A program made the translations under genes and the position numbers. From the NCBI GenBank assembly GCA_902785275.1, contig CACZYB010000001.1, positions 32,001-96,000 of the forward strand: 64,000 bases of DNA. Direction: 5' to 3'. The notes beneath the pieces were generated by a model. It was not told where the DNA came from. It saw nothing but the letters and a program-made list of their open reading frames with translations, and ran no database searches. This DNA is from an uncultured Pseudomonadota bacterium (GTDB lineage: Bacteria > Pseudomonadota > Alphaproteobacteria > Rs-D84 > CACZYB01). Shown piece by piece: positions 1-64,000 of the stretch; the stretch's first letter is position 1; the number at the start of each line of letters is the position of its first letter.

Positions 1-120
1 TCTTTTTCAATAGAAAATTCATAAAAAAAATAAAAATAATACAATTTTTAAATTACATCTTGAAAAGGTCTTAAAAAAAGTGTAGAATTAAAGTAATTGA
101 GGGTTTTAAAGGAGATTTCT

Positions 121-1590
121 ATGAAGATATCATATAAAGCTTTGGTATTGGCATTAATTCCATTTACTTTTTCATCGATTGTTGCTTTTTCTGATGATGG
201 CACATCGGACCAGTTGGTTACTGAAAGAAAGGCTTCATCAAGAACTTCTTCTGCTTCTTCTGTATCAACAGACAGAAGATCATCTTCATCTTCTTCAAAA
301 AGAAAATCTTCAAAACGAAGTGTTTCTTCTACATCAACATCATCTTCATCGAACCAATATTCTCAAGATGATTGCGCAACAAAGTATATGCTTGGATTAG
401 ATAGAGAATGTTATAACACAAACAGAGTTCAAGATGGTGGTGTATATGCAGATTGTAGTGATAAAACTATGGCTGATTTCTATGATATCATGGATATGCA
501 ACTTTCATACATAGTTGGTACAGATAATTTTTCAACATACAAATCAAAATGTGATGCATATAAGGGATACGCTCTTGATAAATGGCTTGCATCAAAGGGT
601 GTTGTGGAAACATCCGCTGTTAAAGGGTCAAGCGAATGTGTTCTTGCCTCCAAAAAGTTGACTGCCGCAAAGAAGTGTTATGCTGTTGCTATTGCACATG
701 ATGGAAACTTCTTTGAATTTGATGAATTGATGATGAAGTCATGTGGTGAAATTCCAGAAGTTGCAAACAAATTCTCCAGTGCCGGAGATTCTGGACTTTC
801 AAATATTCCTCAAACACTTGAAAACTATTCAACTCTTCAATTTACAAATAAATCAGAAAATTGGAGAGGCGCTGTTGAAGCGGTACTTGCAGGATATCTT
901 TATGATGCAAGACAGGCTTGCGGTGAAGAAAATTATGAACTTTTGGAACTTAACCAATTTACCGAAGATAAACGTGGAAACATTTTATCTCAGGCTAAAG
1001 AAAGTTTTGTTACTGGTATTGCATCAAATCTTGGTCGTCGTGCCGGCAATTTTGTAAAAACTGGTTCTGCAACAGTTGCTGTTTCAAAGAATGGTGTTGC
1101 TTTGGTTCCTGCTAAATCATTAAAGTTCTATAAACAAATGGATGCAACAAATCCAAACACAATATCAAAGAACATCAGTAATTTGGTAAGAATGCAAAAG
1201 TATGGTGACACAACACCACAAATAAAAGATGTAAACAATATTTCAAATGTTTATGTAATTGAAGATGTTTCAAGCATAAATAAGGCCAGAGCAAGACTTC
1301 TTAACATAATTGCAACTGGAGATATTGGTTCATCAGAAAATCACGATGATATCGATTATGCAGTTATTTCCGGTCTTGGCGGTCGTGCAAATAATTTGGA
1401 TACCGGGGTTTATGAAGTTATAAGCAATATTGAAGAAGGTGATACTTTTGTTATAAAAGATACTTCTGATAATTGCCAGATTTTAACACTTGATTCCGAT
1501 GGTAATTTTGAAAAACTTTCACGCCGTGAAATTCAAAGAAATAAATCGTTAATAACTTACACATCTGGCTGTAAAAAGGTTACTGAATAA
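121..1590 (+). CDS. Exported Cys-patterned protein, paralog family member 1
   Basis: ATG at 121 follows a GGAG RBS. Signal peptide, then an S/R/K-rich patch. Shares the C-x12-C[YF], CG, G-x-x-G and ACG blocks with the ORFs at 38753, 45026 and 46045. Confidence 0.8.
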   Translation: MKISYKALVLALIPFTFSSIVAFSDDGTSDQLVTERKASSRTSSASSVSTDRRSSSSSSKRKSSKRSVSSTSTSSSSNQYSQDDCATKYMLGLDRECYNTNRVQDGGVYADCSDKTMADFYDIMDMQLSYIVGTDNFSTYKSKCDAYKGYALDKWLASKGVVETSAVKGSSECVLASKKLTAAKKCYAVAIAHDGNFFEFDELMMKSCGEIPEVANKFSSAGDSGLSNIPQTLENYSTLQFTNKSENWRGAVEAVLAGYLYDARQACGEENYELLELNQFTEDKRGNILSQAKESFVTGIASNLGRRAGNFVKTGSATVAVSKNGVALVPAKSLKFYKQMDATNPNTISKNISNLVRMQKYGDTTPQIKDVNNISNVYVIEDVSSINKARARLLNIIATGDIGSSENHDDIDYAVISGLGGRANNLDTGVYEVISNIEEGDTFVIKDTSDNCQILTLDSDGNFEKLSRREIQRNKSLITYTSGCKKVTE

Positions 1591-2679
1591 TGGTTGATTT
1601 TGAAAAAATTGAAAATCTACTTTCTGAAATAAGGGGGTGTCTTTGACATCTCCTCTTTATCAGCAGAACTTGAAACTTTAAATCAAAAAGCATCTAATTC
1701 AAATTTGTGGGATGACCCTGAAAATGCACAAAGGGTTATGTCACAAAAAGCAGAAGTAGAACGAAAAATAAATCTTTATGAAAACAGAAAATCAGAGTTT
1801 TCAAACCTTAAGGAATTATTGGAACTTGCAAAAGAAGAAGGCGATGCAGATTTAGTTTCCGATACCGAAAATCAGATTGAAAAATTTGTTACAGATTTGG
1901 AAAAAGAAAAGCTTAACCTTATGCTTAATAATGAAGCAGACAATCTTCCTTCATATCTTGAAATTCACAGCGGCGCTGGTGGAACAGAGGCGTGCGATTG
2001 GGCACAAATGCTTCTTCGTATGTATATTCGTTGGGGTGAACGCCATGGATATAAGGTTGATTTGATTGAAGAACATGCCGGTGATGAAGCAGGCATAAAA
2101 TCTGCGACTTTAAGGATTACCGGTATAAATGTTTATGGCTGGCTTAAAGGTGAAAGTGGTATCCACCGATTGGTTCGAATTTCCCCATTTGATAGTAATG
2201 CACGCAGACATACAAGCTTTGCTTCTGTTTGGGTATATCCTGTTGTTGATGATAAAATCGAAATTCATATTGATGAAAAAGATTTAAGGATTGATACTTA
2301 TCGTTCAAGTGGTGCTGGTGGTCAACACGTTAATAAAACTGACAGTGCGGTTCGTATTACACACATTCCTACAGGCATTGTTGTTCAATGTCAAAACGAA
2401 AGATCTCAGTTCAAAAACAAAGATATGGCGATGAGTATGCTTCGTTCCAGACTTTATAACCTTGAACTTGAAAAACGAGCCGAAGAAGAAGCAAAAATCA
2501 ATGCATCAAAATCTGAAATTGGATGGGGTGCACAAATTCGTTCATACGTCCTTCAACCATACCAAATGATAAAAGATTTGCGCACAAATTATGAAACATC
2601 AAATATCACCGCAACATTAGATGGCGATATTGATGAATTTTTATCTGCAACATTGCTTTACAATAATATGAAAAAGTAA
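1590..2679 (+). CDS. prfB: Peptide chain release factor 2, translated via a +1 programmed frameshift
   Basis: ATG 1590 reads to CTT-TGA at 1641-1646, preceded by AGGGGG (1632-1637). The +1 frame continues into an ORF with SPF and GGQ motifs. Confidence 0.97.
1632..1647 (+). promoter_or_regulatory. RF2 autoregulatory frameshift site (internal SD plus CTT TGA C)
   Basis: AGGGGG TGT CTT TGA C matches the canonical prfB signal. Confidence 0.95.
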
Positions 2680-2690
2680 TTTCCTAGATA

Positions 2691-3107
2691 TTAATATTTT
2701 ATCTTAACTGTCGCAACAGCCTTATATCCAAAATAAGTATTTACTCTATCAATGACTGTTGGAAATTGATACTGAATTATCGATGAAAAAGATGCATTTT
2801 TTATTTTAACATAAAGTGTACCATTTTGCCTTTGCCCCATTGGAAACGAAAGCTTTACCGGCAAAATCTTGCTGGCCAAATCAGGACCAGCAATCTTTTC
2901 CCAATCAGTTAAAATATCAGAATTGATAAAACCATATTTCTTACCGAACCCCTTTATCACATTCATAAGTGAGTTGCCAATTTCATTTGGCCCGTACGGA
3001 AAACGCACAGATTTAGGAGCAATTGGCTTTTCCAAAAAATCTTCTGACATTTCATCAATGCCAAAATTTTGTTTCGCCAAAAGTTCTTTATCACTATTTC
3101 TTTGCAT
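2691..3107 (-). CDS. DUF721/DciA-family protein
   Basis: WEKIAG...GTLYV...IDRVNTYFGY pattern typical of DUF721. Confidence 0.75.
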   Translation of the reverse strand: MQRNSDKELLAKQNFGIDEMSEDFLEKPIAPKSVRFPYGPNEIGNSLMNVIKGFGKKYGFINSDILTDWEKIAGPDLASKILPVKLSFPMGQRQNGTLYVKIKNASFSSIIQYQFPTVIDRVNTYFGYKAVATVKIKY

Positions 3108-4779
3108 TATATTTTTCGTTTAGTTCAGTAACTTTTTCAGGTGTTATTTTTGTAAATACACTTGCAGGAACTTCGAAATTGTGTCCTTTTACAATAGTAT
3201 TCATTTCTGCTTCTACATCATTTATCCAATCGCCAGAAGTATTAAGTGATGATAAAATCTTTTCCACAGTTTCCGGAATAACAGGTCTTGCAAGGATAAG
3301 GAAAATTCTCATTAAATTCATTGCAAATGCCAAAATTTCACCTGATTTTTCTGTATCAGTTTTAAATACTGTCCATGGTGCCATTTCATCAATATAGGTA
3401 TTTCCCAAAACCCAAATTGCACGAAGTTCAGCCATTGCCTTTCTAAACTCCATTTCAGAAAGATATTTTGTGTATGAGGAAATCTTTGAAGAAAGTTCTG
3501 CTTTCAAAGCTTGTTCCTTTTCACCATTTGCAGGATTATGCTGTAAAGTTGTTCCAATTTTTGAAGAATAGAATTTCAAAACACGAAGAACAAAATTACC
3601 CAAAACATCATTCAAATCTTTGTTAATTTCTTCGGCAAATCTTTCAAATGTAAAATCGGTATCATCAGTTTCCGGAGCATTTTTGATAAGCCAATATCTC
3701 CAGTAATCTGCTGGGAATTCGGCGATTGCACTGTCTGCAAAAATACCACGATTTGCGGATTTAGAAAACTTTCCTCCGTTGAAATTAAGGTAACTTAATC
3801 CCTTTAAAATATCCACTTTTTTATAGTCTGAATTTGCACCAATAAGTGTTGCAGGAAACATAATAGAGTGGAATGGTACATTATCCTTTCCCATAAACTC
3901 AACATATTTTTCATCCTTTGCACCGCATGATTCAAGCCACCAATTTTTATATCCATCACCAAGAAGTTCTTTTGTAATTGAGATATAACCAATCGGTGCA
4001 TCAAACCAAACATAAAAAACTTTATCCTTCATATCAGGAAATGTATCCAAAGGTACAGGAATACCCCACTTTAAATCACGAGTAATACATCTATCACTTA
4101 AACCTTCATCAAGCCATTTATTCGCAATTCCAACAGTAAGCTTGTTCCAATTTCTTGTATTAACCCACTCACGAACTTTATCACTTAATTTTGAAAGTTT
4201 AAGGTAAAGGTGTTTTGTCTTTCTTACTTCAAGATTTGTACTTCCACTTACAGCAGAATGTGCATCAATCAAATCCTTTGGATCCAAAACTTTGGTACAG
4301 CTTTCACATTGGTCGCCACGTGCATTTGTCGCACCACAATATGGGCAAGTACCAACAATATATCTATCTGGCAAGAACATATCATCATCAATAGAAAATA
4401 CTTGTTCAACTTCTCGTTCTTCGATATATCCATTTTGTGCAAGTTCACGTGCAATCTGTTGTGAAAGTTCTGTATTTTCGTTTGAAGAAGTTCTTCCAAA
4501 ATAATCGAATGAAAGATTAAATTTTTTGTAAATATCTTTGTGAAGATTATGATATTTTGTTGTATACTCCAAAACATCGATACCTTCCTTTTTAGCACCA
4601 AGTTCGGATGGAGTACCGTGTTCATCGGTTCCTCCAATATACAATGTTTCGTTACCAATTAAACGATTGAAACGTGCATAAACATCACTTGGAAGAAGAC
4701 ATCCAGCCAAATGTCCCAAATGTGGAAGTCCATTAACATAAGGAAGTGCACAAGTAATAAGAATTTTCTCTTTTTTCAT
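3094..4779 (-). CDS. metG: Methionine--tRNA ligase
   Basis: ALPYVNGLPHLGH (HIGH), CPYC/CESC zinc knuckle, YVWFDA, KFSKS. Confidence 0.97.
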   Translation of the reverse strand: MKKEKILITCALPYVNGLPHLGHLAGCLLPSDVYARFNRLIGNETLYIGGTDEHGTPSELGAKKEGIDVLEYTTKYHNLHKDIYKKFNLSFDYFGRTSSNENTELSQQIARELAQNGYIEEREVEQVFSIDDDMFLPDRYIVGTCPYCGATNARGDQCESCTKVLDPKDLIDAHSAVSGSTNLEVRKTKHLYLKLSKLSDKVREWVNTRNWNKLTVGIANKWLDEGLSDRCITRDLKWGIPVPLDTFPDMKDKVFYVWFDAPIGYISITKELLGDGYKNWWLESCGAKDEKYVEFMGKDNVPFHSIMFPATLIGANSDYKKVDILKGLSYLNFNGGKFSKSANRGIFADSAIAEFPADYWRYWLIKNAPETDDTDFTFERFAEEINKDLNDVLGNFVLRVLKFYSSKIGTTLQHNPANGEKEQALKAELSSKISSYTKYLSEMEFRKAMAELRAIWVLGNTYIDEMAPWTVFKTDTEKSGEILAFAMNLMRIFLILARPVIPETVEKILSSLNTSGDWINDVEAEMNTIVKGHNFEVPASVFTKITPEKVTELNEKYNAKK

Positions 4780-4850
4780 TTTTAATCCTGTTGTAAAATT
4801 ATTATTAAGGGTATTTTATAAAATTTGAAGAAATAATGCAAGAAAGATTT

Positions 4851-4877
4851 AAAAAAGCCTCTAAAAAAGAGGCTTTT
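4851..4877. terminator. Intrinsic terminator hairpin
   Basis: AAAAGCCTCT-loop-AGAGGCTTTT downstream of the Bor-like gene. Confidence 0.7.
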
Positions 4878-4883
4878 ATTTAA

Positions 4884-5177
4884 CTATTTATTTTTACACC
4901 AAACTTTATATGTTTTAGGCGACCATATACCATAAGTAAATAAACTTAAAATTCCATCTGTAAAACTATAACTTGTTTCAATAGTTTCAACATCTGCAAC
5001 CGAACCACAAATTTCTTTTACATTAATATTATCTGTTTGACCAATACCAGCAACAAAAAAATTACTCTTTGTTTCATAAGGATATGTAACAGGTTGTTTA
5101 TCAGAAAAATTAAATCTTTGATGAGAACAGGCTGTTAAAGATAATAGTGATAAAAAAACGAATAAGTATCTTTTCAT
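4884..5177 (-). CDS. Bor/Iss-family lipoprotein
   Basis: Lipobox LTAC; FFVAGIGQ, ICG and TYGIWSP...VWC match the lambda Bor pattern. Confidence 0.85.
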   Translation of the reverse strand: MKRYLFVFLSLLSLTACSHQRFNFSDKQPVTYPYETKSNFFVAGIGQTDNINVKEICGSVADVETIETSYSFTDGILSLFTYGIWSPKTYKVWCKNK

Positions 5178-5242
5178 AATAAACCTCCACTTTGAATTAA
5201 TACCTATTTTATTATAACATTCTAATTTCCCATTTCAAGGAT

Positions 5243-6376
5243 TTATTTAATTATCTCTCTAATAACCGCATCCAAAACGCTTTTTCCCTTAACACTTGTC
5301 CTTATTGACAAGTTATTTAAAATCAAAAACTTTTTATCAACCATATTGTTTAATTTTTTACTATCAACTATATCGAAAAAGTTAATTGAGGAGTTTTGTT
5401 TAAATTCTGTAAAATTAATTCCTTTATTTTTTCTTAAACCCATTATAAGCATCTCTTCAGCACGCTTTTTTGCAGACAAAGTTTTTATTGAAAGGATGTT
5501 ATTTTCAATATTATTTTTCCATTCAGAAACGGTTTTGGGATTTTCAGAAATAAAATGTTTTTTGCCGTCAAAAATTCTACCCGAAGCACTTACCCCAATG
5601 CCAATATAATCGCCACCATTCCAATAATTTAGGTTATGTCTACTTTCAAAGTCTTTCTTTGCATAGTTTGAAATTTCATATTGTGGAAATTTCGGCTTCA
5701 AAATTTTATTTGTATATTCATACATTTTTTTTGAAAGACTTTCCGAAATAGGTGTTATTTTTCCACTTTTTAGAAAAGAATAAAACGGTGTTTTGGGTTC
5801 AAAAATAAGTTGGTAAAGCGATAAATGTTCAACATCAAGTAATAAAATTTTTTCCAAACTTTGTTGCCATTTTTCCATAGTTTGATTTGGCAAAGCATAA
5901 ATAAAATCACAACTGATATTTTTAAAATATTTTCTTGCCAATTCCAATGTATGAACAGCATCATTTGAGTTATGTACTCGTCCCAAAAATTTTAATTCAT
6001 CATCATCAAATGATTGAATTCCAAGGGAAAGCCTATTTATTCCGGATAATTGAAAATCACAAAGTTTTTTTTCATCCACTGTTTTTGGATTAACTTCTAA
6101 TGTAATTTCACAATCTTTTTCAATATGATATAAGGTATAAATTTTTTCCAAAATTTTTTCAACCATATCAACACTCATCAATGATGGCGTACCACCACCA
6201 AAATAAATTGATGAAATATTTTTTAATCCAAATTTTTGGTAATAAAGATCTAATTCTTTAAAATAGATCTGCGTTAAATCAGGCACACCTTTTCCACAAG
6301 GAAAACTTACAAAATCACAATAGTTGCATTTTTTAAGACAATAAGGAAAATGGATATAAATACTATTTTTCTTCAT
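5243..6376 (-). CDS. hemW: Radical SAM heme chaperone HemW
   Basis: YIHFPYCLKKCNYCDF, GGGTPS, YEISNYA. The likely start is ATG 6376 rather than the longer ORF start at 6454. Confidence 0.9.
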   Translation of the reverse strand: MKKNSIYIHFPYCLKKCNYCDFVSFPCGKGVPDLTQIYFKELDLYYQKFGLKNISSIYFGGGTPSLMSVDMVEKILEKIYTLYHIEKDCEITLEVNPKTVDEKKLCDFQLSGINRLSLGIQSFDDDELKFLGRVHNSNDAVHTLELARKYFKNISCDFIYALPNQTMEKWQQSLEKILLLDVEHLSLYQLIFEPKTPFYSFLKSGKITPISESLSKKMYEYTNKILKPKFPQYEISNYAKKDFESRHNLNYWNGGDYIGIGVSASGRIFDGKKHFISENPKTVSEWKNNIENNILSIKTLSAKKRAEEMLIMGLRKNKGINFTEFKQNSSINFFDIVDSKKLNNMVDKKFLILNNLSIRTSVKGKSVLDAVIREIIK

Positions 6377-7154
6377 TACTTTTGTTTGAAAAAGGAACTT
6401 CTGGAGCATCAAATTTTTTATCGACATCAATAGAAAAAGTATTTTCATCAACAACGATATTTTCTTCTTTTTTTGCTTCTACTGCCAAAGGAGCATCTTC
6501 AACTTTTGCTTCTATCTTGCTTGCCTTTGTTTTAAGAGGTTTTGCCGCAGCCTTTTTTTCAGCATCCTTTAAAAGATTTGTTACAAAATCCATAAATTTT
6601 GAAACAGCAGCACCTCTATGACTGATGGAATTTTTTTCATCATCTGTCATTTCAGCAAATGTTTTACCATAAGAATTTGGTACAAAAATTGAATCATAAC
6701 CAAAGCCATTTTCACCACGTGGTGGAAAAATAGTAAAACCATAACATACACCTTCAAATTGTACAGTTTTTTCACCCTTTCTTGCAAAGGCAATATTACA
6801 AACAAACTTTGCTTCACTGCATTTTCCATTAAGACGATTTTTTATATCTTCGAATGCATTTTCGTATCCACCAACTTCTTCGGCAAATCTTGCAGAACGA
6901 ATTCCAGGGAAAGAAGCCAATTCTTTAATGCAAAAACCACTGTCATCCGCAAATGTTGGAAGTCCAGTTTTTTCACAAATAGCTTCTGCTTTAAGCTTTG
7001 AATTTTCGGCAAAAGTTTTACCTGTCTCTTCAACTTCAAATTGACCTTTTATAACATCCTTATATGAAACAACCTTTACACCCAAAGGTTTTAACATTGT
7101 TTGGAATTCACGAATTTTATTTTCATTATTAGAAGCTATAATAAATTTTTGCAT
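6363..7154 (-). CDS. rdgB: dITP/XTP pyrophosphatase with a C-terminal low-complexity extension
   Basis: ADDSG, FGYD and SHRG motifs; adjacent to hemW. Confidence 0.93.
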   Translation of the reverse strand: MQKFIIASNNENKIREFQTMLKPLGVKVVSYKDVIKGQFEVEETGKTFAENSKLKAEAICEKTGLPTFADDSGFCIKELASFPGIRSARFAEEVGGYENAFEDIKNRLNGKCSEAKFVCNIAFARKGEKTVQFEGVCYGFTIFPPRGENGFGYDSIFVPNSYGKTFAEMTDDEKNSISHRGAAVSKFMDFVTNLLKDAEKKAAAKPLKTKASKIEAKVEDAPLAVEAKKEENIVVDENTFSIDVDKKFDAPEVPFSNKSNEEK

Positions 7155-7159
7155 AGTAA

Positions 7160-8632
7160 TTAACCTTCTGTTTTTCCATCATAAAAATTATCAAATTTAA
7201 AGTATTCACCAACAAAGGCAACCTTCACATCACCGGTTGGTCCGTGACGTTGCTTTGCAATTAAAATTTCAGCCATATTTTCGATTTGTTCAGCACGTTT
7301 TTGCCAAGCAATATATTCCTGACTTGTAACATCTGCATCAACAGGACGTTTCTTATTATGATAATAAGACTCACGATACACAAACATAACACAGTCGGCA
7401 TCCTGTTCAATAGAACCAGATTCACGAAGATCGGCAAGTTGTGGTCGTTTATCATCACGTTGTTCAACAAGTCGAGAAAGCTGTGATAATGCGATAACAG
7501 GCACATCCAATTCTTTCGCTAAAATCTTAAGACCACGGGTGATTTCAGAAATTTCCTGAACACGATTATCAGACTTTCTTCCACCCGGAGAATTCAAAAG
7601 CTGAACGTAATCGATAACAATTAATGAAAGTCCACCATATTGACGTTTTATACGTCTTGCTCTAGTCCTTATTGCTGGAACAGTAATATCAGGTGTATCA
7701 TCAATAAACAAAGGTAAATCCTTTAACGCACGTTGATGTTCAACAAGTCGATTGAATTCATCTTCGTTTATGGAACCGTTACGAATTTTATTACCATTAA
7801 CTTCTGCAGAAAAAGAAAGTATACGAGAAGCCAACTGATCCGCCGACATTTCAAGTGAGAAGAAAATTACTGGACCTTGAAGCTTTTCTGGACCACGATG
7901 ATTTAAAACTTCGTTTGCAACATTAAACGCAACATTAAGAGCGAATGCAGTCTTTCCCATACCAGGACGTCCCGCAATAATAAGCAAGTCTGATGGGTGA
8001 AGACCACCAATTTGTTTATCCAAAGTGTTAATCCCTGTTGAAATACCAGAAATAGAACCATCAGCCCTATATGCTTCCTCAATAGTTTGCATAGAATCAC
8101 GCAAAGTCATTTCCAATGATGCAGGACCATTTTCAACGTCACCAACAGTTGCAAGATTATAAAGTTGAGATTCCGCACGTTCAATTTGATCAGTAGCAGG
8201 AACATCTTCACCATTTGAACCACCGAAAGCATTATTCACAATGCCGGTACCAATCTCAATCAAATTTCTTTTTACGGCACATTCATAAACAAGTCTGCCA
8301 TAATCATATGCATTTACATAAGGTACAGCAGAACTTGCAAGCTGACTTAAATACTCAACACCACCAGCCATATCAAGAGTACCGTTGTTTTCCAAATAAT
8401 TTTTAAGAGTAATAATATCAGCCAAATGCCCCTTTTCAATAAGGCGTAAGCATGCTTCATAAATCTTTTGATGCATAACTTCAACGAAATGTTCAGGTCT
8501 TAAAAACTCAGAAACCTTTTCCAAAGCCTTATTATTTGTAATAATAGCAGATAGTACAGCCTGTTCTGCTTCAACACTTGCAGGAGGTTTACGAAGAAAA
8601 TCTCCACTAATATTTTTTGCTGCTCTTTCCAA
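7160..8632 (-). CDS. dnaB: Replicative DNA helicase
   Basis: AEQAVL, GRPGMGKT, DYVQL, LRESGSIEQDAD. TTG start with a GGAG RBS. Confidence 0.97.
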   Translation of the reverse strand: MERAAKNISGDFLRKPPASVEAEQAVLSAIITNNKALEKVSEFLRPEHFVEVMHQKIYEACLRLIEKGHLADIITLKNYLENNGTLDMAGGVEYLSQLASSAVPYVNAYDYGRLVYECAVKRNLIEIGTGIVNNAFGGSNGEDVPATDQIERAESQLYNLATVGDVENGPASLEMTLRDSMQTIEEAYRADGSISGISTGINTLDKQIGGLHPSDLLIIAGRPGMGKTAFALNVAFNVANEVLNHRGPEKLQGPVIFFSLEMSADQLASRILSFSAEVNGNKIRNGSINEDEFNRLVEHQRALKDLPLFIDDTPDITVPAIRTRARRIKRQYGGLSLIVIDYVQLLNSPGGRKSDNRVQEISEITRGLKILAKELDVPVIALSQLSRLVEQRDDKRPQLADLRESGSIEQDADCVMFVYRESYYHNKKRPVDADVTSQEYIAWQKRAEQIENMAEILIAKQRHGPTGDVKVAFVGEYFKFDNFYDGKTEG

Positions 8633-8728
8633 TTAAAAAACTCCAAAATTTTTCATTTATGTGTAAATATTACTCTAAGCTATATAAAAAAGCAAGAAAC
8701 AATTCCAGCTTAAATTCTTTAATATTTT

Positions 8729-9313
8729 TTACATCATTTTTACTAAATAAACAGCTATAAAAAGAAGTACAAAAGCTATTATGGTTAAAATTTCAAGATT
8801 TTTTTCAATAAAAGCTCTTGACTTTTCGCCATATTTTCTAAGTAAAAATGCAATAAAATAGTACCTTAATGCCCTTGAAACAGCAGATGCAATAATAAAT
8901 ACAGGTATATTCATCCCAACAACACCACTTGCGATACAGATAACCTTATATGGAAAAGGTGTAAGTCCGCCGGCAAAAACAATCCAATATCCCCATTTTG
9001 TGTAAAGACCTTTGAATTGTTCAAACATGTCCTCATAATGTAAAAGTTGAATAATCTTTATTCCAATGGTATCAAACAAAAACGCACCAACATAATATCC
9101 AGCAAGTCCACCTAAAACACTTGCACAAAGGGCAAAGGTTGAAATACCCCATGCCTTCTTTGGTCTAGCCAAAATCATAGGAATCATAATAATTTCTGTT
9201 GGAAATGGGAAAAAGATACTTCCCAAAAATGAAACCAAAAAAAGAACAGCTAAAGCATACTTTGTTTCACTTAAATTTAGGACATAATCATAAGTTTTTC
9301 TAAGAATTTTCAA
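8729..9313 (-). CDS. DedA/YqaA-family membrane protein
   Basis: FFPFPTE, GGLAGY, TPFPYKV, SRALRY motifs. Confidence 0.88.
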   Translation of the reverse strand: MKILRKTYDYVLNLSETKYALAVLFLVSFLGSIFFPFPTEIIMIPMILARPKKAWGISTFALCASVLGGLAGYYVGAFLFDTIGIKIIQLLHYEDMFEQFKGLYTKWGYWIVFAGGLTPFPYKVICIASGVVGMNIPVFIIASAVSRALRYYFIAFLLRKYGEKSRAFIEKNLEILTIIAFVLLFIAVYLVKMM

Positions 9314-9438
9314 TTAATCCTCCGTTTTTTATATAGGCAAATATTACTATAAAAAAACACTAAGTCAATTAAAAAACTCTTGCATATAAAAAAGCTATCT
9401 TGTAATCTTATATTGTACATTTACTTTAGGAGGTAAAA

Positions 9439-9621
9439 TTGAGAAAAATTTTTGCATTATCTTTACTTATTATAGTTTCAGGTTGTGGGGGGACAATGTA
9501 TGAGCCAGATCCTGTTGGTGTTGGCTATGATGCAAACGAATTGAAAATGTCACCTTGTGCTTGTATACAGGTTGAAACAAAGCCGGGGTTGCCTGAATGG
9601 TTTATAGAAACAACAATTTAA
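9439..9621 (+). CDS. Small lipoprotein (VirB7-like candidate)
   Basis: AGGAGG RBS, TTG start, lipobox VSGC, SPCAC motif; first gene ahead of two VirB8-like ORFs. Confidence 0.65.
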   Translation: MRKIFALSLLIIVSGCGGTMYEPDPVGVGYDANELKMSPCACIQVETKPGLPEWFIETTI

Positions 9622-10460
9622 AAGATAATACCAAAGTAAACGAAGGCGAAATTCCTGTATACCCATTCTTTGTTGATGTTCCTTCTTTTCCAGAAAGAAA
9701 ATATCTTGTAGGGGTATATAGATTCGCAAGGATGTCTTATATTGCTCTTTTTGTTGCAATACTATTATGCTTATTTATCGTTTTTCGTGCTTTTTCCCGT
9801 AAGATTTCTCCTCGTTTTGTAAAGTGGAATAATGTTGAAAATCAATATGAGTATGTTCCATTTTCCTATTCTTTGAAACCAAAATTCGCACTAAAGGAAA
9901 TTTCTTACTCTGAATACCTAAACCAATATTTTATAAGAAATTATATTGAAAAAAGATTTTCTGTTTTTGATACTGTTCAAAACTATAATAATTGGTGTGA
10001 TTGTAAGGAAAAAACAAAATCAAAAATGGGAGTGTTTAATGTTAACGAAGAATGCTATCTTTGCAAATATTCTTCTTCATCTGTGTATAAATTTTTTGTT
10101 GATAATGTGCAAAATGCTTACACCACTATGTCCGAAGATGGAATTTCAAGGAGTGTTAATTTATTAAATATAGAATTCAAAAGTGGTAGTGAAACAAATC
10201 CAGAGCTTTCTGTAATAGAGTGGATTTTGAATAAAACAAAACCAATAATAATTCGCCAAACATACCGTATTGATTTTGTTGTAAATGAATATAAAAACAA
10301 TACTATTAAATCAAGGGATGTTTTGATTGGATATATAACTATCAGTGGTCCAAAAACTTCTCCACAAAAACGAAGTGTTATTTCTGAAAGCTTTATGTTC
10401 AACCCTAATGCAGATTTATTATTAAAAGAATATTCGGAGGAAATAAATGCAATCAAATAA
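9597..10460 (+). CDS. VirB8-like bitopic membrane protein
   Basis: Single N-terminal TM helix, then FIRNYIEKR (VirB8 Y[VI]xxR-type motif). Confidence 0.55.
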   Translation: MVYRNNNLKDNTKVNEGEIPVYPFFVDVPSFPERKYLVGVYRFARMSYIALFVAILLCLFIVFRAFSRKISPRFVKWNNVENQYEYVPFSYSLKPKFALKEISYSEYLNQYFIRNYIEKRFSVFDTVQNYNNWCDCKEKTKSKMGVFNVNEECYLCKYSSSSVYKFFVDNVQNAYTTMSEDGISRSVNLLNIEFKSGSETNPELSVIEWILNKTKPIIIRQTYRIDFVVNEYKNNTIKSRDVLIGYITISGPKTSPQKRSVISESFMFNPNADLLLKEYSEEINAIK

Positions 10461-11157
10461 AAAAAATTTTTCCTTTATTCCTCTTTGGATTTTGATTATT
10501 GTATGTGCAATTTGTATAGTCGCATCTTTGTTTATATCTATATCATTATCCGATTCTCTTGATGAAAATAATTTTAAGATTGATGGTCTAAGTATTGCAA
10601 AATACGATTCTTCAAAAGATTCTTTTAAAATAACATCATTAAATAGAAATAATATTCCAAAGGAATTGCGTTCCGAATTTACCAAAAACTTTTTAAAGGA
10701 GTATGTTGTAAATCGTTATACCGTTTCTGGTAATGATGAAAATCTGCAACAAAATATTGGGTATAAATCACCAAAAACTCTTAATGGTGGCCTTATGTTA
10801 AAACTTCCAAGCATAAAAAGTTTTTCCAATGGCGAAATTATTGGAACAAATGCATACGATGACTTTTTAAAAAATGATTTACCTGAAATACAGGAACTTT
10901 TGAAAAGTAATGTGACTCGTTCGGTTAAAATATTAACATCTCCACGAAAAATTGATGATTGGTGGACACTTAATGTAGAGTTTATTTATCGAAATCCAAC
11001 CACATATTCTTTGGATATTGCAAAAAAAGAAAAGTATGAAATAAAGCTTAATATAGAGAACAAAGGTATCCGAAACACTGAGAATTTAGCGAAAAACTAC
11101 CCAGCCGGAAGCTTTTTGGAAATATATGTAATTGATATTCAAAAAATAAAACTTTAA
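10447..11157 (+). CDS. VirB8-like bitopic membrane protein
   Basis: TM helix, FLKEYVVNRY, TRSVKI...WWTLNVEF; overlaps the previous gene. Confidence 0.55.
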   Translation: MQSNKKNFSFIPLWILIIVCAICIVASLFISISLSDSLDENNFKIDGLSIAKYDSSKDSFKITSLNRNNIPKELRSEFTKNFLKEYVVNRYTVSGNDENLQQNIGYKSPKTLNGGLMLKLPSIKSFSNGEIIGTNAYDDFLKNDLPEIQELLKSNVTRSVKILTSPRKIDDWWTLNVEFIYRNPTTYSLDIAKKEKYEIKLNIENKGIRNTENLAKNYPAGSFLEIYVIDIQKIKL

Positions 11158-11208
11158 AAATAGCTTGAAATTTTGAATAAAAGCATATAGAATTGTAACA
11201 TCTCTTTT

Positions 11209-11284
11209 GGGTGATTAGCTCAGTTGGTAGAGCAACTGACTCTTAATCAGTAGGTCGGGGGTTCGGATCCCCCATCACCCACCA
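11209..11284 (+). tRNA. tRNA-Lys(CTT)
   Basis: 76-nt cloverleaf, anticodon loop CT-CTT-AA, encoded CCA; upstream TTGAAA-17-TAGAAT promoter. Confidence 0.96.
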
Positions 11285-11389
11285 AGTTCAATAGCCGTCC
11301 TTGTGGACGGTTTTTTTCTTGAAAACATTCCATATAAAAAATACAATCATAAAAGAAGAATATTTGATAACAATATAAGACAAATAAAA

Positions 11390-11905
11390 ATGAGAACATA
11401 TTTTAAAAAATTTTTAATAGTATTTTTTCTATTTTTGGTAATTAATATAGTGGTAAAAGCAGAAGATAATATAAAAGAATATCATTATATATGGGCTGAA
11501 AATCAAAATATTTTTAATAAAGATTGTAAGCAATGTAATGATTCAAATAATATTTATTATTTGGGCAAATTAGTTGTTGATGAAGATAAAAAAGATGTAA
11601 AATTTTTTATGGTTAATGATTTTCATAAAAATTATATAGAAAGAAAAATACAAAATGCTGTTTTATTTGTAAATGATTCAATTAAAAAAAATAAGATAGA
11701 AAATATAAATGATATTTATACATTTTTTGAATCATATCCATTTATAAAATATTACATTTATGAAATTCCTAATGAAAAAGGAAATATTTATTTTAAATCA
11801 AATATTAAAGTATTGGAAAAAGATAAGTTAGAAAGATATTTTTATAATACTCAATGTAGAGCGTGCCGTTTTAGAATCAATGTTAAAGAAAATAGTAATA
11901 GTTAA
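11390..11905 (+). CDS. Exported hypothetical protein (very AT-rich islet)
   Basis: ATG 11390, signal peptide ending VKA, two CxxC motifs. Confidence 0.65.
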   Translation: MRTYFKKFLIVFFLFLVINIVVKAEDNIKEYHYIWAENQNIFNKDCKQCNDSNNIYYLGKLVVDEDKKDVKFFMVNDFHKNYIERKIQNAVLFVNDSIKKNKIENINDIYTFFESYPFIKYYIYEIPNEKGNIYFKSNIKVLEKDKLERYFYNTQCRACRFRINVKENSNS

Positions 11906-11907
11906 AT

Positions 11908-12030
11908 ATGTTATTTCATACACGTGATTTTAAAGGTAATATAATACCTGGGTTAGTCGATAGAGGAAAATAAGAACTCAACATATATAATGGAGATAAA
12001 TATGAAATTAAAAAAATTAAAGAAAAATAA
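11908..12030 (+). pseudogene. Remnant of a GH24-lysozyme-like C-terminus
   Basis: Frame reads TRDFKGNIIPGLVDRGK*ELNIY with a stop at 11971, resembling the GxxxxGLxxRRxxE tail of phage-type lysozymes. Confidence 0.45.
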
Positions 12031-12478
12031 ATTGGTTATAATTCTTACTTTGATATTATGTAGTTGTACTCCTTTGGTATTTGCACAGCAACGTGTTGAT
12101 ATATCCAAAAGATATAAAATTTCAGATGTTAGATTTTCAAATTGTACTGTATGTACTGATTGTAATCAACATAAGGTAATTATTGGAAAATCTATTGAAT
12201 TCTCAGACAAAAAATTTATTCACAATATTATAGATAGTAAATATTCAATACAAAGTGAAAGTATTAACAATCCAATATATGTAAAATATAGCAATAAACA
12301 ATTATTTCAATGGCCAGAATATTTAAAAGAATTATATAATAAAGATTTAGGTGATTTATATATAGTATATGATGATTTAGATTTTACAGAATTTAATATT
12401 TCTGCTATATTTTATGATTTAGAGGGAATAACCCCTACAGAATACGCATCTAGTTGTTTGTATGATATGGAGAAATAA
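12002..12478 (+). CDS. Exported or lipoprotein hypothetical (putative immunity protein)
   Basis: GGAG RBS before ATG 12002 (alternative start 11990); hydrophobic N-terminus with LCSC; CxxCxxC motif. Confidence 0.65.
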   Translation: MKLKKLKKNKLVIILTLILCSCTPLVFAQQRVDISKRYKISDVRFSNCTVCTDCNQHKVIIGKSIEFSDKKFIHNIIDSKYSIQSESINNPIYVKYSNKQLFQWPEYLKELYNKDLGDLYIVYDDLDFTEFNISAIFYDLEGITPTEYASSCLYDMEK

Positions 12479-12523
12479 GTGGATACAACAACAATTTTTA
12501 AAAGCAACTAAAGGAGATTAAAA

Positions 12524-13066
12524 ATGAAAGTAATAATAAATATTTTTTTTATGTGCATTATATCATCATGTATATGTGCCAAACAGCCATTATCTATACA
12601 AATTGATAACAAAGATGAATATGAACGTTTTTATGGTTCATCATATTCTTCAAAAATAAAATTTGATCTAGAAGATTATATTGGTGCTTGGAGAGATTCA
12701 ATTGGGAGACATGATGATTTTAAATTAAATAAAGATTTATCAATAGAACTAGATTGGATAAAAGGAAAATGTGAAAAAGCAGAGCAGTATAATAACATAT
12801 TATTATTAAAATGTTTTGGTAAATTTGGAATTTTAAAAGATGATGTTAATCAGTATGTAAAAATACAATTATTTTATTATCCAGATGAGGTATTTGATAT
12901 TAATCATAAACTTTCACAAAAAATTAATATTAGCATGGATTATGATAAAGAATGTGCTTTATCTAACTATGGTGAAAATAAAGAAAAATGTGAATCGCCT
13001 AATCTTAGTTATGATATGTATTATAAAATAAAAGATGATGAATACAGAGATTATACAGAAGATTAA
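12524..13066 (+). CDS. Putative lipoprotein (putative immunity protein)
   Basis: AAGGAG RBS; ISSC lipobox-like sequence; paired Cys residues. Confidence 0.7.
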   Translation: MKVIINIFFMCIISSCICAKQPLSIQIDNKDEYERFYGSSYSSKIKFDLEDYIGAWRDSIGRHDDFKLNKDLSIELDWIKGKCEKAEQYNNILLLKCFGKFGILKDDVNQYVKIQLFYYPDEVFDINHKLSQKINISMDYDKECALSNYGENKEKCESPNLSYDMYYKIKDDEYRDYTED

Positions 13067-13304
13067 TTTAAATAAAGATTTCTTTTAAAGAATGATTAAA
13101 CTTTTAACCTTTTGATTTTTTAGTAAATAGATGATTTTTTATGGTTGTTTTCGGTTATCCGAAATAGATTAGAAACCTGTAGAATAGCAAAAAGACTGAC
13201 TTTTAGAAAAGTTAGAAAAATAGCGTTAAAACCATACAAATATTCTTACTTCAAAACTTTTTCCCATCAAGTTGCGAGTTCGGAATTACAACTTAACAAA
13301 TTTT

Positions 13305-13721
13305 CTACATTGCTCTTTGTTGCATTTGTTCAATAAGTCTTATTTCAAAAGGAGTAAGTACTTTTTGCTTTTGCTTAAGTAAAAGGTCATCTCTTTCCTT
13401 TTGAATTTGTATTTCGTCATTTGCAAGTTTCGATGTAATTTTAAGTTGAAGCATAAGTTGCTTTATTTTTAAAGACAAAGATTTTTCCTTTTCTGGAAAG
13501 TTTCTTTTTTCCTTTCTTAAATCCAAAATTTTTTGAATTATTCTTTTCATATTCAAAAGAATTATGGCAAGTTTTGATTTTTTCCAATTTTGATTACCTT
13601 CTTTTATAGAAACTTCTTCCATATCAGAAAGTTTCTGCTCTACATCACTAAGCATTTTGCCAAGCATAACATCAACAAAAGATTTTTTGGAATTTGTTTT
13701 ATCGAATTTAACGTATCTCAT
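13305..13721 (-). CDS. Hypothetical basic coiled-coil protein
   Basis: GGAGG RBS upstream of the ATG; 138-aa ORF. Confidence 0.6.
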   Translation of the reverse strand: MRYVKFDKTNSKKSFVDVMLGKMLSDVEQKLSDMEEVSIKEGNQNWKKSKLAIILLNMKRIIQKILDLRKEKRNFPEKEKSLSLKIKQLMLQLKITSKLANDEIQIQKERDDLLLKQKQKVLTPFEIRLIEQMQQRAM

Positions 13722-13859
13722 AATAACACCTCCATGATAAGTTGTTATTACAATAGAATCTTATATTAAAATTATTAAATTGTCAATGGGGATAAAAATT
13801 TTCCCCAAAAATCTTAAAAAAAAACAACAATGTTGATTATTAAATAATTAAGAAAAATT

Positions 13860-13946
13860 TGGTAGGAACGGAGAGAATCGAACTCTCAAGGTCTTGCAAC
13901 CAGCGGATTTTGAGTCCGCCGCGTCTACCAATTCCGCCACATTCCC
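13860..13946 (-). tRNA. tRNA-Leu(CAA)
   Basis: Reverse complement folds with a long variable arm; GCGGA-CTCAAAA-TCCGC anticodon arm; CCA end. Confidence 0.95.
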
Positions 13947-13952
13947 ACAAAA

Positions 13953-14039
13953 TGGTGGGAAGACCAGGATTCGAACCTAGGTAGACATAATGTCGACAGA
14001 TTTACAGTCTGTTGCTTTTGACCGCTCAGCCATCTTCCC
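13953..14039 (-). tRNA. tRNA-Tyr(GTA)
   Basis: ACAGA-CTGTAAA-TCTGT anticodon arm, long variable arm, CCA end. Confidence 0.95.
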
Positions 14040-14234
14040 AATACCGATAAATCATACATTATTTTAATAAAAAGTCAATAAGTTATTTACAAATATCTAA
14101 AAATATACTATAATATGGACAATAAGAGGGGAAAATTGTGAATAAAAGTCTGTTTTTTAACATCTTTAGTGTTTTCTTCTTTTTGTACTTTGGTTTACAC
14201 CCAAGGACATAATTTTTTCAAAGGGGGGATTAAT

Positions 14235-14867
14235 ATGAAAAAAGTATTATTATTTGTTTCTGTTTTGTTATCTTTGTCTGGTATGGTAAAGGCATCTTCT
14301 GTTCAGGAATTAACTGGATACGCTTGCGGTAAATGTGTAATGAAACTTCCTGAAAATTTAGTTGCTTATAAATATGTAATTTCTTCAGAGTCACTTTACA
14401 ACGAAGAAGGAAAATATATTGGATTTGTTAATATAGAAGAAGCTTTAAAAAATGCCGGAATTAAAAATTTTAAAATTGATTATGGTAATGCTTCAGAATC
14501 AGAAGTTTACTTTGATGTTATAACAGACAGTCCACTAAAAAAAATAATTCCTGCTATTATATCAGGAGTTGCAGGCCTTTCTAAATTAGAAGGTACAGAA
14601 ATTGATGGAATCCCAACACGAGTTTTAACTGATTGCCAACAAAAGGCATACAATATGGCTTTGGATGAACTTACCGGCGCTCTTTATGTTGATGGATATG
14701 ATATTTCTATTGATAAAAAGACAACACCTGTTTACAGAGAAGATTTGAAAAGTGCTGAACTTTCTATTTGTTTAAAAAGTGAAAAATCAAAGGATGATGT
14801 AGATACAGAAAATTCTGAAAATACTGAAAATGCGGACACATCAGATACTTCAGAAACGGAAGAATAA
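14235..14867 (+). CDS. Exported hypothetical protein with an acidic tail
   Basis: AGGGGGG RBS, ATG 14235, signal peptide ending VKA. Confidence 0.75.
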   Translation: MKKVLLFVSVLLSLSGMVKASSVQELTGYACGKCVMKLPENLVAYKYVISSESLYNEEGKYIGFVNIEEALKNAGIKNFKIDYGNASESEVYFDVITDSPLKKIIPAIISGVAGLSKLEGTEIDGIPTRVLTDCQQKAYNMALDELTGALYVDGYDISIDKKTTPVYREDLKSAELSICLKSEKSKDDVDTENSENTENADTSDTSETEE

Positions 14868-14939
14868 AAGAATTATTTCTTTTAATTGACACTAATGAAA
14901 AAAAATATTATCCTACCCTGTAAAAGGTAGGATTTTTTT

Positions 14940-16307
14940 ATGAAGTCAAAAACTTTATTTGAATGTCAAAATTGTGGCACAAAATATTCTCGTTGGGCCG
15001 GTAAATGTGATGCCTGTGGTTCTTGGAATTCTATTATAGAAGTCAGGGATGAACAAAGTTCTGTTCCAACTGGACTTACTGCTGGTGTTGGTGGGATAAA
15101 ATTATCGTTCCAAGGTCTTAACGGAAAGGTGGAAGATTTCCCACGTACAGAATGCGGTATAAAAGAACTTAACCGTGTTTTGGGTGGTGGTTTGGTTGCC
15201 GGTGGAGTTGTTCTTGTCGGTGGTGATCCTGGAATTGGAAAATCAACAATTCTTCTTCAAACTGTATCTTATATCGCAAATCACGGTGGAAAGGCTTTTT
15301 ATTTAACAGGTGAAGAATCTGTTAATCAGGTTCGTATGCGTGCCATTCGTTTGGGATTACAGGATGCACCTGTAAATCTTGCCGCAAATTCAAACATTCG
15401 CGACATTGTTGCAACACTTAAAGAAGAAGATGATGTAAAAGTTGTGGTAATTGATTCTATTCAAACAATGTTTTTGGATAGTATCGAATCTGCACCAGGA
15501 ACAATATCTCAGGTTCGAAGCTGTGCGAATGAACTCATCCGTCTTGCAAAACTTAAAAATTTTGCTTTGTTTTTGATTGGGCATGTTACAAAAGAAGGTT
15601 CGCTTGCCGGCCCAAGGGTTTTGGAGCATATGGTTGATACCGTTCTTTATTTTGAAGGTGAACGTGGCCATCATTTCCGTATTTTAAGATCCGTTAAAAA
15701 TCGTTATGGCCCAACCGATGAAATTGGTGTTTTCGAAATGACAGATAAGGGCTTAACCGAAGTTGAAAATCCATCTGCTCTTTTCTTGGCTGAACGTAGG
15801 GGAAATATTTCTGGAAATTCAGTATTTGCCGGTGTGGAAGGAACCAGACCAATACTTTTGGAAATACAGGCTCTTGTATCATCATCAAATTATGGAAATG
15901 CAAAACGTTCCGTTGTTGGATATGATATGTCAAGGCTTTCTATGATAACTGCAGTTCTTGATGCACGTGCACACCAGGAATTTTATTCATACGATATATT
16001 TTTAAACATCACAGGGGGATTAAAGATTACTGAACCTGCCGGAGATTTGGCAGTTGCGGTTGCATTGATGTCATCAAAAAATAATGTACCTGCACCGGCA
16101 GATATGGCTATATTCGGTGAAATTGGACTTTCTGGCGAAATTCGTGGTGTAAGCTTTACCGAACAAAGAATAAAAGAAGCTGTAAAACTTGGCTTCAAAA
16201 AAATACTTCTTCCCAAATCGGTAAAGAAAAAATATACCGCACCAGAAAATGTAAAAATTATCGAAATCGGCCATATCCAAGATATAGTTAATATGTTTAT
16301 GAAGTAA
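14940..16307 (+). CDS. radA: DNA repair protein RadA/Sms
   Basis: C4 zinc finger, GDPGIGKS, KNRYG, Lon-like C-terminus. Confidence 0.97.
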   Translation: MKSKTLFECQNCGTKYSRWAGKCDACGSWNSIIEVRDEQSSVPTGLTAGVGGIKLSFQGLNGKVEDFPRTECGIKELNRVLGGGLVAGGVVLVGGDPGIGKSTILLQTVSYIANHGGKAFYLTGEESVNQVRMRAIRLGLQDAPVNLAANSNIRDIVATLKEEDDVKVVVIDSIQTMFLDSIESAPGTISQVRSCANELIRLAKLKNFALFLIGHVTKEGSLAGPRVLEHMVDTVLYFEGERGHHFRILRSVKNRYGPTDEIGVFEMTDKGLTEVENPSALFLAERRGNISGNSVFAGVEGTRPILLEIQALVSSSNYGNAKRSVVGYDMSRLSMITAVLDARAHQEFYSYDIFLNITGGLKITEPAGDLAVAVALMSSKNNVPAPADMAIFGEIGLSGEIRGVSFTEQRIKEAVKLGFKKILLPKSVKKKYTAPENVKIIEIGHIQDIVNMFMK

Positions 16308-16342
16308 TTCCCCATTCTTAAAATAAAGACTAATAACGGTAT

Positions 16343-16366
16343 AAAAAAACCTCCCAGCGGGAGGTT
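16343..16366. terminator. Terminator between convergent genes
   Basis: AACCTCCC-AGC-GGGAGGTT with an A tract. Confidence 0.75.
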
Positions 16367-16386
16367 GATTTTTCTTAATATAAAGT

Positions 16387-16791
16387 TTAATCCCAACCGT
16401 CAGTATTACCAAGGTTTTGATATGTTGTAACAACATTATCTGCTTCACCTGGATTTGCCATATAGGAAACGACCCAACCAGCAACACCAAGAATTGTTAA
16501 TCCAACGATAAGATAAAACATTTTTTCCCATTCAACAGAACCTTTTTGAATTGCAGTCCAAGCATAAGCAATAAATGCAAATGCAGCCAAAACGAACAAA
16601 GCATTTCTTGTTTGCATGAATAATTTAGCAGCACGCCACAAAAATGCAGTAAAAGGACCTGTTTTAGAAGGATCACCACCACCATATTGACCATTAGCAG
16701 CCCAAACATCAACTGGAACAAATGTTAAAAGAACCAAAAGTCCCAAGCAAAGAAGTGTAGATTTTTTTGTTAAAAACTTGAATATAGACAT
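16387..16791 (-). CDS. TrbC/VirB2-like pilin
   Basis: Long signal peptide ending VWA, then two TM helices joined by KGSVEW. Confidence 0.6.
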   Translation of the reverse strand: MSIFKFLTKKSTLLCLGLLVLLTFVPVDVWAANGQYGGGDPSKTGPFTAFLWRAAKLFMQTRNALFVLAAFAFIAYAWTAIQKGSVEWEKMFYLIVGLTILGVAGWVVSYMANPGEADNVVTTYQNLGNTDGWD

Positions 16792-16872
16792 TTTTTTCTC
16801 CTTTTCTTATGAATACTAAGCTTATTATATCACAATTTTGGCAATATAACAAGAAAATTTTATACAAAAAAA

Positions 16873-17625
16873 TTATAACGAAATCCCCTTCACAAAATGC
16901 TCAACATACTCGTTTTTCGGATTATCCAAATCTTCTGGCTTACCACTCCAAATAATCTTTCCGTCATAAAGCATCACAATTCTGTCCGCAATTTTTCGCG
17001 CAGAATTTATATCATGAGTTATGGTAAGCGCCGTTGCCCCCAACTGCTTTACACAACGAACAATAAGATTATTAATAACATCAGACATAATTGGATCAAG
17101 CCCAGTTGTAGGTTCATCAAAGAAAATAATATTCGGATTATCAGCAATCGCACGGGCAAGCCCTACTCTTTTTCTCATACCACCCGAAAGTTCATCCGGC
17201 ATCATATTTGCAACCTTTGCCGGCAATCCTACATCCTCTAACTTCTCAATCGCAATTTTTCTTGCTTCCTCAGGATTCATTTTATCAATATTAAGAAGTG
17301 AAAACGCAACATTTTCCCAAACACTCATACTATCAAAAAGGGCACCATTTTGGAAAAGCATTCCAATCTTTCGATTATTTTCATAAAATTCTTCTTCGGA
17401 AAAGTTTGTAATTTCCTTTCCATTAATTTTTATACTACCACTATCCGCATCCATAAGGCCAAGCATCAATCGAACACTAACCGATTTACCCATACCACTT
17501 TGGCCCAAAAGTACGACCGATTCACCCTTGTATATAGTCAAATCCAAACCACGAAGCACATACTTCTGACCAAAAGATTTGTATACATTTTTAAGTTCTA
17601 TTACAGGTTCTTTTTCAACTGTCAT
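16873..17625 (-). CDS. mlaF: ABC transporter ATPase MlaF
   Basis: GQSGMGKS, LFQNGALFDS, LSGGMRKRV, DEPTTGLDP. Confidence 0.9.
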   Translation of the reverse strand: MTVEKEPVIELKNVYKSFGQKYVLRGLDLTIYKGESVVLLGQSGMGKSVSVRLMLGLMDADSGSIKINGKEITNFSEEEFYENNRKIGMLFQNGALFDSMSVWENVAFSLLNIDKMNPEEARKIAIEKLEDVGLPAKVANMMPDELSGGMRKRVGLARAIADNPNIIFFDEPTTGLDPIMSDVINNLIVRCVKQLGATALTITHDINSARKIADRIVMLYDGKIIWSGKPEDLDNPKNEYVEHFVKGISL

Positions 17626-17637
17626 ATTGCACCTCTC

Positions 17638-18405
17638 TTAAAAGAATACCGCAGTTAGTACATAGTTAAAAATCAATATAAGTATCGAGGAATACACAAC
17701 CGCATTTGTTGTTGCTTTTCCAACACCATCGGCACCACCTTCGGTATAATATCCATAATAACATCCCATAGATGTAATAATCGCACCAAAGGTTGCACCC
17801 TTTGCAACACCTATTGTCAAATCCATCATCTTCATACTGTTATATGTATCCTTTATATAAACGTATGGATTAAAGCCGAGTTCGTGAATACTTACCAAAA
17901 AGCCACCAAACACACCAATAATATCCGCAATAAGCACCAACAATGGCATAACCAAAATTCCGGCCAAAACCCTTGGTGAAACGATATATTTAAACGGGCT
18001 CATTGATAAAGTCTTAAGAGCATCAATCTGCTCTGTCACCTTCATTGTACCAATACTTGCAGCCATAGTTGCACCGATTCGCCCAGCAACCATCAAGCCT
18101 GCAAATACAGGGCCAAGCTCCCTTGTAATCGCGATTTCAACAACTGTTGCAACCGCACCTTCGGCTGAAAAGCTGGAAAATCCAGAATAGCTTTGAAGTG
18201 CCAAAACCATACCTGCAAAAAGTGCAGTCAAAGACACAACAGGAAGTGAATAAAAACCAATTTCGATAAAGTTTTTCAAAAACACCTTTGGATAATATGG
18301 TGGCGAAAACCAATTATGAATAGTCTGTATCAAAAAAAGTATAAATTGAAATACAGCCTTAACAAAATTAACACCCATATTTCCAACTTTTTGAATCATT
18401 TCCAT
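17638..18405 (-). CDS. mlaE: ABC transporter permease MlaE
   Basis: RELGPV, GTMKVTEQIDAL, GVGKATT. Confidence 0.93.
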   Translation of the reverse strand: MEMIQKVGNMGVNFVKAVFQFILFLIQTIHNWFSPPYYPKVFLKNFIEIGFYSLPVVSLTALFAGMVLALQSYSGFSSFSAEGAVATVVEIAITRELGPVFAGLMVAGRIGATMAASIGTMKVTEQIDALKTLSMSPFKYIVSPRVLAGILVMPLLVLIADIIGVFGGFLVSIHELGFNPYVYIKDTYNSMKMMDLTIGVAKGATFGAIITSMGCYYGYYTEGGADGVGKATTNAVVYSSILILIFNYVLTAVFF

Positions 18406-18408
18406 TTT

Positions 18409-19392
18409 TTATTCTCCTCTGAAAAAATCAATAATTTCTTGCATATCATCCGGAAGCTTTGTTTCAAACTTCATCTTTTCACCAGTTATAGGATGACTGA
18501 ATTCTATATTTTTACTATGAAGCATTTGGCGATTAATTTTCATAAGCAAGTTTCTTACATCTTCATTTTCAACCTGAGTAATATGACGTTGAGGATTGCC
18601 ATAAACACTATCCCCTAAAATAGGAGTTCCAATACTTGCCATATGCACACGAATTTGATGAGTTCTACCTGTTTCCAACAAACATTTTACAAGAGCAAGA
18701 GGCTTAAACTTTGGACCACTAAACACCTCTAATGTTTCATAATTTGTAATCGCAGGTTTTCCACCATCAACAACAACTGTCATCTCTTGCCTTGAATGAG
18801 GATTTCGTGCAATATTTTTCTCGATTCGCCCACTTATAGGATTTGGCATACCCCACAACAAAGCATAATATTCACGTTTAACAGAATGATCAGCAAATTG
18901 CTTTTGCATAACCTGATATGCCTTATCACTTTTACAAGCCATCATCGCACCACTGGTATCCTTATCCAATCTGTGAACAATCCCCTGTCTACCAACTTCA
19001 CCACCAACATTTGCAAGCTTTCCATTACAGTGATAAAGAAGAGCATTAACCAAAGTCCCGCTATTCACACCTGCACCTTGATGAACAACCATACCAACAG
19101 GTTTGTTAATAACGATAATATCATCATCTTCGTAAAGTATATCCAGCGGAATATTTTCCGGATTCATAGAAGTTTCAACCTTTTCTTCTGGCACATTGAT
19201 ATGATATATTTCCCCAGCCTTAACATCAATCTTTCCAATATCAACAGAAACGCCATCCTTTAAAACACAACCCTTTTTTATAAATTGTTGTATCTTTGAT
19301 CTGGAAAAATCAGGCATAACCACAGCCAACCATTTATCAAGACGATAGCCATTAAATTCTTCTGCTACTTCAAAATCAAAAACATTTTCCAT
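18409..19392 (-). CDS. rluD: RluA/RluD-family pseudouridine synthase
   Basis: S4 domain, HRLDKDTSG, GRTHQIRVH. Confidence 0.9.
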   Translation of the reverse strand: MENVFDFEVAEEFNGYRLDKWLAVVMPDFSRSKIQQFIKKGCVLKDGVSVDIGKIDVKAGEIYHINVPEEKVETSMNPENIPLDILYEDDDIIVINKPVGMVVHQGAGVNSGTLVNALLYHCNGKLANVGGEVGRQGIVHRLDKDTSGAMMACKSDKAYQVMQKQFADHSVKREYYALLWGMPNPISGRIEKNIARNPHSRQEMTVVVDGGKPAITNYETLEVFSGPKFKPLALVKCLLETGRTHQIRVHMASIGTPILGDSVYGNPQRHITQVENEDVRNLLMKINRQMLHSKNIEFSHPITGEKMKFETKLPDDMQEIIDFFRGE

Positions 19393-19856
19393 TATAATTC
19401 TACACCATCATACTTTTGAATAATATCTTTGTTTGCATTTCCATCAATATTCACCTTCTTGCAATCAGAAATATTGACCTGCATCCTTGGAATAACCCCC
19501 TGAGCAATACTACCCTTAATATTAACAGGACAAATCATATATCCATCTGCCTTCACATTCCTTGAAACAAATGCACCAATAGGACGGGTAATATAGCTAA
19601 GATAAATTTCTGTTGGTGGTTGCAAACAAAAAAGGGTAATCATATTTTTTCCAACAATAGTTTTATAGTATTCCTGATTATACTGACCATAGCATGGAAA
19701 ATTTGTTAAATAATACCCCTGTGTCACAGTCAAATTATCATCACTTTCCACATAAATTTTATATTGTTGATCCGAAACCCTAAACCAATTAGACCATTGT
19801 GAAAAAGAAACATTTGAAATCAAAAGTCCCAAACAAAGAAAAAATATTTTTTTCAT
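19392..19856 (-). CDS. Exported hypothetical protein
   Basis: Signal peptide, four Cys in the mature part; translationally coupled to rluD. Confidence 0.7.
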   Translation of the reverse strand: MKKIFFLCLGLLISNVSFSQWSNWFRVSDQQYKIYVESDDNLTVTQGYYLTNFPCYGQYNQEYYKTIVGKNMITLFCLQPPTEIYLSYITRPIGAFVSRNVKADGYMICPVNIKGSIAQGVIPRMQVNISDCKKVNIDGNANKDIIQKYDGVEL

Positions 19857-19877
19857 TTTATCACCTTTCTAATTCAG

Positions 19878-20555
19878 TTAAATTTTATTTTCATCAACGA
19901 AATCAACTTTTACCCTTGCAACCTGTGATGAAAACTTAAATACCTTGAACATAAAGTCAGTTTTTTCAAGAGGAGCAAGAACTTTCTTTTCAATTTCTCT
20001 TTCTTGTTCCTGAAGAACTCTTTCATCACGATTTTCCAAACGGATAACAAGTTTTGGAACACGCATCTTTTTATTTGTTGGATTATAAACGAAACCACGA
20101 ATAATAATATATTCATTTGTTCCTTCTTTTGTAAGGGTCAAAGGCTTCACAATCTCAACATATAAATCATTTGCCTTTTCCTTTTTATCAACATTTTCAA
20201 AAACATTTCCGCCTTCCTTTGAAGATGATGAATCCATAACAAATCCACCAATAACAAAAATTATAACAAAAAGCACAACTGCCATAAAAAATACCAATAA
20301 ATTTTTAGCATTGAACATTGATAAAAAAGGCAAAACTTTTTTCTGTGAAACTTTTTCTTCTTCATCTGTCAAAATAGATGGAAGTTTATCTTCCTTAACT
20401 TCTACCTTATCAGAACTTTCAAGCTTTCTTGCCTTTTCAATACGTTCATTCCAGATAAAAGCACATTCTGAACATTGAAATTTCATTTCACCATTAACAA
20501 AAGCACTGTCAGCAACTTCAAATTTTGTTTTACATTTAGGACATTCTATAATCAT
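19878..20555 (-). CDS. MJ0042-type zinc-ribbon membrane protein (DUF3426-like)
   Basis: CPKC...CSEC...W, TM helix; divergent from ftsE as in alphaproteobacteria. Confidence 0.85.
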   Translation of the reverse strand: MIIECPKCKTKFEVADSAFVNGEMKFQCSECAFIWNERIEKARKLESSDKVEVKEDKLPSILTDEEEKVSQKKVLPFLSMFNAKNLLVFFMAVVLFVIIFVIGGFVMDSSSSKEGGNVFENVDKKEKANDLYVEIVKPLTLTKEGTNEYIIIRGFVYNPTNKKMRVPKLVIRLENRDERVLQEQEREIEKKVLAPLEKTDFMFKVFKFSSQVARVKVDFVDENKI

Positions 20556-20687
20556 AATAAACCCCTTTTATAGCTAATTAACAAGACAAAGTATAAATCA
20601 AAGATATTAATTTTTCAATTTATAAAAATAAAATATTTGTATTTTATTAAAAATTTTGTATGATAGAATTCATTAGGGAGAAATAAA

Positions 20688-21377
20688 ATGCCAAAAACAC
20701 AAAGTGATTCAACAAAACCTATCATAAGTCTTCAAAATGCTGGATTAAGATATAATGCTGGTCCTGAAGTATTAAAAGACATAAATCTTGAGTTAAAACC
20801 TGGAGATTTTTACTTTCTTACTGGTGCAAGTGGTGCCGGAAAGACATCATTACTAAAATTATTACATCTTGCCCACAAACCAACTCGTGGAAAAGTAAAA
20901 ATTTTCGGCAAAGACATTGATAATATAAAACAGGAGGATATGGCTCACATCCGTCGCCGTATTGGTATTGTTTTCCAAGATTACCACCTTCTTGATCATC
21001 TTTCTGTTCTTGACAACGTAGCACTTCCTCTTCGTATCGTTGGCAGAAGTGAAAGATACATCCAAACCCACGTTCCCGAACTTATTGAATGGGTCGGATT
21101 AAAAAATTTCATAAATACAAAACCAAAGCTTTTATCTGGTGGTCAACAACAAAGAGTTGCTATTGCCCGTGCAGTTATAAATAATCCAGATATTTTAATT
21201 GCCGATGAACCAACAGGAAATGTTGATGAAGATATGGCAAAAAAACTTTTGTTTCTATTTTTGGAATTAAATAAAATGGGTACAACTGTAATAATCGCAA
21301 CACACAGTACAAATCTTATAAAACAATTTCATTTTCCGGTTTTGCACCTTGAAAATGGTAATTTAACAAGGGTATAA
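20688..21377 (+). CDS. ftsE: Cell division ATP-binding protein FtsE
   Basis: GASGAGKT, GIVFQD, ADEPTGNVD. Confidence 0.92.
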   Translation: MPKTQSDSTKPIISLQNAGLRYNAGPEVLKDINLELKPGDFYFLTGASGAGKTSLLKLLHLAHKPTRGKVKIFGKDIDNIKQEDMAHIRRRIGIVFQDYHLLDHLSVLDNVALPLRIVGRSERYIQTHVPELIEWVGLKNFINTKPKLLSGGQQQRVAIARAVINNPDILIADEPTGNVDEDMAKKLLFLFLELNKMGTTVIIATHSTNLIKQFHFPVLHLENGNLTRV

Positions 21378-21378
21378 A

Positions 21379-22257
21379 ATGTTAAAAACAGATATAGCTT
21401 TTAAAACAGATTTAAATAAAAACTTTCTTCCATTCATAACTGCATTTATGGTGTTTGTTGCATCAATAACATTTGCAACTGCACTTATCGGAAATAATCT
21501 TGCAAAAGATTGGAATAATCATATGAACAACAACCTTACTATACAGGTTCTTCCTGATATGAGTGCAAAAATTCCATCCCAAGAAATAGAGGAAAGAATT
21601 AATAATATAACAACAATCCTTAAACAAACTCCTGGTGTGAAATCATACTATGCCATGACCAGAAGTGAAACCATAAATCTTTTAAAACCATGGATTGGTG
21701 ATAAAATTGATATTCCACTTCCACGAATTATTTCTGTGCAAACATCTAATGTAATACCTCTTAATACAAAGACATTAACTTCGGAAATAAAAAAATATTC
21801 TTCTTTAATAAAGTTAGAAACATACGAAACATGGATGTACGATTTAAAAAACACAATATCCGCAGTCCAAACCTTGCTTGGTATGATAATAGTTTTAATT
21901 TTATTAACAACAGCAGTAACAATTTCATATGCAACAAAATCCGGACTTAATATAAATAAAAAAGTTATAAACATTATGCATATGGTTGGTGCAACAAACA
22001 AATACATATCCACACAATTTTCCAGACAGATGATGATTCTTGCCATATCTGGTGGATCAATCGGATATGTTATTTCCTGTATAATCATTATGATAATGAA
22101 AACTATTTCAAAGGATATAAGCGACGGTATAATTGCAAATTTTGAATTCTCCAGCTATGTATATTTACAAATGTTGATAATTCCAATTATTGCTGGTATA
22201 ATAGCAAAGATAAGCGCAATGCTTACCATAAGAAAAGAACTTAACAAAATGGTATAA
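21379..22257 (+). CDS. ftsX: Cell division permease FtsX
   Basis: Follows ftsE; four TM helices, LLKPW..PLPRII, MVGAT. Confidence 0.85.
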   Translation: MLKTDIAFKTDLNKNFLPFITAFMVFVASITFATALIGNNLAKDWNNHMNNNLTIQVLPDMSAKIPSQEIEERINNITTILKQTPGVKSYYAMTRSETINLLKPWIGDKIDIPLPRIISVQTSNVIPLNTKTLTSEIKKYSSLIKLETYETWMYDLKNTISAVQTLLGMIIVLILLTTAVTISYATKSGLNINKKVINIMHMVGATNKYISTQFSRQMMILAISGGSIGYVISCIIIMIMKTISKDISDGIIANFEFSSYVYLQMLIIPIIAGIIAKISAMLTIRKELNKMV

Positions 22258-22258
22258 A

Positions 22259-22957
22259 ATGGAAATCGAAAAATACAAAGAAGGTTTTAAACCCAAAAAA
22301 GAAATTTCTGAATCCGAACTTCGTGCAAAAAAATATATACTCTATATTCTTTTTGGAATTGGTATATACTTGCTTGGGTTCATATATTTCGCCCTAACCC
22401 TTGAATATGAACAAGAATACACCAACGAAAAAACCGATGCAATAATCGTGCTTACCGGCGAAACACGAAGAATTACAGACAGTATCGAAGAATTAAACAA
22501 AGGTAACTCTCCTAAACTTTTCATCTCTGGTGTATACCTTCAATCCCCACTTTCAAAACTCATTGATAAAACAATAATAAATTTGCAAAAAGAAGGAAAG
22601 TTAAACTTTTCCCCTGAAGCATTGAAATCAAGGATATCTACCGGAAAGGCAGAAAACACAATCGAAAATGCATTGGAAAGTGCAATATGGGTAAAAAAGA
22701 ATAATGTTAATACCGTTCGTTTGATAACATCATTCTATCATATGCCAAGGTCAAAATTACTTTTCAAAAAATACCTTTCCAAAACAGCAATAATATACCA
22801 CCCAATTTCTTTTTCACAAAGCAGAATTAAGACATTAACTAATACACATATGCTTGGTTTGGTTTTCAGTGAATACAACAAATACATATTAACCTATATC
22901 TGGAACTTAACAGGTTTAGAAACAAAAACAGCATTAAGAATACAAGGAGTTTTATAA
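22259..22957 (+). CDS. YdcF/ElyC (DUF218) family protein
   Basis: DAIIVLTG, NTIENA, TSFYHMPRS. Confidence 0.88.
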   Translation: MEIEKYKEGFKPKKEISESELRAKKYILYILFGIGIYLLGFIYFALTLEYEQEYTNEKTDAIIVLTGETRRITDSIEELNKGNSPKLFISGVYLQSPLSKLIDKTIINLQKEGKLNFSPEALKSRISTGKAENTIENALESAIWVKKNNVNTVRLITSFYHMPRSKLLFKKYLSKTAIIYHPISFSQSRIKTLTNTHMLGLVFSEYNKYILTYIWNLTGLETKTALRIQGVL

Positions 22958-23691
22958 TGAAAAAATTTATTTTAATTGCTCGTTCAACAATTTACTTCAT
23001 ACTTTTTATGATTACTGCAGTAATATTTTGCATATCCGCAGTTTTCACATCAATTCTTCCATCAAAGGTTACATTCATAACTGCAAGAATATGGTGCCGA
23101 AGCACAATGTTCCTTCTTAAAATATGTTGCGGATTAAAGTATCATGTAACAGGATTGGAAAATATTCCAACAGACAAAACAGTAATCTTTGCATCAAAGC
23201 ATCAATCCGCATGGGAAACATTCGCATATCAACTTTTCCTTAAGCCATGCGTATTCATGTATAAACGCGAACTTGCATTCATCCCACTTTTCGGAATTGC
23301 AATGATTAAAACAAAAAATATTCCAGTAAACAGAGGTCATGGAAACAAAGAAATGATTAAAAGTTTGCGTGCAAGCTTTGCAAAACGCCTTAAAAAATAT
23401 AACGTAATAATTTTCCCAGAAGGTACCCGTACAAAACCAGGTGCAGAACCAAATTACAAATCTGGATTAAGCGTTATCATACAGGCATTAAAAGATGTAG
23501 AAGTTTTACCAATCGCTATGAATTCTGGTGTATTTTGGCCAAAACACGGTTTTATTAAATATCCTGGAACAATAGAAGTTCACATTCTTCCACCAATAAA
23601 ACCATCCGAATTTTCACGTGAGGAATTCCAAACAAAATTGGTATCAGCAATTGAAACTGAACAATCAAAACTTTCCTTAACACACGAATAA
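22957..23691 (+). CDS. plsC: 1-acyl-sn-glycerol-3-phosphate acyltransferase
   Basis: KHQSAWET, FPEGTR. Confidence 0.9.
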   Translation: MKKFILIARSTIYFILFMITAVIFCISAVFTSILPSKVTFITARIWCRSTMFLLKICCGLKYHVTGLENIPTDKTVIFASKHQSAWETFAYQLFLKPCVFMYKRELAFIPLFGIAMIKTKNIPVNRGHGNKEMIKSLRASFAKRLKKYNVIIFPEGTRTKPGAEPNYKSGLSVIIQALKDVEVLPIAMNSGVFWPKHGFIKYPGTIEVHILPPIKPSEFSREEFQTKLVSAIETEQSKLSLTHE

Positions 23692-23845
23692 AAAATATAA
23701 AAAAAGACAAAAACCACCAGATATTTTTCTGGTGTTTTTTATTTTAAGTATAAAAGCTTAAAAAACTTTTCCAACATTACCAATAGCAAATAAAAAAAAC
23801 GGAGCATTCACAGCCCCGCCCATAATAAAACTAATCTCCAACTCA

Positions 23846-25375
23846 TTAATACCAACCACTACATGTACTTTCAGCATTAGATGCATACTCACAACGTCTA
23901 TTAAGTTCAAGATGCCATGGAAGAAAACGTAAAGCACCTTGAGGATAATCAGCAGTAACCAACTTATACACATCTCCATACTCATAATACAATGCACGTA
24001 ACACAATAGAAAGCGGAGTCTTTTCAGTAATATCAATACCACCAATTTTCTTTACACCAGTTGCACTACCACTAGTAGCTATCAATGCAGCATTAACATC
24101 TCTAACAACAATATCATTCAAACCAATAGTTGAACCTTCAAGCTTATATGCACCAGATCCCTGAACAGTAACTTTATTAAACTTCAATGCAGGCATTGAA
24201 CTATTTGAAAAATTTTTATCACTATCAAATGAACGAACACTTAAATTATTAATCTTTAAAATATTTGAAACCATACTTGTATCAAATGATAATAAATTAG
24301 TAACAAACATAATTGTTTCACCAGAAACAGCCGGAATTTTTAAATTTATAGTTTTCGAAAATCTTAATTTATTACAATCAGTACTTGCATACTCATATGT
24401 TGCTTCTGGTGCAGGATCTTCCAACAGACAATTTGAAACACCATTAAAATCCAAATTACCATTCACAGTTAAATATCTTTGTAACATAACTGTTTTCAAA
24501 GTATCATCCGAAAACAAAAGATTCGACATCTGAAGTCCCAATGGAAATATCAATTGCCCAAGCACAGTCATATCACCATTTGAAAGAGACAATTTTGCAA
24601 CATCCGCTGCTTCACCTGTTTCATCAGCCTCACTTCCGCCAATCGCGATATCGTTAAATTCAGATTTAATAGCACCATCACTACCCTTTAAATTAAAACT
24701 ACCTAACTCTAAAAAACCACCAATAAATAAATTTCTTGCATTGTAAATACTTTGCATATTCATATGCAAATCAGTTTCCATAGTTGATGAACCAATACCA
24801 GCTTTTTTTGAAACGAACTTATATTCCTTTCGAGAAAGTCCAGTCTTTACAACAATAGAAGTTTTATCAATATCATTTCTATCCTCATTCCATGGAGCAA
24901 CAGCAAGTTGCCAATCCGCACCATAAACAAGACCATCTTCGACATAACCAGCATAACCTTTTGATTCTTTCACAATATCTTTTATACGCATTGTAGGAAT
25001 ATTTTTTTCACCTGTTGCAATAACAATCGCATCATAAACTGTTCTTTTATTATCATCTTGTGAAAGCTTTACCCTAACCTTATATTCCTGGCCAAGAACA
25101 TTCTTTTTTTGAAAAGCTTTATCCAAACCACTTTCATACAAATCATCAAAACTAATATCGATAAGATTTTTTTCAAATGTTGGTTGACGTTTCAAATAAT
25201 TTTCCACCGCAGTTTTAAGTTTAATCAAATCACGAACAATCATCTGGTTTCTTAAAGTATCAGAACGTCTTTTGGCATCACGTTGTATAAACGGAAATAT
25301 AGCCACCATTATCGCAAGCATAAAAATAACTTCCAATAAAATACCACCACTAACACTTTTATTTTTTTTCATCAT
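23846..25375 (-). CDS. Type IV pilin-like protein with a shufflon PilV N-terminal-like domain
   Basis: Prepilin site SG|GILLE; KNVLGQEY; METDLHMNMQSIYN. Confidence 0.65.
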   Translation of the reverse strand: MMKKNKSVSGGILLEVIFMLAIMVAIFPFIQRDAKRRSDTLRNQMIVRDLIKLKTAVENYLKRQPTFEKNLIDISFDDLYESGLDKAFQKKNVLGQEYKVRVKLSQDDNKRTVYDAIVIATGEKNIPTMRIKDIVKESKGYAGYVEDGLVYGADWQLAVAPWNEDRNDIDKTSIVVKTGLSRKEYKFVSKKAGIGSSTMETDLHMNMQSIYNARNLFIGGFLELGSFNLKGSDGAIKSEFNDIAIGGSEADETGEAADVAKLSLSNGDMTVLGQLIFPLGLQMSNLLFSDDTLKTVMLQRYLTVNGNLDFNGVSNCLLEDPAPEATYEYASTDCNKLRFSKTINLKIPAVSGETIMFVTNLLSFDTSMVSNILKINNLSVRSFDSDKNFSNSSMPALKFNKVTVQGSGAYKLEGSTIGLNDIVVRDVNAALIATSGSATGVKKIGGIDITEKTPLSIVLRALYYEYGDVYKLVTADYPQGALRFLPWHLELNRRCEYASNAESTCSGWY

Positions 25376-25385
25376 ATTTTCCTAA

Positions 25386-26813
25386 TTAATAGCTTGATTT
25401 ATATTCATTTATTTTGGTTCTAATATTAGTATTTCCGTTATCAAAACTACTCAACAAACTCCAAATTTGTTTACCTGATGTACCTTTTATATCATATACA
25501 GTAATAGTAGGTGCGGAATTTACAGTATGTCTTATTTTTCCAGACTTAAGATCGAACTTTCCAGCACTCACATAGTTACTATTGATATTAAGAATTTTTG
25601 CATTCATATTTTGAACTTCAATATTCGGAGCTTCCACCTTAAACCTTGATTTTGAAGTTTTTTCTTCAACAAAATTCATTGAACCTTCCGGATGTTCCAA
25701 ACCATAAATATTAAGTTTATTCATGTCATCAGAAATTAAATTTGTAAACTCTAAATTCTGTAAATCAATTTGATTAAAAGATGTTAATCCAGCCACCTTA
25801 ATTTGAGGTTTATAATTACCCAAACTTAAAACCAATAACAATGCATTATCTGCAACAAAATTTCCAAGTACCGTTACCTCTTTGAATATTATTTCTGGAA
25901 CAAGAAGTTTTGCAGATGTAAAATTCCACGAATGGTCGGCAACCTGCTTAAAATAAATGGAACCTTTCACTTCAATCTCTCCTGCCACAGAACCCTTCTT
26001 TGCCTTCATCAAAGGTAAATAATTAACACTTGTTGAACCTTCTGTTGTTTGAGCCAATCCAGCCACAGTCCTTACATTTAAATCTTTAACATTTTTTACA
26101 TCATGTAACTGTGCCACAGGTTTACCATCATCCCCCAAAAACAAATCACGTCCCATTTCATTAAGTCCGGCACCACTTTTATTTCTGTAAAGATATATCG
26201 ACGATTCGAATTCCTTTTCCAACAATGAATCATCAATACGAACAACAGCCAATCTTTTACCATCCGAAGGTGAAGATCCATCCTTTGCAACTTCTGAATA
26301 ATTCACACCCCAATTTCCGTTAATCGAACACGCACAGTAAGATGATGAACAATCACCACACTTTTCTCCAGTTACAACATAACCAATATTATTTTCTGCA
26401 TAAAGTAAAGTTTTATTAAATGAAATAGCATCCAACTTAAACGGGGTCATATCAACCACACCGTAAAGAACGATACTATCATCATCACCCTTAACATACT
26501 TTAATGAAAGATTATTTAATAAATTTTCATCAACAACAGTTTCCAATCCATACTTTGATAAATCAGTAAGTTTTACTTCACCCGATGCACCTGTCCAATT
26601 ATCTCGTTCCGAAGAAGTATAGGCAGTCAAAGCCTTAACAAGTTCTTTTAATTGTTTTGCAAGGTTTAAATACCTAACATCTGCTAAATCTTTGAATGCA
26701 AATTTAATAACAACCGGAGCAAGCACCGCCATAATTCCCAAAACGAAAATTATTTCCATAAGCGAAGCACCGACAACATCTTTTAAATAATATTTTACTT
26801 TTCTTTTAACCAT
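25386..26813 (-). CDS. Type IV pilin-like protein, PilV-like
   Basis: VG|ASLME; YLYRN...LNEMGRDL. Confidence 0.65.
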   Translation of the reverse strand: MVKRKVKYYLKDVVGASLMEIIFVLGIMAVLAPVVIKFAFKDLADVRYLNLAKQLKELVKALTAYTSSERDNWTGASGEVKLTDLSKYGLETVVDENLLNNLSLKYVKGDDDSIVLYGVVDMTPFKLDAISFNKTLLYAENNIGYVVTGEKCGDCSSSYCACSINGNWGVNYSEVAKDGSSPSDGKRLAVVRIDDSLLEKEFESSIYLYRNKSGAGLNEMGRDLFLGDDGKPVAQLHDVKNVKDLNVRTVAGLAQTTEGSTSVNYLPLMKAKKGSVAGEIEVKGSIYFKQVADHSWNFTSAKLLVPEIIFKEVTVLGNFVADNALLLVLSLGNYKPQIKVAGLTSFNQIDLQNLEFTNLISDDMNKLNIYGLEHPEGSMNFVEEKTSKSRFKVEAPNIEVQNMNAKILNINSNYVSAGKFDLKSGKIRHTVNSAPTITVYDIKGTSGKQIWSLLSSFDNGNTNIRTKINEYKSSY

Positions 26814-26815
26814 TT

Positions 26816-28258
26816 TTATCCATTCTTTTTTGCATCTTCTTTTGCTTGTGCGGCCTCAATATAATCAGCGACATTAGCCATCAATTCATTGTAAATTTTT
26901 ACAATTCTTCCTGACAAACAATTTGGATTCGGTTTATTAACATCATTATTAATATATGTACCATGAGTAGCAGTACCAAAACAAATATCATTTACTTCTG
27001 AAACACCGGCTAAATTCAAAATAAGCGCATCACCACCTTCAGAAGTACTATATGTAACATCTCCAGTAGAAGCATCCTTTGTATAAGAACCAACATAAAT
27101 GAAACTGTCTTCAATTTTATCAGACGTAACCAAAGGTGGATCCAAAACAATAGTTGAAATATTATCTGTTAAATTTCCATTTTCTGAAGAGAAAATATTC
27201 GCAGTAATACTATTTATAATCATATTATTATTCCAACCATTATTCACCTTAACGTCACCACGAACATAAAAGTTTTTTGCTGATAAATCTTTTGTTTCCA
27301 ATTCACCATCTTCGATATAAACTTTTTTTAAATTTGCATCATCCACAGTCAAATCTTCAACTTCTACTCTATGACTTGATTCTTCAATCGCACCATCAAT
27401 AGTTTTTGCAGGAAATTCATTACCACTTATACCATCAATATTTTGATATTCAAAATTTCCATTAACAGTAGATGGAGATTTAAACTCTAAATCAGAAACA
27501 GATAAATCGTTCACATAAGCATTTGAACCTTCCAATGCAGTAGCATAGAAATTTTTCACATTACCAATACTGTTTCCCCCCATATCCAAATCAACAATCA
27601 TAGTATTAACCAAAGACGCCCTTTCCGAAGATCCAGGCATAGGTGCAATATGCAAATAATCCGATGTAAAGAAAGCATCACTAACATACATAAATAACAA
27701 ACCACCACCAGAACTTCCCAATGGTGCACTAACTTTTGTCTTAAGAAAATTAGTCAAATCATTCGATAATTTTAAATCACTTAAAATAACACCTTCATCA
27801 TCCATAACGGCCCCCTTATCAAACAAGAACTGACCAATACCATTAAGTGTTAATTTATCCAAACCACCATCATACGCATAAACAACAGCTTCTATCTGTT
27901 CACCATGTCTTATAGTAATCAAAGCATATCTTTGACCAAATCCATTTGTAGTAGGCACAGAAGCACTTCCCATATAATCACGAAGAAGATTTTTTAAACT
28001 ATCACCCTCCCATGTACTTGTTCCCTCAGGAACTGCACCAACTCTATCCTTTTCAAAAACGACGAATGAAGAAGCCGCCTTTTGCCATGACTCCAAATGA
28101 TTAACAACTTCTTCTCTTTTAACTTCTTCATTATACTTTTTTATTTGTGTAAAAATCATAGGTGACATAATAACCATAAGTCCAAGTCCCAAAAGAACCT
28201 GAAGCATAACCGCACCACCAGAAACTTTTTTAAAACATTTTTTTGATAAAATTCTCAT
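26816..28258 (-). CDS. Type IV pilin-like protein, PilV-like (Gln at +5)
   Basis: GG|AVMLQ; TNGFGQRY; YLH...NTMIVDLDMGGNSIGN. Confidence 0.65.
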   Translation of the reverse strand: MRILSKKCFKKVSGGAVMLQVLLGLGLMVIMSPMIFTQIKKYNEEVKREEVVNHLESWQKAASSFVVFEKDRVGAVPEGTSTWEGDSLKNLLRDYMGSASVPTTNGFGQRYALITIRHGEQIEAVVYAYDGGLDKLTLNGIGQFLFDKGAVMDDEGVILSDLKLSNDLTNFLKTKVSAPLGSSGGGLLFMYVSDAFFTSDYLHIAPMPGSSERASLVNTMIVDLDMGGNSIGNVKNFYATALEGSNAYVNDLSVSDLEFKSPSTVNGNFEYQNIDGISGNEFPAKTIDGAIEESSHRVEVEDLTVDDANLKKVYIEDGELETKDLSAKNFYVRGDVKVNNGWNNNMIINSITANIFSSENGNLTDNISTIVLDPPLVTSDKIEDSFIYVGSYTKDASTGDVTYSTSEGGDALILNLAGVSEVNDICFGTATHGTYINNDVNKPNPNCLSGRIVKIYNELMANVADYIEAAQAKEDAKKNG

Positions 28259-28370
28259 TTTTCCCTCACAAAAAAATAATACACTAAAAAAGACTAAAAG
28301 AAAAGAAAAACTTTATATAGAAAATATCTTTTTTATAATGTATAATGATTTTAAATAGGAAGGAATAAAA

Positions 28371-28931
28371 ATGGAAAACAAAATAAATTACTTAAATAAT
28401 ATAAACAGCATTAAATTGTATAAAATAATAACCATATTATCCATTGCAATAATATTGCTTATTCTATCGTATATTCCTATATACAGGGCAAACACTATAA
28501 AGGCTGCTCTTTACAAGGCTAGATATAGCCAAATACAATATCTTAATACAAAAAGCAGTATCATTCCCGAAGCAATAAATATGATTAAGGGTATAATCAT
28601 ACATAATGAAAAGGCATTAAAAGATATCGTTTACATAAATGTTCTTACAAAAACAAAAAGCAATAATATAAAAGATATCTATGCCAACCAGATAAAGATG
28701 TTTTCTATTACAAAAAATTTAATTGATACAGCAAACAAAAACCAGTTGCTTAGCAATAAAGAAAATTTCAAAAATCTTAAAGCCAGATTCGATGAAATTT
28801 ACTCCACCACTAAAAAACAACTGGAACTTTGTAAAATCAGAACTGATCATCTTCAACGATATATCAATCTTCCAGTATACAAAGATTTAATCGATACAAC
28901 AAATCTTAACGAAATAATTTGTATTGATTAA
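28371..28931 (+). CDS. Divergent LemA-like protein
   Basis: N-terminal TM, then SQI...IIPEAINMIKG..HNEK...ENFKNL, resembling LemA. Confidence 0.5.
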   Translation: MENKINYLNNINSIKLYKIITILSIAIILLILSYIPIYRANTIKAALYKARYSQIQYLNTKSSIIPEAINMIKGIIIHNEKALKDIVYINVLTKTKSNNIKDIYANQIKMFSITKNLIDTANKNQLLSNKENFKNLKARFDEIYSTTKKQLELCKIRTDHLQRYINLPVYKDLIDTTNLNEIICID

Positions 28932-29386
28932 AGCATAGTGCAAAGGAATCTTGAAAGAAGATCACGTTTTTCTTGAGTCTTTAATTTCCAATACTTATTT
29001 ACAAGATCTAATGTTTCATTTGAAGTCATAGGATCAAATTTAACAACTTCTTCTGAAACACGACCAATACTCTTTTCAAACTTTTTATAATTAGGTATTT
29101 CAGCTTCAAGTCCTGTAAAGAAGAAATTAATATCAACACCCAAAACTTTTGCAAAAACGAACAAACGACTTGAACTTATTTTTGTATCACCAGTTTCATA
29201 TTTTTGAATTTGTTGAAATGTAACACCAATAATTGCAGCCAACTCATCCTGACTCATTTGTAACATAAGTCTGCGTAATCTTAGTCTTTTTCCAATGTAT
29301 GCATCAAGCAAACCACTAGATGTCATTTCTTTTACTTCTTTATTTTCCATTGACATAACATCCTCTCTTTTTATATCATTAGACAT
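28928..29386 (-). CDS. XRE-family HTH transcriptional regulator
   Basis: IGKRLRLRR...GVTFQQIQKYETG. Confidence 0.9.
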   Translation of the reverse strand: MSNDIKREDVMSMENKEVKEMTSSGLLDAYIGKRLRLRRLMLQMSQDELAAIIGVTFQQIQKYETGDTKISSSRLFVFAKVLGVDINFFFTGLEAEIPNYKKFEKSIGRVSEEVVKFDPMTSNETLDLVNKYWKLKTQEKRDLLSRFLCTML

Positions 29387-29558
29387 AGCTGCCTCCTCTT
29401 GGCTTGTTATTATTTTTATTTGTTATAAGGAAATATTCCCTAAGAAATATGTCCTACGTAAAACAATATAACACAGAAATAAAAAAATCAACTAAAAAGA
29501 GAAAAATTTTTAAAGAGATAATAAAATAAGAAAATTACAAACAAAAAAGAGAGGAAAT

Positions 29559-29915
29559 ATGACATACAGTAAAGAAAATATATTCTACAAAATTATACAT
29601 AAAGAAGCTCCTTCAACAACTATTTTTGAAAATGACAATGCATTGGTTATAAAAAATTTGTATCCAAAGGCTCCTTGCCACCTTCTTGTTATGCCAAAAG
29701 GAGAATATGAATCATACACACAATTTGGTAAAAATGCATCAATACAAGAAAAAATCGACCTTATGGATGCAATAAATTTTGTAATAAATGAATACAAGCT
29801 CGCCGATTCGGGCTATCGTCTTGTTGCAAACACAGGTGACTTTGGCGGTCAATCTGTACCTCATTTTCATATACACGTTTTGGGCGGTGAAAAACTCCAA
29901 GACTTTGGTTTATAA
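29559..29915 (+). CDS. HIT-family nucleotide hydrolase
   Basis: NIFYKII, QSVPHFHIHVLGG. Confidence 0.92.
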   Translation: MTYSKENIFYKIIHKEAPSTTIFENDNALVIKNLYPKAPCHLLVMPKGEYESYTQFGKNASIQEKIDLMDAINFVINEYKLADSGYRLVANTGDFGGQSVPHFHIHVLGGEKLQDFGL

Positions 29916-29928
29916 TAATCAATAAAAC

Positions 29929-29967
29929 AAAGGCTGTACCAAACAATTCGCAAACGGTACAGCCTTT
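29929..29967. terminator. Bidirectional terminator
   Basis: Perfect 12-bp inverted repeat AAAGGCTGTACC/GGTACAGCCTTT between convergent genes. Confidence 0.7.
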
Positions 29968-29992
29968 AAATGCTTACTAAATTATAAATATA

Positions 29993-30529
29993 TCAAACAA
30001 ACTTTTTCCTTCTAAGAAATACATAAAACGCACCATCCCCACCATCAGAAATATTTGCAAAGTTCACATACAAAATTTTATCTCTAACCGATTCGTTATT
30101 AAGCCAAAGTGGGAAATTTTTTCTTATAATACCAGTATTTTTTTCAGGATTTCCCTTTCCCGTAACAATTAACAAATTTCTGTTTTCCAATTCGTAATTA
30201 TTATTTACAAATGACACAAAAGTATTAAAAGCTTTTTCCAAAGTTTTTCCATGCAAATCTAATCTTGCATCAACAGAAAAATTTCCCTTTTTAATATTCT
30301 TAATAATACTTTTATCAACACGCGAAATATCACCCAATGATAAATCAGATTCGATAATATGCCTGCGTTTCAAAACTTTTATATCTTCAGGCGACACAAA
30401 AGAAACACTTATATCATCCATCGCATTCTTTTTTTGTGTAATAGGCTTTATTTCCATACCAAACCTTCCCCCTTTCTTTTTTAAGGGAACAACAGTATCA
30501 ATAATTTCCTTCCACAAATTTTTATCCAT
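29993..30529 (-). CDS. Smr/MutS2 domain protein
   Basis: LDLHG, IVTGKG, GGDGAFYV; probable start ATG 30529. Confidence 0.9.
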   Translation of the reverse strand: MDKNLWKEIIDTVVPLKKKGGRFGMEIKPITQKKNAMDDISVSFVSPEDIKVLKRRHIIESDLSLGDISRVDKSIIKNIKKGNFSVDARLDLHGKTLEKAFNTFVSFVNNNYELENRNLLIVTGKGNPEKNTGIIRKNFPLWLNNESVRDKILYVNFANISDGGDGAFYVFLRRKKFV

Positions 30530-30581
30530 AACTTTTTCCTTTATAAAAAGGGAGGTTTTAAAATTCCTCCCTTCCAAAAGT

Positions 30582-30657
30582 TGGTGCCATCTGCGGGATT
30601 CAAACCCACGGCTTCCAAATTACGAATTTGGCACTCTATCACCTGAGTTAAGATGGC
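30582..30657 (-). tRNA. tRNA-Thr(CGT), atypical D and T loops
   Basis: 76-nt cloverleaf, CCAAA-TTCGTAA-TTTGG anticodon arm, CCA end, downstream terminator. Confidence 0.9.
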
Positions 30658-30673
30658 CAAATATCAAAAAGAA

Positions 30674-31117
30674 TTAATCAAGTGCAGTTTTTGGTTTTGC
30701 ACCATCAATATTTTTAAGAGTACCTTTCAATACACCACCTTTTTCAACTACTAAATTTGCATAGTTGATTTTTCCTTTTATAACACCAGTTTCATAAACA
30801 TAAAGTATACCAGTAACAGTAAGTTCACCATCGAAAAGACCACTGATGTGTGCTTCTTCAACTTCTGCATTACCAGTAAAGCTTCCACCATAAACGATAT
30901 CCAAATATTTTGCACCACTAAGATTTGCTTCCAATGTACCTTCTACAACCAAGCTTTCACAAACATCAATCGCACCAGTAAGTTTAATATTTTTACCAAC
31001 GATAAGTTGTTTACCATCAGCCTTTGGCATAACAGTATGTCCCTTTGAAACACCATTTGAATATGATGATTTTGTCTTTGTTAAATTATCAAGAAGTTCC
31101 TTTTTATTTATTTCCAT
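30674..31117 (-). CDS. Bactofilin (polymer-forming cytoskeletal protein)
   Basis: Repeating beta-helix pattern L.V.G...G.I; VEKGGVLKG. Confidence 0.88.
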   Translation of the reverse strand: MEINKKELLDNLTKTKSSYSNGVSKGHTVMPKADGKQLIVGKNIKLTGAIDVCESLVVEGTLEANLSGAKYLDIVYGGSFTGNAEVEEAHISGLFDGELTVTGILYVYETGVIKGKINYANLVVEKGGVLKGTLKNIDGAKPKTALD

Positions 31118-31290
31118 TTTTTTCTCCTAAGTTTGAACTATATGAAATAACTATAACTAAAAATTTTTGCAAAAGCAATTAAACAATAAAAAAAAGTTAA
31201 AAATATTAAAAAAAACTCTAGATTTTCAAAATTTATGTGCTAATATGACCCTGTGAGATAAAAATTTAACTTAAATAAGGAGAGGTAAAA

Positions 31291-31797
31291 ATGACATCTA
31301 AACACGATTATATTCAAGAAGCTGCTTACTTCATTTGGCTTAACCGCGGTAAACCAGAAGGACAAGATTTGGAAATCTGGGACGAAGCAACAAAAATCTA
31401 TGAACTTACACAAGAAGTTTTAAAACCAGTTGCAAAAAAATCTGCACCTGCTGCTACAAAAAAAGCTGTTGCTAAAAAATCAGCAAAAAAAGCTCCTGCT
31501 AAAAAAGTAGCTGCAAAGAAACCTGTTACTAAAAAGGTTGCTCCTGCAAAAGCTGTTGCACCAAAGACAGTTGCTCCTAAAAAAGAAGAAAAAAAAGTAG
31601 CTGTTAAAAAAGCAATCGTTAAAAAAGCTGTTGCAAAAAAAACTGCTCCTAAAAAGGAAGTAAAAGTTGCTGCAAAACCTGTTGAAAAAAAGGTTGAAGT
31701 TGCAAAAATCATTCCTATGGTAAGAAAAGAAGCATCTGCTAAAAAAGCTCCTGCTCCTAAAACAAAAATCAAAATTGTTGTTGGAAGAAAGAAATAG
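31291..31797 (+). CDS. DUF2934 domain fused to a histone H1-like K/A/P tail
   Basis: IQEAAYFIWLNRGKPEG..W..A followed by AKK/PAKK repeats. Confidence 0.8.
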   Translation: MTSKHDYIQEAAYFIWLNRGKPEGQDLEIWDEATKIYELTQEVLKPVAKKSAPAATKKAVAKKSAKKAPAKKVAAKKPVTKKVAPAKAVAPKTVAPKKEEKKVAVKKAIVKKAVAKKTAPKKEVKVAAKPVEKKVEVAKIIPMVRKEASAKKAPAPKTKIKIVVGRKK

Positions 31798-31928
31798 TTC
31801 TTCGACACAAATCTTTATTTAAAGTTAACAAAAAAAATACAGGTTTGAAAAAATCTGTATTTTTTTATTTTTTCGCTTTACCCCATAGATTATTTATGCT
31901 ATAATACTCAAAGTAAAAGAGGGAAAAA

Positions 31929-34145
31929 GTGCAAACAAAAAAACATAATTTAGGTTTAAATTTGCTATTAGTCGCAGTAATATGCGGTTCTTTTGTTGTT
32001 TCCACAAACTCCCACGCCGCAAAAAAGAAGAAAAAATCTTCTTCTACTGTAACAAACGCATGTATTGCATGCCTCAATTCATTCAATGCGGAAAAACTTG
32101 ATTTCACAATTGATGCGGACAAATGTCCAAAACGTCTTGCAAGATGTTTCAAAAGTAATCAATCAAATAAATGCGAAAGCATTATCCAAGATTGTATACA
32201 AACAAACTGTGCTTCTTCCGGTACTTGCAGTAACGAGATTGGAAATCGTTCTTTATTCGCCGGTTGTCTTAAAGCGGTAAACCAAGTTTTACCATACCAA
32301 TGTGCAAGCTATATCGCAGGTTACGCTTCAAGTAAGGCCCAAGAAGAATTATCAAAGGTTGATGCACAGGAACGTGCAATAGAACAAAAAAAGCTTGAAG
32401 TACAAAAGGCACAGGAAGATGCTAAACGTGCACAGGCACAAGCAGAAGAAAAGGCAAAGCTAGCCCAAGCTGATGCCGAAGTAAAAAAGAAACAAATCGA
32501 AGAAGATAATAAGATAAAGCTTGAACAAGAAAAGGCTCGCCTTGAACAACAGGCAAAGGATGCCGAACTTGCACGTCAGAAAAAGGCTGCCCTTGAAGCT
32601 CGCAACAACAAACCTAATGTAAAGTACAACAATTTATTAAACGATGTAAAACAATCAGTCACTTCTGCAAAAAATTTCACTACAAAGGCATTCAATTTGC
32701 TTGGTATAACAAAAACTAATGATAAGCAAACTCAAGGATCTGTTATATTCTTCCCTCCACAAATTATAACAGTACCTGCAATCATGGCTTCAACCGATGC
32801 AAAAACTCGTGCCCTTGTAAACAGCAGTCGTTATAAGACTGAACAAAATTTCGTATGTACAAAGGATACAAAAGAAAACTTTGTTAAAAACGAACTTAAC
32901 AACGTTTACAATACAATTAAAAAAGCTCGTGATAAGCTTGAAACTGGCATTTCAGAGATTGAGGCAACAAATGCCGATGATGAAACAACAAACACAATCT
33001 CAGAATCAAAAATAAATACACTTTACCAAGCTCAAAACAAGCTTACTGAAATTATGGAAACTGTGGAAGGATACACATCCAAACTTAAAACAAATTGTGA
33101 AACAAGATGTGAAGGTCTATCCACAATGTCAAATTCTTCCTTTACAGTATCATCTTCACCAATCGAATTTGATGAAAACGGAAATATCATCGAAGAAAAG
33201 AAAAAAACAGAAGATAATAACGCATATTCATGTAAGGATTTAGAAAACGAAGTTTCATCCAAACAAAATGATATGGCTTCTGTCCTTGGCACTTCAACTG
33301 GTATGTCCGATATGTTCGGTGGTGTTGGTAAAAAGGTTACCGAACTTACAAAACGTAATACCGAAGCGGTTCTTTACACTGACCGACTTCTTGATGAAAC
33401 ATTAGTTGCTGTTCAAAGTGGTAAATTCGATGGTACATCATCTGATTACCCTGCAATAGATAGTTGCACCCAGTATATGGTTTTGGATATTGCACAATAC
33501 ACAAACTGTGCATCCAACGTTCTGGGTCAACAACTTACGGCACTTTCTGTTAATAAGGAAAATGACAGGATTAAAGAAGAACTTAACAGTAGTATTAAAA
33601 AGATTATCAAAACTCTTCAAAGTCCAAATTATGAAAAACAGTTGAAGAAGACAATATTGTATTGTTCTGGCTCATCAAAAACTACTGGTACAAGTTTGTA
33701 TGAAACAAGTTACAGCAATCTAAACGATTACGATGACTTCTATACTTGCACATTAAGTATAACAAACGCATTGAACGATGCAAAGAAGTCAAAAAGTGAA
33801 ACCGGAAAATTTAATTTCCAAATTGCAACTGCAACAGGTGATACTATATATCTAACAACCGGTGAATCTTTACCTGCAACTGAATTTGCAGAAAAGAAAC
33901 TCAATTGGGATGTTCAAAGTTGTAAATTAAGCATTACAAAAACCGGTGAAACAAGTTCTATATCATTCATAAGTGGTATTGGAAATAGTGTTGTTCCATT
34001 ACAAACTAACAACAATTCTAATAATGTTAATATGTACGAATCCAGATTGGAGTGCACATGTACTGGTGGTGCAAGATCTACACCAAACTTCCAGCAAATA
34101 AATATGGGTAATGTTTCTGCTGATTGCTCTGAATCACAAAAGTAA
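31929..34145 (+). CDS. Large exported Cys-rich and coiled-coil protein
   Basis: GTG start after GAGGG; signal peptide, KKKKKSSS, Cys-rich domain, TolA-like coiled coil. Confidence 0.8.
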   Translation: MQTKKHNLGLNLLLVAVICGSFVVSTNSHAAKKKKKSSSTVTNACIACLNSFNAEKLDFTIDADKCPKRLARCFKSNQSNKCESIIQDCIQTNCASSGTCSNEIGNRSLFAGCLKAVNQVLPYQCASYIAGYASSKAQEELSKVDAQERAIEQKKLEVQKAQEDAKRAQAQAEEKAKLAQADAEVKKKQIEEDNKIKLEQEKARLEQQAKDAELARQKKAALEARNNKPNVKYNNLLNDVKQSVTSAKNFTTKAFNLLGITKTNDKQTQGSVIFFPPQIITVPAIMASTDAKTRALVNSSRYKTEQNFVCTKDTKENFVKNELNNVYNTIKKARDKLETGISEIEATNADDETTNTISESKINTLYQAQNKLTEIMETVEGYTSKLKTNCETRCEGLSTMSNSSFTVSSSPIEFDENGNIIEEKKKTEDNNAYSCKDLENEVSSKQNDMASVLGTSTGMSDMFGGVGKKVTELTKRNTEAVLYTDRLLDETLVAVQSGKFDGTSSDYPAIDSCTQYMVLDIAQYTNCASNVLGQQLTALSVNKENDRIKEELNSSIKKIIKTLQSPNYEKQLKKTILYCSGSSKTTGTSLYETSYSNLNDYDDFYTCTLSITNALNDAKKSKSETGKFNFQIATATGDTIYLTTGESLPATEFAEKKLNWDVQSCKLSITKTGETSSISFISGIGNSVVPLQTNNNSNNVNMYESRLECTCTGGARSTPNFQQINMGNVSADCSESQK

Positions 34146-34331
34146 TTCTTTACTAAATTCTTTAAACTAATAAGATATCTTTTAAAACAAAGGTATCTGT
34201 TTTATATAGTAAAATTTACCAAAACCAATATTTACAATTAAACTATACAACCTAAAAAATAAACACGAATAAAGTCATCTATTTTACACAAGGAAAAACT
34301 TTATAAACCTTCATACAAACACAACACACAT

Positions 34332-34363
34332 AAAAAAACTCCCCATCAAACGATGAGGAGTTT
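34332..34363 (-). terminator. rpsA terminator
   Basis: AAAAAAACTCCCCATC-loop-GATGAGGAGTTT. Confidence 0.7.
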
Positions 34364-34379
34364 AATTTAAAAGGAAACC

Positions 34380-36092
34380 TTATTTCTTTGATTTCTTTTC
34401 AGCTTCTTTGATTGATGCGCCAAGGATATCACCAAGCAATGCACCAGTATCTGTTGAACCGTATTCTTTCATTATCTTCTTTTCTTCTTCTATTTCATAA
34501 GCACGAATAGATAATGTAAGTTGCATTGTCTTGTTATCAATAGCTGTAATCTTTGCATCAACTTTTTCATCAACAGCAAATCTTTCAGGTTTTTGTTCAG
34601 ACTTTGTCTTTGAAAGATCATTTGTTTTAATGAAACCAGGAAGTCCGTTAACATCAACTGCGATACCATCTTCTTTGATTTCTTTGATAACACAAGTAAC
34701 GATTTCACCTTTCTTAACACGGTCAAGAGAAGATGCAACACGGTCTTCTTTAAGTTGTTTAATACCCAAAGAAATTCTTTCTTTATCAGCATCGATTTCC
34801 AAAATCTTTGTATCGATTGTCATACCCTTTGAATAGTCTTTAACAGCTTCTTCTGGGTTTTTATCCCAATCGATATCAGATAGGTGAACCATACCATCCA
34901 AATCATTGCCAAGACTTACGAAAATACCAAATTCTGTGATATTTTTGATTTCGCCTTTGATAACATCACCAACTTTGTGTGTATCAGCAAAGTCTTTCCA
35001 TGGATTTGGTGTGCATTGTTTCAAACCAAGTGAAATACGACGTTTTTCACGATCAATTTCAAGAACCATTACATCAACTTCTTGGTTAACAGAAATTACC
35101 TTTGAAGGATGAACATTTTTCTTTGTCCATGAAATTTCAGATACGTGAACCAAACCTTCGATTCCATCATCAAGGTCAATAAATGCACCGTAGTCTGTAA
35201 GGTTAGTAACTTTACCTTTGTAAATCTTACCAACTTCGAATTTTTCAATATTTTCCCATGGATCATTTTCAAGTTGTTTCATACCCAATGATACACGACC
35301 TGTTTCTTTATCAAAGTTGATAACTTTTGTTGTAATCTTTTGACCAACAGAGAAAAGTTCATTAGGATTTGAAACACGTTTCCATGAAATATCTGTGATA
35401 TGAAGAAGACCATCAACACCACCAAGATCGATAAATACACCGTAATCAGTAATGTTTTTAATAATACCTTCCATTGTATCACCAATCTTAATATTTTTGA
35501 TGATTTCATCACGTTTTTCAGCTCTATCACCTTCAAGAATTGCACGATGAGACACGATAAGATTTGATCTTAGCTTATCCATTTTAATAATCTTGAATTC
35601 CATAGGTTTATTCATCAAAGCGTTAATATCTTTAACTGGATTGATATCAAGTTGTGAAGAAGGCATAAATGCAGGAATACCATCCAAATCAACAGTAAAT
35701 CCACCACGTACACGATCAGTAATCATACCTGTAATAATCTTGTTTTCAGCAACTTGTTTTTCAATTTCTTTCCAAACTTCTTCTTTTCTTGCTTTTTCAC
35801 GTGAAGCAATAAGAAGACCATCACGACCTTCGTATCTTTCAACATAAACGTCAACGATATCGCCAACTTTTATTTCATCATTTCTGAATTCACGAATGTC
35901 AATATGACCTTCTGATTTTGAACCAACGTTTACGATAACGAAGTCTTTTTTAATATCAACAATTGTACCCTTTGTAACATAACCTTCAAGTTTAGAAGCT
36001 TCTGTATACATAGAATTAAATAAATCAGCAAAGTTTTCACCAGTAGAAAACAATTCTGCATCTGTATCGAAAATAGTTTTTTTAGCTTTCAT
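34380..36092 (-). CDS. rpsA: 30S ribosomal protein S1
   Basis: Six S1 repeats (DYGVFIDLGGVDGLLH and similar). Confidence 0.97.
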   Translation of the reverse strand: MKAKKTIFDTDAELFSTGENFADLFNSMYTEASKLEGYVTKGTIVDIKKDFVIVNVGSKSEGHIDIREFRNDEIKVGDIVDVYVERYEGRDGLLIASREKARKEEVWKEIEKQVAENKIITGMITDRVRGGFTVDLDGIPAFMPSSQLDINPVKDINALMNKPMEFKIIKMDKLRSNLIVSHRAILEGDRAEKRDEIIKNIKIGDTMEGIIKNITDYGVFIDLGGVDGLLHITDISWKRVSNPNELFSVGQKITTKVINFDKETGRVSLGMKQLENDPWENIEKFEVGKIYKGKVTNLTDYGAFIDLDDGIEGLVHVSEISWTKKNVHPSKVISVNQEVDVMVLEIDREKRRISLGLKQCTPNPWKDFADTHKVGDVIKGEIKNITEFGIFVSLGNDLDGMVHLSDIDWDKNPEEAVKDYSKGMTIDTKILEIDADKERISLGIKQLKEDRVASSLDRVKKGEIVTCVIKEIKEDGIAVDVNGLPGFIKTNDLSKTKSEQKPERFAVDEKVDAKITAIDNKTMQLTLSIRAYEIEEEKKIMKEYGSTDTGALLGDILGASIKEAEKKSKK

Positions 36093-36353
36093 AATTTATT
36101 TTCTTTAAGATGTTGGCCTACACTTTTTCATAAAAAGCTCGGACTTGTATGGTTAATATTCATTTGATTTACAGCATACCCTTATAAAACAAATGCCCTT
36201 TTTAATCAAAAAGGTACCGGCATTTTAAACCGATTCTCTTAATAAGTCAAGAAAAAAGCTACTTTATTCAATAACTAAAGCTATAAAGTATTTACAAAGA
36301 AAAAAAATAATCCCCATCGTTAAAGACGGGGAATTCATTTGATAAATAAAAGC

Positions 36354-36563
36354 TTATCTGCTCAAAGAATCTGAGGCAAAGTTTTCAACATATTTATTCC
36401 AATTTGCAACAACTTCACCATTTGTCTTTCCAGAAACTACTTTCATACCTGAATGTGTATTAAACATAATTCTATCACACATAACAGTACAGCTATTAGA
36501 TGATTGATTTACAAATGGTACACTACCACAACATGGACATGGTTTAATGTGAATACTTTTCAT
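36354..36563 (-). CDS. Lar (restriction alleviation)-like small protein
   Basis: IKPCPCCGS...C...WN; AAGGA RBS; own terminator. Confidence 0.6.
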   Translation of the reverse strand: MKSIHIKPCPCCGSVPFVNQSSNSCTVMCDRIMFNTHSGMKVVSGKTNGEVVANWNKYVENFASDSLSR

Positions 36564-36661
36564 TTTTTAGTCCTTTCACTAAATTAAACATTAACATAAA
36601 ATATATACAAAAATTTTAAAAAGTCAATTTTTTTTTAATTCACTTTCATAAATAAAACTTA

Positions 36662-37357
36662 TTAAACTAAAGTAATCTTAAGTTTTTCATCAATAATTCT
36701 TTTAGCAAATTGGAATGTTTCCTCTTTATTATTCAAAGATGTATCGATAAGTATAGCATCATCAGCCTGCTTCATAGGACTTGTTGCACGAGTTCTATCT
36801 GCCTCATCCCTTGCGATAATAGATGCAAGAACTTCTTGATAACTTGCAGATTCACCCTGATCCAAATATTGTTTCAATCTACGGCTTGCCCTTGTCTCTG
36901 GCGATGCAGTAATAAAGAATTTTATTGGTGCATTTGGGCAAATTACTGTTCCAATATCCCTACCTTCAATAATCGCACCTTTTGCAGGACGACCATCCTC
37001 TAATGCAGGAGGATTCTCACCAAAACTTATCTGATATTCACGCATAATTGCACGAATTTCAGGAATTTTTGCAACAGAAGCAACATATTTATTTGTAAGT
37101 TGTGAACGTATCTGTGGATTTCTTGCATAATCCAAAATCTTATGAGTATCAGAAAGTTCACGAGTAAGATTTATTGCAAACTCAAGATTAATATTATCCA
37201 TATCGTGTTTTTTTTCAATCATACAAAGAGTAATTGCACGATACAAACTTCCTGTATCAAGACCGGCAAAACCATAATAATCACAAAGTCTTTTTGTTAA
37301 AGTTCCCTTTCCTGCACCTGCAGGTCCATCAATTGCAATTATATTTTTATTTGCCAT
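36662..37357 (-). CDS. cmk: Cytidylate kinase
   Basis: IAIDGPAGAGKGT, DTGSLYR, EGRDIGTV. Confidence 0.95.
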   Translation of the reverse strand: MANKNIIAIDGPAGAGKGTLTKRLCDYYGFAGLDTGSLYRAITLCMIEKKHDMDNINLEFAINLTRELSDTHKILDYARNPQIRSQLTNKYVASVAKIPEIRAIMREYQISFGENPPALEDGRPAKGAIIEGRDIGTVICPNAPIKFFITASPETRASRRLKQYLDQGESASYQEVLASIIARDEADRTRATSPMKQADDAILIDTSLNNKEETFQFAKRIIDEKLKITLV

Positions 37358-37428
37358 AATCTACACCTTTCTTCTTGTTAAAAAAAATACCTACATAAAA
37401 AATGTAGGCACTTTAAAATTTTAAACTC

Positions 37429-38679
37429 CTACACAACCTTTTTATCAGTATCATCGTTTTGATAGATTATAATAGGATTTTTATCTTTTTCAACAACTTC
37501 TTTATTTATTACAACTTTTTGAATATTTTTATTGTTTGGAAGATCAAACATAGTATCAAGAAGCAAATCTTCGATAATAGAACGAAGACCACGAGCCCCA
37601 GTCTTTCTCTTTATTGCCTTATCCGCAATAGCTTCCAAACTATCATCAGTAAACTCAAGTTCAACATTTTCCATCGCAAACAAAGCCTTATATTGTTTAA
37701 TAAGAGCATTTTTTGGCTCAGTCAAAATAGAACACAATGCTTCACGGCTAAGTTCATCCAAAGTAACAATAATTGGCATACGCCCCATCATTTCAGGAAT
37801 AATACCAAATTTAATAATATCTTCTGGTTCAATTTTTGAAAGAAGTTCTGAAACACTACGTTCTTTTTTCGATGCAATACTTGCTCCAAATCCCATAGAT
37901 GTTTTTTCAGTTCTACGTTCAATAATCTTATCAATACCTTCAAACGCACCACCACAAATGAAAAGTACATTTGATGTATCAAATTGAATAAATTCTTGTT
38001 GAGGATGTTTTCTTCCGCCTTGTGGTGGAACAGAAATCACCGCACCTTCAATAAGCTTTAAAAGAGCCTGTTGCACACCTTCACCACTTACATCACGAGT
38101 AAGAGATGGGTTATCAGATTTTCTTGAAATCTTATCAATTTCATCAATATAAACAATACCCTTTTGAGCCTTTTCAACATCATAATTTGTTGCCTGAAGA
38201 AGACGAACCAAAATGTTTTCCACATCTTCACCAACATAACCCGCTTCGGTAAGGGTTGTCGCATCGGCAATAGTAAATGGCACATCCAAAACCCTTGCCA
38301 AAGTACTTGCAAGAAGGGTTTTACCACTTCCTGTTGGACCAATCAAAAGTATGTTTGATTTTTGAATTTCCACATCATTCTTCATTGCTGAATTATAAAG
38401 TCTTTTATAATGATTATACACAGCCACAGACAAAACTTTCTTTGGTTTTTGTTGACCAATAACATAATCATCAAGATGTTCCAACATTTCCTGTGGTGTT
38501 GGGTTTTCTGATGTGTTTTGAGTAATTTCCTTTTGTTTTTCTTCCTTAATAATACTCATACAAAGGTTGATACATGAATCACAAATAAAAACATTTGGAC
38601 CAGCAATAAGTTTTTTCACCTCATGTTGTGATTTTCCACAAAAAGAGCAATATTTTATATTTTTTGTTTCTTCAGTCAT
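37429..38679 (-). CDS. clpX: ATP-dependent Clp protease ATP-binding subunit
   Basis: CSFCGK zinc finger, [18 protein letters not shown]. Confidence 0.97.
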
Positions 38680-38752
38680 TTCAAATCCTTTGTAATTTTC
38701 AATATTTTTCTATTATATTTTAAAATCCAAAATTTTTCAAATAAATTATTTT

Positions 38753-40444
38753 TTATGGTTTCTTTGGGCCATCTTTTGCCATTTTTTCCATTAATTCAAA
38801 ATATTTACCAAACGAAGATTCTTCTTCGGCACCCTTTCCTTCAATTTTACTTTTTTCGCTAATAAAGTTATCTTTACTTCTAAGCAATGCTTCAACAATC
38901 GCATCAATATCGCCATCGGTATAGTCAAAGTCATACTTTACATCAATAGCAGTCTCAAAACCATTTCCTTCACAATTAAATTGATCCACAGTTTTAAGTT
39001 TATTTACAGTATCTCTTAAATCACTAACAGCAGGTATTTCAATCAAATTTGGCAAATCATCTGGACGTTTATTCATTGCATAAACCAAAATTTTCTTAAG
39101 ATTTGTAATAATCTTTTTATTTTCACTTTTCTTAAGAAGTTCCGTTTTATTTTCAATATATTTCTCAAGCTCAGCAACCGCTTTATCAAGATTTTCCAAA
39201 ACAGATTTTACATTATTTGTAACTGTATCCACATCCCCAGAACAAGAGTTAAGAATTTTTTCATCTCTATCTGCCTGTGGATAAAGATTCTTTCCAGACT
39301 TATCAAGAAGCCCCGACTTTTTCAAACGTTCTGCCTTATCTTCTGATACAAGAGCAACAGTATTATCAACAACGAAATCAAATACACCTTTAAGAATACC
39401 TTTCTTTGCAACTGCACGTTCCAATGATGATCTGTTATCAACAAGTTCAAACGAAGTATCTTCCATATCAGATGTAAAACTCTTTCCACATGCAGTTTCA
39501 CCCTCTGTCACAAAAGTATTTGCAATAGTAACCAACTCTCTTGGATAAGTATTGGATTTCATATTAAGTTTCAAATCGGCAAGCTTACCAATCTGCCCAA
39601 CATAATTCCATGTATTGTCGCCAACATTCGCAAACAAACTTGCAACCGTAGATGAAAGTTTTTTCTTTCCTTGGAAACCATCTGAATCAAATGCAACGGT
39701 GCCATCAGAAGAAATTTTTCCCATACCAAAATATGTGTTCATATCTTCTGTACTTAAATCATCAAGTGCAATAGTTTTGTATTTTTTAAGTATTGCATCA
39801 CGACCACAACGTTCATCAATTCCTTTATCCAAATCAGAAATTTTTGATGCACTAAAAATTCCACCAACAGATTGATTCTTTTCCGCCTCAATATATTGGA
39901 AACAATCCTGTGCCGCAGAATATTTTGCCATTGCCATATTACAATTTTTTCTGTCCCTTACACTGCTTTCAGAATACAAATCCCAAAGTCCATCCAAAAG
40001 TTCAGATTGAAAGGCCGCACAAAAAGTACTTAAATTTTTTCCACTACAACGTGCACCATCAACATCCGCCGAAACACCGGACAATGCTGACAAATCAAAA
40101 TTAAAGGAAAGTTCCACCTTAAGCTTGCTTTGGCAAGAATAACTTTTACAATAAACTTTCAATGCATCAGCCATAGCCAAAGCGCACAAACGTTTTGCCG
40201 AAGCATTTGTTACATCCGCAGGCACACCACAACTCATCTTTGAAGAAGCGTCTACTTTATATGCTTCACGCACAGTCCCAGAAAATTTATTTGATTGAAC
40301 CTTTCCAGAAATATTTTTCACAGATACAGATCTGCTACTTCTCCCACTTGCACGCGAAGTTTTCTTCGTCGCACAAAAAGCCCTGTCCTCCTTCACTACA
40401 ACAAAGCCACACAAAATAAGCAATGTGAAAAATACTTTTCTCAT
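38753..40444 (-). CDS. Exported Cys-patterned protein, paralog family member 2
   Basis: Signal peptide, basic Ser-rich patch; KNCNMA..AAQDCF, ACGK, SSLER...KGILKG. Confidence 0.8.
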   Translation of the reverse strand: MRKVFFTLLILCGFVVVKEDRAFCATKKTSRASGRSSRSVSVKNISGKVQSNKFSGTVREAYKVDASSKMSCGVPADVTNASAKRLCALAMADALKVYCKSYSCQSKLKVELSFNFDLSALSGVSADVDGARCSGKNLSTFCAAFQSELLDGLWDLYSESSVRDRKNCNMAMAKYSAAQDCFQYIEAEKNQSVGGIFSASKISDLDKGIDERCGRDAILKKYKTIALDDLSTEDMNTYFGMGKISSDGTVAFDSDGFQGKKKLSSTVASLFANVGDNTWNYVGQIGKLADLKLNMKSNTYPRELVTIANTFVTEGETACGKSFTSDMEDTSFELVDNRSSLERAVAKKGILKGVFDFVVDNTVALVSEDKAERLKKSGLLDKSGKNLYPQADRDEKILNSCSGDVDTVTNNVKSVLENLDKAVAELEKYIENKTELLKKSENKKIITNLKKILVYAMNKRPDDLPNLIEIPAVSDLRDTVNKLKTVDQFNCEGNGFETAIDVKYDFDYTDGDIDAIVEALLRSKDNFISEKSKIEGKGAEEESSFGKYFELMEKMAKDGPKKP

Positions 40445-40487
40445 ACTTATATTATACTATATTTTTCAAAACAAGCCAAGAGGTTTT

Positions 40488-41090
40488 TTAGAAATTATTG
40501 ATTTCTTTTAACGCAAGTTTTATAAGGTCATTCATGGAAATCATTGGATTTTCATTCACGATTTTCATAACAGTAGAAAAACTTTGTGATCGTGTATACC
40601 CAAGATTCGAAAGCGCAGAAATTGCATCCTCAGTAACACTATCGTTTTTCATTTCTTTTGAAATATTTGCAAGCTCTATATTAACATTTGCCTTACCAAC
40701 CTTGTCTTTAAGTTCGGTAATAATTCGTTCCGCAGTCTTTTTTCCAATACCATTTGCTGCAGTAAACAAAGCCACATCTCCAGATAAAATTGCCGAAGAA
40801 ATCTGCTCCGGAGAAAGAGCAGAAAGTATCGAAAGTCCAGCCTTAGGTCCAATACCTTGAACCAAAGTCAAAAGGTTAAAATAATCATGCTCCGCCTGAG
40901 TTGCAAAACCATACAAAGTTATCGCATCCTCACGAACAACAGTTTCAATCCAAAGTGTTGCCGGCACACCCACGCTTAATTTTGATATAGTTTTAGTTGG
41001 CACAAAAACACCATACCCAACCCCACCAACATCGATAATAACCTGTTGTTCAAAAATAGTATCAATCACACCCTTTAACTTTGAAATCAT
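40488..41090 (-). CDS. ruvA: Holliday junction branch migration protein RuvA
   Basis: DVGGVGY, VRED, GIGPK, GIGKKTAERI. Confidence 0.96.
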   Translation of the reverse strand: MISKLKGVIDTIFEQQVIIDVGGVGYGVFVPTKTISKLSVGVPATLWIETVVREDAITLYGFATQAEHDYFNLLTLVQGIGPKAGLSILSALSPEQISSAILSGDVALFTAANGIGKKTAERIITELKDKVGKANVNIELANISKEMKNDSVTEDAISALSNLGYTRSQSFSTVMKIVNENPMISMNDLIKLALKEINNF

Positions 41091-41093
41091 TTT

Positions 41094-44000
41094 TTAATTC
41101 CTTTTCAATTTCTTTGCACAATCACATATATTAGAACATGTTCCAGCACTTACTGCTTCATAAGAATATCTTAACATTTTTGCCATTGTTTGACTTGACT
41201 TTTCAGTTCCGCACATTTTTGTAAGTTCAGGAGATTTATTATTAACCTTACAATAATTAATCAACACATCAAGAGGTTCCATAATTTCAGTTGGCACACC
41301 ATTTTTCTTACAGTAAGAAATATATTTATCACCATCAAATACATAACTCGATACAGTTGATTGAGCTTGTGCTTGCCCCGGTGCAAGTCTCTGTTCTTCA
41401 CTAGCAGACACAGAAGTCGACCCCACAGCAAATTCTTTTTTATTTACAAGATTACATATTCCATTTGCCTTTTGATTTATATATGAAAAACCAGCTTTTT
41501 CCATACATGTTTTTGCATCCAAATTCAAAGATCCAGGGCTTGGTACCCCCAACTTTTCATAATAAGCCTTACATGTTACCTGTTTTATTAAGCTCTCACA
41601 ATCACTTTGCTTTTTCATCTTATTTTCAGGCAAAGAAATATCCTTGGTAATACCATAAGCTTCCACTTGTTGTGAAAGAAAATCTGTACACCATTTACTT
41701 TTCATTCTTTCATCACATAATTGCTTTATATTGGAATTTATACCATTAACAATTACATTGATATCAAGGTCCCTATTCGCAAGAACATTTCTTTTAAATT
41801 CTTGCTTAAAGCTATTCTTTTCTTCTTCATCTGTGATACATGCAAAATCAATATTACTCATTGCTTCTGATATTTTTTTATCAAGACACTCTTTTTCTAT
41901 CTTTTTATTTATATCAGTTACAAAAGCATCAATCTGACTAATATTTTCATTTGCTTTTGCCTTAAACTGAGTTATTACTTTCTTTTTATAAACTTCATCA
42001 TTAGCAAAACATTCAAACTTTATTTGCTTTTGTTTTTCAATAATTTTTCTTCTATCACTTTCCGCATCCACCGCATTCTTACATGCAATCAAATAAGACT
42101 CATTTGCAACATCAATCGAACCAATATTTTTAGGTACAAAATTAGGATTTCCTAACTTTAACTCAACATACTTTTTACAGTTTTTATCGTTCATATTAGG
42201 TACACATTTTTCAGTATAATCCGAAATAAATTCTGAACTATTTTCTTTAAACAATCCAAGCATACCCTTAATATTTTCATCCATCGAATTTTTAATTTTC
42301 TGCTCAAATGTTTCACACTTCTTACGTGCACAAACTTGATCAACATCATTCTGGGCAGTTCTAAGTTCTTCCAAAGATGTAATTTTATCATTATAATCAT
42401 TTTTATTTGGCAAACATTTTTTATCCAAAGAGTCAAAAAGACATTCTTTCAACTCCTCATACAAACTCTTACTATTCTTTCCAATCATAGAATTATCTTT
42501 GTTTGCAACATACCCAAATTTATCAAGTTGAGCTGCTTCCGTAACAATCTTTCCATTCTTCAATTTATATTGAGAAATCTCATATGATTGATCAGAAGGA
42601 ATAAAGAATTCACGATAATCTTTTTCCCACCAAGATTTTCCCTTTGGACATTTATCCTGTAAACTTTGAATATACATACGCATATTTTCAATATTTTTCT
42701 CTGCCTGAGGAATAATAAATTTCTCCAAACATTTTTCCCAATTTGAATAGCTTTCTATATTAGAAATTTTCTCAGGATTTTTCACAAATCTTTCAACAGT
42801 ATTCCAATCCAAAGAATTCCTAATATTTTTACAGAATTCATTTGACTTAAAATGTTTATTAATATTCATAACACGTGGACCAGAAGAATAACCCAAAGTC
42901 ATATATACAAAACCTCTATCTCCATCATATGTTTCATAAACAATCTTATCTGTATTGAAATGATTATTAACATCTCTACCATAGATAGCCAATTCCAAAT
43001 TATTAATCGCATCCATTCTGTTCTTTAACTTACTAAAGATAGAATTCAATTTTGCAACAATATCCAAACTTTTTTCTTGTTCTTCTGCTTCTTTTAATTT
43101 TCTTACATTATCATCTGCAATAGCACTTTGTGCATTTATTTCTTTAATCAAATCATCAAAATTTTTATCATCCAATTTTGGTTTCTTAACAAATTCTTTA
43201 TGACGAACCAAATCTTCAGGGAATTGATTCCCTGTTTTCTTTTTCTTCTCATTTATTGAAACTATTTCTTTATTCATATTACTCAAATCAACACCAGTAT
43301 CATCCGGTTTATAACCAGCAACTGTTCGTTTAGTATAATGATTAATAGCTTTCTTTTCCGTCTCCAACTTATCCATAAGTTGTCCCCAAGCAACATCAAA
43401 TTGTTTCTGTCTTTCTTTTGCTTGCTTTTCCTTATCTTTTGCATGCTGATCTACAATCTTTTTTAATTCAGTATTTATATATCTAACCTTTTCAATTTCC
43501 AAATCCAAAGCAGCTTTCTTACATGCAAAATCATTTCCACAATTTTGAATTTCTTTATTTATATCACCATTTGTAACAGTTTTTCCATCCTGTCCTTTGA
43601 ACTTAGTACTAAAGGCTTGTTCTTTACCAATTTTTTCTTTTGCGATTACCAAACGATCATTCAAAGGATCAACCGCATCACCAAAATCGTTAACTTTAAC
43701 TTCTGGTTTTTCTGAAACAATATTCTTTAATAATCCAGCTTCTTTTATCTTTTCTGTAAATAAGTCATTCATTAACTTATCAAGTTCAGCTTGTTCCGCA
43801 CCATTCTTTGCAGTAATCAACTTGTCCGCATTATCATTTGCAACGTTTATTTCTGTTTCAAGGTACGATTTCAACTTTACAAAATCATCATCGGAAATAT
43901 CTTTCAATTCAGGCTTTTCGATAACATTTTTTTTATCATCCTTATCTTTATTATGAGAAATAAGTCCAAGATTTTTATCTGTATTTTTAATTGCAGTATT

Positions 44001-44933
44001 CATACTTGCAACATCAATACCCTTATCATTGTTTACAACAACAAAACCTTTAAACCTATCATTATATCTTGTACCATCAAAGTCTTTAAAGGCATTCTTT
44101 TCTTTTTCCAAAGCCTCCTTAAGGTTACCCCACAAATCATTAATGATTCTTTCTTGCTCTGCTTTCTTATCTGAATCCCTCCTATTTTTAATAGATTCCA
44201 ATTCATCAGCATTAGCTTTTGTTTTATCTGTTTCTTTTTCAAGCTTATCAAATTGCTTTTGTAAACGATCACGATATTTTTCCAAAGCTTCCTTGTCACC
44301 CCTTGAAATTTCAGAATAAATATCTTCATCACCATGCTCTTTAATTTTATCACTTTCCACGATATATTTTTTTAAATCAGGATTTGTTTTAACAACTTCT
44401 TCTTTTGAAAGCTCTGTTATATTAACATCATGCTTTACACTACCTTCCAAATCATTAATAGCTTTTCTTTCTCTTTTTAATTGATTAAGAAGATCAGTTT
44501 TCTTCTGTGCAATATCTTCAATTAATTTTGCAATTTGAGAATTTATTTCATCAGATCTTATTTTTTCAAGCTTATCTCTTTCTGCAATAAAACGAGTTAG
44601 TTCATCATAAAAGCCAACAATATAGCCAAATGATTTTTCGGCATCCTTTTTAAATTCGTTTGTATCTTTTATTTTTCCCAATAACTCAGAATTTTTATAG
44701 TTAGAAGAAAATTTTTCCTCTGGCTTTCCCTTACAAATTTCTACTTCACCAAAATCCTTACAGAAATTAACATACTCTGACTTAAATTTTTTAACTGCCT
44801 TAACCAAATTTGGGACACTACTATCACTAACATTTAATTTTAAAACAGTCTTTACATCAGAGCCAGCAAAAGCACCTACAAAAAATGAATTTGTAAACAT
44901 GAAAAATAATAATATGGCCAAAATCTTTTTCAT
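41094..44933 (-). CDS. 1279-aa exported repeat protein with a Cys-rich C-terminus
   Basis: Signal peptide ending AFA; helical repeats; many paired Cys. Confidence 0.8.
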   Translation of the reverse strand: MKKILAILLFFMFTNSFFVGAFAGSDVKTVLKLNVSDSSVPNLVKAVKKFKSEYVNFCKDFGEVEICKGKPEEKFSSNYKNSELLGKIKDTNEFKKDAEKSFGYIVGFYDELTRFIAERDKLEKIRSDEINSQIAKLIEDIAQKKTDLLNQLKRERKAINDLEGSVKHDVNITELSKEEVVKTNPDLKKYIVESDKIKEHGDEDIYSEISRGDKEALEKYRDRLQKQFDKLEKETDKTKANADELESIKNRRDSDKKAEQERIINDLWGNLKEALEKEKNAFKDFDGTRYNDRFKGFVVVNNDKGIDVASMNTAIKNTDKNLGLISHNKDKDDKKNVIEKPELKDISDDDFVKLKSYLETEINVANDNADKLITAKNGAEQAELDKLMNDLFTEKIKEAGLLKNIVSEKPEVKVNDFGDAVDPLNDRLVIAKEKIGKEQAFSTKFKGQDGKTVTNGDINKEIQNCGNDFACKKAALDLEIEKVRYINTELKKIVDQHAKDKEKQAKERQKQFDVAWGQLMDKLETEKKAINHYTKRTVAGYKPDDTGVDLSNMNKEIVSINEKKKKTGNQFPEDLVRHKEFVKKPKLDDKNFDDLIKEINAQSAIADDNVRKLKEAEEQEKSLDIVAKLNSIFSKLKNRMDAINNLELAIYGRDVNNHFNTDKIVYETYDGDRGFVYMTLGYSSGPRVMNINKHFKSNEFCKNIRNSLDWNTVERFVKNPEKISNIESYSNWEKCLEKFIIPQAEKNIENMRMYIQSLQDKCPKGKSWWEKDYREFFIPSDQSYEISQYKLKNGKIVTEAAQLDKFGYVANKDNSMIGKNSKSLYEELKECLFDSLDKKCLPNKNDYNDKITSLEELRTAQNDVDQVCARKKCETFEQKIKNSMDENIKGMLGLFKENSSEFISDYTEKCVPNMNDKNCKKYVELKLGNPNFVPKNIGSIDVANESYLIACKNAVDAESDRRKIIEKQKQIKFECFANDEVYKKKVITQFKAKANENISQIDAFVTDINKKIEKECLDKKISEAMSNIDFACITDEEEKNSFKQEFKRNVLANRDLDINVIVNGINSNIKQLCDERMKSKWCTDFLSQQVEAYGITKDISLPENKMKKQSDCESLIKQVTCKAYYEKLGVPSPGSLNLDAKTCMEKAGFSYINQKANGICNLVNKKEFAVGSTSVSASEEQRLAPGQAQAQSTVSSYVFDGDKYISYCKKNGVPTEIMEPLDVLINYCKVNNKSPELTKMCGTEKSSQTMAKMLRYSYEAVSAGTCSNICDCAKKLKRN

Positions 44934-45025
44934 ACGGATATTATATCATTTTTTTTAATCAAGGGCAAGGGGTATTTAAAAAAAACTCCCATCAAAAGTG
45001 GGAGCTATAAAACACATTTTAAATT

Positions 45026-46027
45026 TTATTCAGTAACATCTGTAGTTGACGAAGTTGGCTCAACAACCTCTGCTGGCTTTTCAGCAGGTTTTTCAGTCTT
45101 CTTCTTTGCCCAATCTTCACCGGCAAAAACACCAACTTGATCAACAACCCAATCTTTACCACCCTTAAGAATACCTTCTTTTTCAATCTTTCTTTCAAGA
45201 GAACTTTTCTTATCAACAAGTTGAATATTTGCATCATAAAGTTCAGTATAGTGTTTATCACCACACATCATATTACCCTGTGACTTCAAACTGTTTGTAA
45301 GTTGAATCAAATCACGTGGAAATTCTGTTGTCTTGAAATCAATTTTCAAATCAAGAAGTCTTGTATACGATGCAAGATTTGACCAACCAATATTTCCAAC
45401 CTTTGAGAAGTACACGGTTAAATCATCACCCGCTTCAGAAGGAGAAATTGTTTCACCATTTGAAAGTTGTGCATACTGTGCAATAATTGCATTTGTACCA
45501 CAATAATCATCCAAAGCAGATTGTGAAATTATAACCTTTTCATTTTGGTTTGTAAGTACATATCTGTAACATGCTTCCGCAGCCAAAGAACGAGCCACTG
45601 CAATATTACAATTTTTCTTTTCATTAAGTGCATAGCTATCATATGAATCCCAAAGATTATTTACAGCTTCCTCAATAAAGTTTGCACAGTATGTTTCGTT
45701 AACATCTTTTATATCAGTAGGAAGAGTAATTTTTGCATATGCTTCTGTTGCATTTTTACACTTAGTTTTACCACAATAATTTTGAAGAGCATTCACAACC
45801 ATACTGGAACATTTTCTTTTTGCAACAGCATCAGTCACAGCCGCAACCTTTGTATAGTCAGAAGATGTTTTTGTAGTATCAGAAACAGTTGCATTCACAG
45901 TAGTTGTCACACCACGAACAGTTACATTTTTTGAACCGGAACGAATATTATTATGTCTTCTTCCAGCCTCAGCATCCATAGATACCAAAACCCCAAGTCC
46001 AAGCAATGCAATAATCTTTTTATTCAT
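45026..46027 (-). CDS. Exported Cys-patterned protein, paralog family member 3
   Basis: KNCNIA..AAEACY, MCGD, SSLERKIEKEGILKG. Confidence 0.82.
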   Translation of the reverse strand: MNKKIIALLGLGVLVSMDAEAGRRHNNIRSGSKNVTVRGVTTTVNATVSDTTKTSSDYTKVAAVTDAVAKRKCSSMVVNALQNYCGKTKCKNATEAYAKITLPTDIKDVNETYCANFIEEAVNNLWDSYDSYALNEKKNCNIAVARSLAAEACYRYVLTNQNEKVIISQSALDDYCGTNAIIAQYAQLSNGETISPSEAGDDLTVYFSKVGNIGWSNLASYTRLLDLKIDFKTTEFPRDLIQLTNSLKSQGNMMCGDKHYTELYDANIQLVDKKSSLERKIEKEGILKGGKDWVVDQVGVFAGEDWAKKKTEKPAEKPAEVVEPTSSTTDVTE

Positions 46028-46044
46028 TTAAATTCTCCCTATTT

Positions 46045-47493
46045 TTACTCATTAAATTTTGTGTTTAAATAATTTATAATGTTGTTAACATCTGTTGCTT
46101 CCTCTAACTTTTCCGCAACAATTTTGTTAAGATAAGTTCTTGGTAAAACAACATCAACCGTATGCTTTACCTGTTCGACATCTACTTTCGATGTTCCAAC
46201 CTTAACATCAATAATTGCATAAGCCCCCTTTGCAACCAAAAGATATCTTCCATCATGATCTTTGGTAATAAGCCCAAGTTTTTCATCAGGATTATCATCA
46301 TCGACATTCAAACTTTCCAAACCATCAACAACATCAATACCAGGAGCTGAAGCATCATCCTTTTCTTCATCAGAACCAAAGATACCCTTTTTAATTACCT
46401 TATTTGCCTTATCTTCACCAATAAAGACACTTGCCTGAGTCATAGCCCAATCTTGACCACCCTTTAAGGCCCCCTTCTCACTAATCTGACGTTGAAGTGA
46501 TGATTTTTCATCTAAGATTTGCATATCAATTTTGTGTTCTGAAATTGCATACTCTTTTCCACAAGCCGCCCCAACATCACTTAAATGAGAATTCAAAATC
46601 TGTGTAATATCACGTTCCCATGTATTAGTTTTATCAGTAATTTTTCCATCCAAGAAATTACCAATCAATGCAGAACCATCCGCCGCACCAATTTTCCCAG
46701 CATGCAAATATAAATCCGGAATATTCTTTGGAAACTTTACCCTTGAACTATCATCTTCACCAAAAAGTTGAGCCCACTTTGCATGAAGCCCAGTATATCC
46801 ACAAATGTTTTGCAAATCAGATGAAATATTCCTTGTTGCACCATATGCCTTTCCCGCAGCCAACACAGCCTGAAAACATTCATTCGATGCTTCGGCAACA
46901 ACTCTTTTAAGCTTACAGTTTGGTGAATTTATTCCTGTAATTGAAAAATCTTCTGCAACAGATTTTGCCAAATCTTCGGTATATAAATAACAAACCTTAT
47001 CATACTCATACTGTACCCCATTTATATATACGATAAGGGAGGATGTATCAAACTTTAAAAACAAATCATTCGCATCATAGCATTTCAAACTTTTATCTTC
47101 GGAAAGCCCATTATTTGAAAAAGCATCACGACAAACATTATTCACAGCATTCAAAAATACGTTTCCACATGCTTTTTTCTGAGCAATCACAGTAGGATCA
47201 GTTTTTTGGAAACATTCAATTGGATTTAAGGCATTTTTAACATAGTTTACAGGATCCAAGCATTCACACTCTGACCCATTGGCATTTGGTTGAGCATTTT
47301 GCCCACATTTCAAAGCATTACTGTTTGACGAGGAAGCCAAAAGACTCTTATTCACGCGAAGTCCGGCTGAATCTTTGTAATTTGAAGCCTTTGAGATTTT
47401 AGATGAGCGTCGTACCTCACGACAAAAGGAAATATCGGTAAACGCTACCGAAAAAAAACAAGCTAGTAATGAAAATTTTGTAAATTTTCTCAT
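46045..47493 (-). CDS. Exported Cys-patterned protein, paralog family member 4
   Basis: NCKL..ASNECF, ACGK, SSLQRQISEKGALKG; extra small Cys module near the N-terminus. Confidence 0.82.
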   Translation of the reverse strand: MRKFTKFSLLACFFSVAFTDISFCREVRRSSKISKASNYKDSAGLRVNKSLLASSSNSNALKCGQNAQPNANGSECECLDPVNYVKNALNPIECFQKTDPTVIAQKKACGNVFLNAVNNVCRDAFSNNGLSEDKSLKCYDANDLFLKFDTSSLIVYINGVQYEYDKVCYLYTEDLAKSVAEDFSITGINSPNCKLKRVVAEASNECFQAVLAAGKAYGATRNISSDLQNICGYTGLHAKWAQLFGEDDSSRVKFPKNIPDLYLHAGKIGAADGSALIGNFLDGKITDKTNTWERDITQILNSHLSDVGAACGKEYAISEHKIDMQILDEKSSLQRQISEKGALKGGQDWAMTQASVFIGEDKANKVIKKGIFGSDEEKDDASAPGIDVVDGLESLNVDDDNPDEKLGLITKDHDGRYLLVAKGAYAIIDVKVGTSKVDVEQVKHTVDVVLPRTYLNKIVAEKLEEATDVNNIINYLNTKFNE

Positions 47494-47666
47494 TCTTTTC
47501 CTCTACCTCATTACATTATAGCACTTTTTTAAATTTTAATCAATTAAAATAATTATTTTACCATTTTTTTAATAAACACTTGAAAATTTGTAAAAATAAG
47601 TATAAAAATATATTAATTTTTTAATAATCGGGTAGTTTTACCCTTCAATTTTTATAGGAGTTTATT

Positions 47667-48278
47667 ATGATTGGAAAAATATTGATGCCTAAAGCAACTG
47701 CAGTTTGGTTGATTGATAATACTGCATTAACATTCGAACAAATTGCTGATTTCTGTGGTATGCATGTACTAGAAGTTCAAGCATTAGCTGATCGTGAAAT
47801 AACAGAATATATCGTTGGAACAAGCCCAATTCTTAACGGTATGCTTACAAAAGAAGACATTGAAAAATGTGAAAAAGATCCATCAGCAAGACTTTCACTT
47901 AACAAAACATCAGAAGAATTCATAAATAAAAGTCGTGATGTAAAATCAAGATATACTCCTATGGCACACAGACAAAATCGTCCTGATGCAATTTTGTGGC
48001 TTATAAAGAACCATCCTGATATTTCAGATGCTCAAATTTGTAAACTTGTAAGAACAACAAAATCAACTATTGAAGCAATTCGTGACAGAACACACAAAAG
48101 TATTGCAGAAATTCAACCAAGAAATCCTGTACTTTTGGGAATTTGTTCTGAATTTGACTTAACAAAAGCTATCGCAGAAGCTGAAAAAAAGGCTGAAAAT
48201 GCAAGAAAAAGAGCAGAAGCTTTAAGCAAAAAAGCCAATAAAATTTCAGAAAATGATACTTTTGAAGAAGAAATATAG
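47667..48278 (+). CDS. trcR: DUF1013 / TrcR-like transcription factor
   Basis: LMPKATAVWLIDNTALTFEQIA, RYTP, RPDAILWL; alphaproteobacterial family. Confidence 0.85.
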   Translation: MIGKILMPKATAVWLIDNTALTFEQIADFCGMHVLEVQALADREITEYIVGTSPILNGMLTKEDIEKCEKDPSARLSLNKTSEEFINKSRDVKSRYTPMAHRQNRPDAILWLIKNHPDISDAQICKLVRTTKSTIEAIRDRTHKSIAEIQPRNPVLLGICSEFDLTKAIAEAEKKAENARKRAEALSKKANKISENDTFEEEI

Positions 48279-48363
48279 TTGTTTTTCCTAAAATACATTG
48301 ACTTTTGTCATAAAAAGTTTTAGAAAGAACAAATGAAAACGCGTTTCCTTTAACCTTTAAATT

Positions 48364-50559
48364 GTGGTGTTTATTGTGTTCTTTAAGAAAAAAAAATCAG
48401 AAAAAAATATCGACAGTATGGTTGCTCCTGAAAAAAATATAGAAGCAACCTCTTCTGTTAATAGTATTAACCCTGCTTTTGAAGAAGATGAAAATCTTAA
48501 TCAAACTTCATTCAGTGATAAAAATCTATCACCAGAAGATATGGCAACCGAATTTTTGGTTTCTGGCCTTTCTGAAAATCTTCAAAAACTTATAAAGCAC
48601 GCCCAAAAAACGGGCGTCGTTTCACGTATAATGGTCGAACAAGCTTGTGAAATGGATGGTCTTTCTGCAGAAGAAGCCGAAGATGCCCTTATCCGTATTT
48701 CGGAAATCGGTGTAAACATAAAAGAAGAATATGATGAAGGTGAAGAACTTTCCATCGGTGATGATGAAGACAAAGATGTAAAAACATCTTACAACAGATC
48801 TGAAAACAATTCTTTCGATGACGAAGACGATGAAGATGAAGAAGATATTGAATTAAAGCAATCAAAAAATGCAACTGCAATGCAAGAATTTCTTTCTTCA
48901 CACCAGGGTGATGATGATGAAATCAAATTTGTTGAAAGCAGAAGCAGTGATCCAGTAAGAAATTATCTTCGTGCAATGGGTACCATCGAACTTTTCTCTC
49001 GTGCTGGAGAAATTGCTATTGCAAAAAGAATTGAAGCTGGCCGTAAACTTATGATTGAAGGTCTTTGCGACAGCCCTATGACTGTTAAAAAAATTCTTGA
49101 TTGGTACGACAGTCTTACAAAGGAAGAAATGCAACTTCGTGATATCATCAACCTTGATTTGATGTATGGCGATGTATTTATGGATAAGGATTTTTCAGAA
49201 GAAGAACTTGAAGCTGAAGAAGAAGACGATGATACTTCTACAATTGATGATTTAGATGATGAAAACCTTGATGAATCTGAATTATATGAAGACAGTTCAC
49301 AGGTTCCAATAACCGCAATGGAAGAATCATTACGTCCAACAGTTGTTGAAACTTTTGAAAATATTAAAAAGGTTTATTCAAAGTTACATAAATTAGAAGA
49401 AAAACAAGGCGATTCTAAAACAAAAACAACCCTTGCTACGTTCAAGGAAAAACATGCAAAACTTTATGTCGAACTTGTTTCCTATATGTCTGTAATAAAG
49501 CTTAACGATGCAAGGATTACCGAACTTCTTGATGAAATGACCGATAAAAACAAAAAGCTTTTATCACTTGAAGGTCGTCTTCTCCGTTTGGCTGAAAATT
49601 CCAGAATTAAACGTGAAGACTTCCTTGAAAAATATAAGGAAAGCGGTCTTACTGATGCATGGATAAAGAAAATTTCAAAGATTACATCAAAAGATTGGAA
49701 ACGTTTCACAACTGTACACATTGATGAAATCAACAGAATTAAAAATGAAATGCAGGCAATCCAGGACGAAACTGGTCTTCCACTAAAGGAATACAAAACT
49801 GTTGTTGAAGTGGTAAGAAAAGGTGAACGTTTTGAATCCGCCGCTAAAAAGGAAATGATTGAAGCTAACCTTCGTTTGGTTATCTCTATTGCAAAGAAAT
49901 ATACAAACCGTGGTCTTCAATTCCTTGATTTGGTACAAGAAGGTAACATCGGTCTTATGAAAGCCGTTGATAAGTTTGAATACCGTCGTGGTTACAAATT
50001 CTCAACTTATGCAACATGGTGGATAAGACAGGCTATAACACGTTCTATCGCTGATCAGGCACGAACAATCCGTATTCCTGTTCACATGATTGAAACAATC
50101 ACAAAGTTGAAAAAAACTTCACGTGTTATGATGCAAGATATGGGCCGTGAACCAACACCAGAAGAACTTGCAAAGAAAATTGGTATGCCAATTGATCGTG
50201 TAAGAAAAGTTCTTCGTATCGCGAAATCCCCTATCTCTCTTGAAACACCGGTTGGTGATGATGAGGATAGTTCATTCCGCGATTTCCTTGAAGATAAAAA
50301 TGTTGTTAAACCACTTGATGCCGTTGTTAACAGCAACCTTCGTGAAATTACATCACAGGTTTTATCAACACTTACACCAAGGGAAGAACGTGTTCTTCGT
50401 ATGCGTTTCGGTATCGGTATGAACAGCGATCATACATTGGAAGAAGTTGGTAAACAATTCTCTGTTACCCGTGAACGTATTCGTCAAATTGAAGCAAAGG
50501 CTTTAAGAAAATTAAAGCACCCTACCCGTGCCAAAAAGCTTAAAACTTTTGTTGAATAA
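48364..50559 (+). CDS. rpoD: RNA polymerase sigma-70 factor (start codon uncertain)
   Basis: [40 protein letters not shown]. Confidence 0.96.
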
Positions 50560-50589
50560 ATTTGATTTAAAAATTAACTATAAAAAATT

Positions 50590-50617
50590 AAGCCCCCGTT
50601 TCCGAGGGCTTTTTTTG
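50590..50617 (+). terminator. rpoD terminator
   Basis: AAGCCCCCG-loop-CGAGGGCTT followed by a T tract. Confidence 0.75.
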
Positions 50618-50636
50618 AACATATCACAAAGAATTT

Positions 50637-51899
50637 TTACAATGCTTTCTCACACTTTTCGGCCATATCACTATCTTTTTTAGCTTTAGATATCTGTACA
50701 GCGGAAAGTGTTGTCGAAGTTGCCGAAGTACCAAGAGTTACACCAGCCAAAATATTTGACGCAGTATTCAAATTTTTTTCCTTCTTTTTACCTGCTTCAG
50801 TATTGTCATTACGAACACTGTCTTTGTTTGCCATAAATGAAGTAACAGTACCCGCACCCGCAGTCATTGTACCAATACCAGAAACAATACTATTTGCTGT
50901 GGCAAGGTTTTTAAGTGATTTAATATTTCCTTCATCATAACCTGTACATACAGAAAGTATATTATTTGCACTTACAACCAAAGTATCAGTTGCTTCAACT
51001 TCCTCCGCCTCAGCAGTTGCTTTAGCCAAACGAAGTTCAGACAATGCGCTATTACAGCTAGACATTTTTTCTGCAAGCTTGGTTGCACTAAGTGTCGCAC
51101 CAATCGATGTTCCTGTAGATACAGCAGATGTCAAAGTTGCACCAGCCATCAAACCAGTTCTAACATGCCCCAAAGTCTTTGATGTCTTTTCATCCTTGGC
51201 AATCTCTGCCCTTAATGCTTCTGCATCCTTATCCAAATCAGACAAAGCAGAGGCCACAGACTTCTTTAAATTTTCTTCACTACTTGTATCCAAAGAAATA
51301 TCTTTAGGTGTCAAAAGGTTAAGTTCAGCTTCTTTTTCCTCAATCTTTTTATCTTTGTTTGCCTTAACTAATCCAACAGCTAAAGCACCACCAGAAACAA
51401 GAGTTCCTAAACCAGAAGATACAGTTGTTGCAACACTCAAACCAAATATTGTATCAAGGTTTGATTTAATACCTGAACATTCATTTCTTACATTATCAAG
51501 TTTTGATGAAAGGCTTTCTTTTGCCTTTTTCAAAGATTCGTTTTTCTTTTCTTCCTCTTTTTTCTTCATATTTGCAATAAGATCGTTATTTGCCTGAAGT
51601 TCATCTCTTACAACAGCCCTTACCGCATCAACATCATTTGTTACACTGTTATCAATAATTTTTGTTTCAACAACAGGTGTACTTGTAACCACAGGTTCAG
51701 AAGCAACAACTGCTTTTTTCTCCTCAACTATTGCCTCAACATCCTTAACATCGACACTTGTTTTCTTTGACATTTTTTTCACTGCTGAAACTCTTTTCTT
51801 ATTTGATCCAGCACGCTTTTTTGATGGTTTTGAATACGCAATCGCAGATTCAAGTGAAATTGCCAATACCAAAGTTAATACAGAAACTTTTTTAAACAT
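50637..51899 (-). CDS. Exported protein with duplicated Gly/Ala/Thr-rich hydrophobic hairpins
   Basis: Signal peptide, basic patch, coiled coil, four small-residue hydrophobic helices. Confidence 0.78.
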   Translation of the reverse strand: MFKKVSVLTLVLAISLESAIAYSKPSKKRAGSNKKRVSAVKKMSKKTSVDVKDVEAIVEEKKAVVASEPVVTSTPVVETKIIDNSVTNDVDAVRAVVRDELQANNDLIANMKKKEEEKKNESLKKAKESLSSKLDNVRNECSGIKSNLDTIFGLSVATTVSSGLGTLVSGGALAVGLVKANKDKKIEEKEAELNLLTPKDISLDTSSEENLKKSVASALSDLDKDAEALRAEIAKDEKTSKTLGHVRTGLMAGATLTSAVSTGTSIGATLSATKLAEKMSSCNSALSELRLAKATAEAEEVEATDTLVVSANNILSVCTGYDEGNIKSLKNLATANSIVSGIGTMTAGAGTVTSFMANKDSVRNDNTEAGKKKEKNLNTASNILAGVTLGTSATSTTLSAVQISKAKKDSDMAEKCEKAL

Positions 51900-51908
51900 T
51901 TTTATCTC

Positions 51909-52736
51909 CTATTTTCCTGCTCTTGCTTTTATATAACTGTTGTTATCATAAAGATTTGTGATACAACTCTTAATCCATTGTTCATTTATTCTGTCCTTCA
52001 CGGTCGGATCATAAGCGGATAACTTATTAACTATATAAGCAAACTTTCTGTTATAATCGAAACTTGAAGAAGAAAGTAATTCTGCTAAATCAGATTCTCT
52101 ATTAGATAATTTTCTATACCATATAGCCGAATTATCTCTCGCTTTATTTGTTAAAAAATCACCATTATAACCATCTTCTGTTAATGGAATTTTCAATTCA
52201 TTATATAAGTTTCTTACATATCTTAAATCCAAATAAATCATAATTTCACCATTATAAATTTCGTCATAGAACCAATCTGCACAATCAGAAGAAACTACTG
52301 TACTTATACCAACACACTTCTTTGCCATTCTACTTATTTCACCAATAGAACTGTCCTCACAGTCAGGAATAGAATTACAATTTGCATCCTTTGGAAAATA
52401 ACCTTTCAATGCATCACAAAGCTGCATATATTCAGAATACAAAGTACTTTGATTTAATTCATTAATTACAAGTCTATATGATTGTCTTTTTTCTTCATCA
52501 TCTGGATTATAGTTTTTCATAGAACTCATTAATAAATTTTGCAATTCTGATTTTCCAAGTTGTGAACATTTTACTTTATCTTCATCCTTTACAACACCAG
52601 GACACATTTCTTGCAATGTTGACAATGAAACATTTCTTAAATCATCTAAACTTATATTTTCATTTGCAGCCTTAACATTAAAACCTAAACAACAAAAAAT
52701 AAAACTTAAACTTATAAAAATTTTATTTATTTTCAT
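51909..52736 (-). CDS. Exported Cys-containing hypothetical protein
   Basis: AGGAGGAG RBS, signal peptide ending VKA. Confidence 0.72.
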   Translation of the reverse strand: MKINKIFISLSFIFCCLGFNVKAANENISLDDLRNVSLSTLQEMCPGVVKDEDKVKCSQLGKSELQNLLMSSMKNYNPDDEEKRQSYRLVINELNQSTLYSEYMQLCDALKGYFPKDANCNSIPDCEDSSIGEISRMAKKCVGISTVVSSDCADWFYDEIYNGEIMIYLDLRYVRNLYNELKIPLTEDGYNGDFLTNKARDNSAIWYRKLSNRESDLAELLSSSSFDYNRKFAYIVNKLSAYDPTVKDRINEQWIKSCITNLYDNNSYIKARAGK

Positions 52737-52917
52737 AATTTATCTCTCCTCCTTCTACATCAAATTAAATCAAAAGGAATAACTATTCCAACTTAACTTT
52801 TCTAAATATATCATAATTCGCAAACAAAAGCAATAAATTCTCAAAACACAAATAAAAAAACACACTATCAAATCATTCAATAGTGTAAAATTTCAAGAAC
52901 AAACTCATACATAAAAT

Positions 52918-54525
52918 TTATTTTTCACAATCAAAAATTACATCCAAATTTTGATTGTAAAGTTTTGTATCTGTTTTTGTAAGTCCCAACATTGTATGGA
53001 ACAAATTATCATGAGAAATATTTTTCCATACCTTATTTTTCAAACAATTTAAACTAACTCCTGTATTTTTCAACATACTATCAGAAAACCACATGATAAA
53101 CGGAACTGTTTTTTGCTCTTTCGGAGCAATTCTATAAGGCAAACCATGCAAATAAATTCCACCTTCACCCAAACTTTCACCATGATCAGAAACATACAAA
53201 AGACTTGTTTCATAATTTTTATATTGCTTCAATTTTTCAATTACTTTTGATACAAAATAATCTGTATACAAAATAGTATTATCGTAAGTATTTACCAATT
53301 CTTCCTCAGAACAATTTTGTATATTAATAGTATCACAAGCAGGTTTGAATTTTTCAAATTCCTTTGAATACCTTTTATAATACGATGGTCCGTGTGATCC
53401 CATAGTATGCAAAACAATCATTGTATTTTTATCTGCATTCTTAAGATTATTTTCCAAATAAGATATCAACGCATTATCACGACAAAAATCGCCAAAGCAA
53501 TCTTCGCTATTTCCTATGCTAACAATATTATAGCTTTCCACCCTATTACATACTTTTTTACAACCATCATCATTTTCATACCAAACAACATTCCATCCAG
53601 CCTTTTTCACTATATCCAAAAGATTTTCTTCATACCCAGAATAAGCTATATCAAAATCACTTCTTTTCTTTGCTGAAAACATACATGGCACAGACAAAGC
53701 TGTAGCCGTACCACATGATGTTACATCAGGAACCGCAACAATATTTGCTTCATTTTTCATCAATGGATTTGTTTCTTTTTTATATCCATATAATGAAAAG
53801 TTTTGAGCCCTTGCTGTCTCCCCAACAACCAAAACAACTATATGAACATTTTTATCTTTTATTTTAGATTTCACATTATCATCAAGTATAATAAACTTCT
53901 TTGGCGTCTTCAAAGATTTATTTATATATTTCAAAGTATTCACAACATAATTTAATGTATTATACTGGGCTTTTATTTCACTGTTATTTCTTCCAAATGG
54001 AACCAAAAATTTTCCAAACAAAAGTAAATAAATAATGATTAAAAATATCGATATTCCAGACATACACAATCTTTTTATTACCTCTTGCTTAAATGAATAA
54101 AAAGTTATTTTCAACTTAGCTACAAATATCGATGGAACTATACCAAAAATCATTACATTAATGATAAGAGGTAATGAAATCAAATCTAATGCCTCTCTCG
54201 TATTTGTCTCAAAAACATTTCTTATCATACTATAATCTATATAAACACCCATCTTAAGCATCATATAGTTAGTAGCACTTGATAAAATCAAAATAAAATA
54301 GCTAAGTGGTTTTATAACAGACTTCAGTAAAATTAAATTTAAAAAAAGATATATTGGCAAAGGTACTATAAATATTAAAAAAGCCACGCATAAAAATTGC
54401 ATTACTCCTGAAATTTGGAAATTCAAAAACAATGTTTTAAAAAAAGATATATTCAAAACAAAACTTAAATATAATGATAAAAAGAATATATATTTATTAC
54501 TTGAAATTTTTAAATTCTTAAACAT
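52918..54525 (-). CDS. eptA: Lipid A phosphoethanolamine transferase (EptA/MCR family)
   Basis: Five N-terminal TMs, FETNTREA, VGETARA, SCGTATALSVPCMFS (catalytic Thr), HTMGSHGP, YDNTILYTD, SDHGESLGE. Confidence 0.93.
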   Translation of the reverse strand: MFKNLKISSNKYIFFLSLYLSFVLNISFFKTLFLNFQISGVMQFLCVAFLIFIVPLPIYLFLNLILLKSVIKPLSYFILILSSATNYMMLKMGVYIDYSMIRNVFETNTREALDLISLPLIINVMIFGIVPSIFVAKLKITFYSFKQEVIKRLCMSGISIFLIIIYLLLFGKFLVPFGRNNSEIKAQYNTLNYVVNTLKYINKSLKTPKKFIILDDNVKSKIKDKNVHIVVLVVGETARAQNFSLYGYKKETNPLMKNEANIVAVPDVTSCGTATALSVPCMFSAKKRSDFDIAYSGYEENLLDIVKKAGWNVVWYENDDGCKKVCNRVESYNIVSIGNSEDCFGDFCRDNALISYLENNLKNADKNTMIVLHTMGSHGPSYYKRYSKEFEKFKPACDTINIQNCSEEELVNTYDNTILYTDYFVSKVIEKLKQYKNYETSLLYVSDHGESLGEGGIYLHGLPYRIAPKEQKTVPFIMWFSDSMLKNTGVSLNCLKNKVWKNISHDNLFHTMLGLTKTDTKLYNQNLDVIFDCEK

Positions 54526-54543
54526 TTTAACCTAATTTCACTG

Positions 54544-54569
54544 TATCAAAAACCAACGTCTATTTGATA
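54544..54569. repeat. Left invertase recombination site (IRL)
   Basis: TATCAAAAACC-AA-CGTCTATTTGATA, a pseudo-palindrome. Its core ACCAACGTCTA (54552-54562) is the exact reverse complement of 54660-54670. Confidence 0.85.
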
Positions 54570-54614
54570 GGGTTTTATGTAGATATTGAATATGCTTAAT
54601 TTTCTAAATTTTGA

Positions 54615-54643
54615 TTGACTTTGAGAGTAAATTTTCCTAAGAT
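54615..54643 (+). promoter_or_regulatory. Sigma70 promoter within the invertible segment
   Basis: TTGACT (54615-54620), 17-bp spacer, TAAGAT (54638-54643). Confidence 0.8.
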
Positions 54644-54650
54644 TAAGAAG

Positions 54651-54680
54651 TATTAAATCTAGACGTTGGTCTATTTGATA
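54651..54680. repeat. Right invertase recombination site (IRR)
   Basis: TATTAAATCTAGACG-TT-GGTCTATTTGATA, inverted relative to IRL. Confidence 0.85.
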
Positions 54681-54761
54681 TATCTAATTTTAATAGCAAA
54701 CATTAGGTAAAATCTGATAGTTCTTATGATTGTAAAAACAACAAATTATAGGAGCTAAAAA

Positions 54762-55361
54762 ATGATTTATGGATATACCAGAGTTTCAACAGAATTACAA
54801 AACACAGAAAACCAAAAACACGAAATTCAAACCTTCGCCAAAGCTCAAAAAATCAGTATTGACCGATGGGTGGATGAGGTAATTTCTTCACGAAAATCAT
54901 TAAAAGAAAGACGTCTTGGAAAACTTTTAAAACACCTTAAAAAAGGAGACATTTTAATTGCATCAGAATTATCAAGATTAGGAAGAAATTTGCTTGAAGT
55001 TATGGGGATTTTGCAAAGTTGCCTTGAGAAAGACTGTCAGATTTGGACATTAAAAGAAAACTATAAACTTGGAGCAGATATTCAATCAAAAGTTCTAGCT
55101 TTTGCCTTTTCCTTAGCAGCAGAAATTGAGAGACAGCTTATCTCACAACGTACAAAAGAGTCATTAAAACGACTTAAAGATGAAGGTAAACACCTTGGCC
55201 GACCACACGGATTTAACTACAATAAACTTGATGCAAAGAAAGAAAAAATCAAAGAACTTCTTAATAAACAAGTTTCCAAAGCCGAAATCGCCCGTCTTAT
55301 CGGCTGTTCCTGGCTTACCCTACACAGATACGTAAAGGAAAAAATACTCCCTACAAAATAG
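54762..55361 (+). CDS. Serine recombinase, Mpi-like DNA invertase
   Basis: YGYTRVST (catalytic Ser), ELSRLGRNL, DIQSKVLAFAF, AEIERQLISQRTKE, LGRP, C-terminal HTH. Confidence 0.9.
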   Translation: MIYGYTRVSTELQNTENQKHEIQTFAKAQKISIDRWVDEVISSRKSLKERRLGKLLKHLKKGDILIASELSRLGRNLLEVMGILQSCLEKDCQIWTLKENYKLGADIQSKVLAFAFSLAAEIERQLISQRTKESLKRLKDEGKHLGRPHGFNYNKLDAKKEKIKELLNKQVSKAEIARLIGCSWLTLHRYVKEKILPTK

Positions 55362-55389
55362 TAAGGAGTTTTTTAAATTAAAATGATTT

Positions 55390-56709
55390 CTATGGTAATA
55401 ATGGAGACCAAGCAGGATCCGAAGCATCAGTCGGAAGCTTCATTGTACTGTGGTTATATCCAGTAATATCCACGCTTTGTATAGTCAACCTATCCTGTCC
55501 ATCCTTTGTTGGCTTTTGTTCATAAAAAATAATTCTTCGACCATTTGGTGACCAAGTAGGAGATTCCACCATATATCCATCAGCGATATTTCTTTCTCCT
55601 GTACCATCTTCGAACATCAAACCAATATAGAATTTGTTATTTTTAATTTTAACAAAGGCAAGGTAATCCCCCCTTGGCGACCAATTAACATCACCATATT
55701 GGCCTTCACCAAAAGAGATACGTTCAACATTGCTTCCATCACGATCCATTGTATAAATCTGTGGCTTACCACTTCTGTCTGACACAAATGCAATACGTTT
55801 ACCATCAGGTGAATAAGTAGGAGCAGTCTCAATAGCAGGATGAGAAGTCAATCTTTTAAGCTTCTTATTCTTCAAATTCATCTCATAAATATCAGAATTT
55901 CCATCCTCTGCAATACTCATCAAAACATACTTATCATCTGGAGAAAACCTTGGAGCAAAAGACATTCCCGGAAAATTTCCAAGCAACTCTTGCTCGCCTG
56001 TTTCTATATCAAAAATATAAACCCTTGGAATTTGCTTAAAATAAGTAACATAGGCAATTTTTTGAGAGTTATTGGAAAATACAGGTGTTGTAACAGGAAT
56101 TTTACCATCTGTTAAATATTTAAGATTCGCACCATCCTGGTCAACAACAGTCAATCTTTTAACTCTATCAAGCTTTGATCCTGTTTCTGACACATAAACA
56201 ATTCTTGTATCAAAATAACCTTTATCCCCTGTCATTCTTTTATATACATAATCAGCAATTATATGAGAAATTCTGCGCCAATTAGTTGGTTCAGTAATAA
56301 GTGCTTGACCTTCAATTCTTTGTTGTGCAGGAACATCCCAAAGATGGAATTCAACCCTAAGTTTACCATCATCTTTCTTTGTAATCTTACCATAAAGAAG
56401 AGCCTGAACATTAATAACAGACCAGTTTTCAAACTTTGGTAAATCCTTAACATTCTGCTTTTTATCTATAAAAGCCTTATGATCAATAGGTCTGAAAAGT
56501 CCAGAACTTTTCAAATCACGTGTAACAACATCGGAAATTTTCTTTCCCAAATTCTTATTATCCTTACTATCCCCATCAAAATCCATAATAGCAATAGAAA
56601 CAGGTTCAATATTACCACTATCAATATCGACATAAATCTCAGCCAAAGCCGAAATTGTTCCTAGTAATATAAAAGCAAGCAAAAACAATATCTTTTTAAA
56701 ATTTTTCAT
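55390..56709 (-). CDS. tolB: Tol-Pal system beta-propeller protein TolB
   Basis: TolB_N domain, GYFDTRIVYV, PD40 repeats, DPAWSP. Confidence 0.95.
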   Translation of the reverse strand: MKNFKKILFLLAFILLGTISALAEIYVDIDSGNIEPVSIAIMDFDGDSKDNKNLGKKISDVVTRDLKSSGLFRPIDHKAFIDKKQNVKDLPKFENWSVINVQALLYGKITKKDDGKLRVEFHLWDVPAQQRIEGQALITEPTNWRRISHIIADYVYKRMTGDKGYFDTRIVYVSETGSKLDRVKRLTVVDQDGANLKYLTDGKIPVTTPVFSNNSQKIAYVTYFKQIPRVYIFDIETGEQELLGNFPGMSFAPRFSPDDKYVLMSIAEDGNSDIYEMNLKNKKLKRLTSHPAIETAPTYSPDGKRIAFVSDRSGKPQIYTMDRDGSNVERISFGEGQYGDVNWSPRGDYLAFVKIKNNKFYIGLMFEDGTGERNIADGYMVESPTWSPNGRRIIFYEQKPTKDGQDRLTIQSVDITGYNHSTMKLPTDASDPAWSPLLP

Positions 56710-56802
56710 ATCAAAATCTCCTTACCAATATAATTTACTTGAAAATTTTTCTTTTGCAATAGATACTTTTAAACGAGAGGAGAAAAATTAGTATAATAAT
56801 TA

Positions 56803-56832
56803 TTGACAAATTTATACTTTATTGTCTATAAT
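56803..56832 (+). promoter_or_regulatory. Consensus sigma70 promoter
   Basis: TTGACA-18 bp-TATAAT just upstream of ATG 56842. Confidence 0.65.
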
Positions 56833-56841
56833 ATAATTATT

Positions 56842-57141
56842 ATGACTAATAGAACAAATAAAATGTATAATAAAAGAAAGCTCTTCAGTCAAGAGATTCA
56901 AAGGGTTTTATCACAAAATACCCCAGGTATTTCTGTTGAAGATTTCGATTCTGTAAAAAAGAAAAACTACTCGAATCTTGGTATGGATTACTGGGAATGG
57001 GTTGATTTTCTTGCAAATTTAGAAACAACTTTCTCAAAAGATATAACGGAAACATCCGAAAAATTTAAAATTGAAACCATTGATGATGTAATCGAAGCCC
57101 TTTACTTTGCACCAGATATCAAGAACTTATACAATAACTAA
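56842..57141 (+). CDS. ACP-like protein lacking the pantetheinylation Ser
   Basis: LGMDYWEWVDFLANLETTF...TIDDVIEAL aligns with the neighbouring AcpP. Start is 56842 or 56863. Confidence 0.65.
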   Translation: MTNRTNKMYNKRKLFSQEIQRVLSQNTPGISVEDFDSVKKKNYSNLGMDYWEWVDFLANLETTFSKDITETSEKFKIETIDDVIEALYFAPDIKNLYNN

Positions 57142-57256
57142 ACATTATAAAACAGGCTATCTTGCATTAGGACTTGACATTTCATAGTAAAAATAGTAAA
57201 TTACTTTCATTCGGTTTAAAACTGAAAATAAGTTTAACAAACAAAAAGGTGAAAAA

Positions 57257-57496
57257 ATGGCTGAACAAAATGTTCTTGAAAAAGTAAAAAAAATCGTTGT
57301 TGAAAATCTTGGTGTAGAAGCAGACAAGGTTACTGAAAAATCAAGTTTTATTGATGATCTCGGTGCTGATTCTCTTGATACAGTTGAATTAGTTATGGCT
57401 TTTGAAGAAGAATTCGGTTGCGAAATTCCTGATGAAGAAGCTGAAAAAATCTTGACTGTAGAAGATGCTGTAAAATACATCGAAGCACACATCTAA
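57257..57496 (+). CDS. acpP: Acyl carrier protein
   Basis: [20 protein letters not shown]. Confidence 0.97.
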
Positions 57497-57517
57497 TACA
57501 TGTTTCAGTTTTAAAAG

Positions 57518-57543
57518 AACCTCCCAAACGGGAGGTTTTTTTT
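57518..57543 (+). terminator. acpP terminator
   Basis: AACCTCCC-AAAC-GGGAGGTT followed by a T tract. Confidence 0.8.
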
Positions 57544-57590
57544 ATTTCCATCGAAATTTCTATTAAAAACTCTAACTTCTCAAATAAATA

Positions 57591-58055
57591 TTAAATTGCA
57601 TCAAGAACACGTTGCAAAATTTCAGCTGCAGCAACCTTATCCAAAATAGCCTTACGTTTTTTTCTACTTAAATCAAAATCACGGATAAGCATTTTTTCAG
57701 CCATAACCGAAGTCATACGTTCATCAACAAAGGTAATCTCCACCTCTGGAATAAACTCTGAAAGTTTTTCCGCAAACATCCTAACCTTACTGGCAGTTTC
57801 ACCTTCCTCCCCATTCATTTGAAGAGGCAACCCCAAAACAATAACCGCCACATCCATCTCATCAACAATTTTCTTTATTTCAGGGAATAAATCTTTATAA
57901 CTTTTATTTTTAAGCATAGCATAAGGCGACGCAATCTGACGCCCCACATCAGAAACGGCCACACCTATATTTACCTCGCCATAATCTATTCCCAAAAAAC
58001 GTTTATCTGTTGAAAAATATTTTTGCTTAAGGGTATTGAAAATATTATTTTGCAA
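57591..58055 (-). CDS. yqgF: RuvX/YqgF pre-16S rRNA nuclease
   Basis: LGIDYG..IGVAVSD, GLP, DERMTS, DKVAA. Confidence 0.92.
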   Translation of the reverse strand: MQNNIFNTLKQKYFSTDKRFLGIDYGEVNIGVAVSDVGRQIASPYAMLKNKSYKDLFPEIKKIVDEMDVAVIVLGLPLQMNGEEGETASKVRMFAEKLSEFIPEVEITFVDERMTSVMAEKMLIRDFDLSRKKRKAILDKVAAAEILQRVLDAI

Positions 58056-58134
58056 TGTTATACTCCATATTATGAATTATCTAAAAATATAGTTCAGAAA
58101 ATAAGGAAAGTCAATTAACAAAAGGAGTGTTAAA

Positions 58135-58443
58135 ATGGTTGCAAAAAAAACATCTAAAAAAACAACTGTTAAAGCAACAACAAAAGCTGTAAAAGCTACT
58201 GCAAAAGCAACAAAAGTTACAAAACCTGCTAAAAAAGTAGAAGCTGTAAAAGCTGTTAAAGTTGAAAACACATGTGCATGTGGTGCAGAATGCAAATGCG
58301 GTTGCCAAAAACATTGTGCTGTAAAACAAGTTATAGTTTTGGCTATGATTGTTGCAGCAACAGTTATCGCAACACTTGTTGTAACTTGCCCAAAAGCAAG
58401 AATGCATAAACATTGCCCATGCATGCAACAAATGGCAAAATAA
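58135..58443 (+). CDS. Small K/A/T-rich protein with a Cys cluster and one TM helix
   Basis: AAGGAG RBS; H1-like N-terminus, CACGAECKCGC, hydrophobic helix; terminator follows. Confidence 0.7.
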   Translation: MVAKKTSKKTTVKATTKAVKATAKATKVTKPAKKVEAVKAVKVENTCACGAECKCGCQKHCAVKQVIVLAMIVAATVIATLVVTCPKARMHKHCPCMQQMAK

Positions 58444-58563
58444 TTAACAAAAAAGATTTAAAAAAAAGGGCATTGAAAAATGTCCTTTTTTATTTTAATC
58501 AATACTTGACTATATCAATAAAATAATGCTAATATCTACCTATATAAAAAAAGAGGATTTATT

Positions 58564-58857
58564 ATGTATTTTACAAAAGAAAAAATTAAAAAAAATGCAA
58601 AACTTGTTCGTATTGGTATGCCTGACGAACTTGCAGAAAAAATGATACCTGAACTTGAAAATGTAATCGAATGGATTGAAGGTCTTGATGATGTAAACGT
58701 TGATGGTGTTGAACCACTTATTTCCGTAAACGAACATTCTCTTCCAAAACGTACTGATACAATAAAAATGGAAAATACACGTGACGAAGTATTAACAAAT
58801 GCACCATCCCCTGATGAAGATGGCGAATTTTTCACTGTTCCAAAAATCATAGAGTAA
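58564..58857 (+). CDS. gatC: Asp/Glu-tRNA amidotransferase subunit C
   Basis: AKLVRI, VDGVEPL, NAP, FFTVPKIIE. Confidence 0.9.
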   Translation: MYFTKEKIKKNAKLVRIGMPDELAEKMIPELENVIEWIEGLDDVNVDGVEPLISVNEHSLPKRTDTIKMENTRDEVLTNAPSPDEDGEFFTVPKIIE

Positions 58858-58867
58858 AGGATTTAAA

Positions 58868-59761
58868 ATGTTTAAATTAATAAAATTATTTCCATCTGAA
58901 ATTCATTTCAATGCAATGAAATATTCAAAGCTATTCATCTCCATCGCTGGTGTATTTTTAACACTTTCAATATTTACTTTGGCAACAAAACCGCTTAACT
59001 ATGGTATTGATTTCTCCGGTGGTGTTTTGATGGAAATAAAAACTCCAACTACTGCAAATATTGAACAGATTCGTAAGGATTTAAAGGTATTTTCTCCTGA
59101 AATCCAATCCCAAGGTGATACCGGCGATATAGTTTCGATTCGTTTACCACAAGGAAACAAAAACGAAAATGAAATCTCTACTATGTTAAACAAGGTAAAA
59201 TCAATCCTTGGAGATAAAGTTGAATATAGAAATACCCAAATTGTTGGACCAAAGGTTGGTGCTGATTTGATAAGAAGTGGTACTTTAGCTGTTATTTTAT
59301 CACTTATCATCATTTCCATTTACATTTGGGCACGATTCGAACTTCCATTCGCAATTGGTGCTGGATTATCTCTTATCCACGATATCATTTTGGCGATGGG
59401 TATGCTTGCATTAACAGGAATTGAATTTAACTTAACAACTCTTGCATCACTTTTAACATTGGCTGGATACTCAATAAACGATACCGTTGTTATTTACGAC
59501 CACGTAAGAACAAATCTTAAGGCCTATAAAAACAAATCATTAAAAGAAGTAATCAATATTTCCATTGATACAACATTTTCAAGAACAGTTCTTACAAGTA
59601 TAACTACTGCATTTGCTGTACTTGCAATATTCATCTTTGGTGGTGAAGTTTTACATGGTTTTTCTGCGGTTATGTTGTTTGGTATTTTTGTTGGAACTTA
59701 CTCCTCAATGTTACTTTCAACATCAACACTTTTACTTTTTGAAAAAAAATTTAAAAGATAA
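58868..59761 (+). CDS. secF: Protein translocase subunit SecF
   Basis: GIDFSGG, VGPKVG, GYSINDTVV, GTYSS. Confidence 0.94.
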   Translation: MFKLIKLFPSEIHFNAMKYSKLFISIAGVFLTLSIFTLATKPLNYGIDFSGGVLMEIKTPTTANIEQIRKDLKVFSPEIQSQGDTGDIVSIRLPQGNKNENEISTMLNKVKSILGDKVEYRNTQIVGPKVGADLIRSGTLAVILSLIIISIYIWARFELPFAIGAGLSLIHDIILAMGMLALTGIEFNLTTLASLLTLAGYSINDTVVIYDHVRTNLKAYKNKSLKEVINISIDTTFSRTVLTSITTAFAVLAIFIFGGEVLHGFSAVMLFGIFVGTYSSMLLSTSTLLLFEKKFKR

Positions 59762-59782
59762 ATTAAGCTAAGGGAGGGAAAG

Positions 59783-61381
59783 GTGAAATATAATAAATTA
59801 CTATTGGGACTATCAATGCTTTTCCCATTTGGCGTTTTAGCTAACGCCACTCCATCAACTCTTTCAAAAGTTGAATATTCTCCTCTTTCCCAAGAAGAAC
59901 TTAAAAAATACGAATACAAACCAACCGAATACTGGACAAAGGGTACCGATGTTGTTGATAACTTTTCAATATCCGACGCACAAAAGTTTTATAACACCCT
60001 TTATGATACAGTAACAGAAAACTTTGTAAAACCAATCAATCATCAAAAAATTACAAATATTATTTTAGATGGTCTTTCCGGATTCGTTGAAAAGTTAAGT
60101 ATTGAAACAACCGGAACACGAATTCTCATCTATGATAAAAATCTAAAGCTTATGGGAAATTTCACAAAGGTTTCCGATACAGATACAGAAAGTTGGGTTA
60201 ACATTCTTATAAAAACTATTCTTACCCTCCGTAAAAATAGTGAAACAATGGCAAAGGCTCATCAGGAACAAATTTTCTATGTTACTGCACTTTACCTTCT
60301 TAAAAGCTTGGATGAAAATGCAACATATATTGACCCTGTATCAAAAACATCGGAAATATACAATAATAATTCCACAACCCTTGGCTTTACATACAGACGA
60401 ACAACTTTCGGTATCCAAGTTTTAAGTATCTTTAAAGATTCGCCAGTATATTTTTCTGATATAAAGACAGGTGACATTATTACAACAATAAACAAAATGC
60501 CAACCCGAAGCCTTACTGACGAACAAATTGAATATATACTAACAAATACAGATACTGATATTTTAAACATTGATTATATTTCATATATTGCAAACAAACC
60601 ATACAATATATTTCTAAGGAAAAATCAGTTAATAATTCCATCTATCACTGCAAAGAAAGCAGATAACACTCCATTAATTGAAATACAAAATTTCAAATCT
60701 GGTTCGGCAAAGGAACTAAAAAATACTCTTGATAAGGTAAAGGATGAATCATCAATAATCTTAGATTTGCGTGGAAACATCAACGGCCTTTCAACCGAAG
60801 CAATCGAAGCAGCAAATCTTTTCATTTCTGGTGGAGATATCCTTAAAACAACCGGAAACAATGAAAAATATAATCAAACATATACTGCAAAAAATGGTGA
60901 TATATTCAAATCAAAACCTATTATAATAATTGTTGATAATACAACAAAGGGACCTGCAGAAATTTTTGCTTCAATTATGGATGGTTCAAAACGTGCCGTT
61001 GTAATCGGCTCCCCAACATTTGGTAACGGAAATATTCAAAATAAATTTACACTACCAAATAATTCCGATATAAAATTCGCAACATCAATCGCATTAAATT
61101 CAAAGGAAATTTCTGTTGATAAAACCGGTGTAATCCCTGTTATCTGTACATCATCAATAATTGATAAAAAAGATATCGACACATTGATTGATAATATAAA
61201 AACAGGAAAATTTGTTGATAACAGACCTCAAAATAACAATAAAACCACTGAATCAGTAAAGAATATAAGGAACAGTTGTAAAGCCTTATTCCCAAGCAAA
61301 GAAACAAACAATCTTATACTCAAAACAGCAATAAATATCTTAAAAGATTCCTCTGTTTATGAAAAATTGTTGAATAAATAG
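59783..61381 (+). CDS. S41/CtpA-like PDZ protease homolog, apparently inactive
   Basis: SLD, PDZ (GDII), LDLRGN, TKGPAE, TFGNG. Confidence 0.8.
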   Translation: MKYNKLLLGLSMLFPFGVLANATPSTLSKVEYSPLSQEELKKYEYKPTEYWTKGTDVVDNFSISDAQKFYNTLYDTVTENFVKPINHQKITNIILDGLSGFVEKLSIETTGTRILIYDKNLKLMGNFTKVSDTDTESWVNILIKTILTLRKNSETMAKAHQEQIFYVTALYLLKSLDENATYIDPVSKTSEIYNNNSTTLGFTYRRTTFGIQVLSIFKDSPVYFSDIKTGDIITTINKMPTRSLTDEQIEYILTNTDTDILNIDYISYIANKPYNIFLRKNQLIIPSITAKKADNTPLIEIQNFKSGSAKELKNTLDKVKDESSIILDLRGNINGLSTEAIEAANLFISGGDILKTTGNNEKYNQTYTAKNGDIFKSKPIIIIVDNTTKGPAEIFASIMDGSKRAVVIGSPTFGNGNIQNKFTLPNNSDIKFATSIALNSKEISVDKTGVIPVICTSSIIDKKDIDTLIDNIKTGKFVDNRPQNNNKTTESVKNIRNSCKALFPSKETNNLILKTAINILKDSSVYEKLLNK

Positions 61382-61482
61382 ATTTATTTAATCTTATCAA
61401 ACAACAAAATCAATTGAAAATCACACTATTTTCAATAGCTAAACCATTTGATTTTTTATTAAATAACGATGATTGTGAAGAA

Positions 61483-61559
61483 TGGTGGGTGACTAGGGAC
61501 TCGAACCCCAGACCTCCTCGGTGTAAACGAGATGCTCTAGCCAACTGAGCTAGTCACCC
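61483..61559 (-). tRNA. tRNA-Val(TAC)
   Basis: 77-nt cloverleaf, CTCG-TTTACAC-CGAG anticodon arm, CCA end. Confidence 0.96.
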
Positions 61560-61665
61560 AAAAGATAGAACCATTATATACTATATTTTTTAAATTGCAA
61601 GAACTTTTTTCTTATTGATTTATATTTTATTTCATATAATATATTCCTCAAAGAAAGGTATTAAA

Positions 61666-62013
61666 ATGACAACAGAAGAAATTATCAAAAAAGCAAAAGA
61701 ACTTGGGCTTTCCGAGGAGGAAATTTCAAAATTTATTGAAAATGAAGCCGTTGCAAAAAAGTATGGTTTTGAAGATGAATTTTCATCTATTAATGTAAAA
61801 ATAGATAAGAAAAAACAAAAAATGATAGAATCCGGTGCATCCGAAGAAGAAGTTTTCTCAGATGAAGATGATAACTGTTGTGATTGTTGCAATTACGAAG
61901 GAAACAATGAAGAAGAATTCGATGATTACGAAGAATGTCACTGCCACGAATGCGAAAACGAATATAATTGCAATTGCGATGATGATGACCGTTGCGATCA
62001 CCACCACCACTAA
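61666..62013 (+). CDS. Small acidic protein with a Cys/His-rich tail
   Basis: AAAGG RBS, ATG 61666; CCDCC, CHCHEC, CNC, HHHH. Confidence 0.7.
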   Translation: MTTEEIIKKAKELGLSEEEISKFIENEAVAKKYGFEDEFSSINVKIDKKKQKMIESGASEEEVFSDEDDNCCDCCNYEGNNEEEFDDYEECHCHECENEYNCNCDDDDRCDHHHH

Positions 62014-62016
62014 TTT

Positions 62017-63345
62017 TTATCTTTGATTTTCAGATAGATTATCAATAACCGATTGAACATTTCCACTACCTGCATTTTCTGCAGGTTTTTTATTTCTAAG
62101 TTTTTCATAATTTTCCTTTAAATCATCCAAACTTAAATCAAAAGAAACATCCTTAAAATGAGGGTTATTTTTCTTTTCACCTTGCTTAAAGTAAAGTTCA
62201 GTATCATTTGAAACAATCTCTTCAAAAGTACGCTTTGCCCCCATATTCGAAAGAGAAACAGCATTCTGTAATGAACGGGCAATCATCTTTGTAAAATCAC
62301 GTCCCTTTTCATTTTTTGAAACAGAACCTACCCCATCCTCTTCAAACTTTCCAGTCAAAGAGCAATAATTTTCAAAAAGATGATAATGAGTTCCCATAAA
62401 AATTTCTTTGTAAATCATTTCTGATGGAGAAGATGACATTCCGTCCTCATCATAATCCTTTATAAATCTTAAATCTGCACCAAACCTGTCTGTATCCCAA
62501 AAATTATGTAACGTACCATACTTAAAATAAAAAGGATCACTTCCCTTTAGCTTTCCAGACATAAGCTTATCTGTAAAATTAGAAACAGAAATACCTTTTC
62601 CCTTACGCATTTCCTCTGTTACACCACCTTCAAGGTTATCCGAAGCCAAAGTAAAACCAACATTAAGAGGTCCCTCTATACGTTGAACACCATCACGTGG
62701 ACTTAACATAATATTCGTAATTTCGCTTAACAAAGCCTCTATTTTTTCCTTTGAAAAGCCCAATGTTTCCAAATCTTCACGCAAATAATTTGCCAATTCG
62801 CATGCAACAAAAGTACCATGACAATGTGAAAATATTGTTATATTTCTAAGATTTGATCTTATAGATGAAAATTTTTTACTTTCACCTCTTTCTGAAATAA
62901 TTATTGGTAAAAATATTGTTTCATATATCGCATAGATATAGTCAACCTTATCACGTTCCAATCCAAGCTTAAATCTCTTACGTTCCTCATCAAGGATATT
63001 AACATCCTTTGGGTAAACAGCAGACAAAAGCTGAACTTCCTTATCATTAATATCTTGTCTTCCAAGAAGTTCCTGTGCAAGCTTTGCGATACCATTCGCA
63101 AGCCTATCTTCATCAATACCAGAACCACCAAGACAAAGGACAATAGGCCTATCAAAATCTATCTGAGAAGAAATAATATTTTTTTCCCAACCGTAAACAT
63201 TTTCTTCTGAATGGGAAACCCTTTTCCCAATTCTTGTCATATGCTCTTGATTACGATCTATTACATCCCTAAAACCCTTTGGATAAAGGTTTTCATAGGA
63301 AATAACAAGTGCACCAAAAAAGGAACCTTCTCTTATAAGCTTCAT
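62017..63345 (-). CDS. Alpha/beta-hydrolase-like hypothetical protein
   Basis: IVLCLGGSG and TIFSHCHGT elbow-like motifs. Confidence 0.55.
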   Translation of the reverse strand: MKLIREGSFFGALVISYENLYPKGFRDVIDRNQEHMTRIGKRVSHSEENVYGWEKNIISSQIDFDRPIVLCLGGSGIDEDRLANGIAKLAQELLGRQDINDKEVQLLSAVYPKDVNILDEERKRFKLGLERDKVDYIYAIYETIFLPIIISERGESKKFSSIRSNLRNITIFSHCHGTFVACELANYLREDLETLGFSKEKIEALLSEITNIMLSPRDGVQRIEGPLNVGFTLASDNLEGGVTEEMRKGKGISVSNFTDKLMSGKLKGSDPFYFKYGTLHNFWDTDRFGADLRFIKDYDEDGMSSSPSEMIYKEIFMGTHYHLFENYCSLTGKFEEDGVGSVSKNEKGRDFTKMIARSLQNAVSLSNMGAKRTFEEIVSNDTELYFKQGEKKNNPHFKDVSFDLSLDDLKENYEKLRNKKPAENAGSGNVQSVIDNLSENQR

Positions 63346-63428
63346 AATAAGCCTCTCTTTTAAAGATTAACTAAAAAGAATTTTATAAATAAAATTCTAT
63401 TTTGTCAATAATAAAATATATAAATCAG

Positions 63429-63893
63429 TTATTTTGTTCCAGTAGAACCAAAACCGCCTTCGCCCCTTTCGGAACTACCCAAATCTTCTTCAGAAAAAAC
63501 TTCATCAAATTCGAATTGATAAACTGGTTCAACAACACCCTGTGCAATCTTCATTCCACGAGTAATTGTAAATGGTTCATTTCCAACATTAACAATCAAA
63601 ACCCCCACTTCACCAAGATAGCCATTATCAATAGTCCCAACACCATTAGGCATAGAAAGTCCAAGACGCAAGGCATTACCACTTCTTGCACGGATTTGTA
63701 AAGCAAACCCTTCTTGTGGCATAATTTTAAACCCAGCGGGAATAATCACACGACTATTCGGTGCAACAATAACATCTTCAACATTACATGCACGAATATC
63801 AAACCCAGTATCAGTAGGATGAGCATAAGTCATTGGTCCCCATGATTTATCATAATCTGAAAGATAAAGAATTTTTGCATTTACTTTTGACAT
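63429..63893 (-). CDS. dut: dUTP diphosphatase
   Basis: GFDI, RSG, GTIDNGYLGE, RGEGGFGSTG. Confidence 0.95.
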   Translation of the reverse strand: MSKVNAKILYLSDYDKSWGPMTYAHPTDTGFDIRACNVEDVIVAPNSRVIIPAGFKIMPQEGFALQIRARSGNALRLGLSMPNGVGTIDNGYLGEVGVLIVNVGNEPFTITRGMKIAQGVVEPVYQFEFDEVFSEEDLGSSERGEGGFGSTGTK

Positions 63894-64000
63894 AATAACA
63901 TCCTCTTTTTATTTAAAAAAATTCTACCATAAATATAAAAAAAATCAAGACAACTAAATAAAAAAATCCCCCAGGAAACCCGAGGGATTTTACACTCAAC

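Follow-up and report, generated by a model that had tools for sequence, protein, structure and literature searches.

A gene for a putative lipid A phosphoethanolamine (PEtN) transferase and a gene for a small serine recombinase stand back to back in an uncultured alphaproteobacterium, and the question raised by this locus is whether the DNA between them is a promoter that can be flipped to switch lipid A modification on and off. The locus lies in a stretch of 64,000 nucleotides, hereafter the window (positions 32,001 to 96,000 of contig CACZYB010000001.1, assembly GCA_902785275.1). Our preferred answer, to which we give a probability of roughly 0.78, is that the promoter of the transferase gene (eptA) is inverted by one or more invertases of the Mpi family acting at two 28-bp sites, within a surface-variation machinery that comprises four loci. 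That the 109-bp segment between the sites is a real invertible promoter is very probable. Conservative site-specific recombination at the central AA/TT of the two sites would flip this segment, and the acting enzyme would be the adjacent Mpi-family invertase, a paralog encoded on another contig, or the two together. As assembled, the sole sigma-70-like promoter of the segment points to the invertase gene, so that eptA would be left without a promoter of its own; in the inverted state the promoter would drive eptA and the lipid A PEtN transferase would be made. Enzymes of this family lower the negative charge of lipid A and the sensitivity to cationic peptides, and the window enzyme would be expected to do the same by transferring PEtN to lipid A.

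The anatomy on which this reading depends agrees in every coordinate with the original prediction, which had been made from the letters of the DNA. The two reading frames diverge across a gap of 236 bp (54526-54761) that contains two arms of 11 bp that repeat each other exactly in inverse orientation (ACCAACGTCTA, 54552-54562; TAGACGTTGGT, 54660-54670) and a promoter directed away from eptA, and the near-palindrome predicted on flipping is symmetric at 12 of 13 half-site positions. The 109-bp segment, with its one sigma-70-like promoter, lies between two inversely ordered 28-bp sites (Table 1), so that the locus shows the inverted repeats and the promoter beside a gene start that are features of an inverton. 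When the segment is inverted in silico the promoter faces eptA at about 46 nt upstream of its ATG, the distance counted from the -10 hexamer being 53 nt. The promoter is a candidate assigned by its consensus match and its conserved position. No promoter-like match was found in the stretch that separates the left site from the eptA ATG. On the minus strand, a weak match to a promoter (54789-54762) points toward eptA, and orientation-independent read-through into eptA from this match is possible.

Table 1. Features of the eptA locus and its surroundings, numbered from the first nucleotide of the window.
Feature	Position	Strand	Basis or remark
Left recombination site, TGTATCAAAAACC-AA-CGTCTATTTGATA	54542-54569		Matrix score 31.9 bits; eptA ATG 16 nt away
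Right recombination site, TTAAATCTAGACG-TT-GGTCTATTTGATA	54653-54680		Matrix score 32.2 bits
Presumed invertible segment, 109 bp	54557-54665		Bounded by the dinucleotides AA (54555-54556) and TT (54666-54667)
Sigma-70-like promoter, TTGACT-17-TAAGAT	54615-54643	+	9 of 12 consensus matches; presently points at the invertase gene
eptA-like lipid A phosphoethanolamine transferase, 535 aa, presumed cargo	52918-54525	-	Pfam, NCBIfam, alignment with 5FGN
Mpi-family serine DNA invertase, 199 aa	54762-55361	+	Pfam Resolvase, NCBIfam NF009949, alignment with Gin
275-aa protein, downstream of eptA	51909-52736	-	Apparent N-terminal signal peptide (by eye); no Pfam or NCBIfam match
420-aa surface-protein-like family member	50637-51899	-	Paralog in another switch-adjacent cluster; no Pfam match
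4.8-kb insertion in the rpoD-tolB interval	50561-55389		Holds three cargo genes, switch and invertase

Plain inverted-repeat statistics alone fail to exclude chance. A perfect 11-bp inverted repeat of any composition appeared in 1165 of 5000 mononucleotide shuffles of the gap, which has a G+C content of 24.6%, and promoter-like hexamer pairs in the gap are likewise at chance level (4 against 3.6 expected). An 11-bp repeat with at least five G/C positions and arms at least 20 bp apart appeared in none of 20,000 shuffles, and the 11-mer occurs seven times in the genome against 0.34 expected, every copy being at a switch locus. In a genome scan with a weight matrix for the 28-bp site, which was trained on the very nine sites that it then scored, nine sites reached at least 31.5 bits and the top score outside the switch loci was 19.8; the opposite strand of the same nine sites scored up to 22.3 bits.

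These nine are the only strong copies of the site in the 1.05-Mb genome and they fall at four loci (the window, on contig C1, and further loci on C5, C12 and C3). The cargo at the other three loci consists of a glycan operon, surface-protein genes and an outer-membrane-like gene. The enclosed segment measures 109 bp at C1, C12 and C3 and 120-160 bp at C5, which has three sites; at all four loci the sites are inverted in order and every segment contains a -35/-10 pair. The central dinucleotide varies across loci and agrees inside each locus where both sites were read: C1, C5 and C12 have AA, C3 and many relatives AC, and one further locus (L055) TC. The window segment is collinear with five other segments of 109 bp (+/-1) from this genome and from relatives, and their -35/-10 columns coincide. 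A second invertase, 84% identical to that of the window, is encoded on another contig, and each of the two paralogs directly adjoins a switch. A further paralog, of 188 aa and catalytically degenerate, belongs to the C5 locus. The locus had been envisaged as a compact two-gene cassette, which is contradicted by the sharing of sites among four loci and by the second invertase; because the same sites recur at three further loci, the system is a regulon. Since the four loci carry the same sites, the organism would vary several surface features by one machinery.

In an alternative reading, a genuine switch acts chiefly on the invertase gene or in general regulation, and eptA is expressed in either orientation by read-through or from an unrecognised promoter. 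The assembled promoter does point into the invertase gene, whose ATG (54762) follows the end of the -10 hexamer (54643) at 118 nt. The invertase gene's own upstream region offers, to the eye, a good -10 (TATGAT) and no good -35, where human-gut relatives have TTTACA-17-TATAAT, and the minus-strand match noted above faces eptA. However, the switches at C12 and C3 have the same promoter with no invertase or other recombinase gene alongside, which argues that the promoter does not serve the invertase solely; the minus-strand match is at chance level, and the flipped promoter would sit at a normal distance from eptA. We regard this alternative as unlikely, although it is the strongest of those considered.

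The recombinase had been proposed to be Mpi-like, and it passes the NCBIfam equivalog model NF009949 by a narrow margin (276.4 bits; cut-off 272), with residues 1-195 aligned to positions 1-197 of the 203 in the model. The Pfam Resolvase domain spans residues 2-143. The closest solved structure is that of Gin (4m6f, E 6.7e-13), with an alignment that extends to residue 189, and the C-terminal DNA-binding end is retained. The N-terminal invertase motif YTRVSTELQ aligns with YVRVSTNDQ of Gin, the catalytic-serine motif, whose serine we take to be the catalytic residue. The site arm may resemble a Hin hix half-site, and the site core may come within one base of the Mpi core consensus. A literature search with the Mpi core string gave no match, the string being absent also from the accessible portions of PMC10403206 and PMC4747536, and the half-site string returned unrelated papers only, among the matches listed.

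For the transferase, assignment to the EptA/MCR family stands at the level of the family and not at that of its named members. The protein has the Pfam domains EptA_B_N (PF08019) and Sulfatase (PF00884) and exceeds the cut-off of the NCBIfam lipid A PEtN transferase model NF028537 (591.3 bits against 500), but it falls short of the EptA equivalog model NF008619 (521.6 against 660) and of every cut-off from MCR-1 to MCR-13, the best of these models, an MCR-3-related one, giving 443.4 against 1075. Judged by these scores it is a generic family member and not an MCR allele, and lipid A is its putative substrate, the EptA equivalog cut-off being missed. Its best solved match is Neisseria EptA (5FGN; transferase residues 6-534, E 1.2e-115), relative to which the motifs GET, CGT-x-TA and SDHGES are conserved with Glu240, Thr280 and Asp452/His453 (counted along the aligned chain). 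We take Glu240 and Asp452/His453 to be metal-binding residues. Thr280 corresponds to the catalytic threonine nucleophile, a role described in PMC6111236.

Direct evidence that switches of this kind invert comes from relatives. We compared the orientation of 66 upstream regions (62 of 69 metagenome loci and four genome loci), which an all-against-all BLAST without identity filter grouped into seven clusters of near-identical loci. Both orientations are present in three of the seven clusters, in ratios of 1:1 (L041 and L042), 1:3 (L046 against L047, L048 and L101) and 7:13 (contigs of the L067 group), and the two-colouring is consistent. The contigs of the L067 group agree at 99-100% over the 131-bp segment once it is reverse-complemented, and their flanks are 78-100% (left) and 99% (right) identical. 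A congeneric genome (G010:C11) has a window-type segment of 109 bp in the opposite orientation to its invertase-side flank when compared with the window: the segment aligns on the plus strand, whereas bases 1-55 align on the minus strand, at 94.5% identity. These comparisons demonstrate natural inversion for the switch family, in homologues rather than at the eptA locus. For synapsis, 109 bp is a very short distance, an objection to inversion that is weakened because the 131-bp segment of the L067 group does invert. The cargo in relatives includes glycan genes, DNA methyltransferase-like genes and lipoproteins (the latter two labels were read by eye from translated open reading frames), which is typical of phase variation.

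The pairing of eptA with a switch was not found elsewhere, whether among 41 genomes of the order, in the species-representative collection or at the metagenome loci. Among the 41 genomes the best eptA relatives share 42-45% identity (G015, G016 and G018), and these three genomes have no match to the invertase anywhere. The species-representative collection contains one related eptA locus (L110, 58% identity), with an ordinary upstream region made up of a tRNA gene and a small open reading frame, and tblastn found eptA at none of the 69 metagenome loci retrieved with the invertase.

At the eptA locus itself the proposed ON/OFF switch, assembled with eptA OFF, is supported by its geometry and by the occurrence of homologous switches both ways, but flipping was not seen here: the assembly and the contigs of run X1 have only the orientation with the promoter away from eptA. 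Run X1, from bovine gut, is probably the source sample, with a word depth of about 22x, and the data are Logan contigs, which drop rare variants; a single contig runs across 53800-54785 with zero differences and no joint with a change of strand is listed. Runs X2, X3 and X5 contain only short or diverged pieces of the locus. Two 'skip' joints in X1 were considered as evidence of flipping and rejected, the loose ends of the contigs matching the C5 and C12 loci. The promoter faces away from the cargo in eight of the nine loci of the window segment type (C1, C12 and C3 of the source genome G000, and G011, G009, G013, L103 and L039), a distribution that fits an OFF bias as well as a rarely used or locked switch. 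Inversion at the eptA locus is our inference, as is the position of the crossover.

A locked switch is the core of a second alternative, in which the locus is a relic, once invertible but now fixed with its promoter away from eptA, and the island that carries a silent or decaying eptA was acquired recently. Apart from the single orientation seen at the locus and the like orientation of eight of nine loci, this is favoured by the absence of the island from the closest relative, G003, in which the rpoD-tolB spacing is about 95 bp and the 4.8-kb block is missing (TolB and RpoD of the two genomes are 92% and 91% identical). The G+C content is 27-28% in eptA and the 275-aa gene vs 35-36% in rpoD and tolB, and synteny of the invertase with tolB or rpoD was not found in relatives. 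Against decay, both sites score like the others of their family (Table 1), the 11-bp core repeat has no mismatch, both the invertase and eptA retain open frames and intact catalytic motifs, and a second invertase with the same site family exists. We consider a relic slightly less probable again than a switch serving mainly the invertase. Finally, it is very improbable that the repeats serve something other than inversion, as autoregulatory binding sites, as a res-like site for resolution or as the termini of a small mobile element: resolvase-type serine recombinases do bind site arrays upstream of their own genes, and a direct repeat, GTCTATTTGATA, is also present, each site being a pseudo-palindrome, but the non-palindromic central dinucleotides are inverted in order at all loci, a recombinase gene is lacking beside two of the four loci, and homologous segments are reverse-complemented between near-identical flanks.

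Inversion of the eptA promoter within a four-locus regulon can be set beside several known systems. The promoter-flip logic is that of the Hin switch, and with Hin, Gin, Cin and Pin the locus shares a small serine invertase and pseudo-palindromic sites, about 26-28 bp long, whose non-palindromic central dinucleotides stand in inverted order. Unlike in those systems, the segment does not include the invertase gene and has only about a tenth of the length, and there are multiple target loci. Nor was a Fis-type HTH_8 protein (PF02954) found in the source genome, which is 95.7% complete, in a search whose control recovered the family from 7 of 14 reference genomes; an invertasome with Fis and enhancer is therefore unlikely. 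Mpi of Bacteroides fragilis inverts 13 regions, seven of them polysaccharide promoters (PMC4747536, accessible portion). The present system resembles it in having one invertase family, several dispersed short promoters flanked by inverted repeats (here nine sites at four loci, two of them with no adjacent invertase, on which action is predicted) and genes for surface structures. It differs in its host, which does not belong to Bacteroides, in promoters of the sigma-70 TTGACT/TATAAT type, in segments of only 109 bp, in a cargo with a lipid A PEtN transferase among it and in two invertase paralogs that each lie beside a switch. Because the invertase genes are directly beside switches, a switch promoter can read into the invertase.

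In pathogenic Neisseria, eptA (lptA) has a phase-variable poly-T tract inside its coding sequence (PMC6111236, accessible portion). The enzyme family and the idea of stochastic ON/OFF decoration of lipid A with PEtN are the same, whereas control would be exerted here at the level of transcription by promoter inversion through a recombinase, vs frameshifting of the open reading frame by slipped-strand events in Neisseria. In gut Bacteroidales, antibiotic-resistance genes are found behind invertible promoters, an arrangement thought to cut the cost of carriage (PMC8748976, accessible portion); a resistance-type gene behind an inverton is common to both cases, and phylum and gene class differ. 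The terms polymyxin, colistin, phosphoethanolamine and mcr are absent from the main text of PMC8748976. The belief that the combination is undescribed held up, in that a literature search found no paper that pairs an invertible promoter with a PEtN transferase.

A wider reading, which we put forward tentatively and at somewhat less than even odds, is that this is the first case of ON/OFF control by DNA inversion of lipid A charge modification, which serves resistance to polymyxins and cationic peptides, and in which an acquired 4.8-kb block brings its own Mpi-type invertase, one promoter feeds the invertase (OFF) or eptA (ON), and the whole is one arm of a four-locus regulon. The setting of this wider reading is a gut alphaproteobacterium with a genome of 1 Mb. 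If the wiring is as proposed, OFF cells would flip readily, and ON cells would stay as they are unless reset by the second invertase. A minority of cells would then be pre-armed against host cationic peptides or polymyxins while the cost of constant expression is avoided, and eptA would seem silent in the majority orientation, which bears on how resistance-type genes persist and go missed in metagenomes. In gut Bacteroides much of the surface heterogeneity arises from invertible promoters, and here an Mpi-type invertase family would serve a small regulon in a bacterium that is very different, has a reduced genome and occurs in gut metagenomes from animals and humans. The many natural pairs of flipped and unflipped loci form a comparative set for the site rules of Mpi-type invertases outside Bacteroides.

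In the 181-bp gap after eptA there is an AT-rich hairpin with a T-run, together with a TTGCTT-17-TATATT motif, and the 275-aa gene possibly has its own promoter. An Atlas search with the 420-aa protein returned hypothetical proteins only, under the 0.9 level; within the genome it is 66% identical to a 321-aa protein at the C12 switch and 51% identical to a second C12 paralog. A strong terminator is present at 50611-50590.

The gap of 236 bp between eptA and the divergent serine recombinase gene holds two 28-bp sites whose AA/TT central dinucleotides stand in inverted order, 109 bp apart, around one promoter. The coordinates in the original prediction are all correct. The left site lies 16 nt from the eptA ATG with no promoter-like match in between, so that in the assembled (OFF) state eptA would be without a promoter of its own. 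Inversion would bring TTGACT-17-TAAGAT to face eptA; when the segment is turned in silico, the -10 hexamer stands 53 nt from the ATG, and the leader, which is of normal length, runs across the left site with AGG a few bases ahead of the eptA start. In the assembled state the segment promoter would instead read into the invertase gene, whose own upstream region in the window, by our reading, retains a -10 (TATGAT) and lacks a good -35, which suggests that OFF cells may produce more invertase than ON cells. Human-gut relatives carry TTTACA-17-TATAAT at the matching position ahead of the invertase gene. Since the 181-bp gap downstream of eptA contains both a hairpin and a promoter-like motif, the 275-aa and 420-aa genes may be served by their own promoter, and switch control may be limited to eptA alone. 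This motif resembles the promoter of the switch on contig C12.

Coordinates of the features discussed (window positions unless a contig or locus is named)
Feature	Position	Strand	Description
Terminator	50590-50611	-	strong; downstream of 420-aa gene
Hairpin and TTGCTT-17-TATATT motif	52780-52917	-	AT-rich hairpin with T-run
eptA product, 535 aa	52918-54525	-	EptA_B_N and Sulfatase domains
Left site, 28 bp	54542-54569		TGTATCAAAAACC-AA-CGTCTATTTGATA
Promoter TTGACT-17-TAAGAT	54615-43	+	sigma-70-like; single, within 109-bp segment, toward invertase gene
Right site, 28 bp	54653-54680		TTAAATCTAGACG-TT-GGTCTATTTGATA
Serine recombinase (invertase), 199 aa	54762-55361	+	Pfam Resolvase
C3 switch	C3:36836-36974 (L109)		two sites 109 bp apart, AC/GT centre in place of AA/TT
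Invertase paralog, 188 aa	C5:4805-5371	-	first gene of C5 operon; RVS catalytic motif missing
Large serine recombinase, 513 aa	C5:6634-8175	+	Resolvase, Recombinase and zinc-ribbon domains; just downstream of C5 invertase gene
PEtN-transferase-like gene	C6:38429-39865	-	distant paralog, 28% identical to window's
C12 switch	C12:10793-10931 (L108 ~3794-3932)		two AA/TT sites 109 bp apart
Methyltransferase-like cargo	L039:273-1172	-	conserved motifs, by eye
Methyltransferase-like cargo	L042:103-2320	-	conserved motifs, by eye

Judged alone, the inverted repeat and promoter of the gap are in part not beyond chance. When the gap (24.6% G+C) was shuffled 5000 times, 1165 of the shuffles contained a perfect inverted repeat of 11 bp, whatever its composition, and promoter-like hexamer pairs occur in the gap at the chance rate (4 observed, 3.6 expected). 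The repeat here has 5 G/C, and such a repeat with separated arms appeared in 0 of 20000 shuffles. More decisive than these counts is recurrence in the genome (1.05 Mb in 18 contigs, ~32% G+C, completeness 95.7%), where the 11-mer occurs 7 times against 0.34 expected. Scanned with a 28-bp weight matrix, the genome yields nine sites at 31.5 bits or more, these being the same nine on which it was trained, with the best unrelated match at 19.8 bits and the nine sites read on the reverse strand at up to 22.3.

These nine sites group into four loci, on contigs C1 (the window), C5, C12 and C3, and the two-gene cassette of the original prediction was not borne out, the sites being common to all four. 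The C5 locus has three sites, with a leftward operon on one side and, on the other, a second invertase gene whose 195-aa product is 84% identical to the window invertase. By our reading, the promoter TTGACT-17-TATATT points toward the operon. After the 188-aa paralog, this operon encodes two DUF4422 proteins, a UDP-galactopyranose mutase and a group-1 glycosyltransferase. The C5 sites (5430, 5555 and 5588, the last pair 33 bp apart) have one opposed to two, so two alternative inversions are possible. The first place behind the switch is likewise taken by homologs of the 188-aa paralog (24-37% identity) in human-gut metagenome loci that occur in both orientations (the L067 group, L046-L048 and L101). 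Homologs of the C5 large recombinase (31-39% identity) are similarly placed in several metagenome loci, and the C5 switch region may lie on or beside an integrated element. No invertase gene was found near the C12 switch, whose strong promoter (TTGCTT-17-TATAAT, with TGA before it) points away from three genes of 273, 247 and 321 aa. None of their products has a Pfam family, and two have signal-peptide-like N-termini by eye; on the opposite side is what we take to be an rRNA operon. The C3 switch is flanked by a tRNA gene on one side and a gene pair (113 aa and an outer-membrane-like 334 aa) on the other, with its promoter oriented away from the pair; its different core would prevent recombination with the AA/TT loci. 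Downstream of eptA, the 420-aa gene encodes a protein with 66% identity to the one encoded last in the C12 cluster, which points to one surface-protein family behind two switches.

Evidence for inversion of this switch family is direct. An invertase-based metagenome scan returned 69 loci, and 66 upstream regions (62 metagenome and 4 genome loci) were compared all against all, after three loci whose upstream sequence was <150 nt and four matches that were remote or partial (L100, L104-L106) had been set aside. This yielded seven clusters with nearly identical members, three with both segment orientations between the same flanks (L041 vs L042; L046 vs L047, L048 and L101; 7 vs 13 contigs of the L067 group) and four with a single orientation (3, 6, 2 and 2 contigs). 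The 131-bp segment of the L067 group is 99-100% identical as reverse complement, the left flank being 78-100% and the right flank 99% identical. By our reading, the segment -35/-10 pair in each flipping cluster is aimed at either the invertase gene or the cargo. Six switches (C1, C12, C3, related genome G011, and metagenome loci L103 and L039) are collinear at 109 +/- 1 bp with -35/-10 in the same columns, and related genomes G009 and G013 share this layout; all eight have a promoter directed away from the cargo. One further switch, in congeneric G010 (contig C11), is flipped, with the promoter toward genes on the opposite side: bases 1-55 are 94.5% identical, on the minus strand, to the window flank beside the invertase gene, and the segment and right site match the window on the plus strand. 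Thus, the eptA-type segment occurs in both states within the genus. The central dinucleotide (AA, AC or TC by locus) is identical at both sites wherever both are read, which fits a 2-bp staggered crossover demanding matching dinucleotides; we infer the exact cut position within the sites. The family-level inversion mechanism is well supported.

For the eptA locus itself, one contig of metagenome run X1 (labelled bovine gut, and probably the source sample) spans 53800-54785 in the assembled orientation without differences, and no strand-change joint is listed there among the X1 contigs; as these are Logan contigs, from which minor variants are dropped, a flipped minority may go unseen in them. 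Many contigs end in or within ~50 nt of a recombination site or invertase 5′ end (L038:1, L040:1, G010:C11:1 and several recombinase matches), which fits assembly breaks from mixed orientations or from a repeated invertase-side flank.

The window recombinase, predicted to be Mpi-like, does clear, by a small margin (276.4 bits vs 272), the NCBIfam equivalog 'master DNA invertase Mpi family'. Its N-terminal catalytic motif is intact and its nearest solved structure is Gin (E 6.7e-13). No Fis-type protein was detected in a search of the 95.7% complete genome, making an enhancer-dependent mechanism of the Hin/Gin kind unlikely. The eptA switch would work like the Bacteroides Mpi system, from which it is set apart by host, type of promoter, length of the segment, the invertase genes adjoining the switches, and cargo. 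The invertase of metagenome locus L094 is 59% identical to the window's, with site cores AACG-AA-CGTT and AACG-TT-CGTT; these, unlike the window sites, fit at 10/10 positions the putative Mpi consensus cited in the original prediction.

The eptA product scores above the NCBIfam lipid A PEtN transferase model NF028537 (591 bits, cut-off 500) but below the EptA equivalog (521.6 vs 660) and the cut-offs of all NCBIfam MCR models; it ranks as a generic lipid A PEtN transferase. The alignment with Neisseria EptA (5FGN, E 1.2e-115) spans the whole protein, with the GET, CGT-x-TA and SDHGES motifs conserved (Glu240, Thr280, Asp452/His453); Thr280 corresponds to the nucleophile of Neisseria EptA in the available text of PMC6111236. 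The distant PEtN-transferase-like gene on C6 may be a housekeeping enzyme, and similar paralogs occur in 4/13 genomes of the genus. Neisseria is known to vary lipid A PEtN through a poly-T tract within the ORF (PMC6111236), whereas the window eptA would be varied by a promoter switch. Resistance genes behind invertons are known from Bacteroidales, in a paper whose main text, as available, does not mention PEtN transferase or polymyxin (PMC8748976), and the available text of a cross-phyla survey names Alphaproteobacteria only within a G+C comparison (PMC11602134). In line with the original prediction, no relevant paper was found on an invertible promoter with PEtN transferase, on an inverton with polymyxin, or on phase variation of lipid A and phosphoethanolamine by DNA inversion; the PEtN-transferase cargo of such a switch is new.

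In the closest relative, G003, TolB and RpoD are 92% and 91% identical to the window's and their genes lie ~95 bp apart, marking 50561-55389 as a 4.8-kb insertion that comprises cargo, switch and invertase. G+C is 27% in eptA and 35-36% in core neighbours. A search of 13 genomes of the genus found no close eptA ortholog, and the nearest eptA relatives are in genomes without a window-type invertase or, in L110, behind an ordinary upstream region. Other cargo beside the invertase-plus-switch unit in relatives includes glycan operons headed by a dead invertase paralog, lipoprotein-like genes (by eye; G011, G001, L103) and DNA methyltransferase-like genes (L039, L042). If the methyltransferase label is true, phase-variable restriction-modification or methylation would be run by the same invertase family. 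L042, with such cargo, pairs with L041 as its flipped counterpart.
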